Below the pieces are notes generated by a model. That model did not search any database. It saw nothing but the letters and a program-made list of their open reading frames with translations, and was not told the DNA's origin. From Candidatus Cloacimonadales bacterium (lineage in GTDB: Bacteria > Cloacimonadota > Cloacimonadia > Cloacimonadales > JAFGVF01): a DNA stretch of 64,000 nucleotides. The position numbers and the translations under genes were made by a program. Positions 1-64,000 of this stretch are shown here, in pieces (positions within the stretch are counted from its first letter, which is position 1; every line of letters begins with the position of its first letter). Where the stretch lies: contig CAXXOU010000004.1 of assembly GCA_963677495.2 (NCBI GenBank), positions 320,001 through 384,000 of the forward strand, read 5' to 3'.

Positions 1-1
1 G

Positions 2-2314
2 ATGGAAAAAGCTCTTAATCAAAGTGAAGAGAAGTATAAACGACTGACAGAAAATGCTAAAGATATGATTTATAGAATGTCTATTCCTGAAGGTCGATAT
101 GAATATGTAAATAAGTCTGCTTTAGAAATCTTCGGAGTTAGTCATCAGGTTTTCTATAATAATCCTCTCACTATTAAAGACTTGATTCATCCTGATTGGA
201 GAGACTACCTCAAAGAGAGATGGAATGATATAATTAATGGAGTTTTAACTCCAACATATGAATATCAAATCATTACACCTCAGGGTAAAACTAAGTGGAT
301 ATATCAGAGAAATGTTTATGTGAATGATGATAGTGGAAAGCTGATTGCAATAGAAGGAATTGTCACTGACATAACAGAAATTAAAAAAATCCAAGAAGAG
401 CTACAAAGAAATCAAGATAGATATAATAAGGCTCAGGCATTAGGTAAAGTCGGTAACTGGGAATACAACCTTCAAGAAGAATCATTTTGGGCATCTGCTG
501 AGTCCAAGAAGATATATGGGTTTTCAAGGGATTTTGAAAACTTTACAACTGAAGAAGTTGAAAACTGTATACCGGACAGAGTAAACGTGCATCAGGCTCT
601 GGTTGACTTGATTGAACACAACAAACCATATGATCTTCAGTTTGAAATCATTACTAATGACAATGGTGTTAGCAAGATTATTCATTCGACTGCGGTTTTG
701 GAGAAAGACCAGAAGGGAAATCCACTTAGAGTAACCGGGCTGATACAAGATGTAACTGAACAGTACTATTCCGACCAAGCGAAACAAGCTTTACATAGAA
801 GATTGCAGTTAGCAACAAAATCTGCTGGATTAGGGGTCTGGGATTATGATATCTTAAACGATAAGCTATCATGGGATGATAGAGTAAAAGAGATCTATGA
901 TGTTGATGATACTTTTACATATGATTTTGAGGGATGGAGCAAGTACATTCATGAGGAAGATGTAGCACATGTAGCTACAGATTATTATAAAGCTATTTCC
1001 GGAAACTCGGAATTCTCATCAGAATGGAGAATCGTCAAAGATTCTGGAGAGATAAGATACGTAGAGGGGAGAGGAGTAGTGATTCGTAATGATAATAATG
1101 ATCCCGTAAGTATGGCAGGTGTAATTATTGATATTACAGAAAGATATAATGCAGTTCAAGAACAGATTAATTTAAATCAAAGGCTGACTCTGGCTACTGA
1201 ATCAGCGGAGATTGGAATCTGGGATTATGATATTGTAAACGATAATCTTAACTGGGATGATAAAGTATACAGTTTTTATGGATTATCAAAAGATATGAAA
1301 ATTAACTTCAACTCTTGGAGTAATATATTGCATCCTGAAGACTATGATGAAGTTGTTGCCCGATACTCTTTAGCACTTAGTGGTGAGAAGGATTTCGACG
1401 TTGTTTGGAGAATCATTACCCCTGATAATCAAGTAAAGTACATAGAAGGACATGGTATTGTAAGTCGAAACCAAGAAGGAATACCAATAAGAATGATTGG
1501 TGTTAACATTGATATTACATCTAGAGTTGAAAACGAAAAAGAAATTCAACAATATAGACATCACTTAGAGGAGATTGTCGAAGATAGAACTAGAGAACTA
1601 AGAGAAGCCAATCAGGAAATGGAGAGCTTCTCATACTCTATTTCCCATGACTTAAGAGCACCTCTTAGATCAATAAGTGGATTTGCTAGTATCCTTCAAG
1701 AGGAATATTATAACACATTTGATGATGAAGGAAAGAGACTGTTAAACAATATTATAGAGAGCTCTATATCAATGAACACATTGATTACTGAGATTTTAAA
1801 TCTTTCAAGAATTAGTCGTAAAGAGCTGATAAAAAGAGAAGTTGATATGGAGAAAATCATTAGGGCATGCTATGAATCAGTTATAAATGAAAAGGATAAA
1901 AAGCAATTCTCTCTCATTATAAATAAACTGGATAAAACATTTTGTGACCCAAGTGCTTTGAAAATAGTTTGGACAAATCTTCTTGGTAATGCTGTAAAAT
2001 ATAGTCATAAATCACCTGTGAAGAAGATTGAAATTAGTTCGATCAAAGAGGAAGGATTCGTTAGATATAGTATTAAAGACTGGGGTGTTGGATTTAATCA
2101 AGAATATTCCAATAAGCTTTTCGGTGTTTTCCAAAGATTACATAGTATCAAGGATTTCCCAGGAACAGGTATTGGCCTCGCAATAGTAAAACGTATAGTA
2201 AACAAACACTTGGGTGAAGTTTCAGCATCCAGTGAAGAAGGTAAAGGAGCTATATTTAGTTTTACATTGCCAATTTATGAAACTGATTCAGATACGAATA
2301 ATGATAAACTATAA
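2..2314 (+). CDS. Multi-PAS/PAC sensor histidine kinase (probably 5'-truncated by the window edge)
   Basis: Four PAS/PAC repeats ending in DITE/DVTE/DITS; HisKA H-box FSYSISHDLRAPL; HATPase N, G1, F and G2 boxes (NLLGNAVKY, DWGVGF, LFGVFQRLH, GTGIGL). The N-terminus reads like an inter-PAS linker. Confidence 0.93.
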   Translation: MEKALNQSEEKYKRLTENAKDMIYRMSIPEGRYEYVNKSALEIFGVSHQVFYNNPLTIKDLIHPDWRDYLKERWNDIINGVLTPTYEYQIITPQGKTKWIYQRNVYVNDDSGKLIAIEGIVTDITEIKKIQEELQRNQDRYNKAQALGKVGNWEYNLQEESFWASAESKKIYGFSRDFENFTTEEVENCIPDRVNVHQALVDLIEHNKPYDLQFEIITNDNGVSKIIHSTAVLEKDQKGNPLRVTGLIQDVTEQYYSDQAKQALHRRLQLATKSAGLGVWDYDILNDKLSWDDRVKEIYDVDDTFTYDFEGWSKYIHEEDVAHVATDYYKAISGNSEFSSEWRIVKDSGEIRYVEGRGVVIRNDNNDPVSMAGVIIDITERYNAVQEQINLNQRLTLATESAEIGIWDYDIVNDNLNWDDKVYSFYGLSKDMKINFNSWSNILHPEDYDEVVARYSLALSGEKDFDVVWRIITPDNQVKYIEGHGIVSRNQEGIPIRMIGVNIDITSRVENEKEIQQYRHHLEEIVEDRTRELREANQEMESFSYSISHDLRAPLRSISGFASILQEEYYNTFDDEGKRLLNNIIESSISMNTLITEILNLSRISRKELIKREVDMEKIIRACYESVINEKDKKQFSLIINKLDKTFCDPSALKIVWTNLLGNAVKYSHKSPVKKIEISSIKEEGFVRYSIKDWGVGFNQEYSNKLFGVFQRLHSIKDFPGTGIGLAIVKRIVNKHLGEVSASSEEGKGAIFSFTLPIYETDSDTNNDKL

Positions 2315-2391
2315 TCAAACTATCTTTTTTACCTTGACTCATATAATTGCGAAGAAATAGTACACAAAAAATATAACCTATTGGAGGCAGT

Positions 2392-4379
<1,988 letters not shown>

Positions 4380-4398
4380 AATATTTTATAATTGATTT

Positions 4399-4422
4399 AG
4401 CCTGCTATTTAGCAGGCTTTTT
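4399..4422 (+). terminator. Intrinsic terminator after fba-gap
   Basis: AGCCTGCTA-tt-TAGCAGGCT followed by a T run. Confidence 0.8.
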
Positions 4423-4442
4423 CAATATCTACACTACAGATA

Positions 4443-4493
4443 TTAAGTAATACTTAAAAAGATATTGACTACTTCTTTCTCGTAGGGTATAGC
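4443..4493 (+). promoter_or_regulatory. Candidate sigma70 promoter and upstream palindrome for the AraC gene
   Basis: TTGACT (4465)-17 bp-TATAGC (4488); palindrome TTAAGTA-A-TACTTAA at 4443-4457. Confidence 0.45.
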
Positions 4494-4521
4494 AAATATT
4501 ATCAAAACATGAGGACAGTAG

Positions 4522-5388
4522 ATGGAAACTTGGAAATGTTTGCAGAAAGCACTTGATTATATTGAAGAGCATTTAGAAGAGAAGCTTACTTTAGAGGATG
4601 TTGCAGACGTGGCAAACTATTCACCCTGGCATTTTCACAGACTATTTAAAGCGTATGTGGGGAAAGGAGTTGGTGAATACATAAGATTACGTAAACTATC
4701 TAAAGCAAGTGCAGAGTTAGTATTTACGACAAGGCCAATCGTGGATATTGCTTCTAAATATACTTTTGAATCCCAAGCAGCTTTCACGCGTGCATATCAA
4801 AGCTGTTTCGGTGTTACTCCCGGGAAAGTACGCCGAAAGTTAAAGACTGTCCATAGCTTCTTGCCTGTTAGGTTAGAGCATACGAAAACAATCAGAAAAG
4901 GAGAACAACTGATGAAAACAAGAATCACTGAAAGAGATGAGTTCACAGTAGTCGGAATGGATTGTTTCTGTTCCCAGAATAATAATACTATACCTCAATT
5001 ATGGGAGAAGTTCAACAAATATATGAACGTAATCCCAAACATGAAAGAGTGCAAAGCAGCTCTTGGCATCTGTGTAAGTGATGTTGAACATGTAACACCC
5101 GACACAGAATTCAGATACATTGCATCAATGGAAGTTGAGAAGGTAGATGAGTTACCGGAAGGTATGGTTGCTTACACTGTTCCAGGGGGTACATATCTGG
5201 TTCTTGAACATGTCGGAGCTCTTGATACACTTCCACAATCTTATGATTATGCATACAAAACCTGGTTCTCTGAGAATGAGGAGTATGGTCCTACCGGATT
5301 CCATGACTTCGAAGTCTACGATGAAAGGTTTAAGTTTGGTCAAGAAGACTCAATAATGGAGATCTGGATACCGATAAAGAAGAAATAA
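4522..5388 (+). CDS. AraC-family regulator with C-terminal GyrI-like small-molecule binding domain (Rob-like architecture)
   Basis: N-terminal AraC HTH (YSPWHFHRLFK, FESQAAFTRAY); C-terminal GyrI-like domain (IPQLWEKF, DFEVYDERF, EIWIPI). Confidence 0.92.
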   Translation: METWKCLQKALDYIEEHLEEKLTLEDVADVANYSPWHFHRLFKAYVGKGVGEYIRLRKLSKASAELVFTTRPIVDIASKYTFESQAAFTRAYQSCFGVTPGKVRRKLKTVHSFLPVRLEHTKTIRKGEQLMKTRITERDEFTVVGMDCFCSQNNNTIPQLWEKFNKYMNVIPNMKECKAALGICVSDVEHVTPDTEFRYIASMEVEKVDELPEGMVAYTVPGGTYLVLEHVGALDTLPQSYDYAYKTWFSENEEYGPTGFHDFEVYDERFKFGQEDSIMEIWIPIKKK

Positions 5389-5399
5389 ACAACTATTCG

Positions 5400-5426
5400 A
5401 AGCTCCTCAATCGAGGAGCTTGTTTT
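5400..5426 (+). terminator. Intrinsic terminator after the AraC gene
   Basis: AAGCTCCTC-AATC-GAGGAGCTT then GTTTT. Confidence 0.75.
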
Positions 5427-5445
5427 CTATCACTGCCGTCTTTTT

Positions 5446-5620
5446 AGGGAGTTTGTCACGACCAGCGGGAGAACGGACTTCCTAAAATACCTTACCCTCG
5501 CAAGTCATTATGCAATAAAGCCTCTAAAGAATCGAATACATTCCCGAGCATCCAGTCATTTCAAAGAATTAAGGAAGTCCGCTATTGCTTCACTTGCGTT
5601 CCGCTTTTGGCAAACTCCCT
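5446..5620. repeat. Intergenic long inverted-repeat (REPIN/MITE-like) element
   Basis: AGGGAGTTTGTCA pairs with TGGCAAACTCCCT; inner CGGACTTCCT pairs with AGGAAGTCCG. Confidence 0.6.
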
Positions 5621-5652
5621 TAATTCTTTATGTCTGCTACAAGTCTGGAACG

Positions 5653-5762
5653 TCCTGCATCAAAAGCCTTGAATCTCGCTTGTCCCTCCCTATGAAACCC
5701 TAAAGTTATCCACATCGTGTGCATAACTTTTTGCAGCGTGCAAATAGCTTCTTGAAGCGGGA
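5653..5762 (-). repeat. DnaA-box-pair repeat element, copy 1
   Basis: Reverse complement aligns to 45376-45487 but lacks two 11-bp units; TTATCCACA-TCG-TGTGCATAA at 5706-5726; imperfect terminal inverted repeats. Confidence 0.85.
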
Positions 5763-5897
5763 TAATACAGACGTGAAGTAGATTGGTGATAAAGAGGAAA
5801 ACAAAGATTAATGATTTACAATTCATTTAAAGTATGTTTGTTATCGGTTAATAACAGTAACATACAATTGTCCCATCTTAGTTTCCTCACAAAACAA

Positions 5898-5926
5898 TTG
5901 ACAAAGATAGAGTCTTTGATTGTAAT
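5898..5926 (+). promoter_or_regulatory. Candidate sigma70 promoter for the LPS-related operon
   Basis: TTGACA-17 bp-TGTAAT upstream of AGGAGG RBS and GTG start. Confidence 0.55.
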
Positions 5927-5964
5927 GATATGACTTAAAAAGCAAGTTTTCAGGAGGTATTGCC

Positions 5965-6999
5965 GTGAAGAAATTGCGCTTTGGCCTAATTGGCTGTGGA
6001 CGTATTTCCAAAAATCATTTTGAATCTGTTAAACAAGTTGAGACTGCTGAGTTTGTTGCCTGTTGTGACATTATTGAAACTAGGGCAAAAGAAGCAGCCG
6101 AGACATACAATATAGCAAATTATTACACTGATTACCATGATATGATGAAGAAAGAGAAGCTTGATGCTGTCAGTATTTGTACACCAAGCGGTACTCATCC
6201 TTTTATTGGAGCTGATGTAGCTTCTTACAAAGTACATGTTATCACTGAGAAGCCTATGGCAATTAACATTAGTGATGCTGATCATCTTATCAGAGCATGT
6301 GATAAGTACAATGTACAGCTTTTTGTTGTTAAGCAAAACAGACTTAATACTACAATGCAGTTACTTAAGAGAGCGATTGAGAAGAATCGTTTCGGTCGTA
6401 TTTTCATGGTTCAATCAAATGTATTCTGGCAAAGACCACAAAACTACTATGACTCAGCTAAATGGCGTGGCACTTGGGAGTTTGATGGCGGAGCTTTCAT
6501 GAATCAGGCAAGTCACTATGTAGATGCATTACACTGGCTAATAGGTAATGTTGAATCAGTTATGGCTGAGACAGGAACTTTAGCTCGTAACATCGAAGCT
6601 GAAGACACCGGTACAGCTATTCTTAAGTTCCGCTCCGGAGTAATTGGAACAATGAATGTGACAATGCTCACTTATCCTAAAAACTTTGAAGGTTCAATCA
6701 CAATCTTAGGTGAAAAGGGAACAGTGAAGATTGGTGGAGTTGCAATCAACCAAGTAGAGAAATGGGAGTTTGCGGAATACGACGATGATGATAAATTAAT
6801 TACTGACAGTAACTACCAACCGCCAAACATTTACGGTTTTGGTCACATCCCATATTATCAGAATGTTGCTGATGTACTCACCGGTAAGGCAGAACCTAAA
6901 ACAGATGGTAGAGAAGGACGTAAGTCTGTTGAGATTATTCAAGCTATCTACAAATCATCAAGAGATAAGGTAAAAGTTAGCCTACCTTTGAACTATTAA
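5965..6999 (+). CDS. Gfo/Idh/MocA oxidoreductase, WlbA/WbpB-like nucleotide-sugar 3-dehydrogenase
   Basis: GLIGCGRIS Rossmann motif, ICTPSGTH, EKPMA, VKQNR, WRGTWEFDGGAFMNQASH. Confidence 0.85.
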   Translation: MKKLRFGLIGCGRISKNHFESVKQVETAEFVACCDIIETRAKEAAETYNIANYYTDYHDMMKKEKLDAVSICTPSGTHPFIGADVASYKVHVITEKPMAINISDADHLIRACDKYNVQLFVVKQNRLNTTMQLLKRAIEKNRFGRIFMVQSNVFWQRPQNYYDSAKWRGTWEFDGGAFMNQASHYVDALHWLIGNVESVMAETGTLARNIEAEDTGTAILKFRSGVIGTMNVTMLTYPKNFEGSITILGEKGTVKIGGVAINQVEKWEFAEYDDDDKLITDSNYQPPNIYGFGHIPYYQNVADVLTGKAEPKTDGREGRKSVEIIQAIYKSSRDKVKVSLPLNY

Positions 7000-7002
7000 T
7001 AT

Positions 7003-8049
7003 ATGAAAAAAATTATTACTGTTATTGGGGCCAGACCACAATTTGTTAAGTCAGGCCCTTTATCAAATGAACTAAGAAAACAGTTCCAAGAAGTTATTGT
7101 CCATTCAGGGCAGCATTATGATGCGAATCTGTCTGAGATTATTCTAAGAGATATTGGCTCACCAAAACCAGATTACTTTCTTAAGACTGAAGGCTCAACT
7201 CATGCAACACAAACTGCTTCAATTTTACGTAGTACAGAGAAAGTTTTCATTGATGAAAAGCCGGATGCAGTGATTGTTTTCGGTGATACAAATACAACAT
7301 TAGCAGCTACTATCGCAGCAGCAAAGCTGGGAATAAAAATTGTTCATGTGGAAGCAGGACTAAGAAGTTTTAACCGAGAAATGCCGGAAGAGATAAATAG
7401 AATTGCAACAGATAGTTTATCTGATATCCTCTTTGCTCCGACTGAAGTAGCATTGCAGCACCTGAAGAATGAAGGATTAGAAGCTAAATCATTCATGACT
7501 GGTGATATCATGGTTGATAGTGTAAAAACTGTGAGTTCTACGATTGATGAAACTATTCTAGCGGAGTGGAAACTTCAGAATGATAACTACTATCTTCTCA
7601 CAATGCATAGACCCTACAATGTAGACAATAAAGAGAACCTTTTAAGAATACTTAATGACTTAGCTCAGCTTGATGCTGAGGTTGTATTCCCAGCACATCC
7701 GAGAACCTTGAAAGTTTTAGGTGATACAATTTTACCTGAATCGATTAAAGTGATTGAACCACAGGGATATGTAAAGTTTACAGGTTTACAGAAGTATGCG
7801 AAGAAGATAGTTACAGATTCCGGAGGAGTTCAGAAAGAAGCATACATCCACGAAAAACCATGCATAACTTTGAGAACTGAGACAGAATGGGTTGAGACTG
7901 TTGAAGCTGGTTGGAACCTTTTGTTACCTCCGGTTGAAAGTGATTTAGCAACGAAGATTCAAACATTTACTCCTCCTAAGAGTCATCCGGACTTGTATGG
8001 ATCCAATATTGCTAAACGAATGGTAAAGATTCTAGCTGAGAATATATAA
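7003..8049 (+). CDS. wecB: Non-hydrolysing UDP-N-acetylglucosamine 2-epimerase (WecB/WbpI type)
   Basis: GARPQFVK, HSGQHYD, GDTNTTLA, HVEAGLRSF, MPEEINR, TDSGGVQKEA. Confidence 0.92.
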   Translation: MKKIITVIGARPQFVKSGPLSNELRKQFQEVIVHSGQHYDANLSEIILRDIGSPKPDYFLKTEGSTHATQTASILRSTEKVFIDEKPDAVIVFGDTNTTLAATIAAAKLGIKIVHVEAGLRSFNREMPEEINRIATDSLSDILFAPTEVALQHLKNEGLEAKSFMTGDIMVDSVKTVSSTIDETILAEWKLQNDNYYLLTMHRPYNVDNKENLLRILNDLAQLDAEVVFPAHPRTLKVLGDTILPESIKVIEPQGYVKFTGLQKYAKKIVTDSGGVQKEAYIHEKPCITLRTETEWVETVEAGWNLLLPPVESDLATKIQTFTPPKSHPDLYGSNIAKRMVKILAENI

Positions 8050-9281
8050 TGCTATTTACTACTGTCATTTTTTGTACTATTAATCTTATTATAGATTTTG
8101 TTTTCATAAGTATTTTCCCGATACTTTCTCTACTCTTACAGAAACCTATTAGCATTGAAAGGCTTGCATTAAATCCCCCTGTGATGAAGAAACCAATCTG
8201 GATTCATGCAGCATCAGTCGGAGAGGTTAATGCAGTTGTACCATTGCTTAAGGAACTGATAAAGACAGGGAAAGATATACTTGTAACAACAACTAGCATA
8301 ACAGGATGGCAGCGAGTTAAAGATTTAGGATTAGAAGTTGATGTACATCTTCTTCCTATCGATGTACGCTTAGTAATTTCTTCATTTGTGAAACGTGTGA
8401 ACCCATCAATGCTTTTGATAGTAGAAACAGAAATATGGCCTAATCTGCTCTATTGTGCCGTAAAAAGAAAGGTTCCTATTGGTTGGATTAATGCAAGAAT
8501 ATCAAAGAGTACAGTGGTTGGATTTAAATTTTTCTCTTGGGTTTTCAAACCAATCTTCAGTAAAGTAGCATTCGTTAATGCACAAACTGGTGTCGATACT
8601 CATAGATTTCGAAAAGTAGGCTTTAAGAAAGTAGTTCAGGCTGGGAATTTGAAGTTTTGCTTATCTCTACCGATGATAAACAAACAGCGTTTGAAGAATA
8701 GGTTTGGGATAATGGACAACGATTTTGTAATAGTTTGGGGTAGCTCCCGACCAGGAGAAGAGGAGATTTTTGTAGATATAATCCCTCAACTGAATGAGGT
8801 AATCCCAAATTTGAAGACAGCTATTGTTCCAAGACATTTAAATAGAATGGAAGATGTTTGTAAAGCTATGGGTCCAATACCATTTACTCTCTTTTCTAAA
8901 GATAAAGTGTCTTGTTATAAACATATAGCAGTAGATAAGATGGGGGTTCTCAACAGTTTATACAGTGTTTGCAATATAGCTATAGTTGGTGGGAGTTTCA
9001 CTGATTTTGGAGGACATAATCCCTTAGAACCCGCCTTTTATTGCAAACCAATTATCATTGGACCATACCATTATTCTTGTAGAGGTTCTGTGAAAGCTTT
9101 AAAAAAGAAGAAAGGGATTGTTATATCCAACAAAGAAAAACTTTTAGAAGATATTATAGATCTGTACAATAATGAAGAAAAAAGAGTTTTACTTGGAGAA
9201 AATGCTAAGAAAACGATTTCCGAAAACTCACAGGCACTTGAGTTCTCTGTAAATGCAGTTAAGAGCTTACTTGTATTATAA
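8049..9281 (+). CDS. waaA: 3-deoxy-D-manno-octulosonic acid (Kdo) transferase
   Basis: IWIHAASVGEV, ETEIWPN, GNLKF, VPRH, VGGSF..GGHNPLEPA. Confidence 0.93.
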   Translation: MLFTTVIFCTINLIIDFVFISIFPILSLLLQKPISIERLALNPPVMKKPIWIHAASVGEVNAVVPLLKELIKTGKDILVTTTSITGWQRVKDLGLEVDVHLLPIDVRLVISSFVKRVNPSMLLIVETEIWPNLLYCAVKRKVPIGWINARISKSTVVGFKFFSWVFKPIFSKVAFVNAQTGVDTHRFRKVGFKKVVQAGNLKFCLSLPMINKQRLKNRFGIMDNDFVIVWGSSRPGEEEIFVDIIPQLNEVIPNLKTAIVPRHLNRMEDVCKAMGPIPFTLFSKDKVSCYKHIAVDKMGVLNSLYSVCNIAIVGGSFTDFGGHNPLEPAFYCKPIIIGPYHYSCRGSVKALKKKKGIVISNKEKLLEDIIDLYNNEEKRVLLGENAKKTISENSQALEFSVNAVKSLLVL

Positions 9282-10264
9282 TGCGTAAAGCATGTTTTAA
9301 TGATCAAATTAGTGATAAAATAGTAAGATGTAGGTTATGTCCAAACTTCTGTATTATCAAGGCAGGAGAGCAATCACCTTGTTTGAGTAGAACCAACATA
9401 GATGGTGAGCTATATGCTACTAGTTATGCAAAGACTTGTTCATTATCCATTGATCCGATAGAGAAAAAACCTTTATATCACTTCTTCCCAAACACTGAGA
9501 TATTATCGATAGGATCCAACTCATGCAATTTGCATTGCAAGTTCTGTCAGAATTTCTCAATAAGTCAACAAAGGGCTGAAACTGTAGATATTTCAGCATC
9601 TAAACTCCTTGAAATATGTAATGATAAAGGAATAAAATCAATTGCTTTCACATATTCAGAACCATTAACCTGGTATGAGTTTATCATTGATACAGCCCCT
9701 AAACTGAAAGAGGCTGGTATAAAAACAGTACTTGTTTCGAATGGATTTATAAATCAACCTCCACTATTAAAGCTATTACCATTTATTGATGCAATGAACA
9801 TAGATTTGAAAAGCTTTAGCTCTGAGTTTTATCGAAATATTTGTGGAGGGAGACTCCAACCTGTACTAGAGACTTTAAAAACAGTGTATAATCACACTCA
9901 CCTGGAGATAACTTACTTGCTTATTCCTGACCTAAATGATAATCTTGAGGAGTTCGATGAAATGATTGAATTCATCATGGCTATCGATAGATCTATTCCT
10001 TTGCATATATCTGCATACTATCCTGCATATAAATTAACAAATCGAAATACTACTGCAGAAGAGATTCTTCGATTTAAAGATAGAGCATTGAAGAAACTGG
10101 ATTTTGTTTATGCGGGAAATATCGGTTACGGGGCAGATACAATTTGTCCTGGTTGCGGGGAAGTTCTGATAAGAAGAAAAGGTTTTACTACAAGAGTACT
10201 CAATCTAGCTTCAGGAAACTGTAGGAATTGTAATTACAGACTTTATGGGAGTCTTGATGCTTAA
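9281..10264 (+). CDS. amrS: AmmeMemoRadiSam-system radical SAM enzyme (PflA-like)
   Basis: N-terminal CRLCP..C, DPIEKKPLYHF, CNLHCKFCQN (CX3CX2C), AFTYSEP, C-terminal CPGC...CRNC. Confidence 0.88.
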   Translation: MRKACFNDQISDKIVRCRLCPNFCIIKAGEQSPCLSRTNIDGELYATSYAKTCSLSIDPIEKKPLYHFFPNTEILSIGSNSCNLHCKFCQNFSISQQRAETVDISASKLLEICNDKGIKSIAFTYSEPLTWYEFIIDTAPKLKEAGIKTVLVSNGFINQPPLLKLLPFIDAMNIDLKSFSSEFYRNICGGRLQPVLETLKTVYNHTHLEITYLLIPDLNDNLEEFDEMIEFIMAIDRSIPLHISAYYPAYKLTNRNTTAEEILRFKDRALKKLDFVYAGNIGYGADTICPGCGEVLIRRKGFTTRVLNLASGNCRNCNYRLYGSLDA

Positions 10265-10625
10265 AACATTACGTAAAGAACTGACAGTTAGTGATGTTAT
10301 TTTAATTCTTTTAATTTTGATTGCTGCCGTCACAATTTTTGCATACCAGCAAAGAAGTTCATCTTTAAAAATCAGAATTACATATAGAGATCACACATTA
10401 AGAGAGTTTTCCGGAATGGATAAAGCTAACTTTACGCTCCCTGATGGACATGGAGTTATAGAAGTGGACAGGGGAAGGGCAAGGATTCTGAACTCCGATT
10501 GTCATTCACATCTTTGTGAGAAACAGGGATGGAGTTCATCTTTACCAATCGTTTGTGCCCCTAACAAAGTTCTTGTAGAGTTCATACCTGTAAAAGAGAA
10601 GGATGAAATTATTATCCTACATTGA
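10257..10625 (+). CDS. NusG domain II-containing membrane-anchored protein
   Basis: N-terminal TM helix; SDCHSHLCEKQGW and IVCAPNKV motifs; ATG at 10257 overlaps the amrS stop. Confidence 0.75.
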   Translation: MLKTLRKELTVSDVILILLILIAAVTIFAYQQRSSSLKIRITYRDHTLREFSGMDKANFTLPDGHGVIEVDRGRARILNSDCHSHLCEKQGWSSSLPIVCAPNKVLVEFIPVKEKDEIIILH

Positions 10626-10647
10626 AAAAAGGCAACTTCCGTTGCCT
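10625..10647. terminator. Terminator between convergent genes
   Basis: A-run followed by AGGCAAC-TTCC-GTTGCCT. Confidence 0.6.
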
Positions 10648-10669
10648 AAATTATCATTTTCGCTCTTGG

Positions 10670-11083
10670 CTATTCCATAGATGAAAGCAATACTACAACA
10701 AGAGCTGTTCCAAGTAGTCCACCACCAAAAGCTGACCACTTGTTTTTGCTTTTACTCTTCTTATAATATCCCAGAGTGTAACCTTCCTCATCATATTTTT
10801 TAGGAACCTTATTAGGTGATTCTCCATCGGCTGCTATTGTAATAATAGTTGTGCCTAATAATCCTAACAAAAATCCTGAACCGACTCCTCCTAAGAACCA
10901 ACCTCCACTTGAATGCTTCGCCCTAGCAACTTCATATCCCCTTTCAAATGAATCTTCATAACTCTTTGTTTTGGATTTTAAGGGTGCATCGCTTGGTACA
11001 TCAGATTGAATTGTAGCTAATGTCTCTGAAAAACCTAATGAACACATAGACAATATAATGGTGATAACGATAAACACTTTCAT
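10670..11083 (-). CDS. Hypothetical exported/membrane protein with two glycine-rich hydrophobic helices
   Basis: Signal peptide; GGAGG RBS; internally repeated module (FERGY...SSGGWFLGG and YTLGY...KWSAFGGG). Confidence 0.7.
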   Translation of the reverse strand: MKVFIVITIILSMCSLGFSETLATIQSDVPSDAPLKSKTKSYEDSFERGYEVARAKHSSGGWFLGGVGSGFLLGLLGTTIITIAADGESPNKVPKKYDEEGYTLGYYKKSKSKNKWSAFGGGLLGTALVVVLLSSME

Positions 11084-11317
11084 CTGTAACTCCTCCCATA
11101 AATGTTTCGTTTATAAACATTATGAATCAAAATAAGTCAACAAAAAAAGTGAGACTGTTAACTTTCTGTTTGTTGAACATAGACAGTGGTATTTGCTGTA
11201 ATCTACATCATTGAAGTCATTGCGAGCTTGCGAGTTCTATTCCACAGTAATGTACTCTTGCCATTTCAACAATTAATCAAACTTTCATCCGGTTGCTATG
11301 ATTCCAGTTTCTGACAA

Positions 11318-11502
11318 CATACACAGTGCCATTTGCAATAACTTAGCTATATTAATTGCCCTTTATACTCTCTTTAACTGAACTATCTATCAACCCACTG
11401 TGTTTGCACTGTGCACGCACTGTGAAGGCACTGCTAACCCACTGTTTCACTGGGTGCACAGTGCGTGCACAGTGGGAAAACAGTGGGATGACTGCGTTTT
11501 GT
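11318..11502. repeat. CACTG/CAGTG 11-bp-phased repeat element, copy A
   Basis: CACTG at 11396, 11407, 11418, 11429 and 11440; then 11448 and CAGTG at 11459, 11470 and 11481; closely similar copy at 39440-39624. Confidence 0.88.
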
Positions 11503-11595
11503 TGATGAGTTTAGTCTTGATGAGCAGAGACTTAGTGGAAATATCTCCTTGACCAGATGATTAGTCATACAGAAGATTCATATGGGAGGAATCTT

Positions 11596-13869
11596 ATGAA
11601 AAGAACGATTATCTTAGTTTTATGTCTATTCGGTTTAGCTTTTTGCTTTGCTGAAGGAGTAGCACCTAATGGAGCAGGGACTTCTATCAATCCATATTTG
11701 ATTAACTCGGTGGATAATCTATTGTGGATTAGTACAAATCCCGGCACTTGGATTCAAGATGTATATTTCAGACAAATAGCGGATATTGATGCATCAGAAA
11801 CTCAAAACTGGAATGGGGGAGAGGGATTTGATCCGATTGGGTGGAGGATCTATTTCGATTATAGTGATCCGTTTCAAGCAACTTACAACGGGAATGGTCA
11901 TAGCATTTCAGGATTGTATATAAACAGACCTAATGAAAATAGTATTGGTTTGTTTGGATATACATATTTTGCTGAGATCGAGAATTTAAACGTTATTTAC
12001 TCTAATGTAATCGGATATGATTATGTAGGCACAATAGTGGGATTTTCATTAGAATCAGAGATAACCAACTGTAATAGTGGGGGGACTGTATTCGGACATA
12101 ATAGTGTTGGAGGAGTTGCAGGTTATGTAAAAGAGACATATTCTTCCGGTTGTGAGAATACAAGTGCAATAACAGGTTGGGATTATGTAGGAGGAGTGTT
12201 TGGACGTGTAATAGATTGTACAGTGCTATCAGCACAAAACCTTGGCTTAATCAATGGAAACGATTATGTTGGTGGTTGCCTGGGATATGTGGAAGACCAA
12301 AGCTCAGTTGCGCATAGTTCTTCCGAAAGTGATGTTAGTGGTAATATGTTTGTGGGAGGATTTGCCGGATTAAATAGTGAACAATCAGTTATGAACAGAT
12401 GCTTCACAATTAACTCAGTAATCTCAGGAGAGGAATATGTTGGAGGATTCGTAGGTAACAACTACTTAGGAAGTGATATTACTAGCTCATACGCTGAAAA
12501 CGAAGTAAGTTCTCAGAATATTGGAGGTGGTTTCTTCGGGAGGATTGAGGGGGCTACCGAGATAGTGAATTGTGGTTTCCCGGAAGATTCGGTCGTGAAT
12601 AGTCCAAATATTATTAGAATCGGCTCTCTTGATAATGACTTATACCTACTATGGCAAAATTCAGACTTGCATTTGGAAGCGGAGGATTTCTATAGTGCAG
12701 AGGGTGATTACTTCCTCATTAGTAACGAAACAGATTTTTTGAAGTTGAAGCTATTCGGACAATATCCTGATGGAATGTATAAACTAACAAACAATCTTGA
12801 TTTCTCAGCTTATCCGAATGAGTATGTTCCATTGTTTAAGGGTGTATTTGATGGTATGGAGAATTTTATTACAAATCTGAATATAACTTCAAGCTATCAT
12901 GGAGTCGGGTTATTTGGGTGTGTTTATGATAGTGAAATTAAATCTTTATCCATCACAAACAGTACAGTAATGGCAACTGAGCGAGTCGGACTATTATCAG
13001 GTATTGCTTGGAATTCATCAATCAGCTTTTGTGAAGTTGAAGGGAGTGTTACGGGGAACAGAGATGTTGGTGGTATAATAGGACTATTAGCCCAGTATTC
13101 AGGTTTAAGTAGTTCTTCTGCACATTGCACAGTGACTGGAGAAGACCGGGTTGGTGGATTCTGTGGTGAGGTAAGTGTTAATACTTCAATCCATGATTGT
13201 TATAACATGGGAACAGTCTCTGGTCAGAGCACAGTTGGTGGATTTGTAGGAGTTATGGGTACAATGTGTGACATAAGCAAGGTTTATTCTTCAGTTCAAG
13301 TTTCAGGGGAGGAGATAACCGGTGGCTTAATCGGGCTAATCTCCAACTCACAGTTCTACGATTCAGTTTGGAATAGTGATTACTCTGGGTTAACTGATCC
13401 TTATGGTAATATCAATTGGACAAGCCAAGTAGAAGCAGTTGATGCTGACAGTATTGCAATGAGAGATATTAATACTTACCTTGCACTGGATTGGGACTTT
13501 GCTGGAGAAACTACCAATGGAACAGATGATTTTTGGCATATCGCTCATAATGTGAACGAAGGCTATCCCACTCTTCAAGATGCGCCAACAAGCCTTTGGG
13601 GAGAGGAAGTGGTTAGCACTATTCAATCATTGGGAATTTATCCTAATCCATTTAAAGGCACTACTAACATTTACTTCACAATAGATAAGGGTGAAAGTGG
13701 GAAGTTATCAATCTATAACATAAAAGGACAAAAAATAAGTTCTTATGAGTATAGTCATGGTAAACACAATTATATATGGGATGGTTCAGACTATAGATCC
13801 GGTGTGTATTTCTATAGACTTACAACAGATAAGTCATGCATAACTAAATCGATGATATTGCTTAAATAG
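11596..13869 (+). CDS. Secreted GLUG-repeat protein with FlgD/T9SS-type CTD
   Basis: Start moved to MKRTII (GGGAGGA RBS, signal peptide); G.GT..NPY.I motif, repeated VGG..G motifs, IYPNPF...KSMILLK. Confidence 0.85.
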   Translation: MKRTIILVLCLFGLAFCFAEGVAPNGAGTSINPYLINSVDNLLWISTNPGTWIQDVYFRQIADIDASETQNWNGGEGFDPIGWRIYFDYSDPFQATYNGNGHSISGLYINRPNENSIGLFGYTYFAEIENLNVIYSNVIGYDYVGTIVGFSLESEITNCNSGGTVFGHNSVGGVAGYVKETYSSGCENTSAITGWDYVGGVFGRVIDCTVLSAQNLGLINGNDYVGGCLGYVEDQSSVAHSSSESDVSGNMFVGGFAGLNSEQSVMNRCFTINSVISGEEYVGGFVGNNYLGSDITSSYAENEVSSQNIGGGFFGRIEGATEIVNCGFPEDSVVNSPNIIRIGSLDNDLYLLWQNSDLHLEAEDFYSAEGDYFLISNETDFLKLKLFGQYPDGMYKLTNNLDFSAYPNEYVPLFKGVFDGMENFITNLNITSSYHGVGLFGCVYDSEIKSLSITNSTVMATERVGLLSGIAWNSSISFCEVEGSVTGNRDVGGIIGLLAQYSGLSSSSAHCTVTGEDRVGGFCGEVSVNTSIHDCYNMGTVSGQSTVGGFVGVMGTMCDISKVYSSVQVSGEEITGGLIGLISNSQFYDSVWNSDYSGLTDPYGNINWTSQVEAVDADSIAMRDINTYLALDWDFAGETTNGTDDFWHIAHNVNEGYPTLQDAPTSLWGEEVVSTIQSLGIYPNPFKGTTNIYFTIDKGESGKLSIYNIKGQKISSYEYSHGKHNYIWDGSDYRSGVYFYRLTTDKSCITKSMILLK

Positions 13870-13871
13870 AA

Positions 13872-13895
13872 AAGGGCTACATCTCGGTAGCCCTT
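13872..13895. terminator. Terminator between the convergent GLUG gene and purH
   Basis: AAGGGCTAC-ATCTCG-GTAGCCCTT. Confidence 0.75.
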
Positions 13896-13911
13896 CATGT
13901 TTATAATAAAT

Positions 13912-15456
13912 TTAATGTCTAAAATGTCTCATTCCGGTCATAATCATTGTTATGCCGTATTCGTTACAAGCTTCAATGCACTCTTGATCACCTTTTGAAC
14001 CACCCGGTTGGATGATTGCTGTGATACCTAGTTCATGCATAGCATCAATACTATCTCTGAATGGGAAGAATCCATCAGAAGCACAGATAGAACCTTTTAT
14101 CTCTAAGCCGAACTTCTTAGCCTTACTAATAGCTATCTCAGTTGAGTCAATACGAGATGTTTGACCAATACCAAGTCCAATTGTTCTATCGGCTTTGGTG
14201 AAGCAAACAGCATTAGATTTGAGTGTTGCTACAGTGCTCCAACCAAACTTAAGAGCTTCCATCTCTTCTGCTGTCGGTTGTCTGTCAGTTGCAACTTTCC
14301 AGTTATTAACATCATCTTTGGCATAATCAAGATCCTGACTTAAATATCCGTCAAGACAAGAGACAGTGTATTTACTGTTAAGAAGGCGTTTAAGTCTCTC
14401 AGGGGAATAGGTGAGAAGTCTTCTATTCTTCTTCTTCTTAAGCTTTGTTTCCGCTTCTTCACTGTAAGATGGAGCTATAATAATCTCTGTGAAAACCTTA
14501 TTAATAGCTTCTGCTCCGGCAAGAGTCATCTCTTTGTTAGTAATCACGATTCCACCAAATGGGGAAAGAGTATCTGTGGCGAGAGCTTTTGCATGAGCTT
14601 CTTCGATAGTCTCACCGGTAGCAATACCGCATGGGTTAGTATGCTTTAGGATAGCTAAACATAACTTATCATCAAACTTCCCAATAAGCTTAAGAGCTGC
14701 ATCTATATCGATGAAGTTATTGTAAGATAATGCTTTGCCATGGAATACTTCCACTATTTGCTCTGCATTTCTTGAGTAGTAACCTGCTGATTGATGTGGG
14801 TTTTCACCATATCTAAGTTCTTTGTTAAGTGGTGTAGATACTTGTAGATAACCTCTAATATCTCCTTCTAGTCGTCCACTGAAGTAGTTACTAATCAAAC
14901 TATCATAATCAGCAGTATGTCTGAATGTTTTGAATGCAAGATATTCTCTTGTATCAAGCGTTGTACTACCAGTCTCTTTGATCTCATCAATCACTTTCTC
15001 ATAATCAACCGGATCAGTAATAACTGCAACATCGTTATGATTCTTTGCAGCTGAGCGAAGCATAGTTGGCCCACCAATATCGATGTTCTCGATAATCAGT
15101 TCATGACTTGCATCAGGATTTGTAACAGTTTGTTCGAATGGGTAGAGATTCACAACAACCATATCAATCATAGAGATCTTAAGCTCTTCAGCTTCCTTCA
15201 TATGACTGTCAATTGATCTGTTTGCTAAGATTCCGCCATGCACAAATGGATTAAGTGTTTTGACTCTTCCATCCATTATTTCAGGGAATCCGGTAACATC
15301 TGTTACTTTGATTACATCAACACCTGATTCTTTTAAAAGTCTGTGTGTTCCCCCTGTTGAGATTATTTCGAAGCCAAGTTCTGTTAATGACTTTGCAAAC
15401 TCAACAATTCCACTTTTGTCTGATACACTAATCAGAGCTCTTTTCTTTGTGTTCAT
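13912..15456 (-). CDS. purH: Bifunctional AICAR transformylase/IMP cyclohydrolase
   Basis: RALISVSDK, STGGT, GRVKTL, ENIDIGGP, LRYGENPHQ, KHTNPCG, ASDGFFPF, RHFRH. Confidence 0.97.
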   Translation of the reverse strand: MNTKKRALISVSDKSGIVEFAKSLTELGFEIISTGGTHRLLKESGVDVIKVTDVTGFPEIMDGRVKTLNPFVHGGILANRSIDSHMKEAEELKISMIDMVVVNLYPFEQTVTNPDASHELIIENIDIGGPTMLRSAAKNHNDVAVITDPVDYEKVIDEIKETGSTTLDTREYLAFKTFRHTADYDSLISNYFSGRLEGDIRGYLQVSTPLNKELRYGENPHQSAGYYSRNAEQIVEVFHGKALSYNNFIDIDAALKLIGKFDDKLCLAILKHTNPCGIATGETIEEAHAKALATDTLSPFGGIVITNKEMTLAGAEAINKVFTEIIIAPSYSEEAETKLKKKKNRRLLTYSPERLKRLLNSKYTVSCLDGYLSQDLDYAKDDVNNWKVATDRQPTAEEMEALKFGWSTVATLKSNAVCFTKADRTIGLGIGQTSRIDSTEIAISKAKKFGLEIKGSICASDGFFPFRDSIDAMHELGITAIIQPGGSKGDQECIEACNEYGITMIMTGMRHFRH

Positions 15457-16462
15457 CCTCTTTCAATATTTCCTTTATTATCTCTTTTATTTCAGTTTTA
15501 TCAATGTTTTTACTAAGCTTAGTATAAGATTGCTTATCAATAGGTATTTTCAGCTCAATAGAGGCTGTTTCTGTCTCATTTGGACAGTTAACTGATGGTA
15601 AGTGTTCCATAATTGAAACAAGAACAATACCACTTAAAATAATGAACCAATTGATATAGACCCATAAAAGGAAAATCGGAATAGATGCCAATACTCCGTA
15701 AGATATCTGTATGTTTGTAAGGTTACTGATATACCAGTCAAACCCAAGCTTCACTAAGAACCATACAAATGCTGTAACTATTGCTGATTTAGCGATAGAT
15801 TTAATCCTCATGTTACCTGTTGGAACAAAGAAATAAAGGAAAGCAACAAGAAGAAACTCGATCATAATTGGGTAGAGGTAAGTTGTAATTTGCTGGATAA
15901 GTGAGTTCTTTGTGAAGTTGTTCCATACCGGTGCTGAGATAGCAGTAAAGAGAATTAATATCACAAGGAATCCAAAGAAGATTGTACCGAAGAACTTCAA
16001 GAAGTTAAAGATAAAGTCAGAGCTCTTCTCCTCTTTAATTCTAAGTATTCTATCAAATACTGTATTAATTCCATTAAACAGTGAATAGGAAGTAATAATA
16101 AACAACATGAAATTGAAGAAGCTAAAGGAAGTAGTCTTTGATAGCAACTGTGTTATAAAGTCAGCCAATGTCTCAGCTGATTGAGGGAGGAAAAAGTTCT
16201 TCAAGAAAGAGTCTAAGACTTCATGGAAGTCAAAGAACGGTAGATCAGGTAGCATCATCACAATAAATATAATGAATGGAACAAATCCTAAGAATGTAAT
16301 AAAGCTTAATGATGAAGCTTCAGAGAATATCTTATCCTCGTTGATTCTTTGCCAGAACAGTTTGAAGAAGTTAATCCCCGAGGTGAACGTCTGCTTTCTA
16401 TAAGCTGTACTACTTACGAAGTTTTTAATCTGTATAAAGAAATTCTTTTCGCTCTTACTCAT
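15428..16462 (-). CDS. YihY/virulence factor BrkB family membrane protein
   Basis: ASSLSFITFLGFVP, multiple TM helices, YGVLASIPIFLLWVYINW. Confidence 0.88.
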   Translation of the reverse strand: MSKSEKNFFIQIKNFVSSTAYRKQTFTSGINFFKLFWQRINEDKIFSEASSLSFITFLGFVPFIIFIVMMLPDLPFFDFHEVLDSFLKNFFLPQSAETLADFITQLLSKTTSFSFFNFMLFIITSYSLFNGINTVFDRILRIKEEKSSDFIFNFLKFFGTIFFGFLVILILFTAISAPVWNNFTKNSLIQQITTYLYPIMIEFLLVAFLYFFVPTGNMRIKSIAKSAIVTAFVWFLVKLGFDWYISNLTNIQISYGVLASIPIFLLWVYINWFIILSGIVLVSIMEHLPSVNCPNETETASIELKIPIDKQSYTKLSKNIDKTEIKEIIKEILKEDEHKEKSSD

Positions 16463-17690
16463 ATCTTAATGCTTTCACCGGGTCAAGATTGCTTGCCCGT
16501 ACTGCCGGAAAGATTCCGAATATAAATCCAATCCCAACTGATACCAGTATTGCAGCAAGCACCATGGACTCTGTTGCGACAGCTTTCATTTGTAAGAAAC
16601 CTGCAACTAAATCAAGAACTGATAATCCACCAATGACTCCTAAGATACCTCCAACAGATGTTATGATTATTGTCTGAATCAAAAACTGTAGGAAGATATC
16701 AAATCTTCTTGCACCTACTGATAAGCGAACGCCAATCTCTCTGGTTCTTTCTTGAATTGTGGCAAGCATAATGTTCATGATCACGATACCACCAACAAGT
16801 AGTGATATGGCAGCAACAAGAAAGAATATCATTGTCATTAGCTGAAAGTTCTCATCAGACTGGTTAGATTCCTCAAAGTTGGATGTAACCCTCATAAGTT
16901 CCTTACCTCTGTTGAAGTTAAGGATCATATTGTTCAACTTCTCTTTAAGTGCTACAGATTCTTCCGGGGAGTTAGCTGTAACATTAAGATTCCAGATTCT
17001 ATCATCTGCTTTCTCTTTTATCAACATTGTAGAGATTGGGATAAAACTGTTCCAATTCTTCCAATCCATAGCATTATCGCTTTGACCCTCACCGGCCCAT
17101 CTGTTCTTCATGTAGCGATGTTTCATTATGCCAACTACAAGATACTTCTTACCATTTAGCGTTATGAGTTTATCTATAGCAGGTTCATTCCCAAAAAGAG
17201 CTTTCTTAACATTGGTTCCTAATACAACTACATCTGTCTTTCTACGTATATCTGTATCAGTAATAAAACGTCCTTCTTGAACAGTCCACTGTTCAGCTAT
17301 TTCATAATCAGGATAAACACCCACAACATTCTTTTGCTCTTTCTTGGTACCGTTACTCATTCTAACCCACATGTCACTCGTAGGGTTAAACGCTTTAGCT
17401 TCAGGGCACTGTTCTCTTAGAAAATTTACTTTTGCAAGCGTCAGACTTTTATCAACCCATTTGTCATTTCGATCATATTCCCAGTTCGGGTAGATATTTA
17501 TTTTGCTTAGTCCTCCGGATTGCATCATCCATTCCATAGACATCTCTTTAACTCCATTTACTAGAGCTAAAACTACTATGATAGACATGATGCCTAAGAT
17601 AATCCCGATGATGGTTATAAGGCTTCTAATCTTTCGAGACCAGAAGTCAGCAAAGCCTACTACAATTGATTGACTAAGAGAAAGCGCCAT
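16455..17690 (-). CDS. MacB/FtsX-like ABC transporter permease
   Basis: RSLITIIGI, periplasmic domain (EGRFI), ISLLVGGIVIMNIML..ERTREIG, PAVRASNLDPV.ALRYE. Confidence 0.92.
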   Translation of the reverse strand: MALSLSQSIVVGFADFWSRKIRSLITIIGIILGIMSIIVVLALVNGVKEMSMEWMMQSGGLSKINIYPNWEYDRNDKWVDKSLTLAKVNFLREQCPEAKAFNPTSDMWVRMSNGTKKEQKNVVGVYPDYEIAEQWTVQEGRFITDTDIRRKTDVVVLGTNVKKALFGNEPAIDKLITLNGKKYLVVGIMKHRYMKNRWAGEGQSDNAMDWKNWNSFIPISTMLIKEKADDRIWNLNVTANSPEESVALKEKLNNMILNFNRGKELMRVTSNFEESNQSDENFQLMTMIFFLVAAISLLVGGIVIMNIMLATIQERTREIGVRLSVGARRFDIFLQFLIQTIIITSVGGILGVIGGLSVLDLVAGFLQMKAVATESMVLAAILVSVGIGFIFGIFPAVRASNLDPVKALRYE

Positions 17691-18354
17691 CTTCTATAAA
17701 TCCGTCTTTTATTGTAATTACTCGATCTGCTTGTTGTGCTACATGATTATCGTGCGTTACCATTACGATGGTATTACCCTGCTTATGTAGCGTATGGAAA
17801 ATGTTTAGGATATCTCCACCTGACTGGCTATCCAAATTACCTGTAGGCTCATCAGCAAGTATCAGAGCAGGATTGTTAACAATCGCTCTTGCAATAGCAA
17901 CACGTTGCCTTTGTCCACCGGAAAGCTCTGATGGCTTATGTTTTACACGATCTTCAAGTCCAACACTTCTTAATACTTCTAATGCTCTTTTCTTACGTTT
18001 TCCTCTACTCAAACCTGAATACATAAGAGGTAACTCAACATTCTTAAGGACAGAAAGGTGGGGGAGAAGGTTAAATGTCTGAAAGATGAATCCAATCTTA
18101 TCGTTCCTAATCGCTGCAAGCTGTCTTTTCTTAACTTGAGAAATCGGAGTTTCGTCTAAAAAGTAATCTCCCTCAGTAGGTGTGTCAAGACACCCTAAGA
18201 TATGCATAAGAGTGCTTTTGCCTGAGCCTGATGGTCCCATGATCGCAACGAACTCTCCTTTACGAACGGAGAAGTCTAAACCTTTCAGGGCATTAACAGT
18301 TACTTTGCCCATTTTGTAGTCTTTTTTTAGGGAACTTGTTCTAATTATATCCAT
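17674..18354 (-). CDS. ABC transporter ATP-binding protein (LolD/MacB type)
   Basis: Walker A GPSGSGKST, LSGGQRQR signature, ADEPTGNLD, VTHD. Confidence 0.95.
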   Translation of the reverse strand: MDIIRTSSLKKDYKMGKVTVNALKGLDFSVRKGEFVAIMGPSGSGKSTLMHILGCLDTPTEGDYFLDETPISQVKKRQLAAIRNDKIGFIFQTFNLLPHLSVLKNVELPLMYSGLSRGKRKKRALEVLRSVGLEDRVKHKPSELSGGQRQRVAIARAIVNNPALILADEPTGNLDSQSGGDILNIFHTLHKQGNTIVMVTHDNHVAQQADRVITIKDGFIEDGAFS

Positions 18355-18555
18355 TAAATATCTCTCTATTGTATGTATTGTAAGTAATCTTCATTTATAT
18401 TATTTGTCAATCTAATTTAGGTTCTGTAAATATCCGTTCCTACTAATGCAATATGTTTTTTATTAAAAGTTACTTTACTGGAGTACTGGTGCTTTAATCC
18501 TTAGAAAGAATTATGTAGAAATCGACTCGTTCGATTATCTGAAAATACACTTCCA

Positions 18556-18638
18556 ACCACGGCTCTACCACGGGTAAACCACGCCCAAACCACGCAAGCC
18601 GTGGTCAACCCGTGGTTTACCCGTTGTCAATCCGTGGT
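18556..18638. repeat. Symmetric 4+4 ACCACG/CGTGGT array with exact 11-bp period
   Basis: ACCACG at 18556, 18567, 18578 and 18589; CGTGGT at 18600, 18611 and 18633; CGTTGT at 18622. Confidence 0.9.
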
Positions 18639-18679
18639 CAAGTTTGCCACATCTGTTAAGCTTCGTTAGGTCAAGTGAC

Positions 18680-18707
18680 AAAAAAAGGAGAGACCTGAAT
18701 CTCTCCC
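18680..18707 (-). terminator. Intrinsic terminator for the lipoprotein/GLUG genes
   Basis: A-run followed by GGAGAG...CTCTCC. Confidence 0.6.
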
Positions 18708-18724
18708 TAAAAGCATTAATATTC

Positions 18725-19423
18725 TTATTGCAAATCTACTAGAACTTGATCCCATAACATATCATCTTCTTGCTGATAGTAGTATATCAGACCATATCCC
18801 GGAGCATAGTAATAAAAGCTCTCATACTCATTGGGATCGCCAGAACCAGGGAAAAAAGCTCTATATTCAACGCAGGCAAAGCTACCTAACGGTGTGTTTA
18901 TAGTTTTGTTGAGCGAAGTGCATTCGGCCATTAGATCGCCACCCATTGAGTTATTATTTACATCAATCATAACCCAGCTATCACCAACATTGATTGGGAA
19001 CTTAGCTATAAGAAATGTGAGATTGCCATCTACAATATCATCTTCATTACCAAGATTATACTTAGGAAGGTGATCTCTTTCAGCTATTTTTCTACCAAAT
19101 ATGTCGAAGTCGCCAATTCTTTTACTTGGAAAGCAATGGACTAATCCATAGTCTAAAAGTTTTGCAATAGCTACATTATCTCCCTCATTTCCAGTCCAGT
19201 CAATAACATACCAACCTGTTCGATCATCAGGTCCTACAAATTCAGTTGGGATGTAACTTAGAGTATCATTCTCGACAGGATTATTTGCATTGATAAAGCT
19301 ATATCCCCATCTATGCCCTTCTTCAACAGGGACAATATCCTTTCCATTAGCTGAATATATCCACTCAGATTGACCACAACCAAATAACGCTAAGATAACT
19401 ATTATAATCGCTATGTATTTCAC
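18725..19423 (-). CDS. Putative lipoprotein (beta-rich; paralog of 19432-20163)
   Basis: Lipobox LFGC; TPLGSFACVEY and YYYAPGYGLI motifs. Confidence 0.8.
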   Translation of the reverse strand: MKYIAIIIVILALFGCGQSEWIYSANGKDIVPVEEGHRWGYSFINANNPVENDTLSYIPTEFVGPDDRTGWYVIDWTGNEGDNVAIAKLLDYGLVHCFPSKRIGDFDIFGRKIAERDHLPKYNLGNEDDIVDGNLTFLIAKFPINVGDSWVMIDVNNNSMGGDLMAECTSLNKTINTPLGSFACVEYRAFFPGSGDPNEYESFYYYAPGYGLIYYYQQEDDMLWDQVLVDLQ

Positions 19424-19431
19424 TTTCCCTC

Positions 19432-20163
19432 CTAATTTAAATGAAATTCTATCAACTCATATTCTGTACAGAAGCTTCTTGAATCATTATCAACATAGAG
19501 AATCTTAACAAGTCCGACACCTTCTGCATAATAATAGTATCGTGAAAACCCATTATCAACATCATTATCAAAGTCCCCTATGTATTCGTATGTCTCTTTA
19601 TATACTATACATACGAAATCACCAGCCGGTGTACTTACTGACTGGTTAAGGTTAACACATTTCATCATGTCATTGAAAGTGCCCGGTTGACCTTGATTAT
19701 CTTCCAAGGTGTCTGTCATAAGAATCCATTCTTCTTGATATTCGACGGGGAATTTTGTTACTAGATAAGAGATAAAGTTATCATCTTCGGGATTGCTCTT
19801 ACCTTTTTCAGTAAGAATACGTTTAGTTTTCATCCCAAGTAAACTATGTGGTTTTTCCTCATTCCTATCCCAGCAATAGACTAACCCTTCAGCTGTTTGT
19901 TTTGCCAGCATAGTGTTAACACCATCATTTTTGCTCCAAGTAACCTCTGCCCAGCCTGACTTACCATCAGAACCGGTTCTTGAAGTTGGTACATATCTGA
20001 GAGTGTCTGTTTTGCCTTCATAAACAGTATTTACGACCCAATAACTACCCTCAGATATTCTGAAATGAGGTGTGAAACTTTTATCTGCAGGATTTGTTAC
20101 GCTCTCTTCACAACCGACGAGCACTGCTAACACAAGCAGTAAGAAAAATAAATATCTAGACAT
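19432..20163 (-). CDS. Putative lipoprotein (beta-rich; paralog of 18725-19423)
   Basis: Start moved to MSRYLFF (GGGAGG RBS); lipobox LVGC; TPAGDFVCIVY and YYYAEGVGLV motifs. Confidence 0.8.
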   Translation of the reverse strand: MSRYLFFLLLVLAVLVGCEESVTNPADKSFTPHFRISEGSYWVVNTVYEGKTDTLRYVPTSRTGSDGKSGWAEVTWSKNDGVNTMLAKQTAEGLVYCWDRNEEKPHSLLGMKTKRILTEKGKSNPEDDNFISYLVTKFPVEYQEEWILMTDTLEDNQGQPGTFNDMMKCVNLNQSVSTPAGDFVCIVYKETYEYIGDFDNDVDNGFSRYYYYAEGVGLVKILYVDNDSRSFCTEYELIEFHLN

Positions 20164-20264
20164 CTGTCCTCCCGATTTTCTACACAGGACAATTAATAGC
20201 TCCCGTTTTTTGTTTGGCAAGCATAAAATCTTATTAAATGCTAATTTCGGGAGGTTTGTTTAAA

Positions 20265-21527
20265 TTATCGAAGCATTACAACTTTCTTAATCTGATGAGT
20301 TCCAGATGAACTCTTAATAAAATAAATTCCGGCACCACAAGTATTTCCTGCATCGCTTGTACCATCCCATTCGAAAGACTTGGTCTTTATCTGAAAGGTT
20401 TTAACAAGTTGTCCCTTGATATTATAAATACTAATAGTCGAAGGTTTATTAGTCTTAATAGAGATCGTTGAACAGCTATTGAATGGATTAGGGTAAGAAC
20501 TGATTGTATCAGCTAGAGGTTGTAGCAAATCCTCATTGTCCAATACTGGAACATAGGGGATATGATATGGGAATCCATTGTTATCAATCATATCAATTTC
20601 CCATACATCGACAAAGTCCCATGTTAAAGTCAGATATGTGTCTTCGATTTGCATTTCGCTTACAGAACAGGATATAACATTGGTTGCAGTCCCAATAGAT
20701 GTTGCAGGGAATGCACCTTCAATAGCGTTTTCGATACACCAAACACAATTAGTAATACTGCCTTCATTTAATGCTGTTAGGGCATACGCATCAATTGAGT
20801 TATCAGTTATGAAAGCATATGAGTTAATGATAGTTGCTTGTGGATTACAGATTCCAACAATTCCTGCACATAGACCTGTTGAATTGTTCAGATCACCATT
20901 ATAGTAACAATCAGAAACAATTGAGTCTGCACAATGCCCGATTAGACCACCACATGCATAGAAGTTTCCTGCAACACTGACTTTACTGGAACATCTGGAT
21001 ATAGTAGAGTTCATTGATGCAGATGCTACTAGTCCACCGCAATAGTAGTCTGCAGTGATTTGACCTGTAACATGACATTTCTCTATCTGAGAGTTCTGCA
21101 AGAAAGCTACTAAACCTCCGCTATTTCCTGATGCATCAGAACTAAAGTCAATGTTGTCCATTGTAAGATTTTTAATGCTACCCTCATTCACTACTCCGAA
21201 TAAACCTACTACGTTTCCATACTGAATCGTTAAGTTAGAGATGCAATACCCATTTCCATCATATATACCATTGAAAGGAGCAGCCCAACTCCCTATTGGG
21301 ACAAATCCAATTGTCGGTGCTTCAGATGCGTCAATATCTGATGTCTGGATAAAATGCGATTCATTACTCCAAATGTTAATATTAGAGCTCAGCCAGTCGA
21401 TATTGTCCCAATTTTCTATTCTATAGGGATTGTCTTCAGTTCCATCTCCTAAAGGAATAGTTCTATCTGCAATTAATTGGACCATAACAGCCAATAGAAC
21501 CATCAAAGGCACCAGTCGTTTGTTCAT
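20265..21527 (-). CDS. Secreted GLUG-repeat protein with FlgD/T9SS-type CTD
   Basis: Signal peptide; GDGTEDNPYRI, FNGIYDGNGY, CGGL repeats, SYPNPFN...KKVVMLR. Confidence 0.85.
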   Translation of the reverse strand: MNKRLVPLMVLLAVMVQLIADRTIPLGDGTEDNPYRIENWDNIDWLSSNINIWSNESHFIQTSDIDASEAPTIGFVPIGSWAAPFNGIYDGNGYCISNLTIQYGNVVGLFGVVNEGSIKNLTMDNIDFSSDASGNSGGLVAFLQNSQIEKCHVTGQITADYYCGGLVASASMNSTISRCSSKVSVAGNFYACGGLIGHCADSIVSDCYYNGDLNNSTGLCAGIVGICNPQATIINSYAFITDNSIDAYALTALNEGSITNCVWCIENAIEGAFPATSIGTATNVISCSVSEMQIEDTYLTLTWDFVDVWEIDMIDNNGFPYHIPYVPVLDNEDLLQPLADTISSYPNPFNSCSTISIKTNKPSTISIYNIKGQLVKTFQIKTKSFEWDGTSDAGNTCGAGIYFIKSSSGTHQIKKVVMLR

Positions 21528-21656
21528 TGTAACTCTCCTAATAATATTATAGCAAATTGATTAAGCTGTATATTGTATATGTCAAGAGTATAATTTTAAC
21601 AATAACTATATTTCTAATTTTACCTTTTGTATTGTGATAGGAATACTGACAATGAA

Positions 21657-23588
21657 TCAATCCAACCAAGGACGTGCCTGTAAAACTTTTATGTCTCCAG
21701 CAGAACTTGTTAGAAACTCTATTTCCATTGCAAATTCATTATCATCTTCAGCACTGTAACATACTTTAAAGTGTTCATGTATCTGTTTGCTGATATTTAC
21801 AAGCTTCAATATCTCATTCTCCTGCATAACGTTAGTTCCTTTAGAGATGAGGTTTGAGTGTCTAATGTATTGAATTTCAAGTTTTCTATTGGCACCAACT
21901 TCCGAAACTAGTAACTCATCAGGTAAAGCTTTTGTGTCCGGGTTTGTGACTAATGACTGTCCCGATTGAACATTTATGTAAAACCCTTTCCAGATCGAAT
22001 CGAAAAGATTTTTCGTCACAATAACACCATTGTTTCGTTCCTTATCATAATTGCTATGTACGAGAATTCCCATTGCAATAGCATTATGATCAATTTTATG
22101 AAAATCTCGTTCTGTAAATGCTCTTAAAGTCCAAAGACTTGCCCACACTTCCTTAATTGAAACATCTAAAGGGCAGATTTCAGGTGAATACACTAAAGAT
22201 TCATAAAGTCCAGCTCCATTAAAATCTTCGAGATCTTCACTGTTTGAAGAGGAACGAAGTCTTAGAGAAGAACCTTCAGAATATGCTGCTCGCAAATCAG
22301 AAAAATCTTTCATCATCCATTCCGGAATGTGACCTTCTCGAATTTTCTCTCTTAACTGTTTCAACTGTTCTTCTTTTAATACTATATTCGCTTTGTTTTT
22401 AGTAGAACCCAACAATTTCTCGACTTCTACATAAAGATTGTTCTCTTTCATAAAATAATCATAGTAATAGAACGGAACTGCATGACCCTTAACTGAGTTT
22501 ATGTTTGGTATAACAGATAGTAATTCACCTAAGTTGCTTGATTTAGCTCCAAAAGCATTAGTCTCATTGAATCCAACATCCCATAACTCAATTATCTTCT
22601 TCTGATTTAAACTCATTTCAGGAACACTAGCAGTTTGGGGTGAAAGTGCTCTTAGATTATCTGAAACATCTTTATATGTTACTTCATTTATCTCATATCC
22701 CTCCGGTTCAACTTTTAGGTGAACCGGTTTATCCTTTAACTTGATGAGGGTTGGATTTGTAGAAGCATTTTTTATATATGCATTTGGGATGTTGTTTTGC
22801 TTAGCTTTAAGATTTACATGTGAAAGCGGAGTTTGGGCAATATCAGTGATAATCCCTCTTACATGACTTAAATCATTCGGTAAGGATTTAAAAATCACAA
22901 TATCTTCTGGTTCAGGTAAGTCAGTCAGATCTAGTATTCTAAGAACTCCCAATGAGTCTCCTGTATTTAATGGAATAAAATCAAGATTATAAAATAGTGT
23001 ATCCGAATCAATCAACCTTATAGAAGAATCTTGTTCGAAATGCATCTTCTCTTTCATGTGTTGATCGATTTGCGTTTGACTACCAAGATAGTGATATATC
23101 TGGTTTTTAGCAAAGGAAAAAGTCTTATTGATCAAATCCCATGATAGCTTAATATAATTGTATGATACGGGGTCAGTTGGCCAGTACTCGATAGTATAGA
23201 TACCATCGGGATTCTCTTCATCTTTGTAATTATCTCTTGCAACTATAGAACCGGCAAGGTTATGCCTGCCGATGTTGGTATAATAGGTCACTTTATCAAA
23301 TGCCTGTTCAGAAATATGAAATGGTGAAATCTTTTTAAAGTAGCGATAATGATGTTCGAATCGTTTAGTATCCATATAGTAGATTCGAGGACTTTTCGTG
23401 TCTACTCCGGTAATAATGAATTTGCAAACCCAGATATTCTTTAATCCCGGAACATCATTTTTTGATGCAAGTTTCTCTAAGTGTTCACGGTTCTTGATTG
23501 TCTTCTGACTAGCTAACAGATAAAATCTACTTCTTATGAAGCGATACACTTGCAACATTTTCTGCTTTATCAAACTCAATAGTACCAC
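21657..23588 (-). CDS. Stand-alone PPDK/PEP-synthase N-terminal (ATP-grasp) domain protein
   Basis: FGAKSSNLGEL, LRSSSNSEDLEDFNGAGLYES, VWASLW, EIEF...LQARP at the extreme C-terminus; start uncertain (23588 GTG or 23558 ATG). Confidence 0.8.
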   Translation of the reverse strand: MVLLSLIKQKMLQVYRFIRSRFYLLASQKTIKNREHLEKLASKNDVPGLKNIWVCKFIITGVDTKSPRIYYMDTKRFEHHYRYFKKISPFHISEQAFDKVTYYTNIGRHNLAGSIVARDNYKDEENPDGIYTIEYWPTDPVSYNYIKLSWDLINKTFSFAKNQIYHYLGSQTQIDQHMKEKMHFEQDSSIRLIDSDTLFYNLDFIPLNTGDSLGVLRILDLTDLPEPEDIVIFKSLPNDLSHVRGIITDIAQTPLSHVNLKAKQNNIPNAYIKNASTNPTLIKLKDKPVHLKVEPEGYEINEVTYKDVSDNLRALSPQTASVPEMSLNQKKIIELWDVGFNETNAFGAKSSNLGELLSVIPNINSVKGHAVPFYYYDYFMKENNLYVEVEKLLGSTKNKANIVLKEEQLKQLREKIREGHIPEWMMKDFSDLRAAYSEGSSLRLRSSSNSEDLEDFNGAGLYESLVYSPEICPLDVSIKEVWASLWTLRAFTERDFHKIDHNAIAMGILVHSNYDKERNNGVIVTKNLFDSIWKGFYINVQSGQSLVTNPDTKALPDELLVSEVGANRKLEIQYIRHSNLISKGTNVMQENEILKLVNISKQIHEHFKVCYSAEDDNEFAMEIEFLTSSAGDIKVLQARPWLD

Positions 23589-23706
23589 CTGATTTATTAC
23601 TAAATGTATGAATACAAACCTGATTTTTATATGTCAAGGGTTTGTATACATTTATTGAAAGGGATCAATGATGTAGATGTAATAAGTGTAAAATGTAAAT
23701 AATCCT

Positions 23707-23854
23707 CCTCATTGCACTCTCATAATACCGGTTCAAGGGTAATGTGATTCTAATGAGTCTCTTGGGCCTCCCCGGGGCTGGAGCATTAGTGAGTCGTAAG
23801 AAAAAGGGCAGTATCAGAGCTCGTTTTTACAATTATTATGATAGGGGAGTGAGG
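23707..23854. repeat. Imperfect intergenic inverted-repeat element
   Basis: CCTCATTGCACTCTCATAATA pairs imperfectly with TATTATGATAGGGGAGTGAGG around a GC-richer interior. Confidence 0.45.
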
Positions 23855-23984
23855 ATGAGAAGAGATGGAGTGGATTCTGCTTGTAACCTAAAAAATACAT
23901 CTTACTTAACAGGTATGTATATCTTTAATCTTGAAAATTGGATGATAACTACTATCAAACAGTCAACTCAATCTAAGAATTGGT

Positions 23985-24806
23985 CTATTTTTGTAGAACA
24001 GGTCTTTCTGGCAAAGATAAAAAAAGAAATGGAGAAGGTTTTATACATTTACCACCGTATGAACCGTCAGGTCTCTTGTCTTCATCAAGAATTACACTAT
24101 TATCATTGTGAAATTCATGACTTCTCAAAATATCATGGAAAATAGTCATTAAAGTGTCTTGATAGGTTTCAATCTTAATCCTATGCTTAAGGCCATTTCT
24201 TTGCTCCCATATGTTATAAACATATAGGTTAGAAACTGAGTCTATAGCAGTAACAGCAGAAGAATCAATTATTGTTGTAGGTGATGATATTGAAAGGTCA
24301 ATTATTCTTCTCATATGTTGACGAATGTTAACAGGAGTTGTAGATATATTCATATCTTCAATTAAATGATTATAATGGTTAGGTAATATGTATATCTTAG
24401 AATTATATGTTGCACACATGTACCTTGATTCTTCGAAATTTTCAAGGTTTTGCATGAAAAAGACATAGGCTCCGTTAAAGCTTTTTGTAGTAATTTCTTT
24501 AGGAGTCATTCCTGTCCAATGCTCGAGTTTTGAATACTTAAGTTGATGGGTAATACTTTCCGAATTCTGAGCTTCATTGAATAAGGAAGTAAATAATGAG
24601 TCCCACAATGTTTTTGCTTCTATTTCAAAACTATTAAGTGTAGGATTAGTATCAATATGCGCAATCTCAGTAATTCTTGGATCTCGAGATCTTTTTGCTA
24701 GTTGAGCACCAGAATACTGAACTGGAGTTTCTATAGGTTTATTATATGTTGAGATTAAACCTAAAAACACAGACAGCAATAGGATAGTGAATAGATGTTT
24801 TTTCAT
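23985..24806 (-). CDS. Hypothetical exported protein (paralog of 24832-25662)
   Basis: Signal peptide; shares DPRIT.IAHI..NPTLNS.EIEAK.LWDSLFT, YMCATYNSKIY and YNIWEQRNGLKH with its neighbour. Confidence 0.8.
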   Translation of the reverse strand: MKKHLFTILLLSVFLGLISTYNKPIETPVQYSGAQLAKRSRDPRITEIAHIDTNPTLNSFEIEAKTLWDSLFTSLFNEAQNSESITHQLKYSKLEHWTGMTPKEITTKSFNGAYVFFMQNLENFEESRYMCATYNSKIYILPNHYNHLIEDMNISTTPVNIRQHMRRIIDLSISSPTTIIDSSAVTAIDSVSNLYVYNIWEQRNGLKHRIKIETYQDTLMTIFHDILRSHEFHNDNSVILDEDKRPDGSYGGKCIKPSPFLFLSLPERPVLQK

Positions 24807-24831
24807 AATCTCACCTCATATTCATTATAAA

Positions 24832-25662
24832 CTACTCAGTTTTTCTAGTTTCAGTTAGAGGTTTCAATATTGGACTTAATGGACGTGAAATGAATGGATA
24901 AGCGGATCCTTTAATGCATTTTCCATGAAAATCATGGGAATTTTTATTTAAATCAATTATAACTTCACTTCCATTGTAATAACTTCTAGAATCTACCCTA
25001 TCAAACAACATTAGAAAAAGAGAATCTTGATTTATACAGACATCAATCTGATGTTTGAGACCATTTCGTTGTTCCCATATATTATATTGAAAGGTTCCAC
25101 TATTGAATAGAGAATCTGCAACAGTAGAATCAATGACTGTGACTGGGGATGATATTGAAGATTCTATCAATCTTCTAATAAGTAAAGATTTGTTTGATGA
25201 TTGCAAGTTTATTCCCATGTCACTCATTAGATCGTTAAAATGGGTTGGCATAAGATATATTTTTGAGTTGTATGTGGCGCACATGTATTCTGATACATAA
25301 AAGTGATTTAGATTTTGCATAAAGAAGATATGAACACCATCGAAGTTCTTTGAAACGATCTCTTTTGGAGTAAAATTTGTCCAATAATCTGTGGTAAGAT
25401 TTATAAGTATACCTATGTTCTTAGTAGATGAGGATGCATCGTTACGCAAAGCAGTAAAAAGTGAATCCCATAACACTTTAGCTTCAATTTCATTACTATT
25501 TAGTGTAGGGTTTGAATGGATATGAGCAATATCTGTGATTCTAGGGTCATCTGATCTGTTTGCTAACTCATCTCCATAATAATACATTGGTTGCTCATGG
25601 TGGATGGATAATAAGCCTAAAAATATAGACAACAATAGGATAGTGAATAATATTTCTCTCAT
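24832..25662 (-). CDS. Hypothetical exported protein (paralog of 23985-24806)
   Basis: Signal peptide; same conserved blocks as its neighbour. Confidence 0.8.
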   Translation of the reverse strand: MREILFTILLLSIFLGLLSIHHEQPMYYYGDELANRSDDPRITDIAHIHSNPTLNSNEIEAKVLWDSLFTALRNDASSSTKNIGILINLTTDYWTNFTPKEIVSKNFDGVHIFFMQNLNHFYVSEYMCATYNSKIYLMPTHFNDLMSDMGINLQSSNKSLLIRRLIESSISSPVTVIDSTVADSLFNSGTFQYNIWEQRNGLKHQIDVCINQDSLFLMLFDRVDSRSYYNGSEVIIDLNKNSHDFHGKCIKGSAYPFISRPLSPILKPLTETRKTE

Positions 25663-25793
25663 GATTTCCTCTCAGACATATAAAACTAGAGTATAATTAG
25701 CTACATCTTATATTTATAACTATAACAATAATATATAATATGGATAGGTTTGTAAAGAAGAATATTTTTTCCGCAAGGAATTATTTTTAACAT

Positions 25794-25822
25794 AAAAAAA
25801 GCCCCCGCGTTAGCAGGGGCTT
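25794..25822 (-). terminator. Intrinsic terminator of the Omp28-like gene
   Basis: A7 followed by GCCCCCGC-GTTA-GCAGGGGC. Confidence 0.75.
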
Positions 25823-25842
25823 AATATATAATTCAGAAATGA

Positions 25843-28731
25843 TTATTTCATCATTATCATTTTGTTGGTAGCCTGGAAGTCACCTGATGTGAGTTTATAG
25901 AAATAAACACCACTTGCAACTGATTGATCGTTATCATCAATACCATTCCATACTACGCTATGACGACCTGCTGTGAAGTTGTCATTTGTAAGAGTTCTAA
26001 CCTTTCTACCACGGATATCATAGACATCGATAGAAACAAGACCGGCGTCTTTGATTTCAAATGCAATGTTAGTAGTTGGGTTGAATGGGTTAGGATAGTT
26101 ACCAAGTAATTGTGTAGTTGCAGGAGTAACAACGTCATCAGCATTATCTACACCACCGGCACTATAGATACCGAAGTCATCTACGAGGAATGCAAGTGTA
26201 CCTTCAGATACACAGTGGATACCTACGCGAACCATTTGGTCTTCATAGTCACCAAGGCTAACTTGGATATTTGTCCATCCCTGTGGTACAGTTAATGGAG
26301 TATCACCAGAAATAACTGTGAAATCTGCAGGATCGATTGAACCATTAGATACAGCAACTTCAAACTGGTCTTCACCATACTGTGTAGAGAGTGATTTAGC
26401 CCAGAAACCAACGTAAGGAAGGTTATAAAGCTCAACAGGTTGTGAGATTAACCAGTCATCGTTAGCAGTTGTTTCTGATGCGAATGTAGCGAAACAGAGG
26501 TCACCACTATGAGTCTGGTGGAAAGCTTCCATTGGAGGAGTTGTTTCCTGTGGGTTGAAGCCGATAAATGGCATAGATTCACCTGAACCTGGGAAGTCAG
26601 CACCAACGATAGAATAAGTGTTAGTTCCATCAAGGTCATAAGTAGTCCAAGGGAATGTAGCGTTTTGCCACAATGTCATCTCTTCAATGTCATCAACGAA
26701 GAGAGCAGGGATTTCCTGTTCTTGAACGAGCACAATTAACTCACCAAATTTAAATGATTCACCTTCTGCATAAACAGAAGTGAACTCATATGTGAAGTTA
26801 CCAAACTCATGGTCAAGCATTTGTAATGTGTTATTTGCAGTTCCACTAACGAAATCAACAAGTTCGCCATCTCTATAAACGTTGTAACCAATATGGTCAC
26901 GATCACGTTCATCAGCGCGTCCTGCTTCACCGGTAATGTTTCCATTACTGTCAACTCTCTGTAATCTTACAGGATTAGGTACATCCCAGCTTACAGTAAC
27001 ATCAACAACATATTCAATACCATAACTGAACTGTGTTGGAGGGTAGAAAGGCATATCAACTGTAACCTCAGCGTTAACTAAGTCACAAGGTTCAGATTCA
27101 CCGGGACTGAAGATAGCTTTAACTACAAACTCATGATCTCCAAGTGGTACATCAGTTACAATGTATTCAAGATCAGTAAGCATCTCAGGGTTTGAAGGTG
27201 TTGTGTTATCATCCATATAGATGTTGTAACCTTGAACAAGTGTTTGCATTCCTAAGAACCCGATTTTAACATCATCGATAGCCCAACCGGAAGCCCATTC
27301 ACCAGCATCATCAGTGTGGAAAGCGATTAGTAGATTTGATTGATCAATGTAAGCATTTAAGTCAATAGTAATAGTTGTCCAACCATCAGCAGGTGCTAAT
27401 TGTTCTAAGACTTCCCATGTTGTTCCACCATCAGTACTAGCTTTAACATAGGCTAGCTGACCATATGAACCATTATAATAACTAGCAAAAGACATACCGC
27501 AATCTATTGAACCGGTAAGGTCAATTGCAGACATAATCATCCAGTCTTCAGAACCATCTGAACCGTCACCTGTAGCATCATCATTAACATAAGCGTATGA
27601 TGTATGACCAGGGATTTCGAAATATTGGCTACCACCGTTTGTGCCAACCTGCCAACCAACGCTGGCATTAGTTGTTTCAGTCCAACCGGCAGGGAAACCA
27701 TTCTCAAAATCTTCTTCAATTACATAATCAGGAAGTCCTGGTTCCGCCCAAGTCAACCAAACCCAGTTTCCGGCAACGTCTTGAGTTAAGTTTGCTGGAG
27801 GAAGAACAAATTCATCCATCTGAGCTGCTATATTTGCAGGAGTGTTTTCATCAACTGTTACAGCAGTTGAGATATGGTCTACATATCCCTCTTTTTCAAC
27901 AACAACGTCATAAGTACCTTCCCATACTGGAAGTGCACATTGACCGTTTGCATCTGTTACATCTTCGTAAAGACCGGCTGTAACAAGAGCGTTAGCAATA
28001 GGCTCATTTGTATACATATTTGTAGCTGTTACATTGATAACAGAGTTAGGATCTATATCACCACGTGCAGCCTGAATAATCTCATAAGTGCCTGTAGCTG
28101 TTTGAACCATCACAACAATACTTAAGTCTGTGATAACCCAATCAGCTTCGATAGTCAATGGCTGTGAATATTGACCTTGCTCACCGTTTGTTGTCTGAGT
28201 GAAGCTTTGTGATTCATACACTTCTACTGTACAGAAGTAATCATTATCAATTCTTCTTGTAACGATAAAGTACATATTGTTATCAGTAGTAGTGATGTCA
28301 CCGGTTAAAGTTGCATCAGCTACAACGTCAATTGTAGTACCATTGATTGTGTAAGTGAAAGACAAGTCGATAGGACTATCAGTAGGTTCAATATTGTTGT
28401 AATGTGCTAAATAGCGTTCATAACAATCATTACCACCACCCACTTCAGGGGTTGTACCTTGGAATTGAACGTGAGGAATACCACTAACACCGTACCAGCC
28501 AACTCTTTCTTGCCAGTTTGGACTCTCATTCTCAGTGTCAGATTCCCAAATCAATGGAATAAAATGTGGGGCGTTATCATCATTATCTAGTTCGAGCAGA
28601 CCTGCTCGAGAATCAGGACAGAATCCTCAAGTGGATGCTGTAAACATCTCTGCAACAACTCCAATCTGGGTTGCACAGATAATTGCAAACATGCTGATAA
28701 AAACAGAAAGTAATATCGTTTTCTTAAGCAT
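25843..28731 (-). CDS. Probable secreted selenoprotein (962 aa): Omp28/thioredoxin-like UxxC domain, carboxypeptidase-regulatory-like domain, two cleaved-adhesin (choice-of-anchor J)-like domains, FlgD/T9SS-type CTD
   Basis: ATG at 28731 with AAGGAG RBS and signal peptide MLKKTILLSVFISMFAIICA, in frame with the 903-aa ORF; single in-frame TGA (28627-28629) in EMFTAST*GFCP; downstream YGVSGIPHVQFQG cis-Pro motif; NDDWLIS adhesin motif; NYPNPFNP...KMIMMK. Confidence 0.85.
28592..28626 (-). promoter_or_regulatory. Bacterial SECIS-like stem-loop downstream of the in-frame UGA
   Basis: mRNA reads UGA-GGAUUCUGUCCUGAUUC-UCGAGCA-GGUC-UGCUCGA: perfect stem with a G-starting loop about 25 nt after UGA. 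Confidence 0.7.
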
Positions 28732-28927
28732 TTTCGTATCTCCTTCTATGTTTTGTAGATTTCCTTAACTCAAATTCTCTTCTCTTTCCCAAGAATGTCA
28801 ATGAATTATCTTTATATTATTTGTTTCAAGCAATATTCATTCCATGAAAATAGTTGAATCGTGCTAATTTTGTACTTTCATCGACTGGGTTAGGCTTTGG
28901 TGAATAGTAAAATCCGAGCACCATTGT

Positions 28928-29212
28928 TGTCATACTGAGCGGAGTGAGTTTTGCGAACGAAGTCGAATGTATCTTTCCGATAACTTTAGTCTCCCAACTA
29001 AAGAAGAGTTCTTTCCCTACAGGGAAACATTGAAAGATAAGTCAATACTACTTACAGAAATCCACTAAAGCCATCCGAGAGACCCGGAAGTTGTGCGCCT
29101 ATCGGCTTACGAGCTCTTTGAAAATAGTTGCTTTAGTTTCTAAAGCGAGCTCCTTTTAGTCGGTTCGACTACATTCACTTATTTCATTGCGTTCATTCTG
29201 CTCAGGGTGACA
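28928..29212. repeat. REP/REPIN-like element with GTCA..CTGAGC...GTCGAA termini
   Basis: Left end TGTCATACTGAGCGGAGTGA...AGTCGAA; right end TTCGACT...TCATTCTGCTCAGGGTGACA (inverted). Confidence 0.65.
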
Positions 29213-29689
29213 GCCTGGTTAACCGAAAAAACTTTGGTCGTAATGGTGACAGCTTCTGATAACACTAATACCATCCACTCTCAATGCTCTGCTACAATTA
29301 TAATCATTTTCGAAGGAGACACCTATTGAATCCTTATTAAAATGTTATTATCTGATAACAGGTGTTTGACTCGAAATTAAGAGGATTGAGATGGTTAAAG
29401 AATTATAATTGTGGCAGAGCAATGAAGGAACACTGCTACAGGTATGGTTGTTTCGTAAGGATTTAGCGCACAACATCACCGATCTGCGCAGTGACGAAGC
29501 ATGAGCCTGGAATAGAAACTCGAAATCTGTCAATCACCTCACATTCGCAGCAAAACTACTCACTACGGAACAAGTCTGATGTATTACCTCTCTTTACACA
29601 ATCTTCACACACAAGTAACAGTTTGTAATTGACATAATCAGCAGGTTTTAGGAAATGAATCAAAATATTAACATGCTTAGGAGCTAAAG

Positions 29690-30901
29690 ATGAAAATCCT
29701 TGTATTGAACTGCGGTAGTTCATCAATTAAATATCAGTTTATCAATATGGAAACTGAGGAAGTACTTGTAGAGGGTTCAGCTGAAAGAATCGCAGAACCT
29801 ATTGCCAGATTTACTTATAAGAGTGAAAAATTTACTGTTAAGAAGCAGGAAATGGTTCTTAAAAACCATGAAGACGGGTTAAAACATATTATTGATGCCT
29901 TAATGGACAAAGAGAACGGTGTTATTGCTGATGCTTCTGAAATCAGTGCTGTTGGACATCGTCTTGTACATGCTGGTGAAAACTATACTGATACTGTTGT
30001 TGTTGATGACCATGTGATTGAAGTAATGACAGATTGTATCCCTCTTGCTCCACTTCATAATCCTGCAAATATCAAGGGTGTTGAATCTGTTACTAAAGAG
30101 TTACCTGGTGTGCCACAGGCTGGCGTTTTCGATACCGCTTTCCATCAGACAATGCCTAAGAAAGCATATCTCTATCCACTCCCATTAGAGTATTATAAAG
30201 AGAACAAGATTAGACGTTATGGTTTCCACGGAACTTCTCATAAGTTCGTAAGCCAAATTGCTGCTGAGTATGTTGGAAAAGATATCAAAGACCTTAAGAT
30301 CATTACTGCACATATTGGTAACGGTGCTTCAATCACTGCTATCAACGGTGGTCACTCTGTTGACACTTCAATGGGTTTTACTCCACTCGAAGGTCTTATG
30401 ATGGGAACACGTTGTGGTGATATCGATCCTTCAATCCCAATCTATATGCAGAAAACCCTTGGACTTTCTGTTGATGAAACAAACAACGTTTTAAACAAGA
30501 AGAGTGGTATGCTTGGTTTATCAGCTATCTCTAACGATATGCTTGATATCGAGAACAAGATTCTAAAAGAGAAAGATGAAGATGCTATCACAGCTCATGA
30601 TGTTTATGCTTACAGAATTAAGAAATATATCGGTGCTTACACTGCTGCTATGAACGGTGTTGACATTCTTATCTTCACAGGTGGTGTTGGTGAAAACATG
30701 CCAATCCTTCGTGAACTCGTATGTCGTGATATGGATTATCTCGGAATCGAACTTGATAAGAAAGAGAATGACCAGTTCAAAGGTGGAATCATTGATCTCA
30801 CAGGTGAGAACTCAAAAGTTAAGATCCTTAAAGTTCAAACAAACGAAGAGCTTGCTATTGCTCTCGAGACAAAAAGAATCCTTTTCGACGAAAAGAAATA
30901 A
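29690..30901 (+). CDS. ackA: Acetate kinase
   Basis: LVLNCGSSSIKYQ, GHRLVH, APLHNP, FDTAFH, RRYGFHGTSH, DTSMGFTPLEG, FTGGVGEN, TNEEL. Confidence 0.97.
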   Translation: MKILVLNCGSSSIKYQFINMETEEVLVEGSAERIAEPIARFTYKSEKFTVKKQEMVLKNHEDGLKHIIDALMDKENGVIADASEISAVGHRLVHAGENYTDTVVVDDHVIEVMTDCIPLAPLHNPANIKGVESVTKELPGVPQAGVFDTAFHQTMPKKAYLYPLPLEYYKENKIRRYGFHGTSHKFVSQIAAEYVGKDIKDLKIITAHIGNGASITAINGGHSVDTSMGFTPLEGLMMGTRCGDIDPSIPIYMQKTLGLSVDETNNVLNKKSGMLGLSAISNDMLDIENKILKEKDEDAITAHDVYAYRIKKYIGAYTAAMNGVDILIFTGGVGENMPILRELVCRDMDYLGIELDKKENDQFKGGIIDLTGENSKVKILKVQTNEELAIALETKRILFDEKK

Positions 30902-30921
30902 GATTAAATATAAAACGTATT

Positions 30922-30952
30922 GGGCTGATGATTACTTCATTAGCCCTTTTTT
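30922..30952 (+). terminator. Intrinsic terminator after ackA
   Basis: GGGCTGATGA-TTACT-TCATTAGCCC followed by a T run. Confidence 0.75.
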
Positions 30953-31010
30953 GATTCCTCATTTATCTGTAACGATGTTTTTGTAAAGGTTTGTCTTCAA
31001 CCCGAAGTGT

Positions 31011-31044
31011 ACCATTCGCAAGGTCTGAACACCATTCCGAAGGT
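31011..31044. repeat. Two ACCAT-N4-AAGGT motifs
   Basis: ACCATTCGCAAGGT (31011) and ACCATTCCGAAGGT (31031), 20 bp apart. Confidence 0.7.
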
Positions 31045-31118
31045 ACAAAAAATAGTACTATTTTCATTAAAAAGAGCCCCTCAAAATGAAGGGCTCATAT
31101 TTATATATATTGTATGTT

Positions 31119-31430
31119 TTATTTTAGCATCACAGCTTTGCGAGAATATGTTTCTCCATTTGCTTGCATCTTAATGTAGTAGATACCTGATTTACAGCTA
31201 TTACCTTTTGAGTCTTTGCCATTCCAATAAACTTTCCAGTCACCAGCCGCTTTAACACCTTCATCATAAACACAAATGAGCTGGCCTTTGTTATTAAAAA
31301 TTGAGATTTCAACATCTGATTGTTTTGAAATACTATAACTGATTGTTGAAGTTGGGTTACATATATTCGGATGAACAGGATTTAAACATGATGTGGCAGG
31401 AGTTAAGTATGGGATTGTATCCCCATCATC
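31119..31430 (-). pseudogene. Orphan, frameshifted FlgD/T9SS-type CTD remnant
   Basis: Translates as ...SCLNPVHPN/(frameshift)/NPTSTISYSISKQSDVEISIFNNKGQLI...VYWNGKDSKGNSCKSGIYYIKMQANGETYSRKAVMLK*; no upstream ORF; terminator hairpin retained at about 31069-31097. Confidence 0.8.
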
Positions 31431-31543
31431 TTTAATTTTTAATTGTTCAACAAGTGCTTTTAAAAGGTGTATGCATCATATGTTGACTATAAACGAAAAC
31501 AAGTTGAACTTTGATATTTATTCACTTAATTCAACAAAGCTTT

Positions 31544-32431
31544 CTACTTAATCATCTTCTTTATTGCTTGATCTATCTCATCTACAAAGTAAGTTGGTGC
31601 ATATAGATGAGGTTGGTCAACTTCAATTAACTGCTTTGGCTCGTTCGCATTCTCAAAGAGCTTTTTACCCATCCAGAGTGGTATCACTTGGTCATCTTCA
31701 CTATGTACGATTACAATAGGAATATTTACTTCTCTAATAGCTTTATAAGCAGGTATTTTCTCACGTATAATCGGTTTCACATTGAAACCTACAAACTCAC
31801 TGGCAATCTCCTTATGTGAAGAGAAAGCACCTTCTGTAACTAATCCGCTTAAGAGCTCTTGGTGCTGTGAACCAATAACAATAGATAAGTGCCCCCCATA
31901 GGACTGACCGTACAATATCAGCTTCGTATCTTTCACATCACTTCGTTTAGATACATAGTTAATTGCTGAAACTCCATCCTTTAGTAGATGCTTTCGTAAA
32001 GCCTTTCCCTCTGATAAACCAAATCCACTGTAGTCATACATAAACACCTGATATCCTTTCCTTACAAATGGCAACATTAGTTGATACTGTGAAATCAGGC
32101 ATCCTGCATTTCCATGAAAATGTATAAGAGTTATTCTATTGAAACCAGAAATAGGCTTAATCATCCAACCGTTTAGCATGTTTCCACTACTACTTTCAAA
32201 CATAGTGCTTTCGATTAGGTAAGAATCGTTAGATATTTCAATTCCATTTTTATAGAAATAAGGTTGCTTATTATCTCCAATAAAGCTTACAGCAAGACTA
32301 TCAATACCCTTAACGTATGATATTCCTTTTGCATTACTATCTATCTTTGTTGGCCGTAAAAACTTGCTATCTAAGCTACATCCGGTGATAATAAGTACAA
32401 CAATGTATATCGGTAACAAACTTCTTTTCAT
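31544..32431 (-). CDS. Alpha/beta hydrolase lipoprotein (ABHD13/YfhR-like)
   Basis: Lipobox ITGC; HFHGNAG, DYSGFGLSEG, nucleophile GQSYGG, HSEDDQVIP. Confidence 0.88.
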   Translation of the reverse strand: MKRSLLPIYIVVLIITGCSLDSKFLRPTKIDSNAKGISYVKGIDSLAVSFIGDNKQPYFYKNGIEISNDSYLIESTMFESSSGNMLNGWMIKPISGFNRITLIHFHGNAGCLISQYQLMLPFVRKGYQVFMYDYSGFGLSEGKALRKHLLKDGVSAINYVSKRSDVKDTKLILYGQSYGGHLSIVIGSQHQELLSGLVTEGAFSSHKEIASEFVGFNVKPIIREKIPAYKAIREVNIPIVIVHSEDDQVIPLWMGKKLFENANEPKQLIEVDQPHLYAPTYFVDEIDQAIKKMIK

Positions 32432-32752
32432 TTAGATTCCTCTTACATGATGATTCATGATTGAAATAAATAGTTTAAGCATTAATCTGTAAAGAAGGTT
32501 CTTTATCATTGCTACTTTTATTTCCAATCTCTTTTAAGATTTTATCTACCATTTCACTGACGAACTCCTGATTTGGAAATGTACAATCTATTTCCGCAGG
32601 CAAACATTATTTTACCCATGAGGGCACGACCAACAGTCCGGATTGTTGTAGTTTCAGATTTAAAGGTCATGGTTAGTACGCTGAAGAAGTATAGCGTCAT
32701 AAATTAAGTGCTTTAATGGAAATCTTTAATAAAAACCCAAATGAGCCTGCTG

Positions 32753-32910
32753 CATCCCTTCCAGTCCCGTGACTAAGACAAGTTTTCCATAAATATTTAA
32801 GTTATCCACATCATGTGGATAAATCGAGGCATTGCACGAGAGGGTCACGAGAGGGTCACCTGTGGATTACCTTTGAAACACCTTTTTTAGTCAGGAGACT
32901 GGAAGGGATG
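32753..32910 (+). repeat. DnaA-box-pair repeat element, copy 2
   Basis: 24-bp terminal inverted repeat with 2 mismatches; TTATCCACA-TCA-TGTGGATAA at 32802-32822; 11-bp units at 32835, 32846, 32857 and 32868 (CACGAGAGGGT twice). Confidence 0.85.
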
Positions 32911-32997
32911 AAGAAGGGCAGATTTGGGGGAAATTTATTGCTGGGCTCATTGCGACCGGATGGGAGTTTGAGCAATAGCGAAATTTGGCAATACTCT

Positions 32998-33148
32998 ACC
33001 TTTTGCATGGTCCTTAGACCTTCGAAATGGTGCATTTGCAATGTGAAGTTTACTCCTTCGGGATTCACCATTTGCAAGGTTTACAACCATTCCAAAGGTG
33101 AGAGTTTGTGATCTACCTTTCGAATGGTCATCAGGTCTTCAAAATGGT
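32998..33148. repeat. Array of six ACCWT-N4-AWGGT quasi-palindromes
   Basis: Copies at 32998, 33018, 33067, 33086, 33115 and a degenerate one at 33135. Confidence 0.8.
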
Positions 33149-33195
33149 ACTCTTGTAATCTTAGGTTACAGTACAAGTCTGTAAGTTGATCCTAT

Positions 33196-33226
33196 AAAAA
33201 AAGCCCTTCCATAATCGGAAGGGCTT
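33196..33226 (-). terminator. Intrinsic terminator of the M16 peptidase operon
   Basis: A-run followed by GCCCTTCC-ATAATC-GGAAGGGC. Confidence 0.8.
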
Positions 33227-33242
33227 CAATCTTTATTTCTGA

Positions 33243-35330
33243 TTATTCAATACTGAAGATAGAATCATCTACATCTGGGTTCCACTGAATATCAGTGATT
33301 GTTGTTTTACCAACGAGGGTTCCATCTTCCATATATGACTCATCTTTAGTTTGGATTGTACCTGTTTTAGTAGTCTGAAGCTCAAGGAAGAGAGTATAAA
33401 TAACTGTTTGATCTTGCTTAGATATTCTACCTTTAAGCTCATTATTTTCATCAAGAAGTAACCAGTAGTCGGTTTCTTCTCTTCTAAGTCCAAGAGTTTT
33501 ATATGTAACACCATTGTAAACAGTATCTTCATCAAGATAAGGCGTATATTGGTCTCTGTATTTAGAAATCCAAAGAAGGTTCTGATAACTTTGTTTGAAG
33601 CTATCTTTAACCATAGAATCTTGCATTGGCATAGATTGGCCTGCAAGCTTTTGAACGCCTTTCTTACCATTAAATACCATATCAATCTTCATGCCTTGAG
33701 CTTCGATTGTACGTACTACTTTATCAGGATACTTTGTGACAACTGTATAGTCCATGGCAATCTCTTGTCCTTGAGCATACTGAGTTGATTTACCGGAAGT
33801 TCTAACAGTATTAACTTCTCTTGCATCGCCCATCTTCGTAAGTACATCAGCAAAGACAGTTGCACCTTGTGCAAGCATCTCATCAGTAACTTCTTTAAGT
33901 TTGTTACTTGGCTCCGGAATTGTAATATCGAGAGTGTTTACTTCACCATACTTTGAAAGAGGTGCGTCAAAACCTGTTTGGTCACCTAGAACAACCATTA
34001 TGAACTTGTCAGGGTGTAGGTACTGTTTTGCAACACGTTCAACGTCCTCTTTAGTAACTTTCTGAACACCTTCTTTAATCTTCTGCATGAAGTCAGTTGG
34101 GTAACCGAATAGGTCAAGTGTACGCATTGAGTTAACAATAGATTTCTTCTTAGCATATTTGAAAACATAAGAGTTAAGGAAACTTTCCTTTGCCTGATTA
34201 AGTTCTTCATCAGTAACAGGAATCGTTTTCATGCCTTCAATTTCAGCAATAAGCGCATCGATTGCTTCAGTTGTTTTCTCAGATTTAGTCTGAGACATAA
34301 CGTAAAAGACACCCGGAATCTCATAGTTAGTACTATAATATGCAGCAGGAGAGTAGGCAAGTCCCTTCTCGGTTCTTACACTTTTAAACACACGGCTACT
34401 AAAGCCTCCACCAAGAATTTGATTCATAACAATCATTGGGAAGTAGTCAGGGTGATCTTTAGTGAACTCTGTCATGTGCCCTAGAAGAATCCAAGATTGA
34501 GTTGCATCAGGTCTATCAATGTAGTTAACAGATGGATTCATCACAACAGGTACTTCATCTAAATCTAAGAAAGAACCTTGATCCATAGGAGTCCATTTTT
34601 CGAAATGCTCTCTCATCTTTGCAATCATCTCAGCAGTATCGAAGTCACCAACAATACTAACAGAGATTCTTGAAGGATGGATTACAACGCTATGGAAGCG
34701 AAGAAGGTCGATTCTTTCTATGTTGTTAACGTTATCATACTCGATTGTTCTGGCATAAGGACTATCAGCTCCATAGATTAACTTCTGATACTCACGGAAC
34801 ACTACTTCCTGGTCAGAGTCATTACGTCTGGCAATTCCTTCTTTAATCTGCATCTTGACTATGTCTAATTGTTCTTCGTCGAAGGCAGGCATCAAAAGAT
34901 TATCTCTTAAAATATCAAGAGCTAAATCCTCAGTCTCTTTGAGATAACTGATACTGTAATTACCGGTTCTTGCAGAGAAATCTGAATAGAACTGGATTGC
35001 GTTAAGATCAAGTAGCTGCTTTAATTCACTTGCAGGGTAATCTTTAGAACCACCCACAGTGAGCATGTTACCGATAATGTCAGATACACCATGTTTTGTA
35101 TATTCTTCATAAACAGCACCGCCATCAAACATCATGTCGATGTTTACAACAGGGAAAGACTTGTCTTCGCAGAGGAAGAGTTTCATACCATTATCTAATA
35201 CAACTTCTTCAACTTTAGGCATCTCGAAATTGCGTAATGGAGGGAACTTCATATCTTTAACGTTTTTGTTTGTAGCACAACCGGCTAAAAGGAGTAAGCC
35301 AACGATAAGTAATAGTATTGCTTTTTTCAT
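33243..35330 (-). CDS. M16 (pitrilysin-family) non-catalytic subunit, lipoprotein with C-terminal extension
   Basis: Lipobox LAGC; lacks HxxEH; has LGGGFSSR..VRTEKGLAY motif; extra C-terminal domain of about 220 aa. Confidence 0.85.
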   Translation of the reverse strand: MKKAILLLIVGLLLLAGCATNKNVKDMKFPPLRNFEMPKVEEVVLDNGMKLFLCEDKSFPVVNIDMMFDGGAVYEEYTKHGVSDIIGNMLTVGGSKDYPASELKQLLDLNAIQFYSDFSARTGNYSISYLKETEDLALDILRDNLLMPAFDEEQLDIVKMQIKEGIARRNDSDQEVVFREYQKLIYGADSPYARTIEYDNVNNIERIDLLRFHSVVIHPSRISVSIVGDFDTAEMIAKMREHFEKWTPMDQGSFLDLDEVPVVMNPSVNYIDRPDATQSWILLGHMTEFTKDHPDYFPMIVMNQILGGGFSSRVFKSVRTEKGLAYSPAAYYSTNYEIPGVFYVMSQTKSEKTTEAIDALIAEIEGMKTIPVTDEELNQAKESFLNSYVFKYAKKKSIVNSMRTLDLFGYPTDFMQKIKEGVQKVTKEDVERVAKQYLHPDKFIMVVLGDQTGFDAPLSKYGEVNTLDITIPEPSNKLKEVTDEMLAQGATVFADVLTKMGDAREVNTVRTSGKSTQYAQGQEIAMDYTVVTKYPDKVVRTIEAQGMKIDMVFNGKKGVQKLAGQSMPMQDSMVKDSFKQSYQNLLWISKYRDQYTPYLDEDTVYNGVTYKTLGLRREETDYWLLLDENNELKGRISKQDQTVIYTLFLELQTTKTGTIQTKDESYMEDGTLVGKTTITDIQWNPDVDDSIFSIE

Positions 35331-36818
35331 CTATTCTCCCTTCGGCATGAGTTTGCCAATAGTTCTATTTGTATTCACAAGATATTTGCTTGCAGCACGT
35401 TGAATATCTTCTTTAGTAAGTTGCTCTATCTCCTCAAGTGAAGAGAAAAGCTTTTCATAGCCATTGTTGTAAGCTTCAGAACGAGCTAAAAGGATAGGGA
35501 GGTATTGTCCACTATCAAGCTGCATAAGATATTGGCGTAACGCCCCCATCTTGTATGCTGTGAACTCTTCATCGGTGATGCCATCAGCGATAAACTTAGC
35601 AATCTCTTCATCGATTGCAGTCAGGTTATCATCAAAAGTAGAACTCTGAGCAGGAATTGCACCTACTAAGAAAAGGTTTGGGTAAAGAATCCCGGGATAG
35701 CCGTTGAAACTGAAGCCATACATAGCAGTTTTATCCTGCTCTACTAATCTTGTATATAATCTTGATGTCTGTTTTTGACCAAGAATAGAAGCTAAAGCAG
35801 TAATTGCTTGATTATCTTCATGAGTCTCTTCAGGGATATGATAACCAATCATTAAGAAAGGTTGAGATTTTTCCTCTAATACAAACTCTTTCTCTTCAGT
35901 TTGCTCAGGCTCGACTACAGGCCATTTAGGGGCTTTAGTTCCCGCAGGGATCTGTGTGAAATACTCTTCAGCAAGTTTTTTGACTTCCTCAGGATAGATG
36001 TCACCGGAGATAGCAAATACTAAATTGCTTGCTCCATAGTATTTTTCGAAGAATGCTTTTACATCACCTCTAGTCATCTCTTCAATGTCTTTTGCCCAAC
36101 CGATAACCGGTGTGTTATAAGGGTGTTTGGTGAATGCATTTCCGGCAAGCTCAGCCATAAGTTTGCTACTTGGGTTATTTTCGAGAGTCATGCGTCTCTC
36201 TTCAAGAATAACTTTGCGTTCTCTGTAAAACTCTCTGAAAACAGGATTAGTGAATCTATCTGATTCCATAGCCATCCAGAGTTCAAGTTTATTTGAAGGT
36301 ACACTTACTTGGTACATTGTGAAATCCTGACTTGTACCTGCATTGAGTCTTGAACCACCACGGTTTTCAAGAATAGTTGTGAACTCATTCTGTACAACAT
36401 ATTCAGATGCGGCATCTACAAGTGCATCAAGTTCGGCTTGTAAGGCATCAAGTTTTGCCTGATCTGCTGCTTCACCTTTAGCTTTCTCAGCGAGAATTTC
36501 ATCGAACTTAGCATCGGCTTTATCCATGATCTTCTTCTCTTTCTTGTAATTGGTTGTACCAATTGTTTCTGTGCCTTTGAAAGCAAGGTGCTCTAGGAAA
36601 TGAGCCATGCCTGTGTTGCCCTTATCTTCATTAACAGCACCTACACGTGCCAAAGTTATACAATGTGCAATTGGAACTTCGTGGTTCTCAAGCACTAGTA
36701 CAGTTGCTCCGTTAGGAAGAGTGAACTTCGTAACATTATCCACCATCTGCTCATAGTTACCGGCAAACAGGGATGTGAGCAATAAAGTAAATACCAATAC
36801 GATTAATACTTTACGCAT
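35331..36818 (-). CDS. M16 (pitrilysin-family) zinc peptidase, catalytic subunit
   Basis: Signal peptide; GMAHFLEHLAFKGT (HxxEH), NAGTS, ERKVILEERR, HPY..PVIG. Confidence 0.92.
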   Translation of the reverse strand: MRKVLIVLVFTLLLTSLFAGNYEQMVDNVTKFTLPNGATVLVLENHEVPIAHCITLARVGAVNEDKGNTGMAHFLEHLAFKGTETIGTTNYKKEKKIMDKADAKFDEILAEKAKGEAADQAKLDALQAELDALVDAASEYVVQNEFTTILENRGGSRLNAGTSQDFTMYQVSVPSNKLELWMAMESDRFTNPVFREFYRERKVILEERRMTLENNPSSKLMAELAGNAFTKHPYNTPVIGWAKDIEEMTRGDVKAFFEKYYGASNLVFAISGDIYPEEVKKLAEEYFTQIPAGTKAPKWPVVEPEQTEEKEFVLEEKSQPFLMIGYHIPEETHEDNQAITALASILGQKQTSRLYTRLVEQDKTAMYGFSFNGYPGILYPNLFLVGAIPAQSSTFDDNLTAIDEEIAKFIADGITDEEFTAYKMGALRQYLMQLDSGQYLPILLARSEAYNNGYEKLFSSLEEIEQLTKEDIQRAASKYLVNTNRTIGKLMPKGE

Positions 36819-37128
36819 TTATCCTCCATCTCATTTATTTTCATTTCAGTCATCAAAATTAACATTGCCTTTAACGCAATAAAAAAAACGGGTTCGCCCC
36901 GTATTTACATTAATAATAAGCGAAAGGGGAGAGGTTACAGATTATATGTAATAGCTTGCCGCAATTATGGAGTGCATCAACTATGTAGATGCATCTTGTC
37001 ACGTATCTAATCTTTGCTATTTTTCGCTATTGTCAATGGCAGTGAGAAATGGTACACGATGGCAGTGAAAAGTGGTACAAAACTGCCAACCTTTAAAAAT
37101 GACTACTTCAAGACAGTTTGGAGTAGGT

Positions 37129-38604
37129 ATGATTGGAGTAGAAGTGTATCATTCAATAAAAACTATGCATAAGCAAGGGCATAGTCAGCGTAAGATCGCA
37201 GAGGAGTTGTCTCTATCAAAGACAACAGTAGGTAAATACATAAATATGACACTTGATGAGTTCATGGAACTAATAAACAATAGCATTCGTGAAAGCAGTT
37301 TTGCCATATGTGAGCAATATGTCCGCGAAAGGCTTAGCAAATATCCACGATTAAGAGCTAGTGTACTATATTTAGAAGTTAAGAAAAAGTTCCCTGAGAT
37401 AAAAGCAAAAGACAGAGCTTTCCGAGATTTTGTTCGTAAGCTAAAGCAGACTTATCCTGTCGATAAATACCGTAATTATGCAGTAATCGAGACGGCTCCC
37501 GGTGTTCAGGTTCAAGTTGATCCAGGTGAGATGAAAGTAGTTTTGGGTAATAAACGTCAAAGAGTTTATTTTATAGTTTTTGTGCTTTCCCACTCGCGTC
37601 AAAGCTATGTCCATTGGAGCACAACACCATATAACACATCAAGGTTTATTGAAGCTCATCGTGAAGCTTTTATCTATTTTGAAGGTATCCCTTCAGAGTG
37701 TGTTTACGACCAGACAAAGCTTGTAGTAATACAGGAACGCTATCGGGAAGTAATCTTAAATAATCAGTTCCATCAGTTTGCAGCAAAAACGGGCTTTCAT
37801 CCTCATGTATGCGAAGGCTATGATCCACAAAGCAAGGGTAAAGTAGAGCGTAATGTCTCAGAAGTAAAGCATGGCTTTATGTATGGCAAAGAGTTCAAAG
37901 ACCTGGCAGACCTGCGTTCACGCGGACTTGAGTGGCTTTTACACTTTAACGGCAGAACCCATGGCACAACCCGTAAAGTACCATCAGAAGTATGGCAAGA
38001 AGAGAGGTTAAAGCTAAAAGATATTCCAGAGTTTATCTTCACTTTAGAAGTTCGTAATGCAGATAAAACAGGCTTAATCTCGTATGAGGGTAATAAGTAC
38101 TCTGTTCCATTAGAGTATCAGCGAAAACAGGTATATGTGCAAAAAGAAAAGAGCACTTTAGTGGTGATGGATATTTATACAAGAAAGGAAATCTGCCAAC
38201 ATGAGCTATGCACAGAAAAAGGCAAAATCATCAAAAACACTAATCATTATCGGGATTTTACGGTAGTGCTACAAGAGCTTATTGAGCGAGTAAAGGATGA
38301 GATGAGTGAATATATCCAAGGAGAAGAACTAATCCAGAGGCTTGTTAATGATAACCCTAAAATAGCAAGGGATCAGTTGAGAGCCTTAAGCAAGTTTAAG
38401 CGTAACTATGAAACAGATGTATGGGAGTCAGTGCTTCCTGAGGTAATGACTCTTTCGCATGTAAAGGCAACAGCCATAGAGAAGCTTCTGAATGCAAAAG
38501 TAAGACAAATGAAGCTAAATGAATTATCAGAATCAGAACCACAACAAGACTCAGAGAGTTCATTAATAGAGCGCTCATTAGATGACTACATGAAGGTGTT
38601 ATAA
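37129..38604 (+). CDS. istA: IS21 DDE transposase IstA
   Basis: N-terminal HTH; ETAPGVQVQVD, VYDQTK, SKGKVER; likely start MIGVEVY after GGAG. Confidence 0.93.
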   Translation: MIGVEVYHSIKTMHKQGHSQRKIAEELSLSKTTVGKYINMTLDEFMELINNSIRESSFAICEQYVRERLSKYPRLRASVLYLEVKKKFPEIKAKDRAFRDFVRKLKQTYPVDKYRNYAVIETAPGVQVQVDPGEMKVVLGNKRQRVYFIVFVLSHSRQSYVHWSTTPYNTSRFIEAHREAFIYFEGIPSECVYDQTKLVVIQERYREVILNNQFHQFAAKTGFHPHVCEGYDPQSKGKVERNVSEVKHGFMYGKEFKDLADLRSRGLEWLLHFNGRTHGTTRKVPSEVWQEERLKLKDIPEFIFTLEVRNADKTGLISYEGNKYSVPLEYQRKQVYVQKEKSTLVVMDIYTRKEICQHELCTEKGKIIKNTNHYRDFTVVLQELIERVKDEMSEYIQGEELIQRLVNDNPKIARDQLRALSKFKRNYETDVWESVLPEVMTLSHVKATAIEKLLNAKVRQMKLNELSESEPQQDSESSLIERSLDDYMKVL

Positions 38605-38605
38605 G

Positions 38606-39337
38606 ATGATAGAGATAACTAAAACATACATCAAAAGGGCTCGTTGTACTCATATTTTGAATACTCTTGAAAGTGCAGTTTTAGAAGCAGAGAAACAGAA
38701 TATGACTTATCTGGAGTTCGTACATTATCTATTTGAAAAAGAGAACTCAGGAAGGAATCAAACCAATATCAACAGAAGACTTAAACAGGCTCACATCCCG
38801 ATAATAAAGACCTTTGATGAGTTCGACTATGCTTATCAACAAGTAATAACCAAAAGACAAGTAAAGGAGTGGAAGAACTTTGTCTGGCTGGAGCAGAGGA
38901 GGAATATAATTTTAATGGGACCTCCGGGAGTAGGTAAGACTCATGTTGCAACAGCACTCAGTTATGAAGCAATAAAGGCAGGCTATAAGGTGGTGTTTTA
39001 TAATCTGAACAACCTTATCGAAGAACTTGTACTAGCTGAAGCAGATAACAACATAGATAAATATCTAAGCAATATAGCCAAGAATGATCTGATAGTTATA
39101 GATGAGATGGGGTATCTTCCTCTCCAGACAAAGGCAGCTAATCTGTTCTTTAGACTCATCCATCTCTTATACGAATTTAGATCAGTAATCATAACATCGA
39201 ATAGGTTGTTTAATGAATGGGGAGCTATTTTTAACGACAATGTGATAGCAACTGCTATTCTTGATAGATTACTCCATCACTCACAACCAATTACAATGCT
39301 CGGAGATAGCTTTAGACTAAGGAATTTTCAAAAATGA
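38606..39337 (+). CDS. istB: IS21 helper ATPase IstB
   Basis: GPPGVGKT, IVIDEMGY, IITSN, AILDRLLHH, GDSFR. Confidence 0.95.
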   Translation: MIEITKTYIKRARCTHILNTLESAVLEAEKQNMTYLEFVHYLFEKENSGRNQTNINRRLKQAHIPIIKTFDEFDYAYQQVITKRQVKEWKNFVWLEQRRNIILMGPPGVGKTHVATALSYEAIKAGYKVVFYNLNNLIEELVLAEADNNIDKYLSNIAKNDLIVIDEMGYLPLQTKAANLFFRLIHLLYEFRSVIITSNRLFNEWGAIFNDNVIATAILDRLLHHSQPITMLGDSFRLRNFQK

Positions 39338-39439
39338 AGACTGTACCATTTTTAAATGCCAAACTGTACCAATTTAAAATGCCATTGACACGCTATTCAC
39401 CATCTCCCTTCGGTAGCTATTGCGACAGCTTTAGAATAG

Positions 39440-39624
39440 CATACACAGTGAGTTTTGCAACAACTTAGCTATACTTGCTGCCCTTTTTACTCCCTTTTAC
39501 TGTTCTATCCGCCCACGCACTGCGTACGCACTGTGTACCCACTGTGAAGGCACTGCCAACCCACTGTTTCACTGGGTGCACAGTGCGTGCACAGTGGGAA
39601 AACAGTGGGATGACTACGTTTTGG
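39440..39624. repeat. CACTG/CAGTG 11-bp-phased repeat element, copy B
   Basis: Colinear with 11318-11502; the core ACCCACTGTTTCACTGGGTGCACAGTGCGTGCACAGTGGGAAAACAGTGGGATGACT is identical. Confidence 0.88.
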
Positions 39625-39912
39625 TGGATAATGAAAAGGAAGTGTTAAGAAAAAGTGATGAATGTATAAAATGAAAAATGTAAGGTTCACACTTACTGAG
39701 ATGATAGTGCTGATTAGAATGGAATTTTTCGAACTCTCTTGATTTGAATATTTACTATATGCAACCCCAACGATGTTGAAATTGTTATGTACCCCGATCA
39801 CTCCTGATCGGAATAGTTAGTATATTCAGCCACGATTGGGGTGGATTTGTTTGATTAGGATATTTAACCATGCATTTCATGGCTACTCACATTTTATCCC
39901 GTTGGGATAAGC

Positions 39913-39942
39913 AAACAGGACAGCAAAAATGCTGTCCTGTTT
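39913..39942. terminator. Terminator hairpin downstream of the acyl-CoA dehydrogenase gene
   Basis: AAACAGGACAGCA-AAAA-TGCTGTCCTGTTT. Confidence 0.75.
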
Positions 39943-39987
39943 TAATATAATCTCTCACCTCAGAGATTACTAAATATATAGTTACTA

Positions 39988-40028
39988 CTAATACTCTTTC
40001 AAAAGGTTAGTAGCCACAATCTGTCTTT
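39988..40028 (-). repeat. Synonymous duplicate of the acyl-CoA dehydrogenase 3' end
   Basis: Encodes RQIVATNLLKEY*, identical to the gene end at 40086-40124, with 6 silent differences. Confidence 0.9.
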
Positions 40029-40085
40029 TTAAAAGACAGTTGCTTGCTATGCAAGCGAAGTAAACTACTACTTCTCTTAAATGAT

Positions 40086-41231
40086 TTAATATTCTTTCAA
40101 TAAGTTAGTCGCAACAATCTGTCTTTGAATTTGATTAGTTCCCTCATAGATCTGGAGGATTTTTGCATCACGCATCATTTTCTCAACAGGATACTCTTTC
40201 ATATAGCCGTAACCACCGAGAACCTGAACTGCGTCAGTTGTAACTTTCATTGCAACATCAGATGCGAAGTATTTACACATAGCTGATTCTTTGCTGTACT
40301 TCTTGCAACCTGCATCAACCATACGTGCTGTTTGATAAACAAGAGCACGTGCAGCTTCAGTTTGAGTTGCCATATCAGCAAGCATGAACTGAACACCCTG
40401 GAATGATGAGATAGGTTTGCCGAACTGATGACGTTCTTTTGAATATTTAGCAGCGATATCAACAGCACCCTGTGCAAGTCCAACTGCCTGTGAGGCAACC
40501 ATAGGTCTTGATTTATCGAAAACTTTCATTGCAGTAATGAAACCGGTACCCTTACGGCCGATAAGGTTCTCTTTAGGGATTTTGCAGTCTTCAAATACAA
40601 GCTCTCTTGTAGCTGATGAACGGATTCCCATTTTGTCCTCTTTCTTACCGAATGAGAAACCGGGTGTTCCTTTCTCAACTACGAAACATGAACAACCACG
40701 TGCGCCTTTGCTGCGGTCTGTCATGGCGAAAACTGTATAAATCTCAGCTTCTCCACCATTGGTGATCCACTGTTTTGTACCGTTAAGGATGAAACCATCT
40801 TCAACTTCTTCTGCAGTAGTTTCAATAGCACCGGCATCTGAACCTGCATTAGCTTCAGTAAGAGCGAAAGCACAAAGTCTTTCACCTGCAGCGATTTGAG
40901 GAAGATACTTCTGTTTTTGCTCCTCGTTACCACTAATGAGTATTGGATACATCCCAAGTCCTGTAGCACCAAAAGCAAGAGCGATACCTGTATCTACTTT
41001 TGAGAGCTCTTCAGTAACGATTGCAAGGTCAACAACTTTACCACTAATCCCATCATACTCTTCCGGTACGAGAACTGCGAAAAGGTCTGATTGAGCCATA
41101 ATCTCAACGATATCCCAAGGGAAGATACCTTCTTCATCATATTTAGCAGAGAGAGGAGCAATCTTCTCAACTGCGATTTTGCGAGCTATTTCTTTCATTT
41201 CAAGCTGGTCTTCTGTTAAAAAGTAATCCAT
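40086..41231 (-). CDS. Acyl-CoA dehydrogenase (butyryl-CoA dehydrogenase-like)
   Basis: AFALTEANAGSD, GTKQWITNG, KMGIRSS, RHQFGKPI..FQGVQF, LGGYGY, IYEGTNQIQR. Confidence 0.95.
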   Translation of the reverse strand: MDYFLTEDQLEMKEIARKIAVEKIAPLSAKYDEEGIFPWDIVEIMAQSDLFAVLVPEEYDGISGKVVDLAIVTEELSKVDTGIALAFGATGLGMYPILISGNEEQKQKYLPQIAAGERLCAFALTEANAGSDAGAIETTAEEVEDGFILNGTKQWITNGGEAEIYTVFAMTDRSKGARGCSCFVVEKGTPGFSFGKKEDKMGIRSSATRELVFEDCKIPKENLIGRKGTGFITAMKVFDKSRPMVASQAVGLAQGAVDIAAKYSKERHQFGKPISSFQGVQFMLADMATQTEAARALVYQTARMVDAGCKKYSKESAMCKYFASDVAMKVTTDAVQVLGGYGYMKEYPVEKMMRDAKILQIYEGTNQIQRQIVATNLLKEY

Positions 41232-41378
41232 ACTTTTCCTCCTGATTTATTCACATAAGGTTTGTTTATCTAATCTTATATAAATCGTTTGAAACTTGCA
41301 TATAGGTCAAGGAATTTATTTCATAGTGAGATAAGTTTAAGTTAGTGTAATATTTATGATGAGGACAATTCATTAATG

Positions 41379-41408
41379 AAAAAGAGTCGGGAAAGGTAAT
41401 CCCGACTC
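41379..41408 (-). terminator. Intrinsic terminator
   Basis: A-run followed by GAGTCGGGA-AAGGTAA-TCCCGACTC. Confidence 0.75.
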
Positions 41409-41432
41409 AATATAGATTGGTTGTTAATTAGT

Positions 41433-44400
41433 TTATTTCATCATAACAGCTTTTTCAACTGCAGTGAATCCGTTTGCTTCAACTTTAAAGAAGTAGATAC
41501 CACTACCTACACCTTCGCCATTCCAAGTTACAACATTGTTCTCTGATTCAGGAAAGTCTTTGTCTACAATAACAGACACAACTTCACCTTTTACGTTAAA
41601 GACAGTAACTTTAACATTTCCTGCTTTAGCAAGACTGAATGAAACAGATGTTGTAGGATTGAATGGGTTAGGGTAGATGCTATTGATTCTTGATGCAATC
41701 TGTGTATCAGGAACTTCGGGACCGTCACCATCTTCTGTAATCTCGATAGAGATAGGACCGTAGAATGAACTGATACCATCAATTGTCATACTTTCAAGCC
41801 AATAGTAGAAAGTTCCCATCTCGATAGCATCACTATCATCGTATGCGTAACTGTGAGTGCTTGATTGGTTGATTGCATTAATCATCTCACCATTAACCTG
41901 ATACTTATCTACTTCAGAGTCTGATTCAGCTCTGTAGATATTATAGCCGGCCATTGCAGATTCAGACTCAACAGTCCATTCAAGTCTAACAACTTTGTCA
42001 TCTTGAACTGTAAGAGTAGAAGCCGCAAATGCAGTAAGAGTTACTGGAAGAGGTTGGTAATCATTCTCATTTTCACCACCAGGTGTTGGGGATGGAACGA
42101 TTGTCCAATCGTTACTTACATTCTCTCCGGCATCTTTGTTTGTTCTTTCATAGATAGTACCGGCAATAGCACCACTAGTAGCTGAACCGAATTGGTCAAC
42201 AGTTCCCTTTGCAACACCATCGTCAAGAACTAACCATGAGCCATCAACTAGACTTGGTATAGGTAAAACAGATTGGAAATAAGTTCCTGTAAGCATTGGG
42301 TACATTAACTGCATTTCACCTTCAGTAACAGCACCAATAACCAAGTATTCACCTGGGTTAAGTGTCCCTGAAAGAGGAGATGGCATATCAGGTGCATATT
42401 GAATAAGATTCCAACCGGTTAAATCTTGTGCAGTATTACCTGCATTGTATAATTCAACATATTGTACAAGGTCTGTGCAAACTTCAGAGATAAAAACATC
42501 TGAATATGGTGCTTCTACGATGTCAGCAATGTTTCTTGCTGAAATGTATGCTCCATCAGTGCGTGAGTTCATGATACCTGTGATATTCATAGACTCAGAT
42601 GGGATAGCTGTTCCTATATATTCTACATCATAGAACGTTGTACGGAAATTATAACTATTAACTCCATCAGAAATAGCGTAAACAGTACCGTTTGCAAAAG
42701 AACCGGTATCTGAGAAAGTTACTCCATTAACAGTAACAACCTGAGCTTCATACATCTCAAAGTTAGCTGTAAGGTCAGCCAGAGTTACAACAGCAGGAGT
42801 AATTGAAAGACCTGTGTTTGAAGCTGCACCAGGATCTGAAACAGGAATAAACTGTAACATTCCACCGTATGAGCTAAGAGTACCACAAAGACCTGTGATA
42901 CCATCATTTACATTGTAGGCAGTTGTAATATTTCCACTATTATCATCAATAAGGATACCGGCTGTAGCATCTTGAACATACTTTTGACCACGATATGTTT
43001 GTTGATAAGTAAGAACAGCTTCACCTGTAAGACAGTAGATAGTACCATCTGTAGCACCTGTTCTAAGAGTAGCGATATCAGCTACATTTACTATATTTAC
43101 AACAGTGTAGTCATAAGTTGAACTTGTAGTTGTTGCAGGTTCAGCATTTGCATCTATTGCAACGATTTCATAATATACAGTAGTTCCACCAACTTGAGCA
43201 GGGATGTCTGCTTCATAAGTAGCTCTGCTAAGTGTCATTGCTACATTGTTAGTCATTGCATCAGAAGCGAGACCCCAGTTAAGAGTAGCAGAAGTTAAAC
43301 CATCATCATCTGTAATGTCAGCAGTAACTGTAACAATATCTGTGGCTTCCGGTGTTTCAGGAGTGTGAGCTATGTTAGCAATCACCGGAGCTGGGTTAGC
43401 TGCCGGTGGAGGTGTTGGCTGACCAAGATTAGAAATATCATCATTTGCCATAACAGTCCACTGTGAATCTGTAGCATTAGTACCTGATGAAGCTGCCCAA
43501 TCAGTGGTGGCTGCACCGGTAGTTTTACGAAGAAGTGTATGATTTGCAGTTGCATCAGTTTCACCTGCAACATCCCAACCTGAACCCGGGTCTGCACCTT
43601 CATCACCAACAACATCAACGAGAGTGCCATTGTACACAAGACCCATTGCATCGTCACCATTAAAGTAACAAACAGAAGTTCCAACTAAGTCTGAAAGTGC
43701 TTGAATCTCTGCACTTGCACTTGAGTTACAAACAACATATACATCTCCCGGTGCTAATGTCCCGGATAATGTTACAGCATTTCCCGAACCTTCAACAGCC
43801 CAGTCACCACCATTCGAAATACGCCAGAACTCTACGAAACCAAGGTTCACATTTGTCTCACCGGCATTATAAATTTCAATAGCTTTGTTGTTTGAAGAGC
43901 CTTCAATGTACTCACTGATATAAATATCAGCAGGGCCGGCAACTGAGAAGTCATACAATTCAGTTGCTATTGAACTAGTGTGATAATTTGTAAGATAAGC
44001 AATAGCTTTAACAGTTGTTGTGGTATCGATATTTAGAGCTACTGAATATGGAGTAGAAGCATCTGTTGGGTCTGTTCCATCTAATGTATAATAAATAGAT
44101 GCACCGGCAGTAGAACAACTGATTTCAACAGTTTGAGCAGTATCAAAGATTCCACCTTCAGGTGAAATTGAAGGAGTTGCTACTGTAGGCATTACTACAT
44201 CATAGTTTCTCTCTGAGCTTTCTTCCGTATTGGTATCATTATCAGTTGCAGAAACAGTATAATATACAGTAGCACCATCAGCTTGAGCAGGAATAGTTCC
44301 AGCATATACATCACCTGCATCGATAGACATTGACACTTCATTAGTTAAAGAACCGGTAGAAAGTCCCCAATTGATTTTAGCTGAAGTGATAGTTCCTTCA

Positions 44401-45032
44401 TCAGTGATTGTAGCAGAGACAACAACATCATCCATTTGTGTTGGATTTGTAGGAAGGTGTGAAACACCTGAGATCACAGGGGTAGTAGAAGCACCACCAC
44501 TATAATCCGTTACAGTCATGTCATCGATTAAAAGTCTTTCCTTATCTTGAATATTTCTGATTCTAAAGAAAATATCATCACCTGAGATATTAGCTGTTTC
44601 TGAATACTCAACATAAGTTGTAGAAGTTGGGAATACAGAAGAACCGATCGCTGTCCAATCGCCTGCTGTTCCACCAATTTGATATTCTACGATAAACTCG
44701 ATAGGTTCACTTGGAACGTTTCCGTCCCAATGTCTGTACCAGAATGAGATAGTTCCAATACCACCATCTTTACCGTTTCCATCCAAACCTTTGAAAAGAA
44801 GGTATTCCATAGTAGAACTTGAATCATCATTAAATCTAACTGCGTTGCCGGAACGTGCATAAGTAGAATGCACCATAGCATTATTGTTTTCCCAATGTCC
44901 GACACCCGTGTGTTCATAAGTTACAACACCGGCATAAGAACCATCAGACCAGCCATCAAAATTCTCAGTGAAGTCTGCAAACAGAGCTAAACTGAAAACT
45001 GTAATTACTAAAAGAAATAAGATTTTCTTCAT
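41433..45032 (-). CDS. Large secreted protein: shared N-terminal domain, Ig-like repeats, chitobiase C-terminal-like module, two lamin-tail-like domains, OB-fold-like region, CTD; no nuclease domain
   Basis: Signal peptide; IYYTLDGTDP; ISEYIEGSSNNKAIEIYN; ISEV...YVELYN; IYPNPFNP...KAVMMK. Confidence 0.85.
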   Translation of the reverse strand: MKKILFLLVITVFSLALFADFTENFDGWSDGSYAGVVTYEHTGVGHWENNNAMVHSTYARSGNAVRFNDDSSSTMEYLLFKGLDGNGKDGGIGTISFWYRHWDGNVPSEPIEFIVEYQIGGTAGDWTAIGSSVFPTSTTYVEYSETANISGDDIFFRIRNIQDKERLLIDDMTVTDYSGGASTTPVISGVSHLPTNPTQMDDVVVSATITDEGTITSAKINWGLSTGSLTNEVSMSIDAGDVYAGTIPAQADGATVYYTVSATDNDTNTEESSERNYDVVMPTVATPSISPEGGIFDTAQTVEISCSTAGASIYYTLDGTDPTDASTPYSVALNIDTTTTVKAIAYLTNYHTSSIATELYDFSVAGPADIYISEYIEGSSNNKAIEIYNAGETNVNLGFVEFWRISNGGDWAVEGSGNAVTLSGTLAPGDVYVVCNSSASAEIQALSDLVGTSVCYFNGDDAMGLVYNGTLVDVVGDEGADPGSGWDVAGETDATANHTLLRKTTGAATTDWAASSGTNATDSQWTVMANDDISNLGQPTPPPAANPAPVIANIAHTPETPEATDIVTVTADITDDDGLTSATLNWGLASDAMTNNVAMTLSRATYEADIPAQVGGTTVYYEIVAIDANAEPATTTSSTYDYTVVNIVNVADIATLRTGATDGTIYCLTGEAVLTYQQTYRGQKYVQDATAGILIDDNSGNITTAYNVNDGITGLCGTLSSYGGMLQFIPVSDPGAASNTGLSITPAVVTLADLTANFEMYEAQVVTVNGVTFSDTGSFANGTVYAISDGVNSYNFRTTFYDVEYIGTAIPSESMNITGIMNSRTDGAYISARNIADIVEAPYSDVFISEVCTDLVQYVELYNAGNTAQDLTGWNLIQYAPDMPSPLSGTLNPGEYLVIGAVTEGEMQLMYPMLTGTYFQSVLPIPSLVDGSWLVLDDGVAKGTVDQFGSATSGAIAGTIYERTNKDAGENVSNDWTIVPSPTPGGENENDYQPLPVTLTAFAASTLTVQDDKVVRLEWTVESESAMAGYNIYRAESDSEVDKYQVNGEMINAINQSSTHSYAYDDSDAIEMGTFYYWLESMTIDGISSFYGPISIEITEDGDGPEVPDTQIASRINSIYPNPFNPTTSVSFSLAKAGNVKVTVFNVKGEVVSVIVDKDFPESENNVVTWNGEGVGSGIYFFKVEANGFTAVEKAVMMK

Positions 45033-45367
45033 AGAGTAAACTCCTTGTTTCTTAATATTTGTTTTTGATACACTTTATATACTTTTGTAGTGAACTTAAC
45101 ATGCCATTTTGAAGTCAAGTTAAAAGACTGTAAAGAGAAATATTGTAACTAGTTACATAGATTTAGCTAACAACACTTCTTAACCATACTCATTATAAGC
45201 CTGAATAGTTATTATAACTATGTTTCAGATTACCCCATGCTTAATTTGGAAGGTTAAATCAATTATTGAATGATAGAAGGTTTGCAAAACACACCAATCC
45301 TTCTTCGAAGATTACCCTCTAGGTTTTCTGTTAGTCTTTTTCTCTTTTCATTGTAGTTACTAATCGC

Positions 45368-45511
45368 TTACTGCTCCGCTTCAAGAACTTCTTTGCACCG
45401 TTAAGTAAGTTATGCACATGATGTGGATAACTTTAGGGGTTCATAGGGAGGGTCTAGGGAGGCTATAGGGAGGGACAAGCGAGATTCTAGGTTCTTGAAG
45501 CGGAGCAGTAA
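45368..45511 (+). repeat. DnaA-box-pair repeat element, copy 3 (best preserved, MITE-like)
   Basis: Perfect 21-bp terminal inverted repeat TTACTGCTCCGCTTCAAGAAC; TTATGCACA-TGA-TGTGGATAA at 45410-45430; TAGGGAG at 45444, 45455 and 45466. Confidence 0.9.
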
Positions 45512-45567
45512 AGAGAAGAAGAGGATAAAAATATAGGATAAAGTATAAATGTAAGTATAGTAGAAAG

Positions 45568-45597
45568 AAAAAGAGGGGTCTGCCGAAGCAAACCCCT
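45568..45597 (-). terminator. Intrinsic terminator
   Basis: A-run followed by AGGGGTCTGC-CGAA-GCAAACCCCT. Confidence 0.6.
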
Positions 45598-45638
45598 TAC
45601 GGTCTTAGCTGCCTAAGCAACATGTACCAAGTTTTATG

Positions 45639-48600
45639 TTATTTCATTAACATCATTTTCTTCACTCTTGTTTTTGAATCTTGTTGTTTCAGACGAGCGA
45701 AGTAAACACCGGATGCAACACCCTTACCATTAGCATCTTTACCATTCCAAGTGATAGTATGATTACCAGGTTGCATATCATCATTAACGAGTGTATTTAT
45801 TTTCTGACCTCTGATATTGTAAAGAGATAATTCAACTTTACCTGCTTTCTTAACATTGAAAGCAATGTTTGTATCAGGGTTGAACGGATTTGGATAAATA
45901 GCGAACTTGTTAGCAATCTGTGGTGTATCATCGTTTCCAACTGTGTAGTTGTAAACCGTGATAGTTCCATAGATGTCACGAGTTGAAGTAGGTTGGTATG
46001 TGAAGCCTGTTTCATCGGTAATGAAGAAATCATCACCATTGATACTGATTTTCACAGTATAATCCATATTAAAGTTGCTGAAGTCAGGATAGAATTGAAT
46101 TGGGTCGGTAGAACCAAGTTTCAAGACATATTCCCAAGTCATCATTGTGTCTGCATCTGCATTAAATGGAACAGTTAACTCTCTCATCATAAACTCGAAA
46201 GGATAATCAGGTTGAGTGATTGTACTATGATAAAGAGCAAAGTCTAAGTGCTCAGGAATAGGTTTATTCTGAAGAGCAGGTATATCATACTCTAAATCAT
46301 AATCAGCTGTTGTTTCATAAGCAGATCCCAGCTCAATCATACTCATATCAATACCATTATCTGCAAATAGTTTTAAGTACCAAGTACTTGTGAGAGGTTG
46401 CTCCATAGGAAGTGCATCTCTATATGGATAGATACGGACTCCCGGATTTGCACTATTATCAGTGATGCAGAATAGGAAGAATGACTCGAAAGGCATTATC
46501 GATTCAACCTGTTGATAATGACCATCTCGATAAACAATCATGTTAGGGTTCAAGTTAATTTCATTAGTTGCTTCAGCAGCTGAGAACCAGACATTATTGA
46601 TTCTGAAAAGACAGTTTTGTAGTGTTATCTCAGCAGGATATGGATTAGGTAAGAAATTCCAACCATAATCTAAGTCGAATGTATCATATTCAGCTTGTAC
46701 AGCAGCAGAAATATTAGCAACATTGTCATTTGGAACTTTTGCCCAATACGCATCACCATATTCAAAACTAGTAGCCTGAACTAAATCCCATGCAGAATTG
46801 TATTCCCAGAGCTCAGCTCCAGTACCAAATGCTTCTGCATCAGTTAGAGTATTTGAAGGGAATGGAGAGCTGACAGTATACCAGCCGGCATCTTTATCAA
46901 TATCAATTGTTGAAGGTACAATACCTAATGTGTATGGAGAAACCTCTCTGATTCTTTCACCATCAAAAGCGATACCATCTACAACAAGGTGAAGGTTATG
47001 ATACTCGATACCATCTGGTACGTTCCAAATATAGAATTCATCACTATTCAATACATCATCAGCGATAAATACACTGTCAGTTTCTGATTGAGCTGATAAC
47101 TCTATATGGTCTAACAAGAAAGTTCTGTTGTTTTCCCAGTAGAGATCAGCAACCTGACCACCCTGGTAGATATGGTTTTGACGATTATTGATATCAAAGT
47201 AAGGGTTAATGTTTCCATAATAGATTCTCATATATCTATAGTTTGTATTAGTTACTTGGAATGTGTAATCACCTGTTAACAAATCAGTCCAGTTTTGAGT
47301 TCCTTCATCATAAACCCAAATCTTTTCAGTAGATCTGAAAGGAAGGAAATCTTCAAGACTTAAAGTTAAGTCCTGATTTGTTTGATTTGATTTTATGCGT
47401 AGTCTATAGTATTTATAATCATCAGTAGTATCGAAGAAGGCACGTAAATGCTGTTCCATCGTGATACCGTAGCTACTACCATTCCACCAATCCTCTTCAT
47501 AGAACCCGGCCCAGACATAGTTGCCTGAAGTACTAGAGCTCTTATCAATGTCATAATCATCATCATGACCATCAGTTGCACCAATATTCATACCGAAAAA
47601 GAGGTCAGTAGAGATATCATCTGCTTGGTTAGCGACATGGATTCTGTAAATGTCATAAGGTTGAGCTGAGAAAGAGTAGTGATGAATGAATTCATCATTA
47701 TCGTTATCTACAGCAGCAATCTTGTAGAAATATGTAACAGCATTAGATGCTGTATTATCTGTAAATGAGTAATTCGTATTGTTTGAGTTAGCAGCAACAA
47801 GTTCAGGGTTAAATGCCCAACCGGCTATTTCAGTATAGTTCTGATCATCTTCAGAGCGATAAACTCTATAGCCCTGCACATTGTTTTCGTATTGAGCATT
47901 CCATGAAAGCTCTACATAGTTATCTCTTCCAAAGGCTTCGGTGTATCTAATCTTTGAACAACCGGTGATAGCAGTAACTTCATTGGATTCTGCTGAAACA
48001 TTACCATTTTTGTCACGAGCTCTAATTTTAAAGTAGTACTGTTGGTCGTTGGTAAGTCCAGTAACATCAATGAGCTCATGACGCATGTCAGCTAATTCAT
48101 CAGCATTACCTCTATCAAAGACTGAATAGTTATCGGTTCCGATAGGTTCTGTAGCATAAAGAATCTCATAAGTTTCAAAGTCATAGTTTCTAACTTGTTC
48201 CCATTCAAGTGCTACATAGTTATATGAAGCAGTATGGACTGCGAGATTCTGAGGAACAGGGAGAAGCATGTTATCATTCATAGTGAAAGCATGGTCTAAC
48301 GCTAAAGCCATTTTCTCAATCCAATATGAATAGTATTCGAAAGTATGAGTGTAAATATTCTCTTTAATATATTTTTGTTGTACCGGATCCCAACCATAGA
48401 ACCACTTAAGGTTGTTATCTGTTTGGTCATATTGGTTAGGAAGCTCATCCATCTCAATATGCCAGAAGTTATCATAATGATCCCAGCTATTGAAAGTGTT
48501 GTCATTTGTGTATTGCATCTGACGGTTATACTTGTAACCAGGAAGATCTTGATCTGTATTAACTAAAATACTATCTCCATCATCAGTATAGAAATATCTG

Positions 48601-49595
48601 TCATAAACTGAGTTGTGGAAAGTATAATAGTCATTCAAAGTAACTTCTTCATGAATACCAATAGTATTAGCTGGGAAGATAACTTCATCACTAAGGTTGA
48701 TTAAATCAAGGTTACTGTTAGATAAATCTAGAGATGGAAGACCAAGAATCTCTTCATATTTTCCACCTGAGATCTGGTTGTTTGCATAACCGGGATGTCG
48801 AGTACCCCAGTCATAGCTATGCATCTGTGCACTGAACTCTTGTACTCCAAAGGTAGATCGGATATGATCACAGAACTCGATATAAGCTTTCTGGAAAACT
48901 GTGCTTTGATTTCGAGTAGGGTCACTCAGAGACTTACTATTGTAGTAATAGCCTTGGTTTGTCCATTCAGTTTCACGTCCTGCACCATTGATTAGAAGGA
49001 ACATTGCATCCCATTCTTTAAAGCATTCATAGCCAATAGGTGCGGTACAGAAATCATCAGTTGGATGAGGAACAGTAATTATAACAGGATTTGTAGCTAA
49101 TGGATTGAATAGGAATAATCCCCAACCTTTATCGAAGCTGCCTACAACATCATCGTCCGGGTCACTATCAATATTATCGTCAACATAGTTTAGATTCAAC
49201 TGCTCTCTTAGCATGAAGTACCTGGAACCGGTTTCAGAATCGGTGAACCTTACAACTTCGTATGGGTAACCACCATTATTAATTAGTGTTTCTGCCTGGT
49301 CGTAGTTACCGGCAGCAAACTCTTGAGCGATAGTTGTCCAATCATTCAATTCGTTTGTATTAGGCACATCAAAATCTCCAAACCCATTAGTTTGGGGATC
49401 AAAAGGAGCATATAAATTGTAGTCAGGATCAGCAATACCTTCTGCAATATGTGATACAAAGTCATCATAAGCAGCGTTAGGCTCTGAGCCATAGAGAAAG
49501 CCTTTAAAAGAACCGCTCTCTATAACTAATGCTGAAAGGTTAATAAACATGAATAAGCAAAGAAGCAATAATAGGATCCGTCTCATCTTTTCCAC
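45639..49595 (-). CDS. Large secreted protein with putative Zn-exopeptidase/N-formylglutamate amidohydrolase-fold N-domain, FN3 repeats and CTD
   Basis: Signal peptide (start 49595 or 49586); VIITVPHPTDD, AQMHSY, WHIEMDE; FN3 motif GLTNDQQYYFKIRA; IYPNPFNP...KKMMLMK. Confidence 0.75.
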   Translation of the reverse strand: MEKMRRILLLLLCLFMFINLSALVIESGSFKGFLYGSEPNAAYDDFVSHIAEGIADPDYNLYAPFDPQTNGFGDFDVPNTNELNDWTTIAQEFAAGNYDQAETLINNGGYPYEVVRFTDSETGSRYFMLREQLNLNYVDDNIDSDPDDDVVGSFDKGWGLFLFNPLATNPVIITVPHPTDDFCTAPIGYECFKEWDAMFLLINGAGRETEWTNQGYYYNSKSLSDPTRNQSTVFQKAYIEFCDHIRSTFGVQEFSAQMHSYDWGTRHPGYANNQISGGKYEEILGLPSLDLSNSNLDLINLSDEVIFPANTIGIHEEVTLNDYYTFHNSVYDRYFYTDDGDSILVNTDQDLPGYKYNRQMQYTNDNTFNSWDHYDNFWHIEMDELPNQYDQTDNNLKWFYGWDPVQQKYIKENIYTHTFEYYSYWIEKMALALDHAFTMNDNMLLPVPQNLAVHTASYNYVALEWEQVRNYDFETYEILYATEPIGTDNYSVFDRGNADELADMRHELIDVTGLTNDQQYYFKIRARDKNGNVSAESNEVTAITGCSKIRYTEAFGRDNYVELSWNAQYENNVQGYRVYRSEDDQNYTEIAGWAFNPELVAANSNNTNYSFTDNTASNAVTYFYKIAAVDNDNDEFIHHYSFSAQPYDIYRIHVANQADDISTDLFFGMNIGATDGHDDDYDIDKSSSTSGNYVWAGFYEEDWWNGSSYGITMEQHLRAFFDTTDDYKYYRLRIKSNQTNQDLTLSLEDFLPFRSTEKIWVYDEGTQNWTDLLTGDYTFQVTNTNYRYMRIYYGNINPYFDINNRQNHIYQGGQVADLYWENNRTFLLDHIELSAQSETDSVFIADDVLNSDEFYIWNVPDGIEYHNLHLVVDGIAFDGERIREVSPYTLGIVPSTIDIDKDAGWYTVSSPFPSNTLTDAEAFGTGAELWEYNSAWDLVQATSFEYGDAYWAKVPNDNVANISAAVQAEYDTFDLDYGWNFLPNPYPAEITLQNCLFRINNVWFSAAEATNEINLNPNMIVYRDGHYQQVESIMPFESFFLFCITDNSANPGVRIYPYRDALPMEQPLTSTWYLKLFADNGIDMSMIELGSAYETTADYDLEYDIPALQNKPIPEHLDFALYHSTITQPDYPFEFMMRELTVPFNADADTMMTWEYVLKLGSTDPIQFYPDFSNFNMDYTVKISINGDDFFITDETGFTYQPTSTRDIYGTITVYNYTVGNDDTPQIANKFAIYPNPFNPDTNIAFNVKKAGKVELSLYNIRGQKINTLVNDDMQPGNHTITWNGKDANGKGVASGVYFARLKQQDSKTRVKKMMLMK

Positions 49596-49602
49596 CTTTT
49601 CA

Positions 49603-50172
49603 TTAATTGTTTTTATTAATTTCTAATATTTCGTTCTTAATTTTATCACTAAATAGATTTGGATCAATCAGTCTGTAATGTGGATTGTAGTAGTCGTGAT
49701 ATTTTTTTGAGTGGTTAACTAGCAATACATGATTAAGAAAATCATCTTTAAGAGGTTGTATTTCAGCAACATTCAAGCTGTCGAGAAGAGAAAAGAATGT
49801 ATCTGAAGTATCTCTTTTAAAAGCCACCCAATTGTCTAAGTTAGTGCCAATACGAGCACAGGTTGCGAAGTGGACATCAGCGAATTTATCTATTGAGATA
49901 ATTCCTTGGTTTACAATAATTGTATTGACTCTCCATAATTCATGAAATCCGGATAGATCTACAATTACAGGGTAGTTGTTTTGAGGGTTATTCTGTATTT
50001 CATTCAAGAGGTAGTTATATGATTGTTTATTAAAAAAATGGTTAGGTCCATTGAAAGCCTGATAAATACTCTTATAATAATCAATAGCAATAGCCATAGG
50101 AAACATTTCATGCTCCTGCATTACCAATCTTTTAACTATCTCTTTATCAGAAGGCTTTAACCCATTTTTCAT
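49603..50172 (-). CDS. Hypothetical protein
   Basis: 189-aa ORF overlapping the amidohydrolase gene; DYYKSIYQAFNGPNH and NHSKKY...PHYRL segments. Confidence 0.7.
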   Translation of the reverse strand: MKNGLKPSDKEIVKRLVMQEHEMFPMAIAIDYYKSIYQAFNGPNHFFNKQSYNYLLNEIQNNPQNNYPVIVDLSGFHELWRVNTIIVNQGIISIDKFADVHFATCARIGTNLDNWVAFKRDTSDTFFSLLDSLNVAEIQPLKDDFLNHVLLVNHSKKYHDYYNPHYRLIDPNLFSDKIKNEILEINKNN

Positions 50173-51622
50173 TTCTTATAATCCCGTTTGAACTAACCTT
50201 AGACAAATTATTCTCAATGAGGATATTATTGTCAAGGACTGTTAAGTTTGCTTTAAAACCTTTTGCTATCTTTCCTGAATTATCTTCATTGTGAGTAAGC
50301 CAAGCTGCGTTTTCAGTATAAATCTGAATCGCTTCTGCTATACTAAGTCTTTCATCAGGATTATGATGATTAACAGCTGCTTCAATTCCCATTAAGGGAG
50401 CTAAAGGAGTAATATACCAGTCAGAACTACCAACTACCCTTATACCATGCTTTAGCATTGTTTTTAATCTGTTACTTTTTAAAGCTCTTTCTTTGCCTAA
50501 TACTTTACTGTAAAACTGTGAATCCCCACCCCATAGCTTATCAAACATGGGTTGCATAACGCAAGCAATACCATATTCTGCAATTTCCGGGAGAATTGAA
50601 TCATCTACAAGTTCAGCATGGATAAGTTGATGTCTTAAATCTTTTCTTTCAACAATATTTGCATTTTTATAAGCGTTAAAAATCTGAGATACTGCTCTGT
50701 CGCCTAAACAGTGAACTCCTACCTGAAGGTTATTTATATGAGCTTCAAAGACAAACTTGTTCCAGAATTCATCACTTCGATAAAGAACTCCGTTTCCGGG
50801 TTCATCTACGTAATCATTGTAAATAGCAGCAGTATGAGAACCAAATGATCCATCCGCTAGAATACAACCACCAATACGTGAAGAATTAACACTCAGTGCT
50901 TTTTTTACACTAAACATCTGTGGATATGGAATAAACTCAACCCTAAAATCGTTTAAATGATTTTGTAGTAATTCAAAGTGTAGATAATCACTTTCAGCAT
51001 CGCCAAGCATAGTATGGATAGTTGTTACCCCATTATTAATCGCAATCTCTTCTGCTTTTTTATATGCTTTCAGAATAGTTTCATTATCTACATTACGGTG
51101 AAACCAGTGGGCAGCGAGGTCGTTCTCTTCCTTGCGTAACAAACCATTGAAGTCATTAGGCAAATCATTTGGGAATCCAATCTGTTTCGCAGCAATGCTA
51201 TTAATCACACATGAGTGACCATCAACTCGTCTTAACAATAGTGGGGTAGAGGGAAACAGTTTATCAAGTTCGACTAAAGAAGGGAATCTCTTCTCTTTGA
51301 TTCTATTTTCATCAAAGTTAAATCCAAATATCACCTTTTGCTGTCTGTCTGCTGTGTCAAGCATCTCAAGGACTTCACTAATTGAGCCAACTTCTCCTAA
51401 ATCAATTGAGAGTGCGTATAATCCCCCTTCAAAGCTATGTGTATGTGAATCCACAAGCCCGGGAATAAGATACTTGCCGTTTAGATTGATACATCTATCA
51501 GCATCAATTAGAAGGTCAGGTGCTATATCTACAATAATCCCATTTTGCACTAAAATATCTTGAGGAGTGAAAACACATTTATCTGAATTGTAAATATTGG
51601 CATGTCGAAGTATAGTTTTCAT
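50147..51622 (-). CDS. Metal-dependent amidohydrolase (YtcJ/Amidohydro_3-like)
   Basis: PGLVDSHTH, RVDGHS, ADGSFGSHTAA, HCLGDRA, IHAE, SSDW, GKIAKG..ANLTVL. Confidence 0.88.
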   Translation of the reverse strand: MKTILRHANIYNSDKCVFTPQDILVQNGIIVDIAPDLLIDADRCINLNGKYLIPGLVDSHTHSFEGGLYALSIDLGEVGSISEVLEMLDTADRQQKVIFGFNFDENRIKEKRFPSLVELDKLFPSTPLLLRRVDGHSCVINSIAAKQIGFPNDLPNDFNGLLRKEENDLAAHWFHRNVDNETILKAYKKAEEIAINNGVTTIHTMLGDAESDYLHFELLQNHLNDFRVEFIPYPQMFSVKKALSVNSSRIGGCILADGSFGSHTAAIYNDYVDEPGNGVLYRSDEFWNKFVFEAHINNLQVGVHCLGDRAVSQIFNAYKNANIVERKDLRHQLIHAELVDDSILPEIAEYGIACVMQPMFDKLWGGDSQFYSKVLGKERALKSNRLKTMLKHGIRVVGSSDWYITPLAPLMGIEAAVNHHNPDERLSIAEAIQIYTENAAWLTHNEDNSGKIAKGFKANLTVLDNNILIENNLSKVSSNGIIRNEKWVKAF

Positions 51623-52215
51623 TTTAGAATACCTTTCTCTTTCATAAGCTTCAAATTATCATAAAAAGTTGAGATCGGAAAACCCATAACATTGAAATAA
51701 CAGCCTGATATTTTCTTGATAAACTGACTGCCATAACCTTGGATGCCATAAGCTCCGGCCTTATCCATAGGTTCATTTGTTTTAATGTACTCCTCAATTT
51801 CATGCATATCTAGTTCTTTGAAACTAACGAGTGATTTAGCATAATCAGTCTTAGTATATGAACCCAATTTTATTGCAATGCCGGTGTATACGGAGTGTGA
51901 TGTCCCTGATAACCGAGTCAGGAAATCAGTAGCTTGTTCTATATCAACTGGTTTATTAAGTACTTCATTCTCATGGAAAACAATAGTATCAGCAGCAACT
52001 ATCATGCAACCTGAGTCAACTTTCCCGGCAATATGATTTGCTTTCATGAGTGCTAGCTCTTGGACTAGCTTATAGGGAGGAATATCCAGTACAGGTTCCT
52101 CAATATCAGAAGGGTACTGTAATGCTTTTATTCCAAAAAATTGAAAGATCTCTTTCCTGCGTGGAGAAGCAGAAGCCAATACTATTTTTTTGCGATTCAG
52201 TAACGAATGTATCAT
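51619..52215 (-). CDS. maf: Maf-family nucleoside triphosphate pyrophosphatase
   Basis: LASASPRRK, AADTIV, KP, DKAGAYGIQG, NVMGFP. Confidence 0.93.
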   Translation of the reverse strand: MIHSLLNRKKIVLASASPRRKEIFQFFGIKALQYPSDIEEPVLDIPPYKLVQELALMKANHIAGKVDSGCMIVAADTIVFHENEVLNKPVDIEQATDFLTRLSGTSHSVYTGIAIKLGSYTKTDYAKSLVSFKELDMHEIEEYIKTNEPMDKAGAYGIQGYGSQFIKKISGCYFNVMGFPISTFYDNLKLMKEKGILK

Positions 52216-52540
52216 TTCTCACCTCAACAGGAATTTTCGAAAGTAATTACATTTAGTCAATAAAAAAGTGGGTAGACTATGTTATCATTTTTGTTAGGTA
52301 CTCTTGGGTGTAGGTTTAGTAACAAAATATAGAGAATTAACTCATAATACTATGATGTTGTAAATACAAAAGCTGTTATCAAATACACAAAGCTTTTATT
52401 GAGCTTAAGTTGTAACTCTAACAGCTAACAGAAACAAGGCATTAGCTATAGTTTGATCCATTAGTGTTGAAAAAGATTGACATTTAATCCTATTTAGGCA
52501 AGTAGGGCTTAAACTTACAAAAAAATACATTGGAGGAATA

Positions 52541-53788
52541 ATGGCTGAAAATTTAGTCTATGGAACAATTAGTTCTGAAAAAGCAATGGAATTAGAAGAT
52601 AAGTATGGTGCACATAACTACCATCCGCTACCTGTTGTGATTGCAAAAGGTGAGGGAGCTTATGTGTGGGATCCTGAAGGAAAGAAATATTATGATTTCC
52701 TTTCTGCTTATTCAGCAGTTAACCAGGGACATTGCCACCCAAAAATCATCAATGCATTGATTGAACAGGCAAAAGAACTTACACTTACTTCACGTGCTTT
52801 CTTTAACAACAAGCTTGGTGAATATGAGAAATTTGTAACTGAATATTTCGGTTTCGATAAAGTTCTCCCAATGAATAGTGGTGCTGAGGCTGTTGAAACA
52901 GCTATGAAACTTGCTCGTAAATGGGCTTATAAAGTGAAAGGTATTGCTGAAAATGAAGCTATTTTAGTGTTTGCCCATGGTAATTTCCATGGTCGTACTA
53001 TCGCTATCGTTTCTGCTTCAGATGATCCTGATTCATACGGTGATTATGGTCCGTTCGTTCCAGGTATCGAAGTTATCGATTATGATAGCCCTGAAGCTCT
53101 CCAAAAAGTGCTTGAAGAAAAAGCTGACAAGATTGCTGCGTTCATCGTTGAACCTATTCAAGGTGAAGCAGGTGTTTACGTACCACAAGATGGTTATGTA
53201 AAAAAATGTTACGACCTTTGTAAAAAACATAACGTTCTCTTTATCGCTGACGAAGTTCAGACAGGTATCGCTAGAACAGGTAAACTTCTTGCTACTATGT
53301 ATGATGATGTAAAGCCGGACGTTCTTATTCTTGGTAAAGCTATATCCGGTGGTGTTTTACCTGTATCTGCTGTTCTTGCAAATGACGATATCATGATGAC
53401 AATCAAACCTGGTGAGCATGGTTCTACTTTCGGTGGTTTCCCACTTGCTTGTACAGTTGCTAAAGCAGCTCTTGAAGTTGTTCAAGAAGAAAACCTTGTT
53501 GAAAAAGCTTATGAACTTGGTATGTATTTTAGAGAACAGCTTGCAACTATTGATAGTCCAAGACTTAAAACTATCCGTGGTCGTGGTCTTCTTAATGCTA
53601 TCATCGTTGAACCAAAAAATGGCGTGGAAGCTTGGGATGTATGCGTGATGCTTAAAGAGAAAGGTCTCCTTTGTAAACCTACTCATCAGCATATTATACG
53701 TTTTGCTCCTCCATTGGTTATTACTAAAGATGAGCTTGATGATTGTATCCGCATCATCAAAGAAGTATTTGCTGAGTTAGATGCTTAA
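52541..53788 (+). CDS. rocD: Ornithine--oxo-acid aminotransferase
   Basis: AHNYHPLPVV, SAYSAVNQGHCHP, NSGAEAVE, EPIQGEAG, ADEVQTG, LGKAISGG, HGSTFGG. Confidence 0.95.
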   Translation: MAENLVYGTISSEKAMELEDKYGAHNYHPLPVVIAKGEGAYVWDPEGKKYYDFLSAYSAVNQGHCHPKIINALIEQAKELTLTSRAFFNNKLGEYEKFVTEYFGFDKVLPMNSGAEAVETAMKLARKWAYKVKGIAENEAILVFAHGNFHGRTIAIVSASDDPDSYGDYGPFVPGIEVIDYDSPEALQKVLEEKADKIAAFIVEPIQGEAGVYVPQDGYVKKCYDLCKKHNVLFIADEVQTGIARTGKLLATMYDDVKPDVLILGKAISGGVLPVSAVLANDDIMMTIKPGEHGSTFGGFPLACTVAKAALEVVQEENLVEKAYELGMYFREQLATIDSPRLKTIRGRGLLNAIIVEPKNGVEAWDVCVMLKEKGLLCKPTHQHIIRFAPPLVITKDELDDCIRIIKEVFAELDA

Positions 53789-53811
53789 CTGAAGCTATAA
53801 TCAATAGATAT

Positions 53812-53842
53812 AAAAGGTTCATGTGTTAGCATGAGCCTTTTT
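53812..53842 (+). terminator. Intrinsic terminator after rocD
   Basis: AAAAGGTTCATG-TGTTAG-CATGAGCCTTTT. Confidence 0.75.
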
Positions 53843-53965
53843 CAATTATACTTTATAATCAGAGAAGAGATGGGTTTGACAGTATTATGACAGAAAATTC
53901 TTGACGGAATCAAGCTTGCTTAGGATTATTCATAAAAATAAACAGTTAATATTTTAGGAGATAAG

Positions 53966-54364
53966 ATGCTCAAAAATCAGAAAGGTTTTTCCATTTATGG
54001 TATTATCAGTATAGTTGCCTTTTTAGTTTTATTATTCATCCTTGCCTTACCAAGTATGTTTAACTTGAATGAAAGAGAGAATACAGATTTGTGTATTAAG
54101 CAGCAAGAACAACTCTATAAAGCGATCAAACAATATATGCTGGATCGTGAATCTGACTTTACCGGTGATGCGGTTGAACTTAAACGTACAGGTTATTTAA
54201 GGAGTACTTTTGAATGCCCTGAAAATGGTGTTGGAGATAAGTATCAAATGAGTGGCCAATACAATGGTGGGGATGTTAAAATTCATATTTCATGTCCAAA
54301 TCATGATGAGTTTCCTGGTCATGTTCTTCCAGAAGCATTCTTCCTTAGGATGCAGCAAGAATAA
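53966..54364 (+). CDS. Type IV pilin/pseudopilin-like protein
   Basis: Class III signal MLKNQKG|FSIYGIIS with hydrophobic helix and Pro; Cys residues in LCIKQ, ECP and SCPNH. Confidence 0.7.
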   Translation: MLKNQKGFSIYGIISIVAFLVLLFILALPSMFNLNERENTDLCIKQQEQLYKAIKQYMLDRESDFTGDAVELKRTGYLRSTFECPENGVGDKYQMSGQYNGGDVKIHISCPNHDEFPGHVLPEAFFLRMQQE

Positions 54365-54388
54365 ACCTTTTGGTTCTATAAATATTAT

Positions 54389-54414
54389 GGCACTACCGTT
54401 TGGTAGTGCCTTTT
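54389..54414 (+). terminator. Intrinsic terminator after the pilin-like gene
   Basis: GGCACTACC-GTTT-GGTAGTGCC-TTTT. Confidence 0.8.
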
Positions 54415-54564
54415 CTATTGTTGGATAGTTTGTCTGTGAATAACAATTACCTGTTTAAGTATAATAAACATGATTCATTCATGTTAGTAAAAGCAAAGAA
54501 ATTAACTACCTAACTCAAAGAACTTGAAAAGGGCATTTAATCAAGGATTTCTGTAGCTTCATAA

Positions 54565-54787
54565 TTACCTCCCAAATTCTGTGTCATCATAGTGCCCTAT
54601 TACTGCTCTTTATTAAGAACTTACTTCACACGTCACTGATGTTATGAACATGATGTGGATAACTTTGGCCTTCGCCAAGGAGGGTCCTTGGTGGCTCCTT
54701 GGTGGGTCCAATGTAATTCCATGTTTTAAATGGGGTAAATCATAGTCTGGATGGTGTGGCGAGTAATGGTGAGTAACTGGGAGGTAA
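54565..54787 (+). repeat. DnaA-box-pair repeat element, copy 4 (diverged)
   Basis: TTACTGCTC..TTAAGAACTT resembles the left end of copy 3; TTATGAACA-TGA-TGTGGATAA at 54642-54662; 11-bp units at 54675, 54686, 54697 and 54708; outer inverted repeat TTACCTCCCA/TGGGAGGTAA. Confidence 0.8.
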
Positions 54788-54821
54788 CCCTTTAAAGTAT
54801 CAAGTTTCTATGTAATAAAGC

Positions 54822-54850
54822 AAAGAGCTTGCTGGGAATAACAAGCTCTT
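54822..54850 (-). terminator. Intrinsic terminator
   Basis: AAGAGCTTG...CAAGCTCTT. Confidence 0.65.
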
Positions 54851-54876
54851 AAACATAATTAAGTTAAATATTTATC

Positions 54877-57800
54877 TTATTTCATTAGAATGGCTTTTCT
54901 AGTTACTGCTTTGTTATTAGTAATCAGTTTAAAGAAATAGATACCTGAACCACATGGAGTTCGTTTAGAATCTTCTCCACTCCATTCGATAGAGTAATTA
55001 CCGGAAGGTAAATGACTATCAAGTAAAGTAACTACTTTCTGACCTTTCATGTTAAAAACAGAAATCTCAATATTTGTATCATTTTTAAGAGAATACTCTA
55101 TCGTTGTAGATGGGTTGAATGGATTTGGGAAAACTGAGTTTATTGAAGTCACTAACACTTCAACTTCAGGAGTATCTCCTCCATCAAATTCACCAACTTT
55201 AACATAAGCAGGGCCATAAAGATCTATTCCACCGGAGATTGAAACAGCTTCTATCCAATAGTAATAATCTATTCCAAGATACACTTCTGTATCTATAAAT
55301 GAATAATTGTTTCCACTAGTGCCATTTAATGCATCAATAGATGTGTTTAGTAGCGTTGCATCGATATAATTATCAGTTATGTTTCTGTAGATACGGAAAT
55401 GTGACAAATCACTCTCAGTTTCTGTCTTCCATTCAAGACCAACTGACTCTTCATTAATTGCTGTTGCTAGCATATAACTAAATACAACCGGTAGCGCATT
55501 TTGATCATTATTTAGAGGATTGAAGTTATCTTCAGAAGGTGTTCCTGTAGTGTCACCTGAAGCTTCAGCCCACTGAGTATCAATTTCTGAACCATCAGTA
55601 TCGGCATCAAGTCTCTCATAAACTTTATCTTTCTGGATTGTGTTTGTGGCTGAGCCCATTCTATCAACTATCGCTTTAGCTTGGTTATCATAAAGCTCAA
55701 AGTATTCTTCTCCATTAATTTGAGGTGCTCCAGCGCTGTTTGAACCATCAACAAAGTAGTTTCCGGTAAAAGCAGGGAATGTTGCTAACAAGTCAGATAA
55801 AGTTCCTCTTATTAATATGGCAAACTCTCCCGGTTGTAATGGATAATCACCAGTCATATTTGTTACTAAATCGGTATTAATAGTATCATCAAGGACTGTA
55901 GTTTGTGATGAATTATACTGTACAATTGACCAACCTCTTAGATTCTGAACCAGATTACCTGCATTATAGATTTCTATATAGCTTGCATTGTAATCTGCGG
56001 GATCACAGACTTCAGTGAAAATGACTTTAGATGCAACCTGCTGTTCTTCTGTTACTATGTATGATAATTCAGAGGAAACTGTTTCATCTGTATCATCATC
56101 AGTAGCTGAAACAACATAATAAACTGTTTCGTTTGCTACTTGAGCAGGTATGATCCCAGTAAATGTATCTCCTGTATCAATAGCCATAGAAACAGTATTG
56201 GTTAATGAACCAGATGTTAACCCCCACTGGATTTCTGCAATAGCAATTGTGCCATCAATATCAGTAATATCGGCACTAACTGTAACTGACTCTGTATTGT
56301 CAGGGTTTGTAGGAGAGTGTGATATGTTTACAATAGTTGGAGTTTGATTAGATGTAGGCTCTGAAACAGTTACTGTTGCAGTATCTGTATGAGTACCTCC
56401 ATCATTATCAGTGACACTCAACGTAACTGTAGTTGTTCCGAGAGGAAAGCTTCTTGTTATAGATTCACCACTAGCATTTTGTGCTACTTTTGTTGTTTTA
56501 GCTCCCATTGTGTGAGAACCGAGATATGTAGCAGTATCGGAGGCATATCCATCCCATTCTGCAGAAGGATCGAATGCATCTGAGCCATCAGAATCACCAG
56601 AAGTAACTGTTGATTTTCTTACTAAAGTTGCATCTGCTGTCCTTGTTGGAGAAATACCCCAAGCTGAACCCGGGTCAAAGCCTATTTGCCCAATGCAATC
56701 AATAAGCGTACCATTATTAAGAAGAGTGATAGTATCATCACCATTGAAATTAGTGACAGCTGATGTTTCATCGACAACAAAACCTGTTAATGCACCACTT
56801 GAGTTACCAATTATGTAAACAGTACCATCTGCAAGTGAACCGCTTAGGGATAAATTTTGACTTGGTGACAGAGCACCATTAGAGTATAAATGTACTGAAT
56901 ATGTAGAAAGATCTATAATACTACCTGTACCATTATAAATCTCAAGATATTTATTGTTTCCTGAACCTTCAACATATTCGCTAAAGAAAAGATCAGATGC
57001 TGCACCACCACCGGTTTGACCATCATCCCATGTCCATTCATAAGATACTATTGCACCATCAGAATCTGTAGAACCAGATGCATCAAGTGTAACATCTGCC
57101 CAACCGTCTAAATCAACGTCAATTGCCGAGTAGGAAGTACCTGCATCTGCAATTGGATCAACGTTTGGAGTAACGGGTTCAACTAAGTCTGCTTCATAAC
57201 GAGGATTAATATCGAAAACACTGTAGGAATAATTAACCACACCTGTTACTGAGCTAAAATCGTCACCAATCTGGGGATCAGGTGTAACCATATAGAAAAG
57301 ATCGTCTATTTCACACGCACCAGAACCGTCATTAACATCCCATTGGTTGTATCCATCAGGGATATCAGATACAGTAACATTTTGGACCTGAACAAGTACA
57401 CCTTCATACTGCTCTTCCAAAGCGTTAGTAGCAATAACCGTTGGAGAAGGTAGTGTATTACCAAAACTATCTACAGTATAAGCACTAACAGATGTAATTC
57501 TTGTGAAATTATAATATTCTTCTACAGTACCGGTAATTGAAACTTCATCACCTTCAGATGGTGAGTTGATTGCATCATCTACATAAACTCCGTTCCATGC
57601 TCCACCAACAGCACTACTAATGAAATATCCATCAGTGTTAGATGCTGTAACAATCCCGCTTGTAGATACTGTTTGACCTGCATATGGAGAAGCATCATTT
57701 GTGACAGGGTCAGATATATACTGTATATCATAAATTGTTACATCAGTTGCCGGTGCATCACCCCAAATAGTACTAACCCATTCCGGGTGATCTATGAAAG

Positions 57801-59268
57801 GATTTCTGTTACCTTGATAACCTTCGATTACATCATTTCTATTCAGTTCAAAACTATCAACCGGATCTTGTACGTGCCATAACAGCAGAGTTGAAAGCTT
57901 TCCATGTTCTCCGTAACCTGTGAGTCCATTATCATTATTTTCAGTATTAACTTGATCAACTATCTCTAAATCCGGTTCACCAACTTGCCCTGGGACATCT
58001 CCCTCATAACGAGTAGCCATATAGAAGATAATCCTAGCAATGTCACCTTTTACAGCGTCTCTTGGCTCCCAAGAATCGCTATCAGTATAGTTGCCGGGCG
58101 CATCAGTAACTTCAGTACCACCGTTATCAAAATCTTTATTGCTTCTGGTCGAATTAATATTAGACTGACAAGGTTTCAAATTGTGCATATCAGACCCTGC
58201 AGGAGCTGTAGTGCTGAACTCTCCATGTGATTTAGCCCAAACATGCTCTTTTGAGCTAACAGAATACTCTGAATCACCTGTATACACTTCAATAACTTTA
58301 CTGGAATTGTTAGGATCAGCATCACTTACCATAAGGTATGGATTAAGGCTTGTATAACTATAGGTTGAATGATTATCAATTAAATCATGCAATTGACTCT
58401 TAAGAGCTGAGCCTGTTGTTGCAGTGATTCCAGCATAGTAATCAGGATTAGCACTAACTGTAATATAATCAGTTTTTAGCTCAACATCCGCTGTACGCGC
58501 AGCTGAATCTGTAACAGTGAGTTTCACACTATATGTACCTTCAGAACTATATGTGAATGATGGATTCTGAGTGGTTGAATCATTTGTAGAATCATTCTCG
58601 AAATCCCAGGCATATGTATATGGAGGAGTACCACCGGATGTAGCATCAGTAAAGTTTACAGTTAAAGGAGCTGTACCTGTAGTAACGTTAGCACTGAAAG
58701 CAGCAGTAAGTGAGTTTCCACTACCACCAAAATCTGTAATTGAAATATCATCAATTAGCAGGCGTTCTTTATCTTGAACATTGCTGATTCGGATAAATAT
58801 ATCATCACCTGATAAATCTACAGCTTGAGAGTATTCTGTGTATGTTGTTGAAGTAACATTAACTGTTGAGCCGATAGCAGTCCAGCTACCTGTAGTACTA
58901 CCGATTTGGTATTCAACGGTAAACTCAATTGGTTCACTCGGGACATTACCGTCCCAATGCCTATACCAGAATGAGATTGTACCAATACCATTATCTTTAC
59001 CATTTCCATCCATACCTTTGTAAAGAAGATACTCTAAGGTAGAACTTGAATCATCATTAAACCTTATAGCATTCCCAGATCTGGCATAAGTTGAGTGACT
59101 CATAGCATTGTTATTTTCCCAATGTCCACTTGTAGGACTCTCATAAGTCACAATTCCACCATAACTTCCATCAGACCAGTCATCAAAATTCTCTGTTATT
59201 GATGCTAACATAATTGAACTTAAAATTACGAACAAAAGAATAGTTATAACTCTTTTCATCAATTTCAT
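54877..59268 (-). CDS. Large secreted endonuclease I (His-Me finger, Vvn/Bsn-like) with PKD, OB-fold-like, lamin-tail-like domains and CTD
   Basis: KEHVWAKSHG, DMHNLKP..SNINSTRSN, WEPRDAVKGDIAR..FYMATRY, RNDVI..YQGNRNPFIDHPEW; PKD YAWDF; VFPNPFNP...KAILMK. Confidence 0.9.
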   Translation of the reverse strand: MKLMKRVITILLFVILSSIMLASITENFDDWSDGSYGGIVTYESPTSGHWENNNAMSHSTYARSGNAIRFNDDSSSTLEYLLYKGMDGNGKDNGIGTISFWYRHWDGNVPSEPIEFTVEYQIGSTTGSWTAIGSTVNVTSTTYTEYSQAVDLSGDDIFIRISNVQDKERLLIDDISITDFGGSGNSLTAAFSANVTTGTAPLTVNFTDATSGGTPPYTYAWDFENDSTNDSTTQNPSFTYSSEGTYSVKLTVTDSAARTADVELKTDYITVSANPDYYAGITATTGSALKSQLHDLIDNHSTYSYTSLNPYLMVSDADPNNSSKVIEVYTGDSEYSVSSKEHVWAKSHGEFSTTAPAGSDMHNLKPCQSNINSTRSNKDFDNGGTEVTDAPGNYTDSDSWEPRDAVKGDIARIIFYMATRYEGDVPGQVGEPDLEIVDQVNTENNDNGLTGYGEHGKLSTLLLWHVQDPVDSFELNRNDVIEGYQGNRNPFIDHPEWVSTIWGDAPATDVTIYDIQYISDPVTNDASPYAGQTVSTSGIVTASNTDGYFISSAVGGAWNGVYVDDAINSPSEGDEVSITGTVEEYYNFTRITSVSAYTVDSFGNTLPSPTVIATNALEEQYEGVLVQVQNVTVSDIPDGYNQWDVNDGSGACEIDDLFYMVTPDPQIGDDFSSVTGVVNYSYSVFDINPRYEADLVEPVTPNVDPIADAGTSYSAIDVDLDGWADVTLDASGSTDSDGAIVSYEWTWDDGQTGGGAASDLFFSEYVEGSGNNKYLEIYNGTGSIIDLSTYSVHLYSNGALSPSQNLSLSGSLADGTVYIIGNSSGALTGFVVDETSAVTNFNGDDTITLLNNGTLIDCIGQIGFDPGSAWGISPTRTADATLVRKSTVTSGDSDGSDAFDPSAEWDGYASDTATYLGSHTMGAKTTKVAQNASGESITRSFPLGTTTVTLSVTDNDGGTHTDTATVTVSEPTSNQTPTIVNISHSPTNPDNTESVTVSADITDIDGTIAIAEIQWGLTSGSLTNTVSMAIDTGDTFTGIIPAQVANETVYYVVSATDDDTDETVSSELSYIVTEEQQVASKVIFTEVCDPADYNASYIEIYNAGNLVQNLRGWSIVQYNSSQTTVLDDTINTDLVTNMTGDYPLQPGEFAILIRGTLSDLLATFPAFTGNYFVDGSNSAGAPQINGEEYFELYDNQAKAIVDRMGSATNTIQKDKVYERLDADTDGSEIDTQWAEASGDTTGTPSEDNFNPLNNDQNALPVVFSYMLATAINEESVGLEWKTETESDLSHFRIYRNITDNYIDATLLNTSIDALNGTSGNNYSFIDTEVYLGIDYYYWIEAVSISGGIDLYGPAYVKVGEFDGGDTPEVEVLVTSINSVFPNPFNPSTTIEYSLKNDTNIEISVFNMKGQKVVTLLDSHLPSGNYSIEWSGEDSKRTPCGSGIYFFKLITNNKAVTRKAILMK

Positions 59269-59400
59269 TGCTCCTTCGTACTTAGATTAACATGCCTAAA
59301 CGCCAGAGAATTGGAAGAATGTCAAGAATTTGTAGGTTTGTAATGGAATCAAATCAAATGATAATAATGCAATCATATGGTATTGCGATAATTACAAAAT

Positions 59401-59437
59401 AAAAAAGTTTGTGTTAGGGGAACACAAACTTTTTTTG
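59401..59437 (-). terminator. Intrinsic terminator between the two nuclease paralogs
   Basis: AAAAAAGTTTGTGTT-AGGGG-AACACAAACTTTTTT. Confidence 0.8.
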
Positions 59438-59461
59438 CTAAGTATATGAAGCGATTAGAGG

Positions 59462-62400
59462 CTATTTAAGAAGCATTGCCTTTTTGACATTGCTTGTTTT
59501 TCCTGCTTGCATACGGAATAGATATACTCCACTGGCCACAGGCTTGTTGTAAGAATCAGTGCCATCCCAGTAGACATAGTGATGACCGGCATCGAAACCT
59601 TGCTCAATAAGAGTTTTAAGCTTTTGCCCTTTCAAATTAAAGACATCAATTTTGACTTCCTCCGGATTCTTAACAGAGAAAGTTACTCGAGCAGTAGGAT
59701 TGAATGGATTGGGATAAACATTGCATAGTCCTGTAAACAGAGCTAGAGGTTGCTCTTCCAGAATATCATCATGGTCAATCACCACAACTGATGGTCCGTA
59801 GAATGTCGATTGTCCATCGATTTCTATAGTATTAATCCAGTAGAAATATTTGTTTCCAGGAAGCACTTCTTGGTCTAAGAAAGAATAATTACTTCCATTA
59901 GTATCATTACTTGCATTAATCATAGTATTGAATTGTTCTGCTGAAGATAAATCAGGATCAGACTCATCATCAATCCTCATTACTTGCCTCAAAATTCTAA
60001 ATCCTGAAAGGTCTTTTTCAGAGGCAGTTGTCCAGTTGATATTAATGAATAAATCTTCTGTAGATTCGCAATAGAAAGAGGCAAAAGTTACAGGTAAAAC
60101 TGATTGGTCATTATTGAGCAGTGTTTGATTCTCAGCACCAGGAGTACCTGTTGCATCTCCTCCTATATCACTCCAATCAGAGCTTAAGTTTGAGCCATCA
60201 GATTCTGCATCAATCCTCTCATATGTATGACTATTTAGAATTGTACTTGTAGAAGAACCTATGGCATCTGCTAGACCTTTACTATCGGTGCTGTCATATA
60301 ATTCATAATATTCACCACCATCGACATATGGTACTCCATCCGTGGTTGTTCCATCAACAATGTACTTTCCTGCGTAGGCACCATAATAACTTGAGAAATT
60401 ACTTAAAGTTCCATTTATTACAATCAGATATTCTCCGGGGAAAAGTGTAAAGTTCTCATCCATGTTTGTAACAATATTGTTATTTACATCAGGATTAAAA
60501 ACCGTTGATCTTTCTGAATTATATTGTCTAATCTCCCAATCAAGTAATGAAACGGGAGCACTACCGGCATTGAATAACTCTATAAATGCAGCATTACTTG
60601 TTGAAGGCTCAGTGATTTCAGAGAATATTATGTTTGAATCACCATAATAACCAATATCAACATACTGGACAGCTGTCTGAGCTTCGGCCGGTTCATCATT
60701 CTCGGCAATCACAGTAAAGAAAACTCTTGAGCCTGCAGTCTGACCATTAATTGTAGCCCGATATTCACCATTACCGATCAATTGCATAGGTACAACATTT
60801 GTCATTTGAGCAGCATTAAGTCCCCAATTGAGTTCAGAGTTTGTTATGTTTCGATTTTGATCTATATATGCTACGATAGTAATGTTCTGCCTATGTTTGG
60901 GAGATGCCGGATGGTATGAGACATCGTATATTACTGGTGGGTTAGATCCGTTACCTTCATTAATCATAACTCTTGTTGTGTCAACCGATGATGCACCATG
61001 ATTATCATAAACTGTAAGATATACGTTCGTAATTCCTAATGGAAAGTCATGAGTTATAGTTTCACCATATTCTTGAACAACTGTTCTCTTAACCCTTTTC
61101 GCTCCTATCGCATGATTCCCTAATGAACCAGGATTATCATAAATCCCTTCTTCCCATTCGTTTCCGTCATAAAGATTACTTCCATGATAAACTTCCGGTT
61201 TCCTTATCAATGAGATGTTTCGACCCCAATTCACATCACCATTGATACCAACAAAATCTATTGTTTCTCCTGTATCATTACGGATTAATCTAATTTGATC
61301 ATCTCCAGAAAAATACATCATATTATTGCTAGTTGGGAAATCCCAATCATATTCATATGCAAGATCGCTGTTACTTCCATTCCTGTCGTATACAATAACA
61401 AATGTTGAATATGGCATAACCTGACCTGTTAGATCAAGAGTATATCGGAAATTACCATTGCCTGAACCATCCCTTTCTAGAGTATAGTTGCTCAAATCTA
61501 TAACTGAAGTTGTTCCGTTGTACAACTCGATTGCTTTACGATATGAACTACCCTCATAATATTCAGAAATGAAAATTTCATCTACAGTTCCTGCGTTTAC
61601 ATTTTCTGTCCAAGACCACTCCCAGATACCAATCGAACCATCAGAATCATAACTTTGTGATCCGTTAAGTGTAATATTACACCAGCCATCTTCATCAGCA
61701 TCATAACATACGATATCATCACCTGCATTAGCAATTGGAGGATAATTTACAGCGTTTAATAAATCGTCTTCACTTCTAGGTGCTAAGTATGCTTGAACTC
61801 GATCATTAATATATACTGAGATTATTCCTTGATAAATATCTCCGGGATTTAACCCATGATTATAAAAGATGCTACCAATATAACCTGAGCCGGTTGAATC
61901 ACTTACAAAAACTAACCTATCTGAAAGATTATCATCAGGATTAACAGTAATGTCATTAATTTGAACTAGAGTTGACTCATATACTTCAGATAATTCAGCT
62001 AACGAAATTAGATAAGGGGAAATCGCATTGTTAGTTGATATAAGAGTGCTTTCAAAAATGTTAACTAAAGATGTTACACCATCTATTTCATCCACATAAG
62101 CAGTTATAATTAACTCATCTCCAACCGAATAACCTTGTAAATCAGTACTAACATATATACCTGACCAAGGACCTCCTGCAATATCCTGTAAATAGAAGCC
62201 ATTACTGTCTATAGCAGTAATGTAACCTTGTACTTTCACATATTGTCCCAACATGTCAGAAGCGTCATTATTGAAGTCTAATACCATTTGTATATTCATG
62301 ATTGAAGTAGTTGGAAAGAATATTGGTTCTACCCATTCAGGATGATCAATAAAAGGATTCCTATTGTTTTGGTAACTGTATATAACATTATTCCTTCTAA

Positions 62401-63814
62401 TTTCAAAATCATCCACAGGATCTTCAAGATGCCATTGAAGTAATGTTGAAAGTCTTCCATACTCTCCATAACCTGTGTCATCATTTCCATCAGTGTCCAA
62501 ATAATCTTTTAAAACTAAATTTGGCTCTCCAGAATAGTTTGTATGAACATCTCCGGCATATCTTACATCCATATAAAATAGAATTCTAGCAACATCACCT
62601 TTAACGGAATCATGTGGTTCAAAAGTATCTTTATTATCGTTTTTAAAGTTTCCAGGAGCATCTTCTAACTCGGAACCACCTTCATCAAAGTCATATCGAT
62701 CACCATTTTCTGACACATCTCTGTCAGCAGGTTTTAAATTGTGCAAATCTCCAAAAACAGGTTCATCATATTTGAAAGAACCATGATATTCATTCCATAC
62801 ACATTCAACATCATCATAGCTATCTGATTCAAGACCGGAATACATCTGCCTAATCATTCCTTCGCTATATGGTGATGCATCAGATAAAGCTAAAGCTTCA
62901 TCTATTTCATTATCATAATATGAGTATGAAGTGTGGTCATCTATAATATCATGAATCTGGTTCCTTAAATCCTCACCTTCAGTTGCTGTAACTGTAGCAT
63001 AATAATCTGAAACTAGTATATATTCTCTTTTAATTACTTCACTAGGTTCGTGACCGGAACTATCATTAACCAATAGCTTAACACTTTGATACCCTTCAGA
63101 GCTATATGAATAAACTGGATTATCAATTGAAGAATCAATAACGCCATCATTATTAAAATCCCAATGATATGAATAGGGTGGAACTCCTCCGGTGACATTA
63201 CTGCTGAACTGAATGAAATCCGATTGTGTTACCAAGTTTGAATTTGAGAAAAAATCTATTGATAATGGTGCAATACCACCACTGTAATCTGAAATTGACA
63301 TGTCATCAATGAAGAGCCTTTCCTTATCTTGAATTGTCCTTATTCTAATAAAAATATTATCCCCAGGTAAGTTTGCATTATAACTATACTCATGATAATT
63401 GGTATCATTGGATAAAACGACGGAATACCCTAACTGTGTCCAAGCACCATCTAAACTTTGGTATTGATATTCTACTACAAACTCTATAGGTTCTCTATAG
63501 TTGCCATCATAGTGTCGATACCAGAAACTGATAGTTCCAATGCCATTATCTTTACCCCCGTTATCCATCCCTCTATAAACTAGGAGTTCTTCGGTATTTG
63601 ATGAATCATCATTGAAATTAATGGCATTCCCTGATCTAGCTCTAGATGAACGACAGCGAGCGTTATGGGTATCCCAGAATCCGGTTTCGCTAGAATAGTA
63701 TTGTTTGTAGTTTCTATAACTACCATCATAAAAATCGTTAAAATCTTCAAATACGTCAGCAACTAAGAACATAGCATAAACAGCAAAAGTAATTAGCATT
63801 AGCTTCTTTTTCAT
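59462..63814 (-). CDS. Large secreted endonuclease I-like paralog with degenerate active site, PKD, OB-fold-like, lamin-tail-like domains and CTD
   Basis: Same architecture as its neighbour; VECVWNEYHG replaces KEHVWAKSHG; DVSENGD replaces NINSTRSN; scaffold VKGDVARILFYM..RY and NRNPFIDHPEW retained; VYPNPFNP...KAMLLK. Confidence 0.87.
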   Translation of the reverse strand: MKKKLMLITFAVYAMFLVADVFEDFNDFYDGSYRNYKQYYSSETGFWDTHNARCRSSRARSGNAINFNDDSSNTEELLVYRGMDNGGKDNGIGTISFWYRHYDGNYREPIEFVVEYQYQSLDGAWTQLGYSVVLSNDTNYHEYSYNANLPGDNIFIRIRTIQDKERLFIDDMSISDYSGGIAPLSIDFFSNSNLVTQSDFIQFSSNVTGGVPPYSYHWDFNNDGVIDSSIDNPVYSYSSEGYQSVKLLVNDSSGHEPSEVIKREYILVSDYYATVTATEGEDLRNQIHDIIDDHTSYSYYDNEIDEALALSDASPYSEGMIRQMYSGLESDSYDDVECVWNEYHGSFKYDEPVFGDLHNLKPADRDVSENGDRYDFDEGGSELEDAPGNFKNDNKDTFEPHDSVKGDVARILFYMDVRYAGDVHTNYSGEPNLVLKDYLDTDGNDDTGYGEYGRLSTLLQWHLEDPVDDFEIRRNNVIYSYQNNRNPFIDHPEWVEPIFFPTTSIMNIQMVLDFNNDASDMLGQYVKVQGYITAIDSNGFYLQDIAGGPWSGIYVSTDLQGYSVGDELIITAYVDEIDGVTSLVNIFESTLISTNNAISPYLISLAELSEVYESTLVQINDITVNPDDNLSDRLVFVSDSTGSGYIGSIFYNHGLNPGDIYQGIISVYINDRVQAYLAPRSEDDLLNAVNYPPIANAGDDIVCYDADEDGWCNITLNGSQSYDSDGSIGIWEWSWTENVNAGTVDEIFISEYYEGSSYRKAIELYNGTTSVIDLSNYTLERDGSGNGNFRYTLDLTGQVMPYSTFVIVYDRNGSNSDLAYEYDWDFPTSNNMMYFSGDDQIRLIRNDTGETIDFVGINGDVNWGRNISLIRKPEVYHGSNLYDGNEWEEGIYDNPGSLGNHAIGAKRVKRTVVQEYGETITHDFPLGITNVYLTVYDNHGASSVDTTRVMINEGNGSNPPVIYDVSYHPASPKHRQNITIVAYIDQNRNITNSELNWGLNAAQMTNVVPMQLIGNGEYRATINGQTAGSRVFFTVIAENDEPAEAQTAVQYVDIGYYGDSNIIFSEITEPSTSNAAFIELFNAGSAPVSLLDWEIRQYNSERSTVFNPDVNNNIVTNMDENFTLFPGEYLIVINGTLSNFSSYYGAYAGKYIVDGTTTDGVPYVDGGEYYELYDSTDSKGLADAIGSSTSTILNSHTYERIDAESDGSNLSSDWSDIGGDATGTPGAENQTLLNNDQSVLPVTFASFYCESTEDLFININWTTASEKDLSGFRILRQVMRIDDESDPDLSSAEQFNTMINASNDTNGSNYSFLDQEVLPGNKYFYWINTIEIDGQSTFYGPSVVVIDHDDILEEQPLALFTGLCNVYPNPFNPTARVTFSVKNPEEVKIDVFNLKGQKLKTLIEQGFDAGHHYVYWDGTDSYNKPVASGVYLFRMQAGKTSNVKKAMLLK

Positions 63815-64000
63815 TGTAGCCTCTATATAATATCATTTTTTTGCTTAATTAAATAATTTAATTTTTTCAATTACCAAACCGCAATCAATTTATGGATAAG
63901 GAGTTAGGATGTCAAAACAATTATTTCAATGAGTGACAAATTATTTTACAATCTTATATATATCATTATCTTAAGCATAATAACTTTTTTTGGCGATTGT

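Follow-up and report, generated by a model that had tools for sequence, protein, structure and literature searches.

The gene and its annotation

The window analysed here is a stretch of 64,000 nucleotides from a Candidatus Cloacimonadales genome that is 99.46% complete. On its minus strand, an open frame of 962 codons runs from ATG 28731 to TAA 25845-25843 and is interrupted only once, by TGA 28629-28627 at codon 35 in the context EMFTAST-U-GFCP. When the sequence was re-read, the ribosome binding site, ATG 28731, the frame, the TGA at codon 35 and the coordinates of a downstream hairpin were all as the first-pass annotation had given them (Table 1). We consider it very probable that 28731-25843 is one gene and that it encodes a 962-residue exported selenoprotein. 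All 21 aligned homologs have Gln at position 2 of the predicted mature protein. Neighbouring genes encode a PPDK_N protein, acetate kinase, a hydrolase, M16 peptidases, another protein with a sorting domain and two ORFs without a Pfam family; no redox partner was found among these neighbours. A second gene of similar plan (C4:1359125-1357260) combines a signal peptide, a UGYC motif, a GGUC hairpin, Ig-like domains and a sorting domain.

Table 1. Features of the gene and its flanks, listed in the direction of transcription (all on the minus strand; positions are those of the window)
Feature	Position	Strand	Evidence or remark
Ribosome binding site AAGGAG	28740..28745	-	8-nt spacer to start codon; read from sequence
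Probable true start codon ATG of the 962-codon frame	28729..28731	-	N-terminus MLKKT... kept in three same-genus genomes
Predicted signal peptide, codons 1-20	28672..28731	-	By eye: KK, hydrophobic core, ICA before TQ
HBP35-like module, residues 21-226	28054..28671	-	AlphaFold2 pLDDT 95.6; Foldseek match 5y1a
In-frame TGA, codon 35, predicted to be read as selenocysteine	28627..28629	-	Aligned with TGA or Cys codon in homologs
UxxC redox motif (U-G-F-C), predicted	28618..28629	-	Aligned with WCGYCP of HBP35
Candidate SECIS hairpin	28592..28609	-	7-bp stem 28609-28603/28598-28592; GGUC loop 28602-28599; 17 nt after UGA
TTG start of table-11 ORF call (903 aa)	28552..28554	-	Within thioredoxin-like fold
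CarboxypepD_reg-like beta-sandwich, residues 232-305	27817..28038	-	Pfam PF13620, 33.4 bits (cut-off 32.3)
MAM-type jelly-roll domain, residues 341-490	27262..27711	-	Pfam PF00629, 27.2 bits (cut-off 26.4)
Choice-of-anchor J domain, residues 739-852	26176..26517	-	NCBIfam NF038128, 90.3 bits (cut-off 30)
Type IX C-terminal sorting domain, residues 879-959	25855..26097	-	TIGR04183, 41.5 bits (cut-off 23)
Stop codon TAA	25843..25845	-	Read from sequence
Terminator-like G+C hairpin, then T run	25794..25820	-	Shortly 3' of stop; read from sequence

Automatic annotation mis-calls this gene, as had been anticipated: the public call, like the table-11 ORF call, gives a product of 903 aa, and the public calls in close relatives give 898, 901 and 883 aa. 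Strand 1, the active-site helix and strand 2 of the predicted thioredoxin-like fold all lie upstream of TTG 28554, and the annotated starts of the close relatives, which differ from one another, are all internal to the same HBP35-like fold. The front end of the gene is most probably lost in these calls because a selenocysteine codon is taken as a stop.

Domain architecture and secretion

In the AlphaFold2 model, the N-terminal module consists of a thioredoxin-like subdomain (approximately residues 21-114) and a beta-sandwich (approximately residues 121-225). The top Foldseek match of residues 21-226 is HBP35 (5y1a; E 2.8e-11, TMq 0.77), the 35-kDa hemin-binding protein and secreted surface thioredoxin of Porphyromonas gingivalis, for which hemin binding and disulfide reductase activity have been shown and whose thioredoxin activity is reported to depend on C48 and C51 (PMC2907840), and HBP35 NVVLEVFTAEWCGYCP aligns with the protein on the UxxC motif. 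The first-pass annotation had described the module as Omp28/thioredoxin-like. Its thioredoxin-like fold is supported by the model; Pfam PF11551 (Omp28) scores 17.7 bits against a gathering cut-off of 34.9 and covers only residues 178-229, in the beta-sandwich half. Judged from the predicted structure, the best whole-module relative is HBP35, not Omp28. The domains that follow had been called adhesin-like, a label that we do not retain because no cleaved-adhesin model matched; Pfam and NCBIfam instead name CarboxypepD_reg, MAM and choice-of-anchor J domains. The choice-of-anchor J model matched in two stretches, of which residues 739-852 are the best.

The C-terminus, which had been read as a secretion domain, is a type IX secretion sorting domain that is recognized by PF18962 (33.7 bits, cut-off 27) as well as by TIGR04183. 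Profile searches of the genome detected PorU (615.8 bits) and SprA (431 bits), both over their cut-offs, together with a PorV-like match of 159 bits that lies below the cut-off of 250, and at least 48 other ORFs of the genome end in the same sorting domain. A genuine selenoprotein might also be periplasmic or released and act on the cell's own secreted proteins, with a folding or quality-control role like that of Dsb proteins instead of being a surface enzyme or binder. The low PorV-like score and the reported complementation of an E. coli dsbA mutant by an hbp35 plasmid (PMC2907840) are in line with such a location and such a role, but both are unlikely in view of a sorting domain, a PorU and an SprA that pass their cut-offs, of the many other ORFs with the same domain and of HBP35 itself, which is reported to reach the cell surface through its C-terminal domain (PMC2907840). 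Type IX export onto the surface of the cell is the reading that we prefer.

Evidence for selenocysteine at codon 35

All the components sought for selenocysteine (Sec) insertion were present in this near-complete genome, as the selenoprotein reading had demanded: tRNA-Sec(UCA) at 57.1 bits (cut-off 47) and, over their curated cut-offs, selA (534.8 bits), selB (323 bits) and selD (381.3 bits), the last with a single in-frame TGA of its own that is followed by a G-loop hairpin. A 96-nt 'tRNA-Cys(aca)' reported by ARAGORN at C4:243769-243864 is probably a false positive, as its stems are mismatched and it has no tRNA-Sec model match. Elsewhere TGA is a normal stop, as had been pointed out for 10623-10625 and 39335-39337, which close open stretches 138 and 247 codons long, respectively; genome-wide, 1357 open stretches reach 300 codons or more, and 133 of them terminate in TGA.

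The hairpin downstream of the UGA (UCGAGCA-GGUC-UGCUCGA) has a G in its apical loop, which is the criterion for bacterial SECIS elements given in a figure legend of PMC2398784, and the stem-loop is conserved in UGA-bearing homologs. It lacks the bulged U that is described for the E. coli SECIS element (PMC8659212). The sequence evidence that the hairpin exceeds chance is mixed but favourable. Taken as a whole, the 71-nt stretch has an ordinary folding energy (z -0.55; 54 of 200 shuffles were as stable), and an Rfam scan of 28400-28800 with an E-value threshold returned no matching model, only three chance-level matches to unrelated families. Recoding the peptide synonymously 300 times gives a mean of -2.7 kcal/mol, versus -9.2 for the local hairpin itself (p 0.04). 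The 3.4-Mb genome has just 5 sites at which a long frame holds a read-through TGA followed 8-24 nt later by a hairpin with a GGUC loop, and two of them are this gene and its paralog. Among 15 distinct relatives, 79% of the helix is paired versus 26-56% in slid controls, and one helix pair is G-C in 8 sequences and A-U in 6, which is a compensatory change. G-rich-loop hairpins persist among TGA-bearing homologs, which supports the earlier interpretation.

A full-length protein would likewise be expected if the TGA were read through without selenocysteine, by a near-cognate Trp or Cys tRNA or after a change of code, and sequence cannot separate Sec from Cys in the protein. Such read-through is nevertheless very improbable, given that the sole tRNA with a UCA anticodon is tRNA-Sec, that TGA closes so many long open stretches in this genome, that a hairpin at the spacing of a SECIS has been kept with a compensatory change and that the full Sec machinery is encoded. 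Decoding of the TGA as selenocysteine is also in line with the homologs. Sequences homologous to residues 1-230 are found in 40 of 41 related genomes. The 53 core copies share E-[VLM]-F-T-x-x-W-[U/C]-x-x-C-P, in which one column is TGA in 24 copies and TGC or TGT in 29; the Sec column is U or C and never Trp, the outcome that the first-pass annotation required, and TGA at this column recurs in independent genomes. Phylum-wide, one TGA is present in 42 of 89 matches by hand count. Both positions of the UxxC motif are invariant in a 21-row alignment, and the homolog alignment, the predicted fold and the alignment with HBP35 agree that the UGA falls on the nucleophilic residue that opens a UxxC thioredoxin motif, as had been suggested. 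Cys stands at this column in HBP35 and in distant copies from 6 genomes without selB or tRNA-Sec. In P0003, a full-length relative of 959 aa with 56% identity across the N-terminal region, the Sec column is Ser and the motif is degenerate, so that at least one lineage can dispense with the redox site. The proposition that TGA is a true stop, with the product being either a 903-aa protein from TTG 28554 or a decaying pseudogene, matches the ORF calls and the genuine termination at TGA elsewhere in the genome, but it has hardly any chance of being correct, as the truncated product would lack a signal peptide yet carry a secretion domain and would begin inside a confidently folded domain, coding sequence is conserved on both sides of the UGA with the 34 upstream codons kept in other genera as a signal peptide and EVFT motif, the column alternates between TGA and Cys codons, and the annotated starts of the relatives disagree.

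Cys-codon relatives and tRNA-Sec with a GCA anticodon

Of 34 sampled Cloacimonadales genomes whose tRNA-Sec-type gene was typed, 15 have one with a GCA anticodon; it shares the scaffold of the UCA type, with a G preceding CCA. It is in precisely these genomes that this gene family has UGC or UGU at the Sec column, with a hairpin maintained by selection present in 27 of 30 copies and TGA in none. Formate dehydrogenase follows the same pattern, as its UGC or UGU in GCA genomes precedes a GGUCU-loop hairpin like that after UGA in UCA genomes. Two genomes (G020 and G031) possess both tRNA-Sec types and two selB genes each. For SelD, the split between TGA and no stop follows the anticodon perfectly, but in many GCA genomes SelD is of another, fused type with no clear hairpin, so that it is informative only in part. 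GrdA, for which no Cys form is known (PMC1794560), occurs in only 4 genomes, all with UCA-type tRNA-Sec, so that it offers no GCA-type case.

Hairpins after Cys codons could be viewed as remnant SECIS elements (as in PMC1794560). We dropped this explanation because the codon choice within the hairpin is fixed and because the hairpin also tracks the tRNA anticodon. In a set of 25 copies selected because they have the hairpin, pairs with the same residue use an identical codon in 95-100% of cases at four hairpin codons versus 21-70% at nine codons upstream of the Cys codon. On these sequence patterns, we lean slightly towards the view that the UGC and UGU codons of the relatives, in this family and in formate dehydrogenase, encode selenocysteine in the GCA-type lineages. 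The usual test of a selenoprotein by Cys in its homologs is unclean in this phylum, because the genomes of many 'Cys' homologs contain a tRNA-Sec with a Cys-codon anticodon, and the Cys-codon copies in GCA-type genomes may themselves encode Sec. If so, selenocysteine would be written with a Cys codon in whole lineages, both Sec codons would be in use at once in G020 and G031, the Sec codon would have changed at least 5 to 7 times over the tree of this family, and the proteins would have been missed by every UGA-based catalogue of selenoproteins.

Proposed mechanism and implications

For Sec insertion, surface location, redox activity and substrate, we propose the following model. Translation would start at ATG 28731, and SelB carrying Sec-tRNA(UCA) would bind the GGUC-loop hairpin past codon 35, so that Sec is inserted and termination avoided. 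The product would then cross the inner membrane by means of its signal peptide and be exported via the type IX system by its C-terminal sorting domain, which PorU would remove, leaving the mature protein on or near the cell surface. There, the N-terminal thioredoxin-like domain, packed on the beta-sandwich as in HBP35, would present the site U35-x-x-C38, whose selenol would be the attacking group in thiol-disulfide (or selenol-disulfide) exchange, while the CarboxypepD_reg, MAM and choice-of-anchor J domains may form a stalk or a binding part.

Most exported selenoproteins known from bacteria are metalloenzymes of the periplasm. A type IX-exported selenol-thiol site would put selenium redox chemistry on the surface of bacteria that are abundant in anaerobic digesters. 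Signal peptide and active site are missing from the public calls for this gene and for its close relatives, and neither surveys of secreted proteins nor selenoproteome surveys pick them up.

Comparison with known systems

Our literature search returned no paper on Omp28 as a selenoprotein and none on Cloacimonas with selenocysteine, and the main texts of BSepDB and deep-Sep do not mention Omp28, T9SS, GOS_C or Cloacimon. Exported modular selenoproteins had been called poorly described in the first-pass annotation, which is an overstatement: a related family of UxxC selenoproteins was already catalogued in 2008 and now has a curated NCBIfam entry, NF045500 'Omp28-related selenoprotein', which corresponds to 'Hypothetical protein GOS_C' of Zhang and Gladyshev (2008) (PMC2398784, PMC13188914). 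Marine reads were the basis for defining GOS_C, and its descriptions in the passages cited here give neither an architecture nor a secretion signal. Its UxxC motif and thioredoxin-like fold are shared with the protein reported here (PMC2398784, PMC13188914). NF045500 aligns over residues 24-226, motif included, with 40.2 bits against a cut-off of 200, which was reached in none of the 41 related genomes. Because the score is so far below this cut-off, we rate the protein as a new variant beside the already curated GOS_C selenoprotein family.

Insertion of Sec at Cys codons through anticodon-variant tRNA-Sec has been described (Mukai et al., 2016, as cited in PMC8124441, PMC10778597 and PMC5330540). 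The relatives in the 15 sampled genomes resemble that system in having UGC or UGU, a SECIS-like hairpin and a GCA tRNA-Sec-type gene, whereas the genome of the window itself uses UGA with a UCA anticodon. The principle is thus already in print; its extent in this phylum and its occurrence in an exported family may be new.

Structurally, the second-best match of the whole module is DUF1223/Atu2684 (PDB 2axo; E 1.2e-09, TMq 0.63), whose CxxC stretch matches weakly, whose Pfam match is not significant (E 0.1) and for which neither a selenoprotein form nor a secretion domain was found in this analysis, while the Omp28 domain structure 2r2c resembles the beta-sandwich half (Foldseek E 5.7e-05). HBP35, in contrast, shares with this protein the combination of a thioredoxin-like and a beta-sandwich module, a site of the EVFTxxW-C-G-Y-C-P type, a signal peptide (here predicted by eye) and a type IX C-terminal sorting domain. 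It differs in having Cys where this protein is predicted to have Sec, in its length of 344 aa without MAM or choice-of-anchor J domains, in belonging to another phylum and in a sequence identity of only 14% over the structural alignment. HBP35 thus provides an assayable model for the function of the module.

Reading frame, hairpin and Sec machinery of the window gene

The window gene very probably encodes an exported selenoprotein that resembles HBP35, the surface thioredoxin of Porphyromonas gingivalis. With its TGA read as selenocysteine (Sec, U), the gene is a single frame of 962 codons in which only codon 35 is recoded. The first-pass annotation had proposed a start hidden upstream of the called one, and the ribosome site, the ATG and the sole TGA were all confirmed at their coordinates. 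It had also expected automatic annotation to mis-call the gene: the table 11 ORF begins at TTG 28554, the entry in the protein collection has the same 903 aa, and the gene is thus truncated in public gene calls. Close relatives in the collection are 898, 901 and 883 aa long, two under the name 'choice-of-anchor J domain-containing protein', and the annotated starts of the window gene and these relatives differ from each other and are all internal to the N-terminal fold. TGA is an ordinary stop elsewhere, as both ends cited earlier from the window are indeed TGA and as 1357 stretches in the genome stay open for 300 codons or more, 133 of which end in TGA.

The perfect GGUC-loop hairpin reported 3' of the UGA was confirmed in sequence and position. 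Folded whole, the 71-nt stretch is unremarkable (z -0.55), while the local hairpin has -9.2 kcal/mol versus a mean of -2.7 over 300 synonymous recodings (p 0.04) and is the stronger evidence. Genome-wide, only five sites have both a long frame read through a TGA and a GGUC-loop hairpin 8-24 nt past it; the window gene and one paralog are two of the five. Read-through TGA codons with GGUC-loop hairpins on contig C1, in the contexts CVS-U-GVTPPG and GAG-U-APPSF, mark candidate selenoprotein genes.

The genome (3.41 Mb, 4 contigs, 99.46% complete) can make selenoproteins: selA, selB, selD and tRNA-Sec, on which the first-pass reading depended, are all present, selA adjoins selB, and selD itself carries an in-frame TGA and a G-loop hairpin. 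The tRNA scan of this genome found no UCA anticodon besides that of tRNA-Sec. A 96-nt 'tRNA-Cys(aca)' called by ARAGORN is probably a false positive, given its mismatched stems and the lack of a tRNA-Sec model match. In itself the window gene follows the standard UGA/UCA scheme, with strong evidence for Sec.

Features of the window gene and of its genome (window positions unless a contig, C1, C2 or C4, or residues are named)
Feature	Location	Strand	Details
Ribosome site AAGGAG	28745-28740	-	8 nt ahead of the ATG
Start codon ATG	28731	-	sequence reading
In-frame TGA, codon 35	28629-28627	-	within EMFTAST-U-GFCP
Hairpin UCGAGCA-GGUC-UGCUCGA	28609-28592	-	starts 17 nt past the UGA
Stop TAA	25845-25843	-	end of the 962-codon frame
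CarboxypepD_reg	residues 232-305		33.4 bits (cut-off 32.3)
MAM	residues 341-490		27.2 bits (cut-off 26.4)
Choice-of-anchor J, best stretch	residues 739-852		90.3 bits (cut-off 30)
Type IX sorting domain	residues 879-959		41.5 bits (cut-off 23)
Nearby ORF	20265-21527	-	420 aa
tRNA-Sec(UCA)	C2:364620-364714
selA and selB	C1:23212-26490
Second selenoprotein gene, same family	C4:1357260-1359125	-	outside the window; 621 codons
'tRNA-Cys(aca)', probably false	C4:243769-243864	-	96 nt
Candidate, CVS-U-GVTPPG	C1:84369	+
Candidate, GAG-U-APPSF	C1:105417	+

Predicted fold and probable export of the protein

The N-terminal 230 residues have only profile matches below cut-off, namely to NF045500 'Omp28-related selenoprotein' (40.2 versus 200 bits) and Pfam Omp28 (17.7 versus 34.9 bits). 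In the AlphaFold2 model of this module from a 21-row alignment (pLDDT 95.6), a thioredoxin-like part of the order beta-alpha-beta-alpha-beta-beta-alpha precedes a sandwich of seven strands. HBP35 (5y1a) ranks first in the Foldseek search of PDB (E 2.8e-11, TMq 0.77) and Atu2684/DUF1223 (2axo) second; the Omp28 domain 2r2c ranks lower and matches the sandwich half. Neither position of the U/C-x-x-C motif varies in the same 21-row alignment, nor does one Pro, which would correspond to the cis-proline of thioredoxin folds.

Genes for PorU (615.8 bits), SprA (431 bits) and, with a weaker match, a PorV-like protein are present in the genome, where some 48 other ORFs also end in the sorting domain. 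The nearby 420-aa ORF in the window likewise ends in one and weakly matches the GLUG motif. Since this head is combined with PKD, beta-helix or Ig-like middles in other family members, it appears to be a portable module on varied stalks.

Sec and Cys codons in the family

Residues 1-230, used as the query of a six-frame search, matched in 40 of the 41 sampled related genomes, and many of the matches contain a single TGA. After 60 of the 97 listed places had been fetched beyond the loci already returned, a profile from alignment A1 was used to find all copies again; 86 of them are distinct, and 53 belong to a core subfamily (profile score >170). The first-pass annotation predicted Cys or TGA at the Sec column of homologs, and core copies have TGA in 24 cases and TGC/TGT (TGY) in 29 at the identical column. 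Phylum-wide, matches at E <= 1e-25 occur in 50 of the 121 genomes sampled, and 42 of 89 matches (hand count of rows) have one TGA, genomes of a second order included. The second gene of the window's own genome shares the plan of the window gene and encodes a signal peptide, W-U-G-Y-C-P, Ig-like domains and a type IX sorting domain. Its hairpin has 5 bp and a GGUC loop, and the gene occurs with one TGA in every searched genome of the window's taxonomic family.

Departures from the motif also occur. In two small paralog subfamilies the TGA is displaced, giving C-x-G-U-G-G-D-Y (CxxU; G016, G040) or G-C-U-G with adjacent Cys and Sec (G035, G020), and only weak small hairpins follow it (loci L085, L087, L086 and L088, respectively). 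P0003, a full-length relative of the same architecture (959 aa, on a 4.5-kb metagenome contig), has Ser at the Sec column in a degenerate S-D-N-C motif with altered neighbouring motifs, and is apparently a redox-dead version. True Cys homologs exist, namely HBP35 and distant copies in six genomes without Sec machinery, the latter without a consistent hairpin.

The family hairpin has two registers. Type II, in the window's taxonomic family, has its GGUC loop at nt 27-30 counted from the U of UGA; its helix is 79% paired over 15 distinct sequences versus 26-56% in slid controls, and one pair switches between G-C (8) and A-U (6) via amino-acid-changing substitutions. Type I, in the rest of the family, has its loop at nt 22-26 and is strongest following Cys codons (-8 to -12.7 kcal/mol; synonymous-recoding p 0.003-0.06). 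Same-residue pairs share a codon in 95-100% of cases at four hairpin codons versus 21-70% at nine codons upstream of the Cys codon, a figure biased toward the hairpin because its 25 copies were selected for having one. Unlike the SECIS-like remnants past Cys codons published for single cases (PMC1794560), the hairpins past Cys codons here are a systematic pattern, and the tRNA-Sec-model matches of the relatives were therefore typed by anticodon.

Codon at the Sec column by anticodon of the tRNA-Sec-type gene (63 copies with profile score >100)
tRNA-Sec-type gene	Genomes	TGA	TGY with hairpin	TGY without hairpin
UCA only	17	26	0	1
GCA only	15	0	27	3
Both (G020, G031)	2	2	2	1
No match, selB present (G038, 91% complete)	1	0	1	0
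No match, no selB	6

The family codon tracks the anticodon of the genome's tRNA-Sec; since kin are non-independent, the association is a pattern and carries no statistic. The GCA-only genomes are G012, G017-G019, G021, G022, G024, G027-G030, G033, G034, G036 and G039 (loci L126-L128, L131, L141 and L147-L156). Both states occur inside one taxonomic family, f12 (G035 and G040 versus G022 and G030), and the gene tree requires at least seven U/C changes, five forced by well-supported branches (63 rows, quick method). SelD and FdhA agree with this pattern. All UCA genomes with a SelD match have a single TGA in it, and no GCA genome has any; FdhA, present in 14 of the 41 genomes, has TGA in the two UCA genomes and UGC/UGU in 11 GCA genomes and G020. 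A GGUC-loop (GGUCU) hairpin follows the FdhA site in 13 of the 14, G027 being the one that differs, with compensatory stem changes in two genomes. On a G022 contig, a stretch of less than 8 kb (C19:32623-40525) holds fdhA, a GCA-type tRNA gene, selB and selD, with a copy of the window-gene family 25 kb upstream.

G020 and G031, the dual-anticodon genomes (L122-L125), are also the only ones with two selB genes. G020 has UGC in FdhA and UGA in SelD and the window-gene family; a single cell would then use two Sec codons. The family around the window gene offers a direct test of whether Sec is written with Cys codons, a pattern that the main text of the 2026 selenoproteome review does not mention.

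SelD of G034, G018, G039, G031, G028, G019 and G036 (L162-L171) is of a fused type, lying in open frames of some 740-780 aa and having the site G-C-A-C-K; it differs from SelD of the window's own genome (350 aa, G-U-G-A-K).

Comparison with known systems

The UCA and GCA classes align base for base, score 54-63 bits with the tRNA-Sec model and share a G before CCA, whereas SelC* tRNA-Cys has U73 (PMC7609411, PMC5389517). Mukai et al. 2016 are credited with a 'Cloacimonetes type' tRNA-Sec that has G73 and a 7+5 stem (PMC5330540). Later papers also cite that work for the principle that anticodon variants of tRNA-Sec let Cys codons encode Sec (PMC8124441, PMC10778597).

The window protein is a variant of a catalogued kind, and the variant itself is new. 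GOS_C was described in 2008 from 74 Sec sequences with a UxxC motif and a Trx-like fold (PMC2398784), and corresponds to NF045500 in a 2026 review table (PMC13188914). As the cut-off of NF045500 is not reached in any of the 41 related genomes, the Cloacimonadales family is a distant relative outside that family. HBP35 reduces insulin disulfides dependent on C48 and C51, binds hemin and reaches the surface via its C-terminal domain (PMC2907840). Its NVVLEVFTAEWCGYCP aligns with the family motif in a sequence profile, so that the Sec of the window protein falls on the first active-site Cys of HBP35: the same position is Cys in HBP35 and Sec in the window protein.

Follow-up and report, generated by a model that had tools for sequence, protein, structure and literature searches.

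In the present study, we asked why a secreted nuclease gene of a Candidatus Cloacimonadales bacterium stands beside a second gene of almost the same length and design, and what the product of that second gene may do if it does not cut. The window, the whole stretch of 64,000 nucleotides that was analysed, holds both genes, here called A and B. The first-pass annotation had read them as an enzyme/pseudoenzyme pair forming a surface system for the capture and degradation of extracellular DNA. Our results uphold the pair, and they leave the capture reading weak.

Table 1. Features of the A/B locus and a related gene, in window positions
Feature	Positions	Strand	Remarks
Gene A	54877..59268	(-)	1463 aa, secreted endonuclease I; basis: ORF and domain searches
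Gene B	59462..63814	(-)	1450-aa paralogue of A, predicted catalytically dead
A endonuclease I domain	57760..58446	(-)	aa 275-503; E341-H342-N372 intact
B pseudo-endonuclease I domain	62312..63001	(-)	aa 272-501; model pLDDT 93, Vvn fold
A His342 codon	58243..58245	(-)	CAT; general base, equivalent to Vvn His80
A Asn372 codon	58153..58155	(-)	metal ligand, equivalent to Vvn Asn127 (alignment; Vvn chain numbering 19-228)
B Cys338 codon	62801..62803	(-)	TGT at the His position; Cys, Cys, Ser across three orthologues
B-type signature W-N-E-Y-H-G	62780..62797	(-)	N341, E342, Y343 at 0% in 453 intact domains
B Ser368 and B-type invariant Arg373	62696..62713	(-)	Ser368 (62711-62713) replaces the metal-ligand Asn
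A tandem OB-fold module	57184..57741	(-)	Tyr585/586 at first OB hairpin tip (57511-57516)
B tandem OB module	61760..62308	(-)	hairpin aromatics absent; loop at 62072-62095
Nuclease-free relative	41433..45032	(-)	N-domain (70% to A), LTDs, OB module with hairpin Tyr kept
Terminator-like hairpin 3' of A	54823..54850	(-)	
TTGACA before A	59320..59325	(-)	65-72 nt before start in 5/5 A-type loci, four species
Conserved ~80-nt element	59389..59470	(-)	B end, stop, spacer, A/T-flanked hairpin (59401-59435)
Sigma70-like match upstream of B	63887..63915	(-)	10 of 12, best of region

Gene pair and secretion

The two adjacent proteins of about 1450 residues were found as first described; they are 41% identical over 1490 alignment columns and share one domain order, which in A runs signal peptide, N-domain, PKD, nuclease, tandem OB, a PKD split by an LTD, Ig-like, LTD and T9SS-type CTD. 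Pfam searches detected PKD, Endonuclease_1, two LTDs and the T9SS-type C-terminal domain in both. The Endonuclease_1 profile (PF04231), a check proposed with the original observation, scored 116 bits in A and 99.5 bits in B against a cut-off of 25. The region described as OB-fold-like is predicted to consist of two OB domains. The N-domain fell into Atlas clusters that were mostly unnamed, with Cleaved_Adhesin and F5/8-type as leads at 0.90. Positions 57500-63900 were matched without differences by contigs of three runs from one sample, which is probably the source sample, so that these contigs are not independent.

The T9SS C-terminal sorting domain (TIGR04183) scored 41.9 bits in A and 29.5 in B (cut-off 23), and inspection of the sequences showed hydrophobic N-termini, putative signal peptides, in both. 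The genome also gave a SprA_N match just over cut-off and a PorV match; a T9SS may be present in Cloacimonadota (PMC11285876). Together these features suggest that A and B would be exported by Sec and a T9SS-like route.

Catalytic residues

The His codon of A and the Cys codon of B were located as reported (Table 1). A carries the Glu-His of strand 1 and the helix Asn (E341, H342, N372); the role of the Vvn-type His as general base is taken from PMC5758888. The motif N.N..RSN is indeed kept in A, and the Mg ligand is now assigned to its second Asn, N372, where B has Ser368. The other two B orthologues have Cys or Ser at the His position and Thr at the Asn position, so that the metal-ligand position reads Ser, Thr, Thr, and no substitute helix ligand is conserved at +4 or +8 (D/A/G and F/F/L in the three). 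Since the canonical E-H-N was kept in 453 of the 476 family domains surveyed (23 are without it), its loss in B is not a matter of chance. A thus has an intact endonuclease I site and B is predicted to be catalytically dead. An invariant Cys as nucleophile of B was ruled out because the third orthologue has Ser.

Orthologues of B and selection

It had been asked whether close orthologues retain the His, which would have meant decay in a single strain. Three B orthologues are known (this genome, G000; G003; and P0158), 49-71% identical overall, and both others lack His and Asn. This refutes strain-specific decay and, along with the identical sample contigs, rules out a sequencing error. Among 232 genomes of the phylum none was found beyond that of G003 (E 1e-42), nor was any found in the best 80 of 559 confirmed metagenome loci or, among shorter proteins of 30-796 aa, in the top 8000 candidates.

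A fixed signature, D335, N341-E342-Y343 and R373, is present in all three B proteins and in 0-0.7% of the 453 intact domains; Tyr343, Asp335 and Arg373 occur there at 0, 0.7 and 0.4%, respectively, and Glu337 is retained in B. Of the 57 columns with a conservation of at least 90% in the family, 47 are kept in all three B proteins. The nuclease domain is the best-conserved part of B (140/228 identities vs 569/1198 in the remainder, p=1e-4). The loss in B is hence not strain decay, since the orthologues share it, the signature is fixed and the domain is the best conserved. The dN/dS check proposed for the dead copy could be answered only in part: silent sites are saturated (pS 0.65-0.87), and the ratio was therefore replaced by pN against pS and an intact-frame simulation. 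pN was 0.27 vs a pS of 0.70, and in neutral simulation at 0.05 changes per site the reading frame survived in 0/200. Judged from these sequences, B is under purifying selection: the catalytic residues are lost, yet fold and gene appear to be kept across species, as in a pseudoenzyme.

Slow decay, with selection acting on the other domains or on folding for export only the cleft residues shared by descent and the gene heading for loss, was considered very improbable. B was not found in G001 or G002, with its apparent last codons and terminator remaining in the latter, and this genome's B is a long branch (OB 33-36%, Ig 22-26% identity to its orthologues), as decay would have it; the pseudo-nuclease being the most conserved part argues otherwise, as does the option of dropping a useless domain, which the nuclease-free relatives illustrate. 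In addition, all eight other tandem endonuclease I loci, of two or three separate genes, are intact, and duplicates of this kind thus do not as a rule decay.

Remodelled cleft

The B model keeps the beta-beta-alpha elements and was matched to Vvn by VIA-align (Z 17.2, rmsd 2.2, 166 aligned). The cleft Lys, present in 386/453 intact domains, is found in 0/3 B proteins, with Glu in all three. Both cleft Arg positions are lost in this genome's B and basic in the other two orthologues, and all three have gained Arg373. The cleft of B is acidic, with a local charge of -7, -3 and -2 in the three proteins against 0 to +1 for A; the intact domains have a median of -1 and a 5th percentile of -4, so the two orthologues at -3 and -2 lie inside their range. 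Whole-domain charge is -22 in A and -37 in B (family median -19), which is weak evidence because A is acidic too. The active-site segment, which was picked post hoc, held more than its share of the fixed A-vs-B differences (6/49 vs 57/1290, p=0.024). With a fixed set of new residues in 3/3 proteins, the cleft of B is remodelled, as far as alignment and model tell. By-eye alignment on the Vvn numbering around His80 presumably places Tyr343 near Vvn Trp85, which contacts the DNA backbone. Some binding of nucleic acid by B would be possible on account of this Tyr, the basic residues at both Arg positions in two of three orthologues and the gain of Arg373.

The same residues might form a rewired enzyme, with Tyr343, which follows the first strand in a loop, in place of His as in PacI, metal held by Glu337, Asp335 and Ser/Thr368, phosphate by Arg373, and perhaps a small phosphodiester as substrate. 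PacI has a loop Tyr instead of His (PMC5714182, consulted sections) and NucB a Glu (PMC5758888), and Tyr343, Asp335 and Arg373 are invariant in B and absent or rare in intact domains. However, the helix Asn, whose equivalent mutation abolishes NucB activity (PMC5758888), is lost with no conserved ligand at +4 or +8, two orthologues have Cys and one has Ser at the base position, and the domain evolves faster than that of A (61-77% vs 77-84% identity among orthologues). We regard a rewired B as highly doubtful.

Tandem OB module

In the predicted structures, two OB folds resembling those of RPA and AspRS carry aromatic residues at the tip of a hairpin. The aromatic of the first was found in 84/84 other homologues (36/36 at <60% identity) and that of the second in 70/76, vs 0/3 B proteins at either position. 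From what is established for the OB fold in general, these aromatics would contact nucleic acid. Searched by sequence against PDB, the OB region gave nothing significant, and the NF033680 and NF033681 matches in the LTD/OB region were partial and far below cut-off. In ExeM, the OB region is required for activity (PMC6085458, consulted sections).

On these residues, the earlier proposal of a dead copy that may bind, tether or protect nucleic acid outside the cell fares poorly. We consider it unlikely that B is a non-catalytic binder, one that would catch or anchor extracellular DNA or RNA and pass it on to A. The dead His-Me fingers of Smad MH1 and the ENPP nuclease-like domain still bind (PMC5714182, consulted sections), and B has its gained Arg373 and, in two orthologues, both basic positions; yet its OB aromatics are gone, Lys has become Glu throughout and this genome's B has lost both Arg. 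Other lineages repeatedly show non-canonical domains next to intact ones, and the B-A order is kept in G000 and G003; against this, terminator and promoter-like site are separate, no transporter adjoins and B was not found in the one-contig genome G001. The nuclease-free relatives in this genome, with their OB Tyr, would be better candidates for capture.

Transcription and occurrence

The terminator reported between the genes is a 15-bp hairpin with a U-tract at 59401-59435. It belongs to the ~80-nt element, which is 96% identical in G003 and 89% in G002; Rfam gave seven matches within 59200-59520, all far under gathering scores. With its own TTGACA and a preceding terminator, A would be transcribed separately from B. 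The neighbours are an aminotransferase, Maf and an amidohydrolase, with a GLUG-motif CTD protein in G003. The neighbours also include genes that we take, from their translations, to be rsmG-parA-parB. No transporter gene was found beside A and B, hence an operon with a transporter was rejected. These signals, the lack of an adjoining transporter and the presence of A without B in G001 all speak against a surface system for eDNA capture.

B lies directly upstream of A in both genomes with known context (G000, G003), which could reflect partnership or just an origin by tandem duplication. In G001, a closed one-contig genome of the same genus, A is present and B was not found; in G002, the apparent last B codons and the terminator are left upstream of the A-type gene. 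For P0158, no A-type partner was found at 30-796 aa (B domain query, top 8000 candidates) or at 804-2561 aa (A domain query). B appears dispensable and seemingly confined to one genus.

Non-canonical domains elsewhere

Non-canonical endonuclease I domains have at least four independent origins; a single common origin was rejected by the tree (Bacteroidia independent, AU p=0.011). Twenty of the 23 lie in a protein, or a likely piece of one, with an intact copy; in multi-domain proteins, they are fused to an intact domain in 13/19, and an intact domain is absent in 0/19. The Bacteroidia two- and three-domain proteins (P0001, P0003, P0152-P0157, P0250, P0251; loci L130-L132) resemble A/B in combining an intact domain with copies without His or Asn that have also lost the cleft Lys, and they differ in joining the domains in one polypeptide of independent origin. 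Both Arg positions are basic in 20/20 non-B non-canonical domains, and 18/20 have an extra Arg. These Bacteroidia domains would fit a binding module better than B does, and seven of them, of the type E-D..N, may be active.

Such fusions might suggest that B is a partner, regulator or decoy of A, pairing with it or soaking up inhibitors or proteases aimed at it. Pseudoenzyme precedents exist in general, in the part of that literature consulted, and B shares the architecture, the route and, in 2/2 genomes, the neighbourhood of A; but A persists without B in G001, P0158 has no A-type partner in the ranges searched, and the transcription signals are separate. We think this role quite improbable.

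Proposed explanation

Our preferred explanation, held with slightly less than even confidence, is that B is an old duplicate of A, predicted dead and maintained by selection, which likely serves as a non-cutting secreted surface protein with a cleft for a ligand other than polymeric nucleic acid. Loss of the catalytic residues and the OB aromatics with the frame intact makes such a role likelier than DNA capture. A has kept the full E-H-N site and B has not; B has kept its frame and the residues of its fold in species between which silent sites are saturated, gained fixed cleft residues and lost the family aromatics of its OB module. After leaving by the Sec and T9SS-like route as separately transcribed products, A would serve nutrition by cutting DNA or RNA outside the cell while its OB module grips the strand. 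B would be a putative scaffold or adhesin of rod-like shape that is of use to the cell but dispensable, and A would function without it. DNA is not necessarily the substrate of A, because RNase Bsn is in the same Pfam group (PMC5714182, consulted sections).

A wider generalization is possible but doubtful: secreted endonuclease I domains may repeatedly, from at least four origins, have given rise to modules that no longer cut or have been rewired, with an active copy next to them, in two flavours. One would comprise the Arg-rich binding modules that are fused in Bacteroidia. The other would be the full paralogue of this Cloacimonadota genus, its cleft (Asp, Cys/Ser, Asn-Glu-Tyr, Arg) reshaped to hold a new ligand or to act as a phosphodiesterase that uses Tyr and no His. 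The reach of the B case is limited to three sequences, seemingly of one genus, and a dispensable gene. Automatic labels of 'endonuclease I' hide dead copies: P0002 and P0158 are so named, and 23/476 domains are without the canonical triad.

Comparison with known systems

A and B pass the Pfam cut-off of the endonuclease I family (PF04231; His-Me group 9: Vvn, Dns, EndA, RNase Bsn) and the B model matches Vvn; LTD and Ig-like companions are typical of this group (PMC5714182, consulted sections). Unlike group 9, B is without the general-base His and metal Asn, and both are multi-domain T9SS-type proteins of ~1450 aa rather than small periplasmic enzymes. The consulted sections of that review name no inactive group 9 member, and we found no report of an inactive endonuclease I paralogue or of the A/B locus in the main texts of the open-access literature.

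The extracellular nucleases ExeM and YhcR share the LTD and tandem OB of A/B. ExeM has an EEP catalytic domain in place of endonuclease I, and the ExeM/NucH whole-protein matches reach 38.4 and 20.7 bits against a cut-off of 300; the consulted part of the ExeM report (PMC6085458) mentions no dead paralogue. The ddbABCDEF locus of Bacteroides thetaiotaomicron encodes secreted nucleases for exogenous DNA, and its non-catalytic DdbE is proposed to bind substrate (bioRxiv 10.1101/2025.03.18.642099, a text without the words 'inactive' or 'endonuclease I'). It includes a TonB-dependent transporter, whereas A and B have separate signals and no transporter adjoining the nuclease.

PacI (Tyr) and NucB (Glu) replace the His as B does, with an invariant loop Tyr in B; NucB keeps and needs the helix Asn (PMC5758888), where B has Ser/Thr. 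Smad MH1 and the ENPP nuclease-like domain likewise kept the fold under selection after losing the catalytic His (PMC5714182, consulted sections). Both come from eukaryotes, and binding of DNA or substrate has been reported or suggested for them; B is bacterial, a full-length paralogue encoded next to its active counterpart, and its OB aromatics are lost as well. A and B are a matched pair that differs by losses in two separate modules, a natural experiment on the residues that hold nucleic acid in the endonuclease I cleft and the YhcR/ExeM-type OB module, and B would extend the short list of inactive His-Me fingers by a secreted class from bacteria.

Results

Features of the window and its relatives. 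G000, genome of the window; G001 and G003, related genomes; C, contig; L, locus.
Feature	Location	Strand	Description
Gene A	window 54877-59268	minus	ORF, 1463 aa
Gene B	window 59462-63814	minus	ORF, 1450 aa
Second PKD domain	A aa 700-975; B aa 692-955		apparently interrupted by lamin-tail insert
Terminator element	window 59389-59470		last bases of B, stop, 25-nt spacer, terminator
Dispersed repeat	window 54565-54751 (also 5706, 32802, 45410)		intergenic
Nuclease-free secreted relatives	window 41433-45032; G000:C1:948843-954998		
Putative rsmG, parA, parB	G000:C4:384278-386508		just past window end; divergent from B
A orthologue in G003	L021:3785-8245		
CRISPR-like array	L022:8727-9050		G001, upstream of A gene

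The endonuclease I gene A and its paralogue B align end to end (41% identity), and a profile search assigned to both of them PKD and Endonuclease_1 domains, two lamin-tail domains and a C-terminal domain of the T9SS type; the Pfam match to the second PKD covers its first part only. When checked in the sequence, the His codon of A and the Cys codon of B lay exactly where the first-pass annotation had placed them. According to the accessible text of PMC5758888, in Vvn His80 is the general base and Glu79 contacts the cation; the usual metal ligand is a helix Asn. In an alignment over the metal-binding helix, A Asn372 corresponds to Vvn Asn127 (chain numbered 19-228). B retains the Glu, and Cys338 and Ser368 replace the His and the metal-ligand Asn. 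One further endonuclease I gene, intact, was found on contig C3 of the same genome.

Among 232 genomes of the phylum Cloacimonadota, to which the window's bacterium belongs, B-type matches were obtained in G000 and G003 only, and both non-canonical domains among the 59 distinct ones read were B. In G003, found among 41 related genomes searched, a domain 61% identical to that of B lies directly upstream of the A orthologue, in the order of the window. The N-terminal domain of this A orthologue is merely 23-29% identical to other A/B N-domains (remainder 51-77% identical to A), likely a domain swap. B was not found in G001 (one contig, 98% complete), though A is present. In G002 (83% complete), an A-type gene lies behind the same terminator element and apparent last codons of B; a deletion of B is therefore suggested there.

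A protein search gave a third orthologue, P0158, for which no A-type partner was found within the protein lengths searched. The first-pass annotation had considered that close orthologues might all retain the His; the base position is Cys, Cys and Ser in the three, and the metal position Ser, Thr and Thr. All three share Asp335, Asn341, Glu342, Tyr343 and Arg373 (0.7, 0, 0, 0 and 0.4% of 453 intact domains, respectively) and keep 47 of the 57 columns of >=90% conservation. A Tyr-rewired catalyst, as described for PacI in the available part of PMC5714182, would make use of such a residue as Tyr343, and we give it little credence; B very probably does not cleave nucleic acid.

Between the G000 and G003 copies of B, silent sites have almost reached saturation (pS 0.70 for the domain and 0.76 overall), with pN 0.27 and 0.35, respectively. 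In neutral simulations with substitutions only, the frame of B was kept in 0/200 even at 0.05 changes per site. The nuclease domain is better conserved than the remainder of B (61% vs 47%, p=1e-4; 77% vs 70%, p=0.026); by comparison, A's domain reaches 77-84% vs 53-68% for the rest of A, B's domain being less conserved relative to its protein. Judged from these sequences, the constraint on B's domain is relaxed, yet not gone. In addition, its AlphaFold model (pLDDT 93.4) retains both strands and the helix and matches Vvn (Z 17.2). We hold with very high confidence that B is maintained by selection; slow decay is highly improbable.

Recurrence was surveyed in 476 deduplicated domains from B-query hits and loci, a sample biased to B-like hits. 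The canonical Glu-His-Asn triad (E-H-N) is missing from 23: three of B-type, 19 in multi-domain proteins, and P0067, likely a split piece, on a contig as long as that of P0253. These 19 sit in 13 of 19 multi-domain proteins, each of which has an intact domain; the three-domain proteins are from Bacteroidia/Bacteroidota. After the motif columns were removed, a tree of 97 rows required 5 changes of the non-canonical label, and placing B together with the Bacteroidia dead domains in one clade was rejected (p-AU 0.011, 33 rows). This points to four or more origins, of which one (P0038) lies on a long and uncertain branch. As a control, every triad was intact in 8/8 loci that carry endonuclease I as two or three separate genes. 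Among the T9SS proteins of Bacteroidia, those containing two or three such domains (L130-L132; P0001, P0003, P0152-P0157, P0250, P0251, P0253) have an intact first domain, and later ones show E-L, E-D or loss of Asn, with Arg added. Seven E-D..N domains may be active because NucB uses an acidic base (PMC5758888, in part), and E-D..N in the Bacteroidia proteins could be a similar acid-base variant.

Discussion

Following its nuclease domain, A has a segment whose model shows a pair of OB domains similar to those of RPA, the AspRS anticodon domain and MCM (pLDDT 97; Z 10-11 per domain). The first hairpin tip is aromatic in 84/84 non-B homologues vs 0/3 B, and the second hairpin in 70/76 vs 0/3. 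Cleft Lys346, kept in 386/453 intact domains, is Glu in all B; two Arg positions, basic in 453/453, are both lost in the window genome's B and kept in the other two orthologues. From knowledge of the folds, these aromatics and cleft basic residues would grip nucleic acid. The first-pass annotation had proposed B as a nucleic-acid capture protein; the parallel loss in cleft and OB module argues against this, and DNA capture by B, even with the arginines kept in two orthologues, is unlikely. The binding-module idea would better fit the Bacteroidia dead domains, since these retain their arginines and mostly gain one. The nuclease-free relatives have the N-domain of A (77-78% identity), its LTDs and OB modules of the DUF5689 type, retain the first hairpin Tyr, and would be better capture candidates than B. 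The most likely reading, given tentatively, is that selection maintains B as a secreted pseudonuclease, useful yet dispensable, whose cleft has been remodelled and which would act at the surface as a scaffold or adhesin.

A terminator-like hairpin lies between A and B and is conserved in G002 with stem changes. TTGACA stands 65-72 nt before the start in 5/5 A-type loci (counted to the second Met in the window's genome; chance expectation about 0.01 per 40 nt), and B is preceded by a promoter-like site of its own. The terminator element is 96% identical in G003 despite saturated silent sites in the genes, has 89% and 80% copies, with stem changes, ahead of the A-type genes of G002 (C76, C79), and gave no Rfam match near gathering score; possibly it encodes a small RNA or acts in regulation together with the promoter of A. 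The neighbours are housekeeping genes, with no transporter found among them. The pair of an enzyme and a probably dead paralogue is real and conserved, narrower and less system-like than first proposed. B as partner or decoy of A has a rather low probability; we prefer the scaffold or adhesin.

Matches to SprA_N and PorV, together with 172 tblastn hits for the C-terminal domain, indicate a T9SS-like export route that probably has many cargoes. Since B is divergent from rsmG, parA and parB (named from translations), A and B may be located close to the origin of replication. The dispersed repeat gave 34 blastn hits in the genome and is also present in G001; its core palindrome (pattern counted 69 times, both strands) presumably resembles two inverted DnaA-box-like 9-mers. 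The short CRISPR-like array has four exact 36-nt repeats ~73-75 nt apart and one degenerate; no adjacent cas gene was seen.

A's substrate could include RNA as well as DNA, because its group contains RNase Bsn (PMC5714182, in part). No inactive endonuclease I paralogue was found in searches of an open-access library, and the available part of the His-Me finger review (PMC5714182) names no inactive member of this group. As far as the accessible texts describe them, the A/B locus differs from the ddb locus (bioRxiv 2025.03.18.642099) in having no transporter among its neighbours, A's OB region resembles the ExeM region required for activity (PMC6085458), and inactive His-Me fingers are already known from Smad MH1 and ENPP (PMC5714182).
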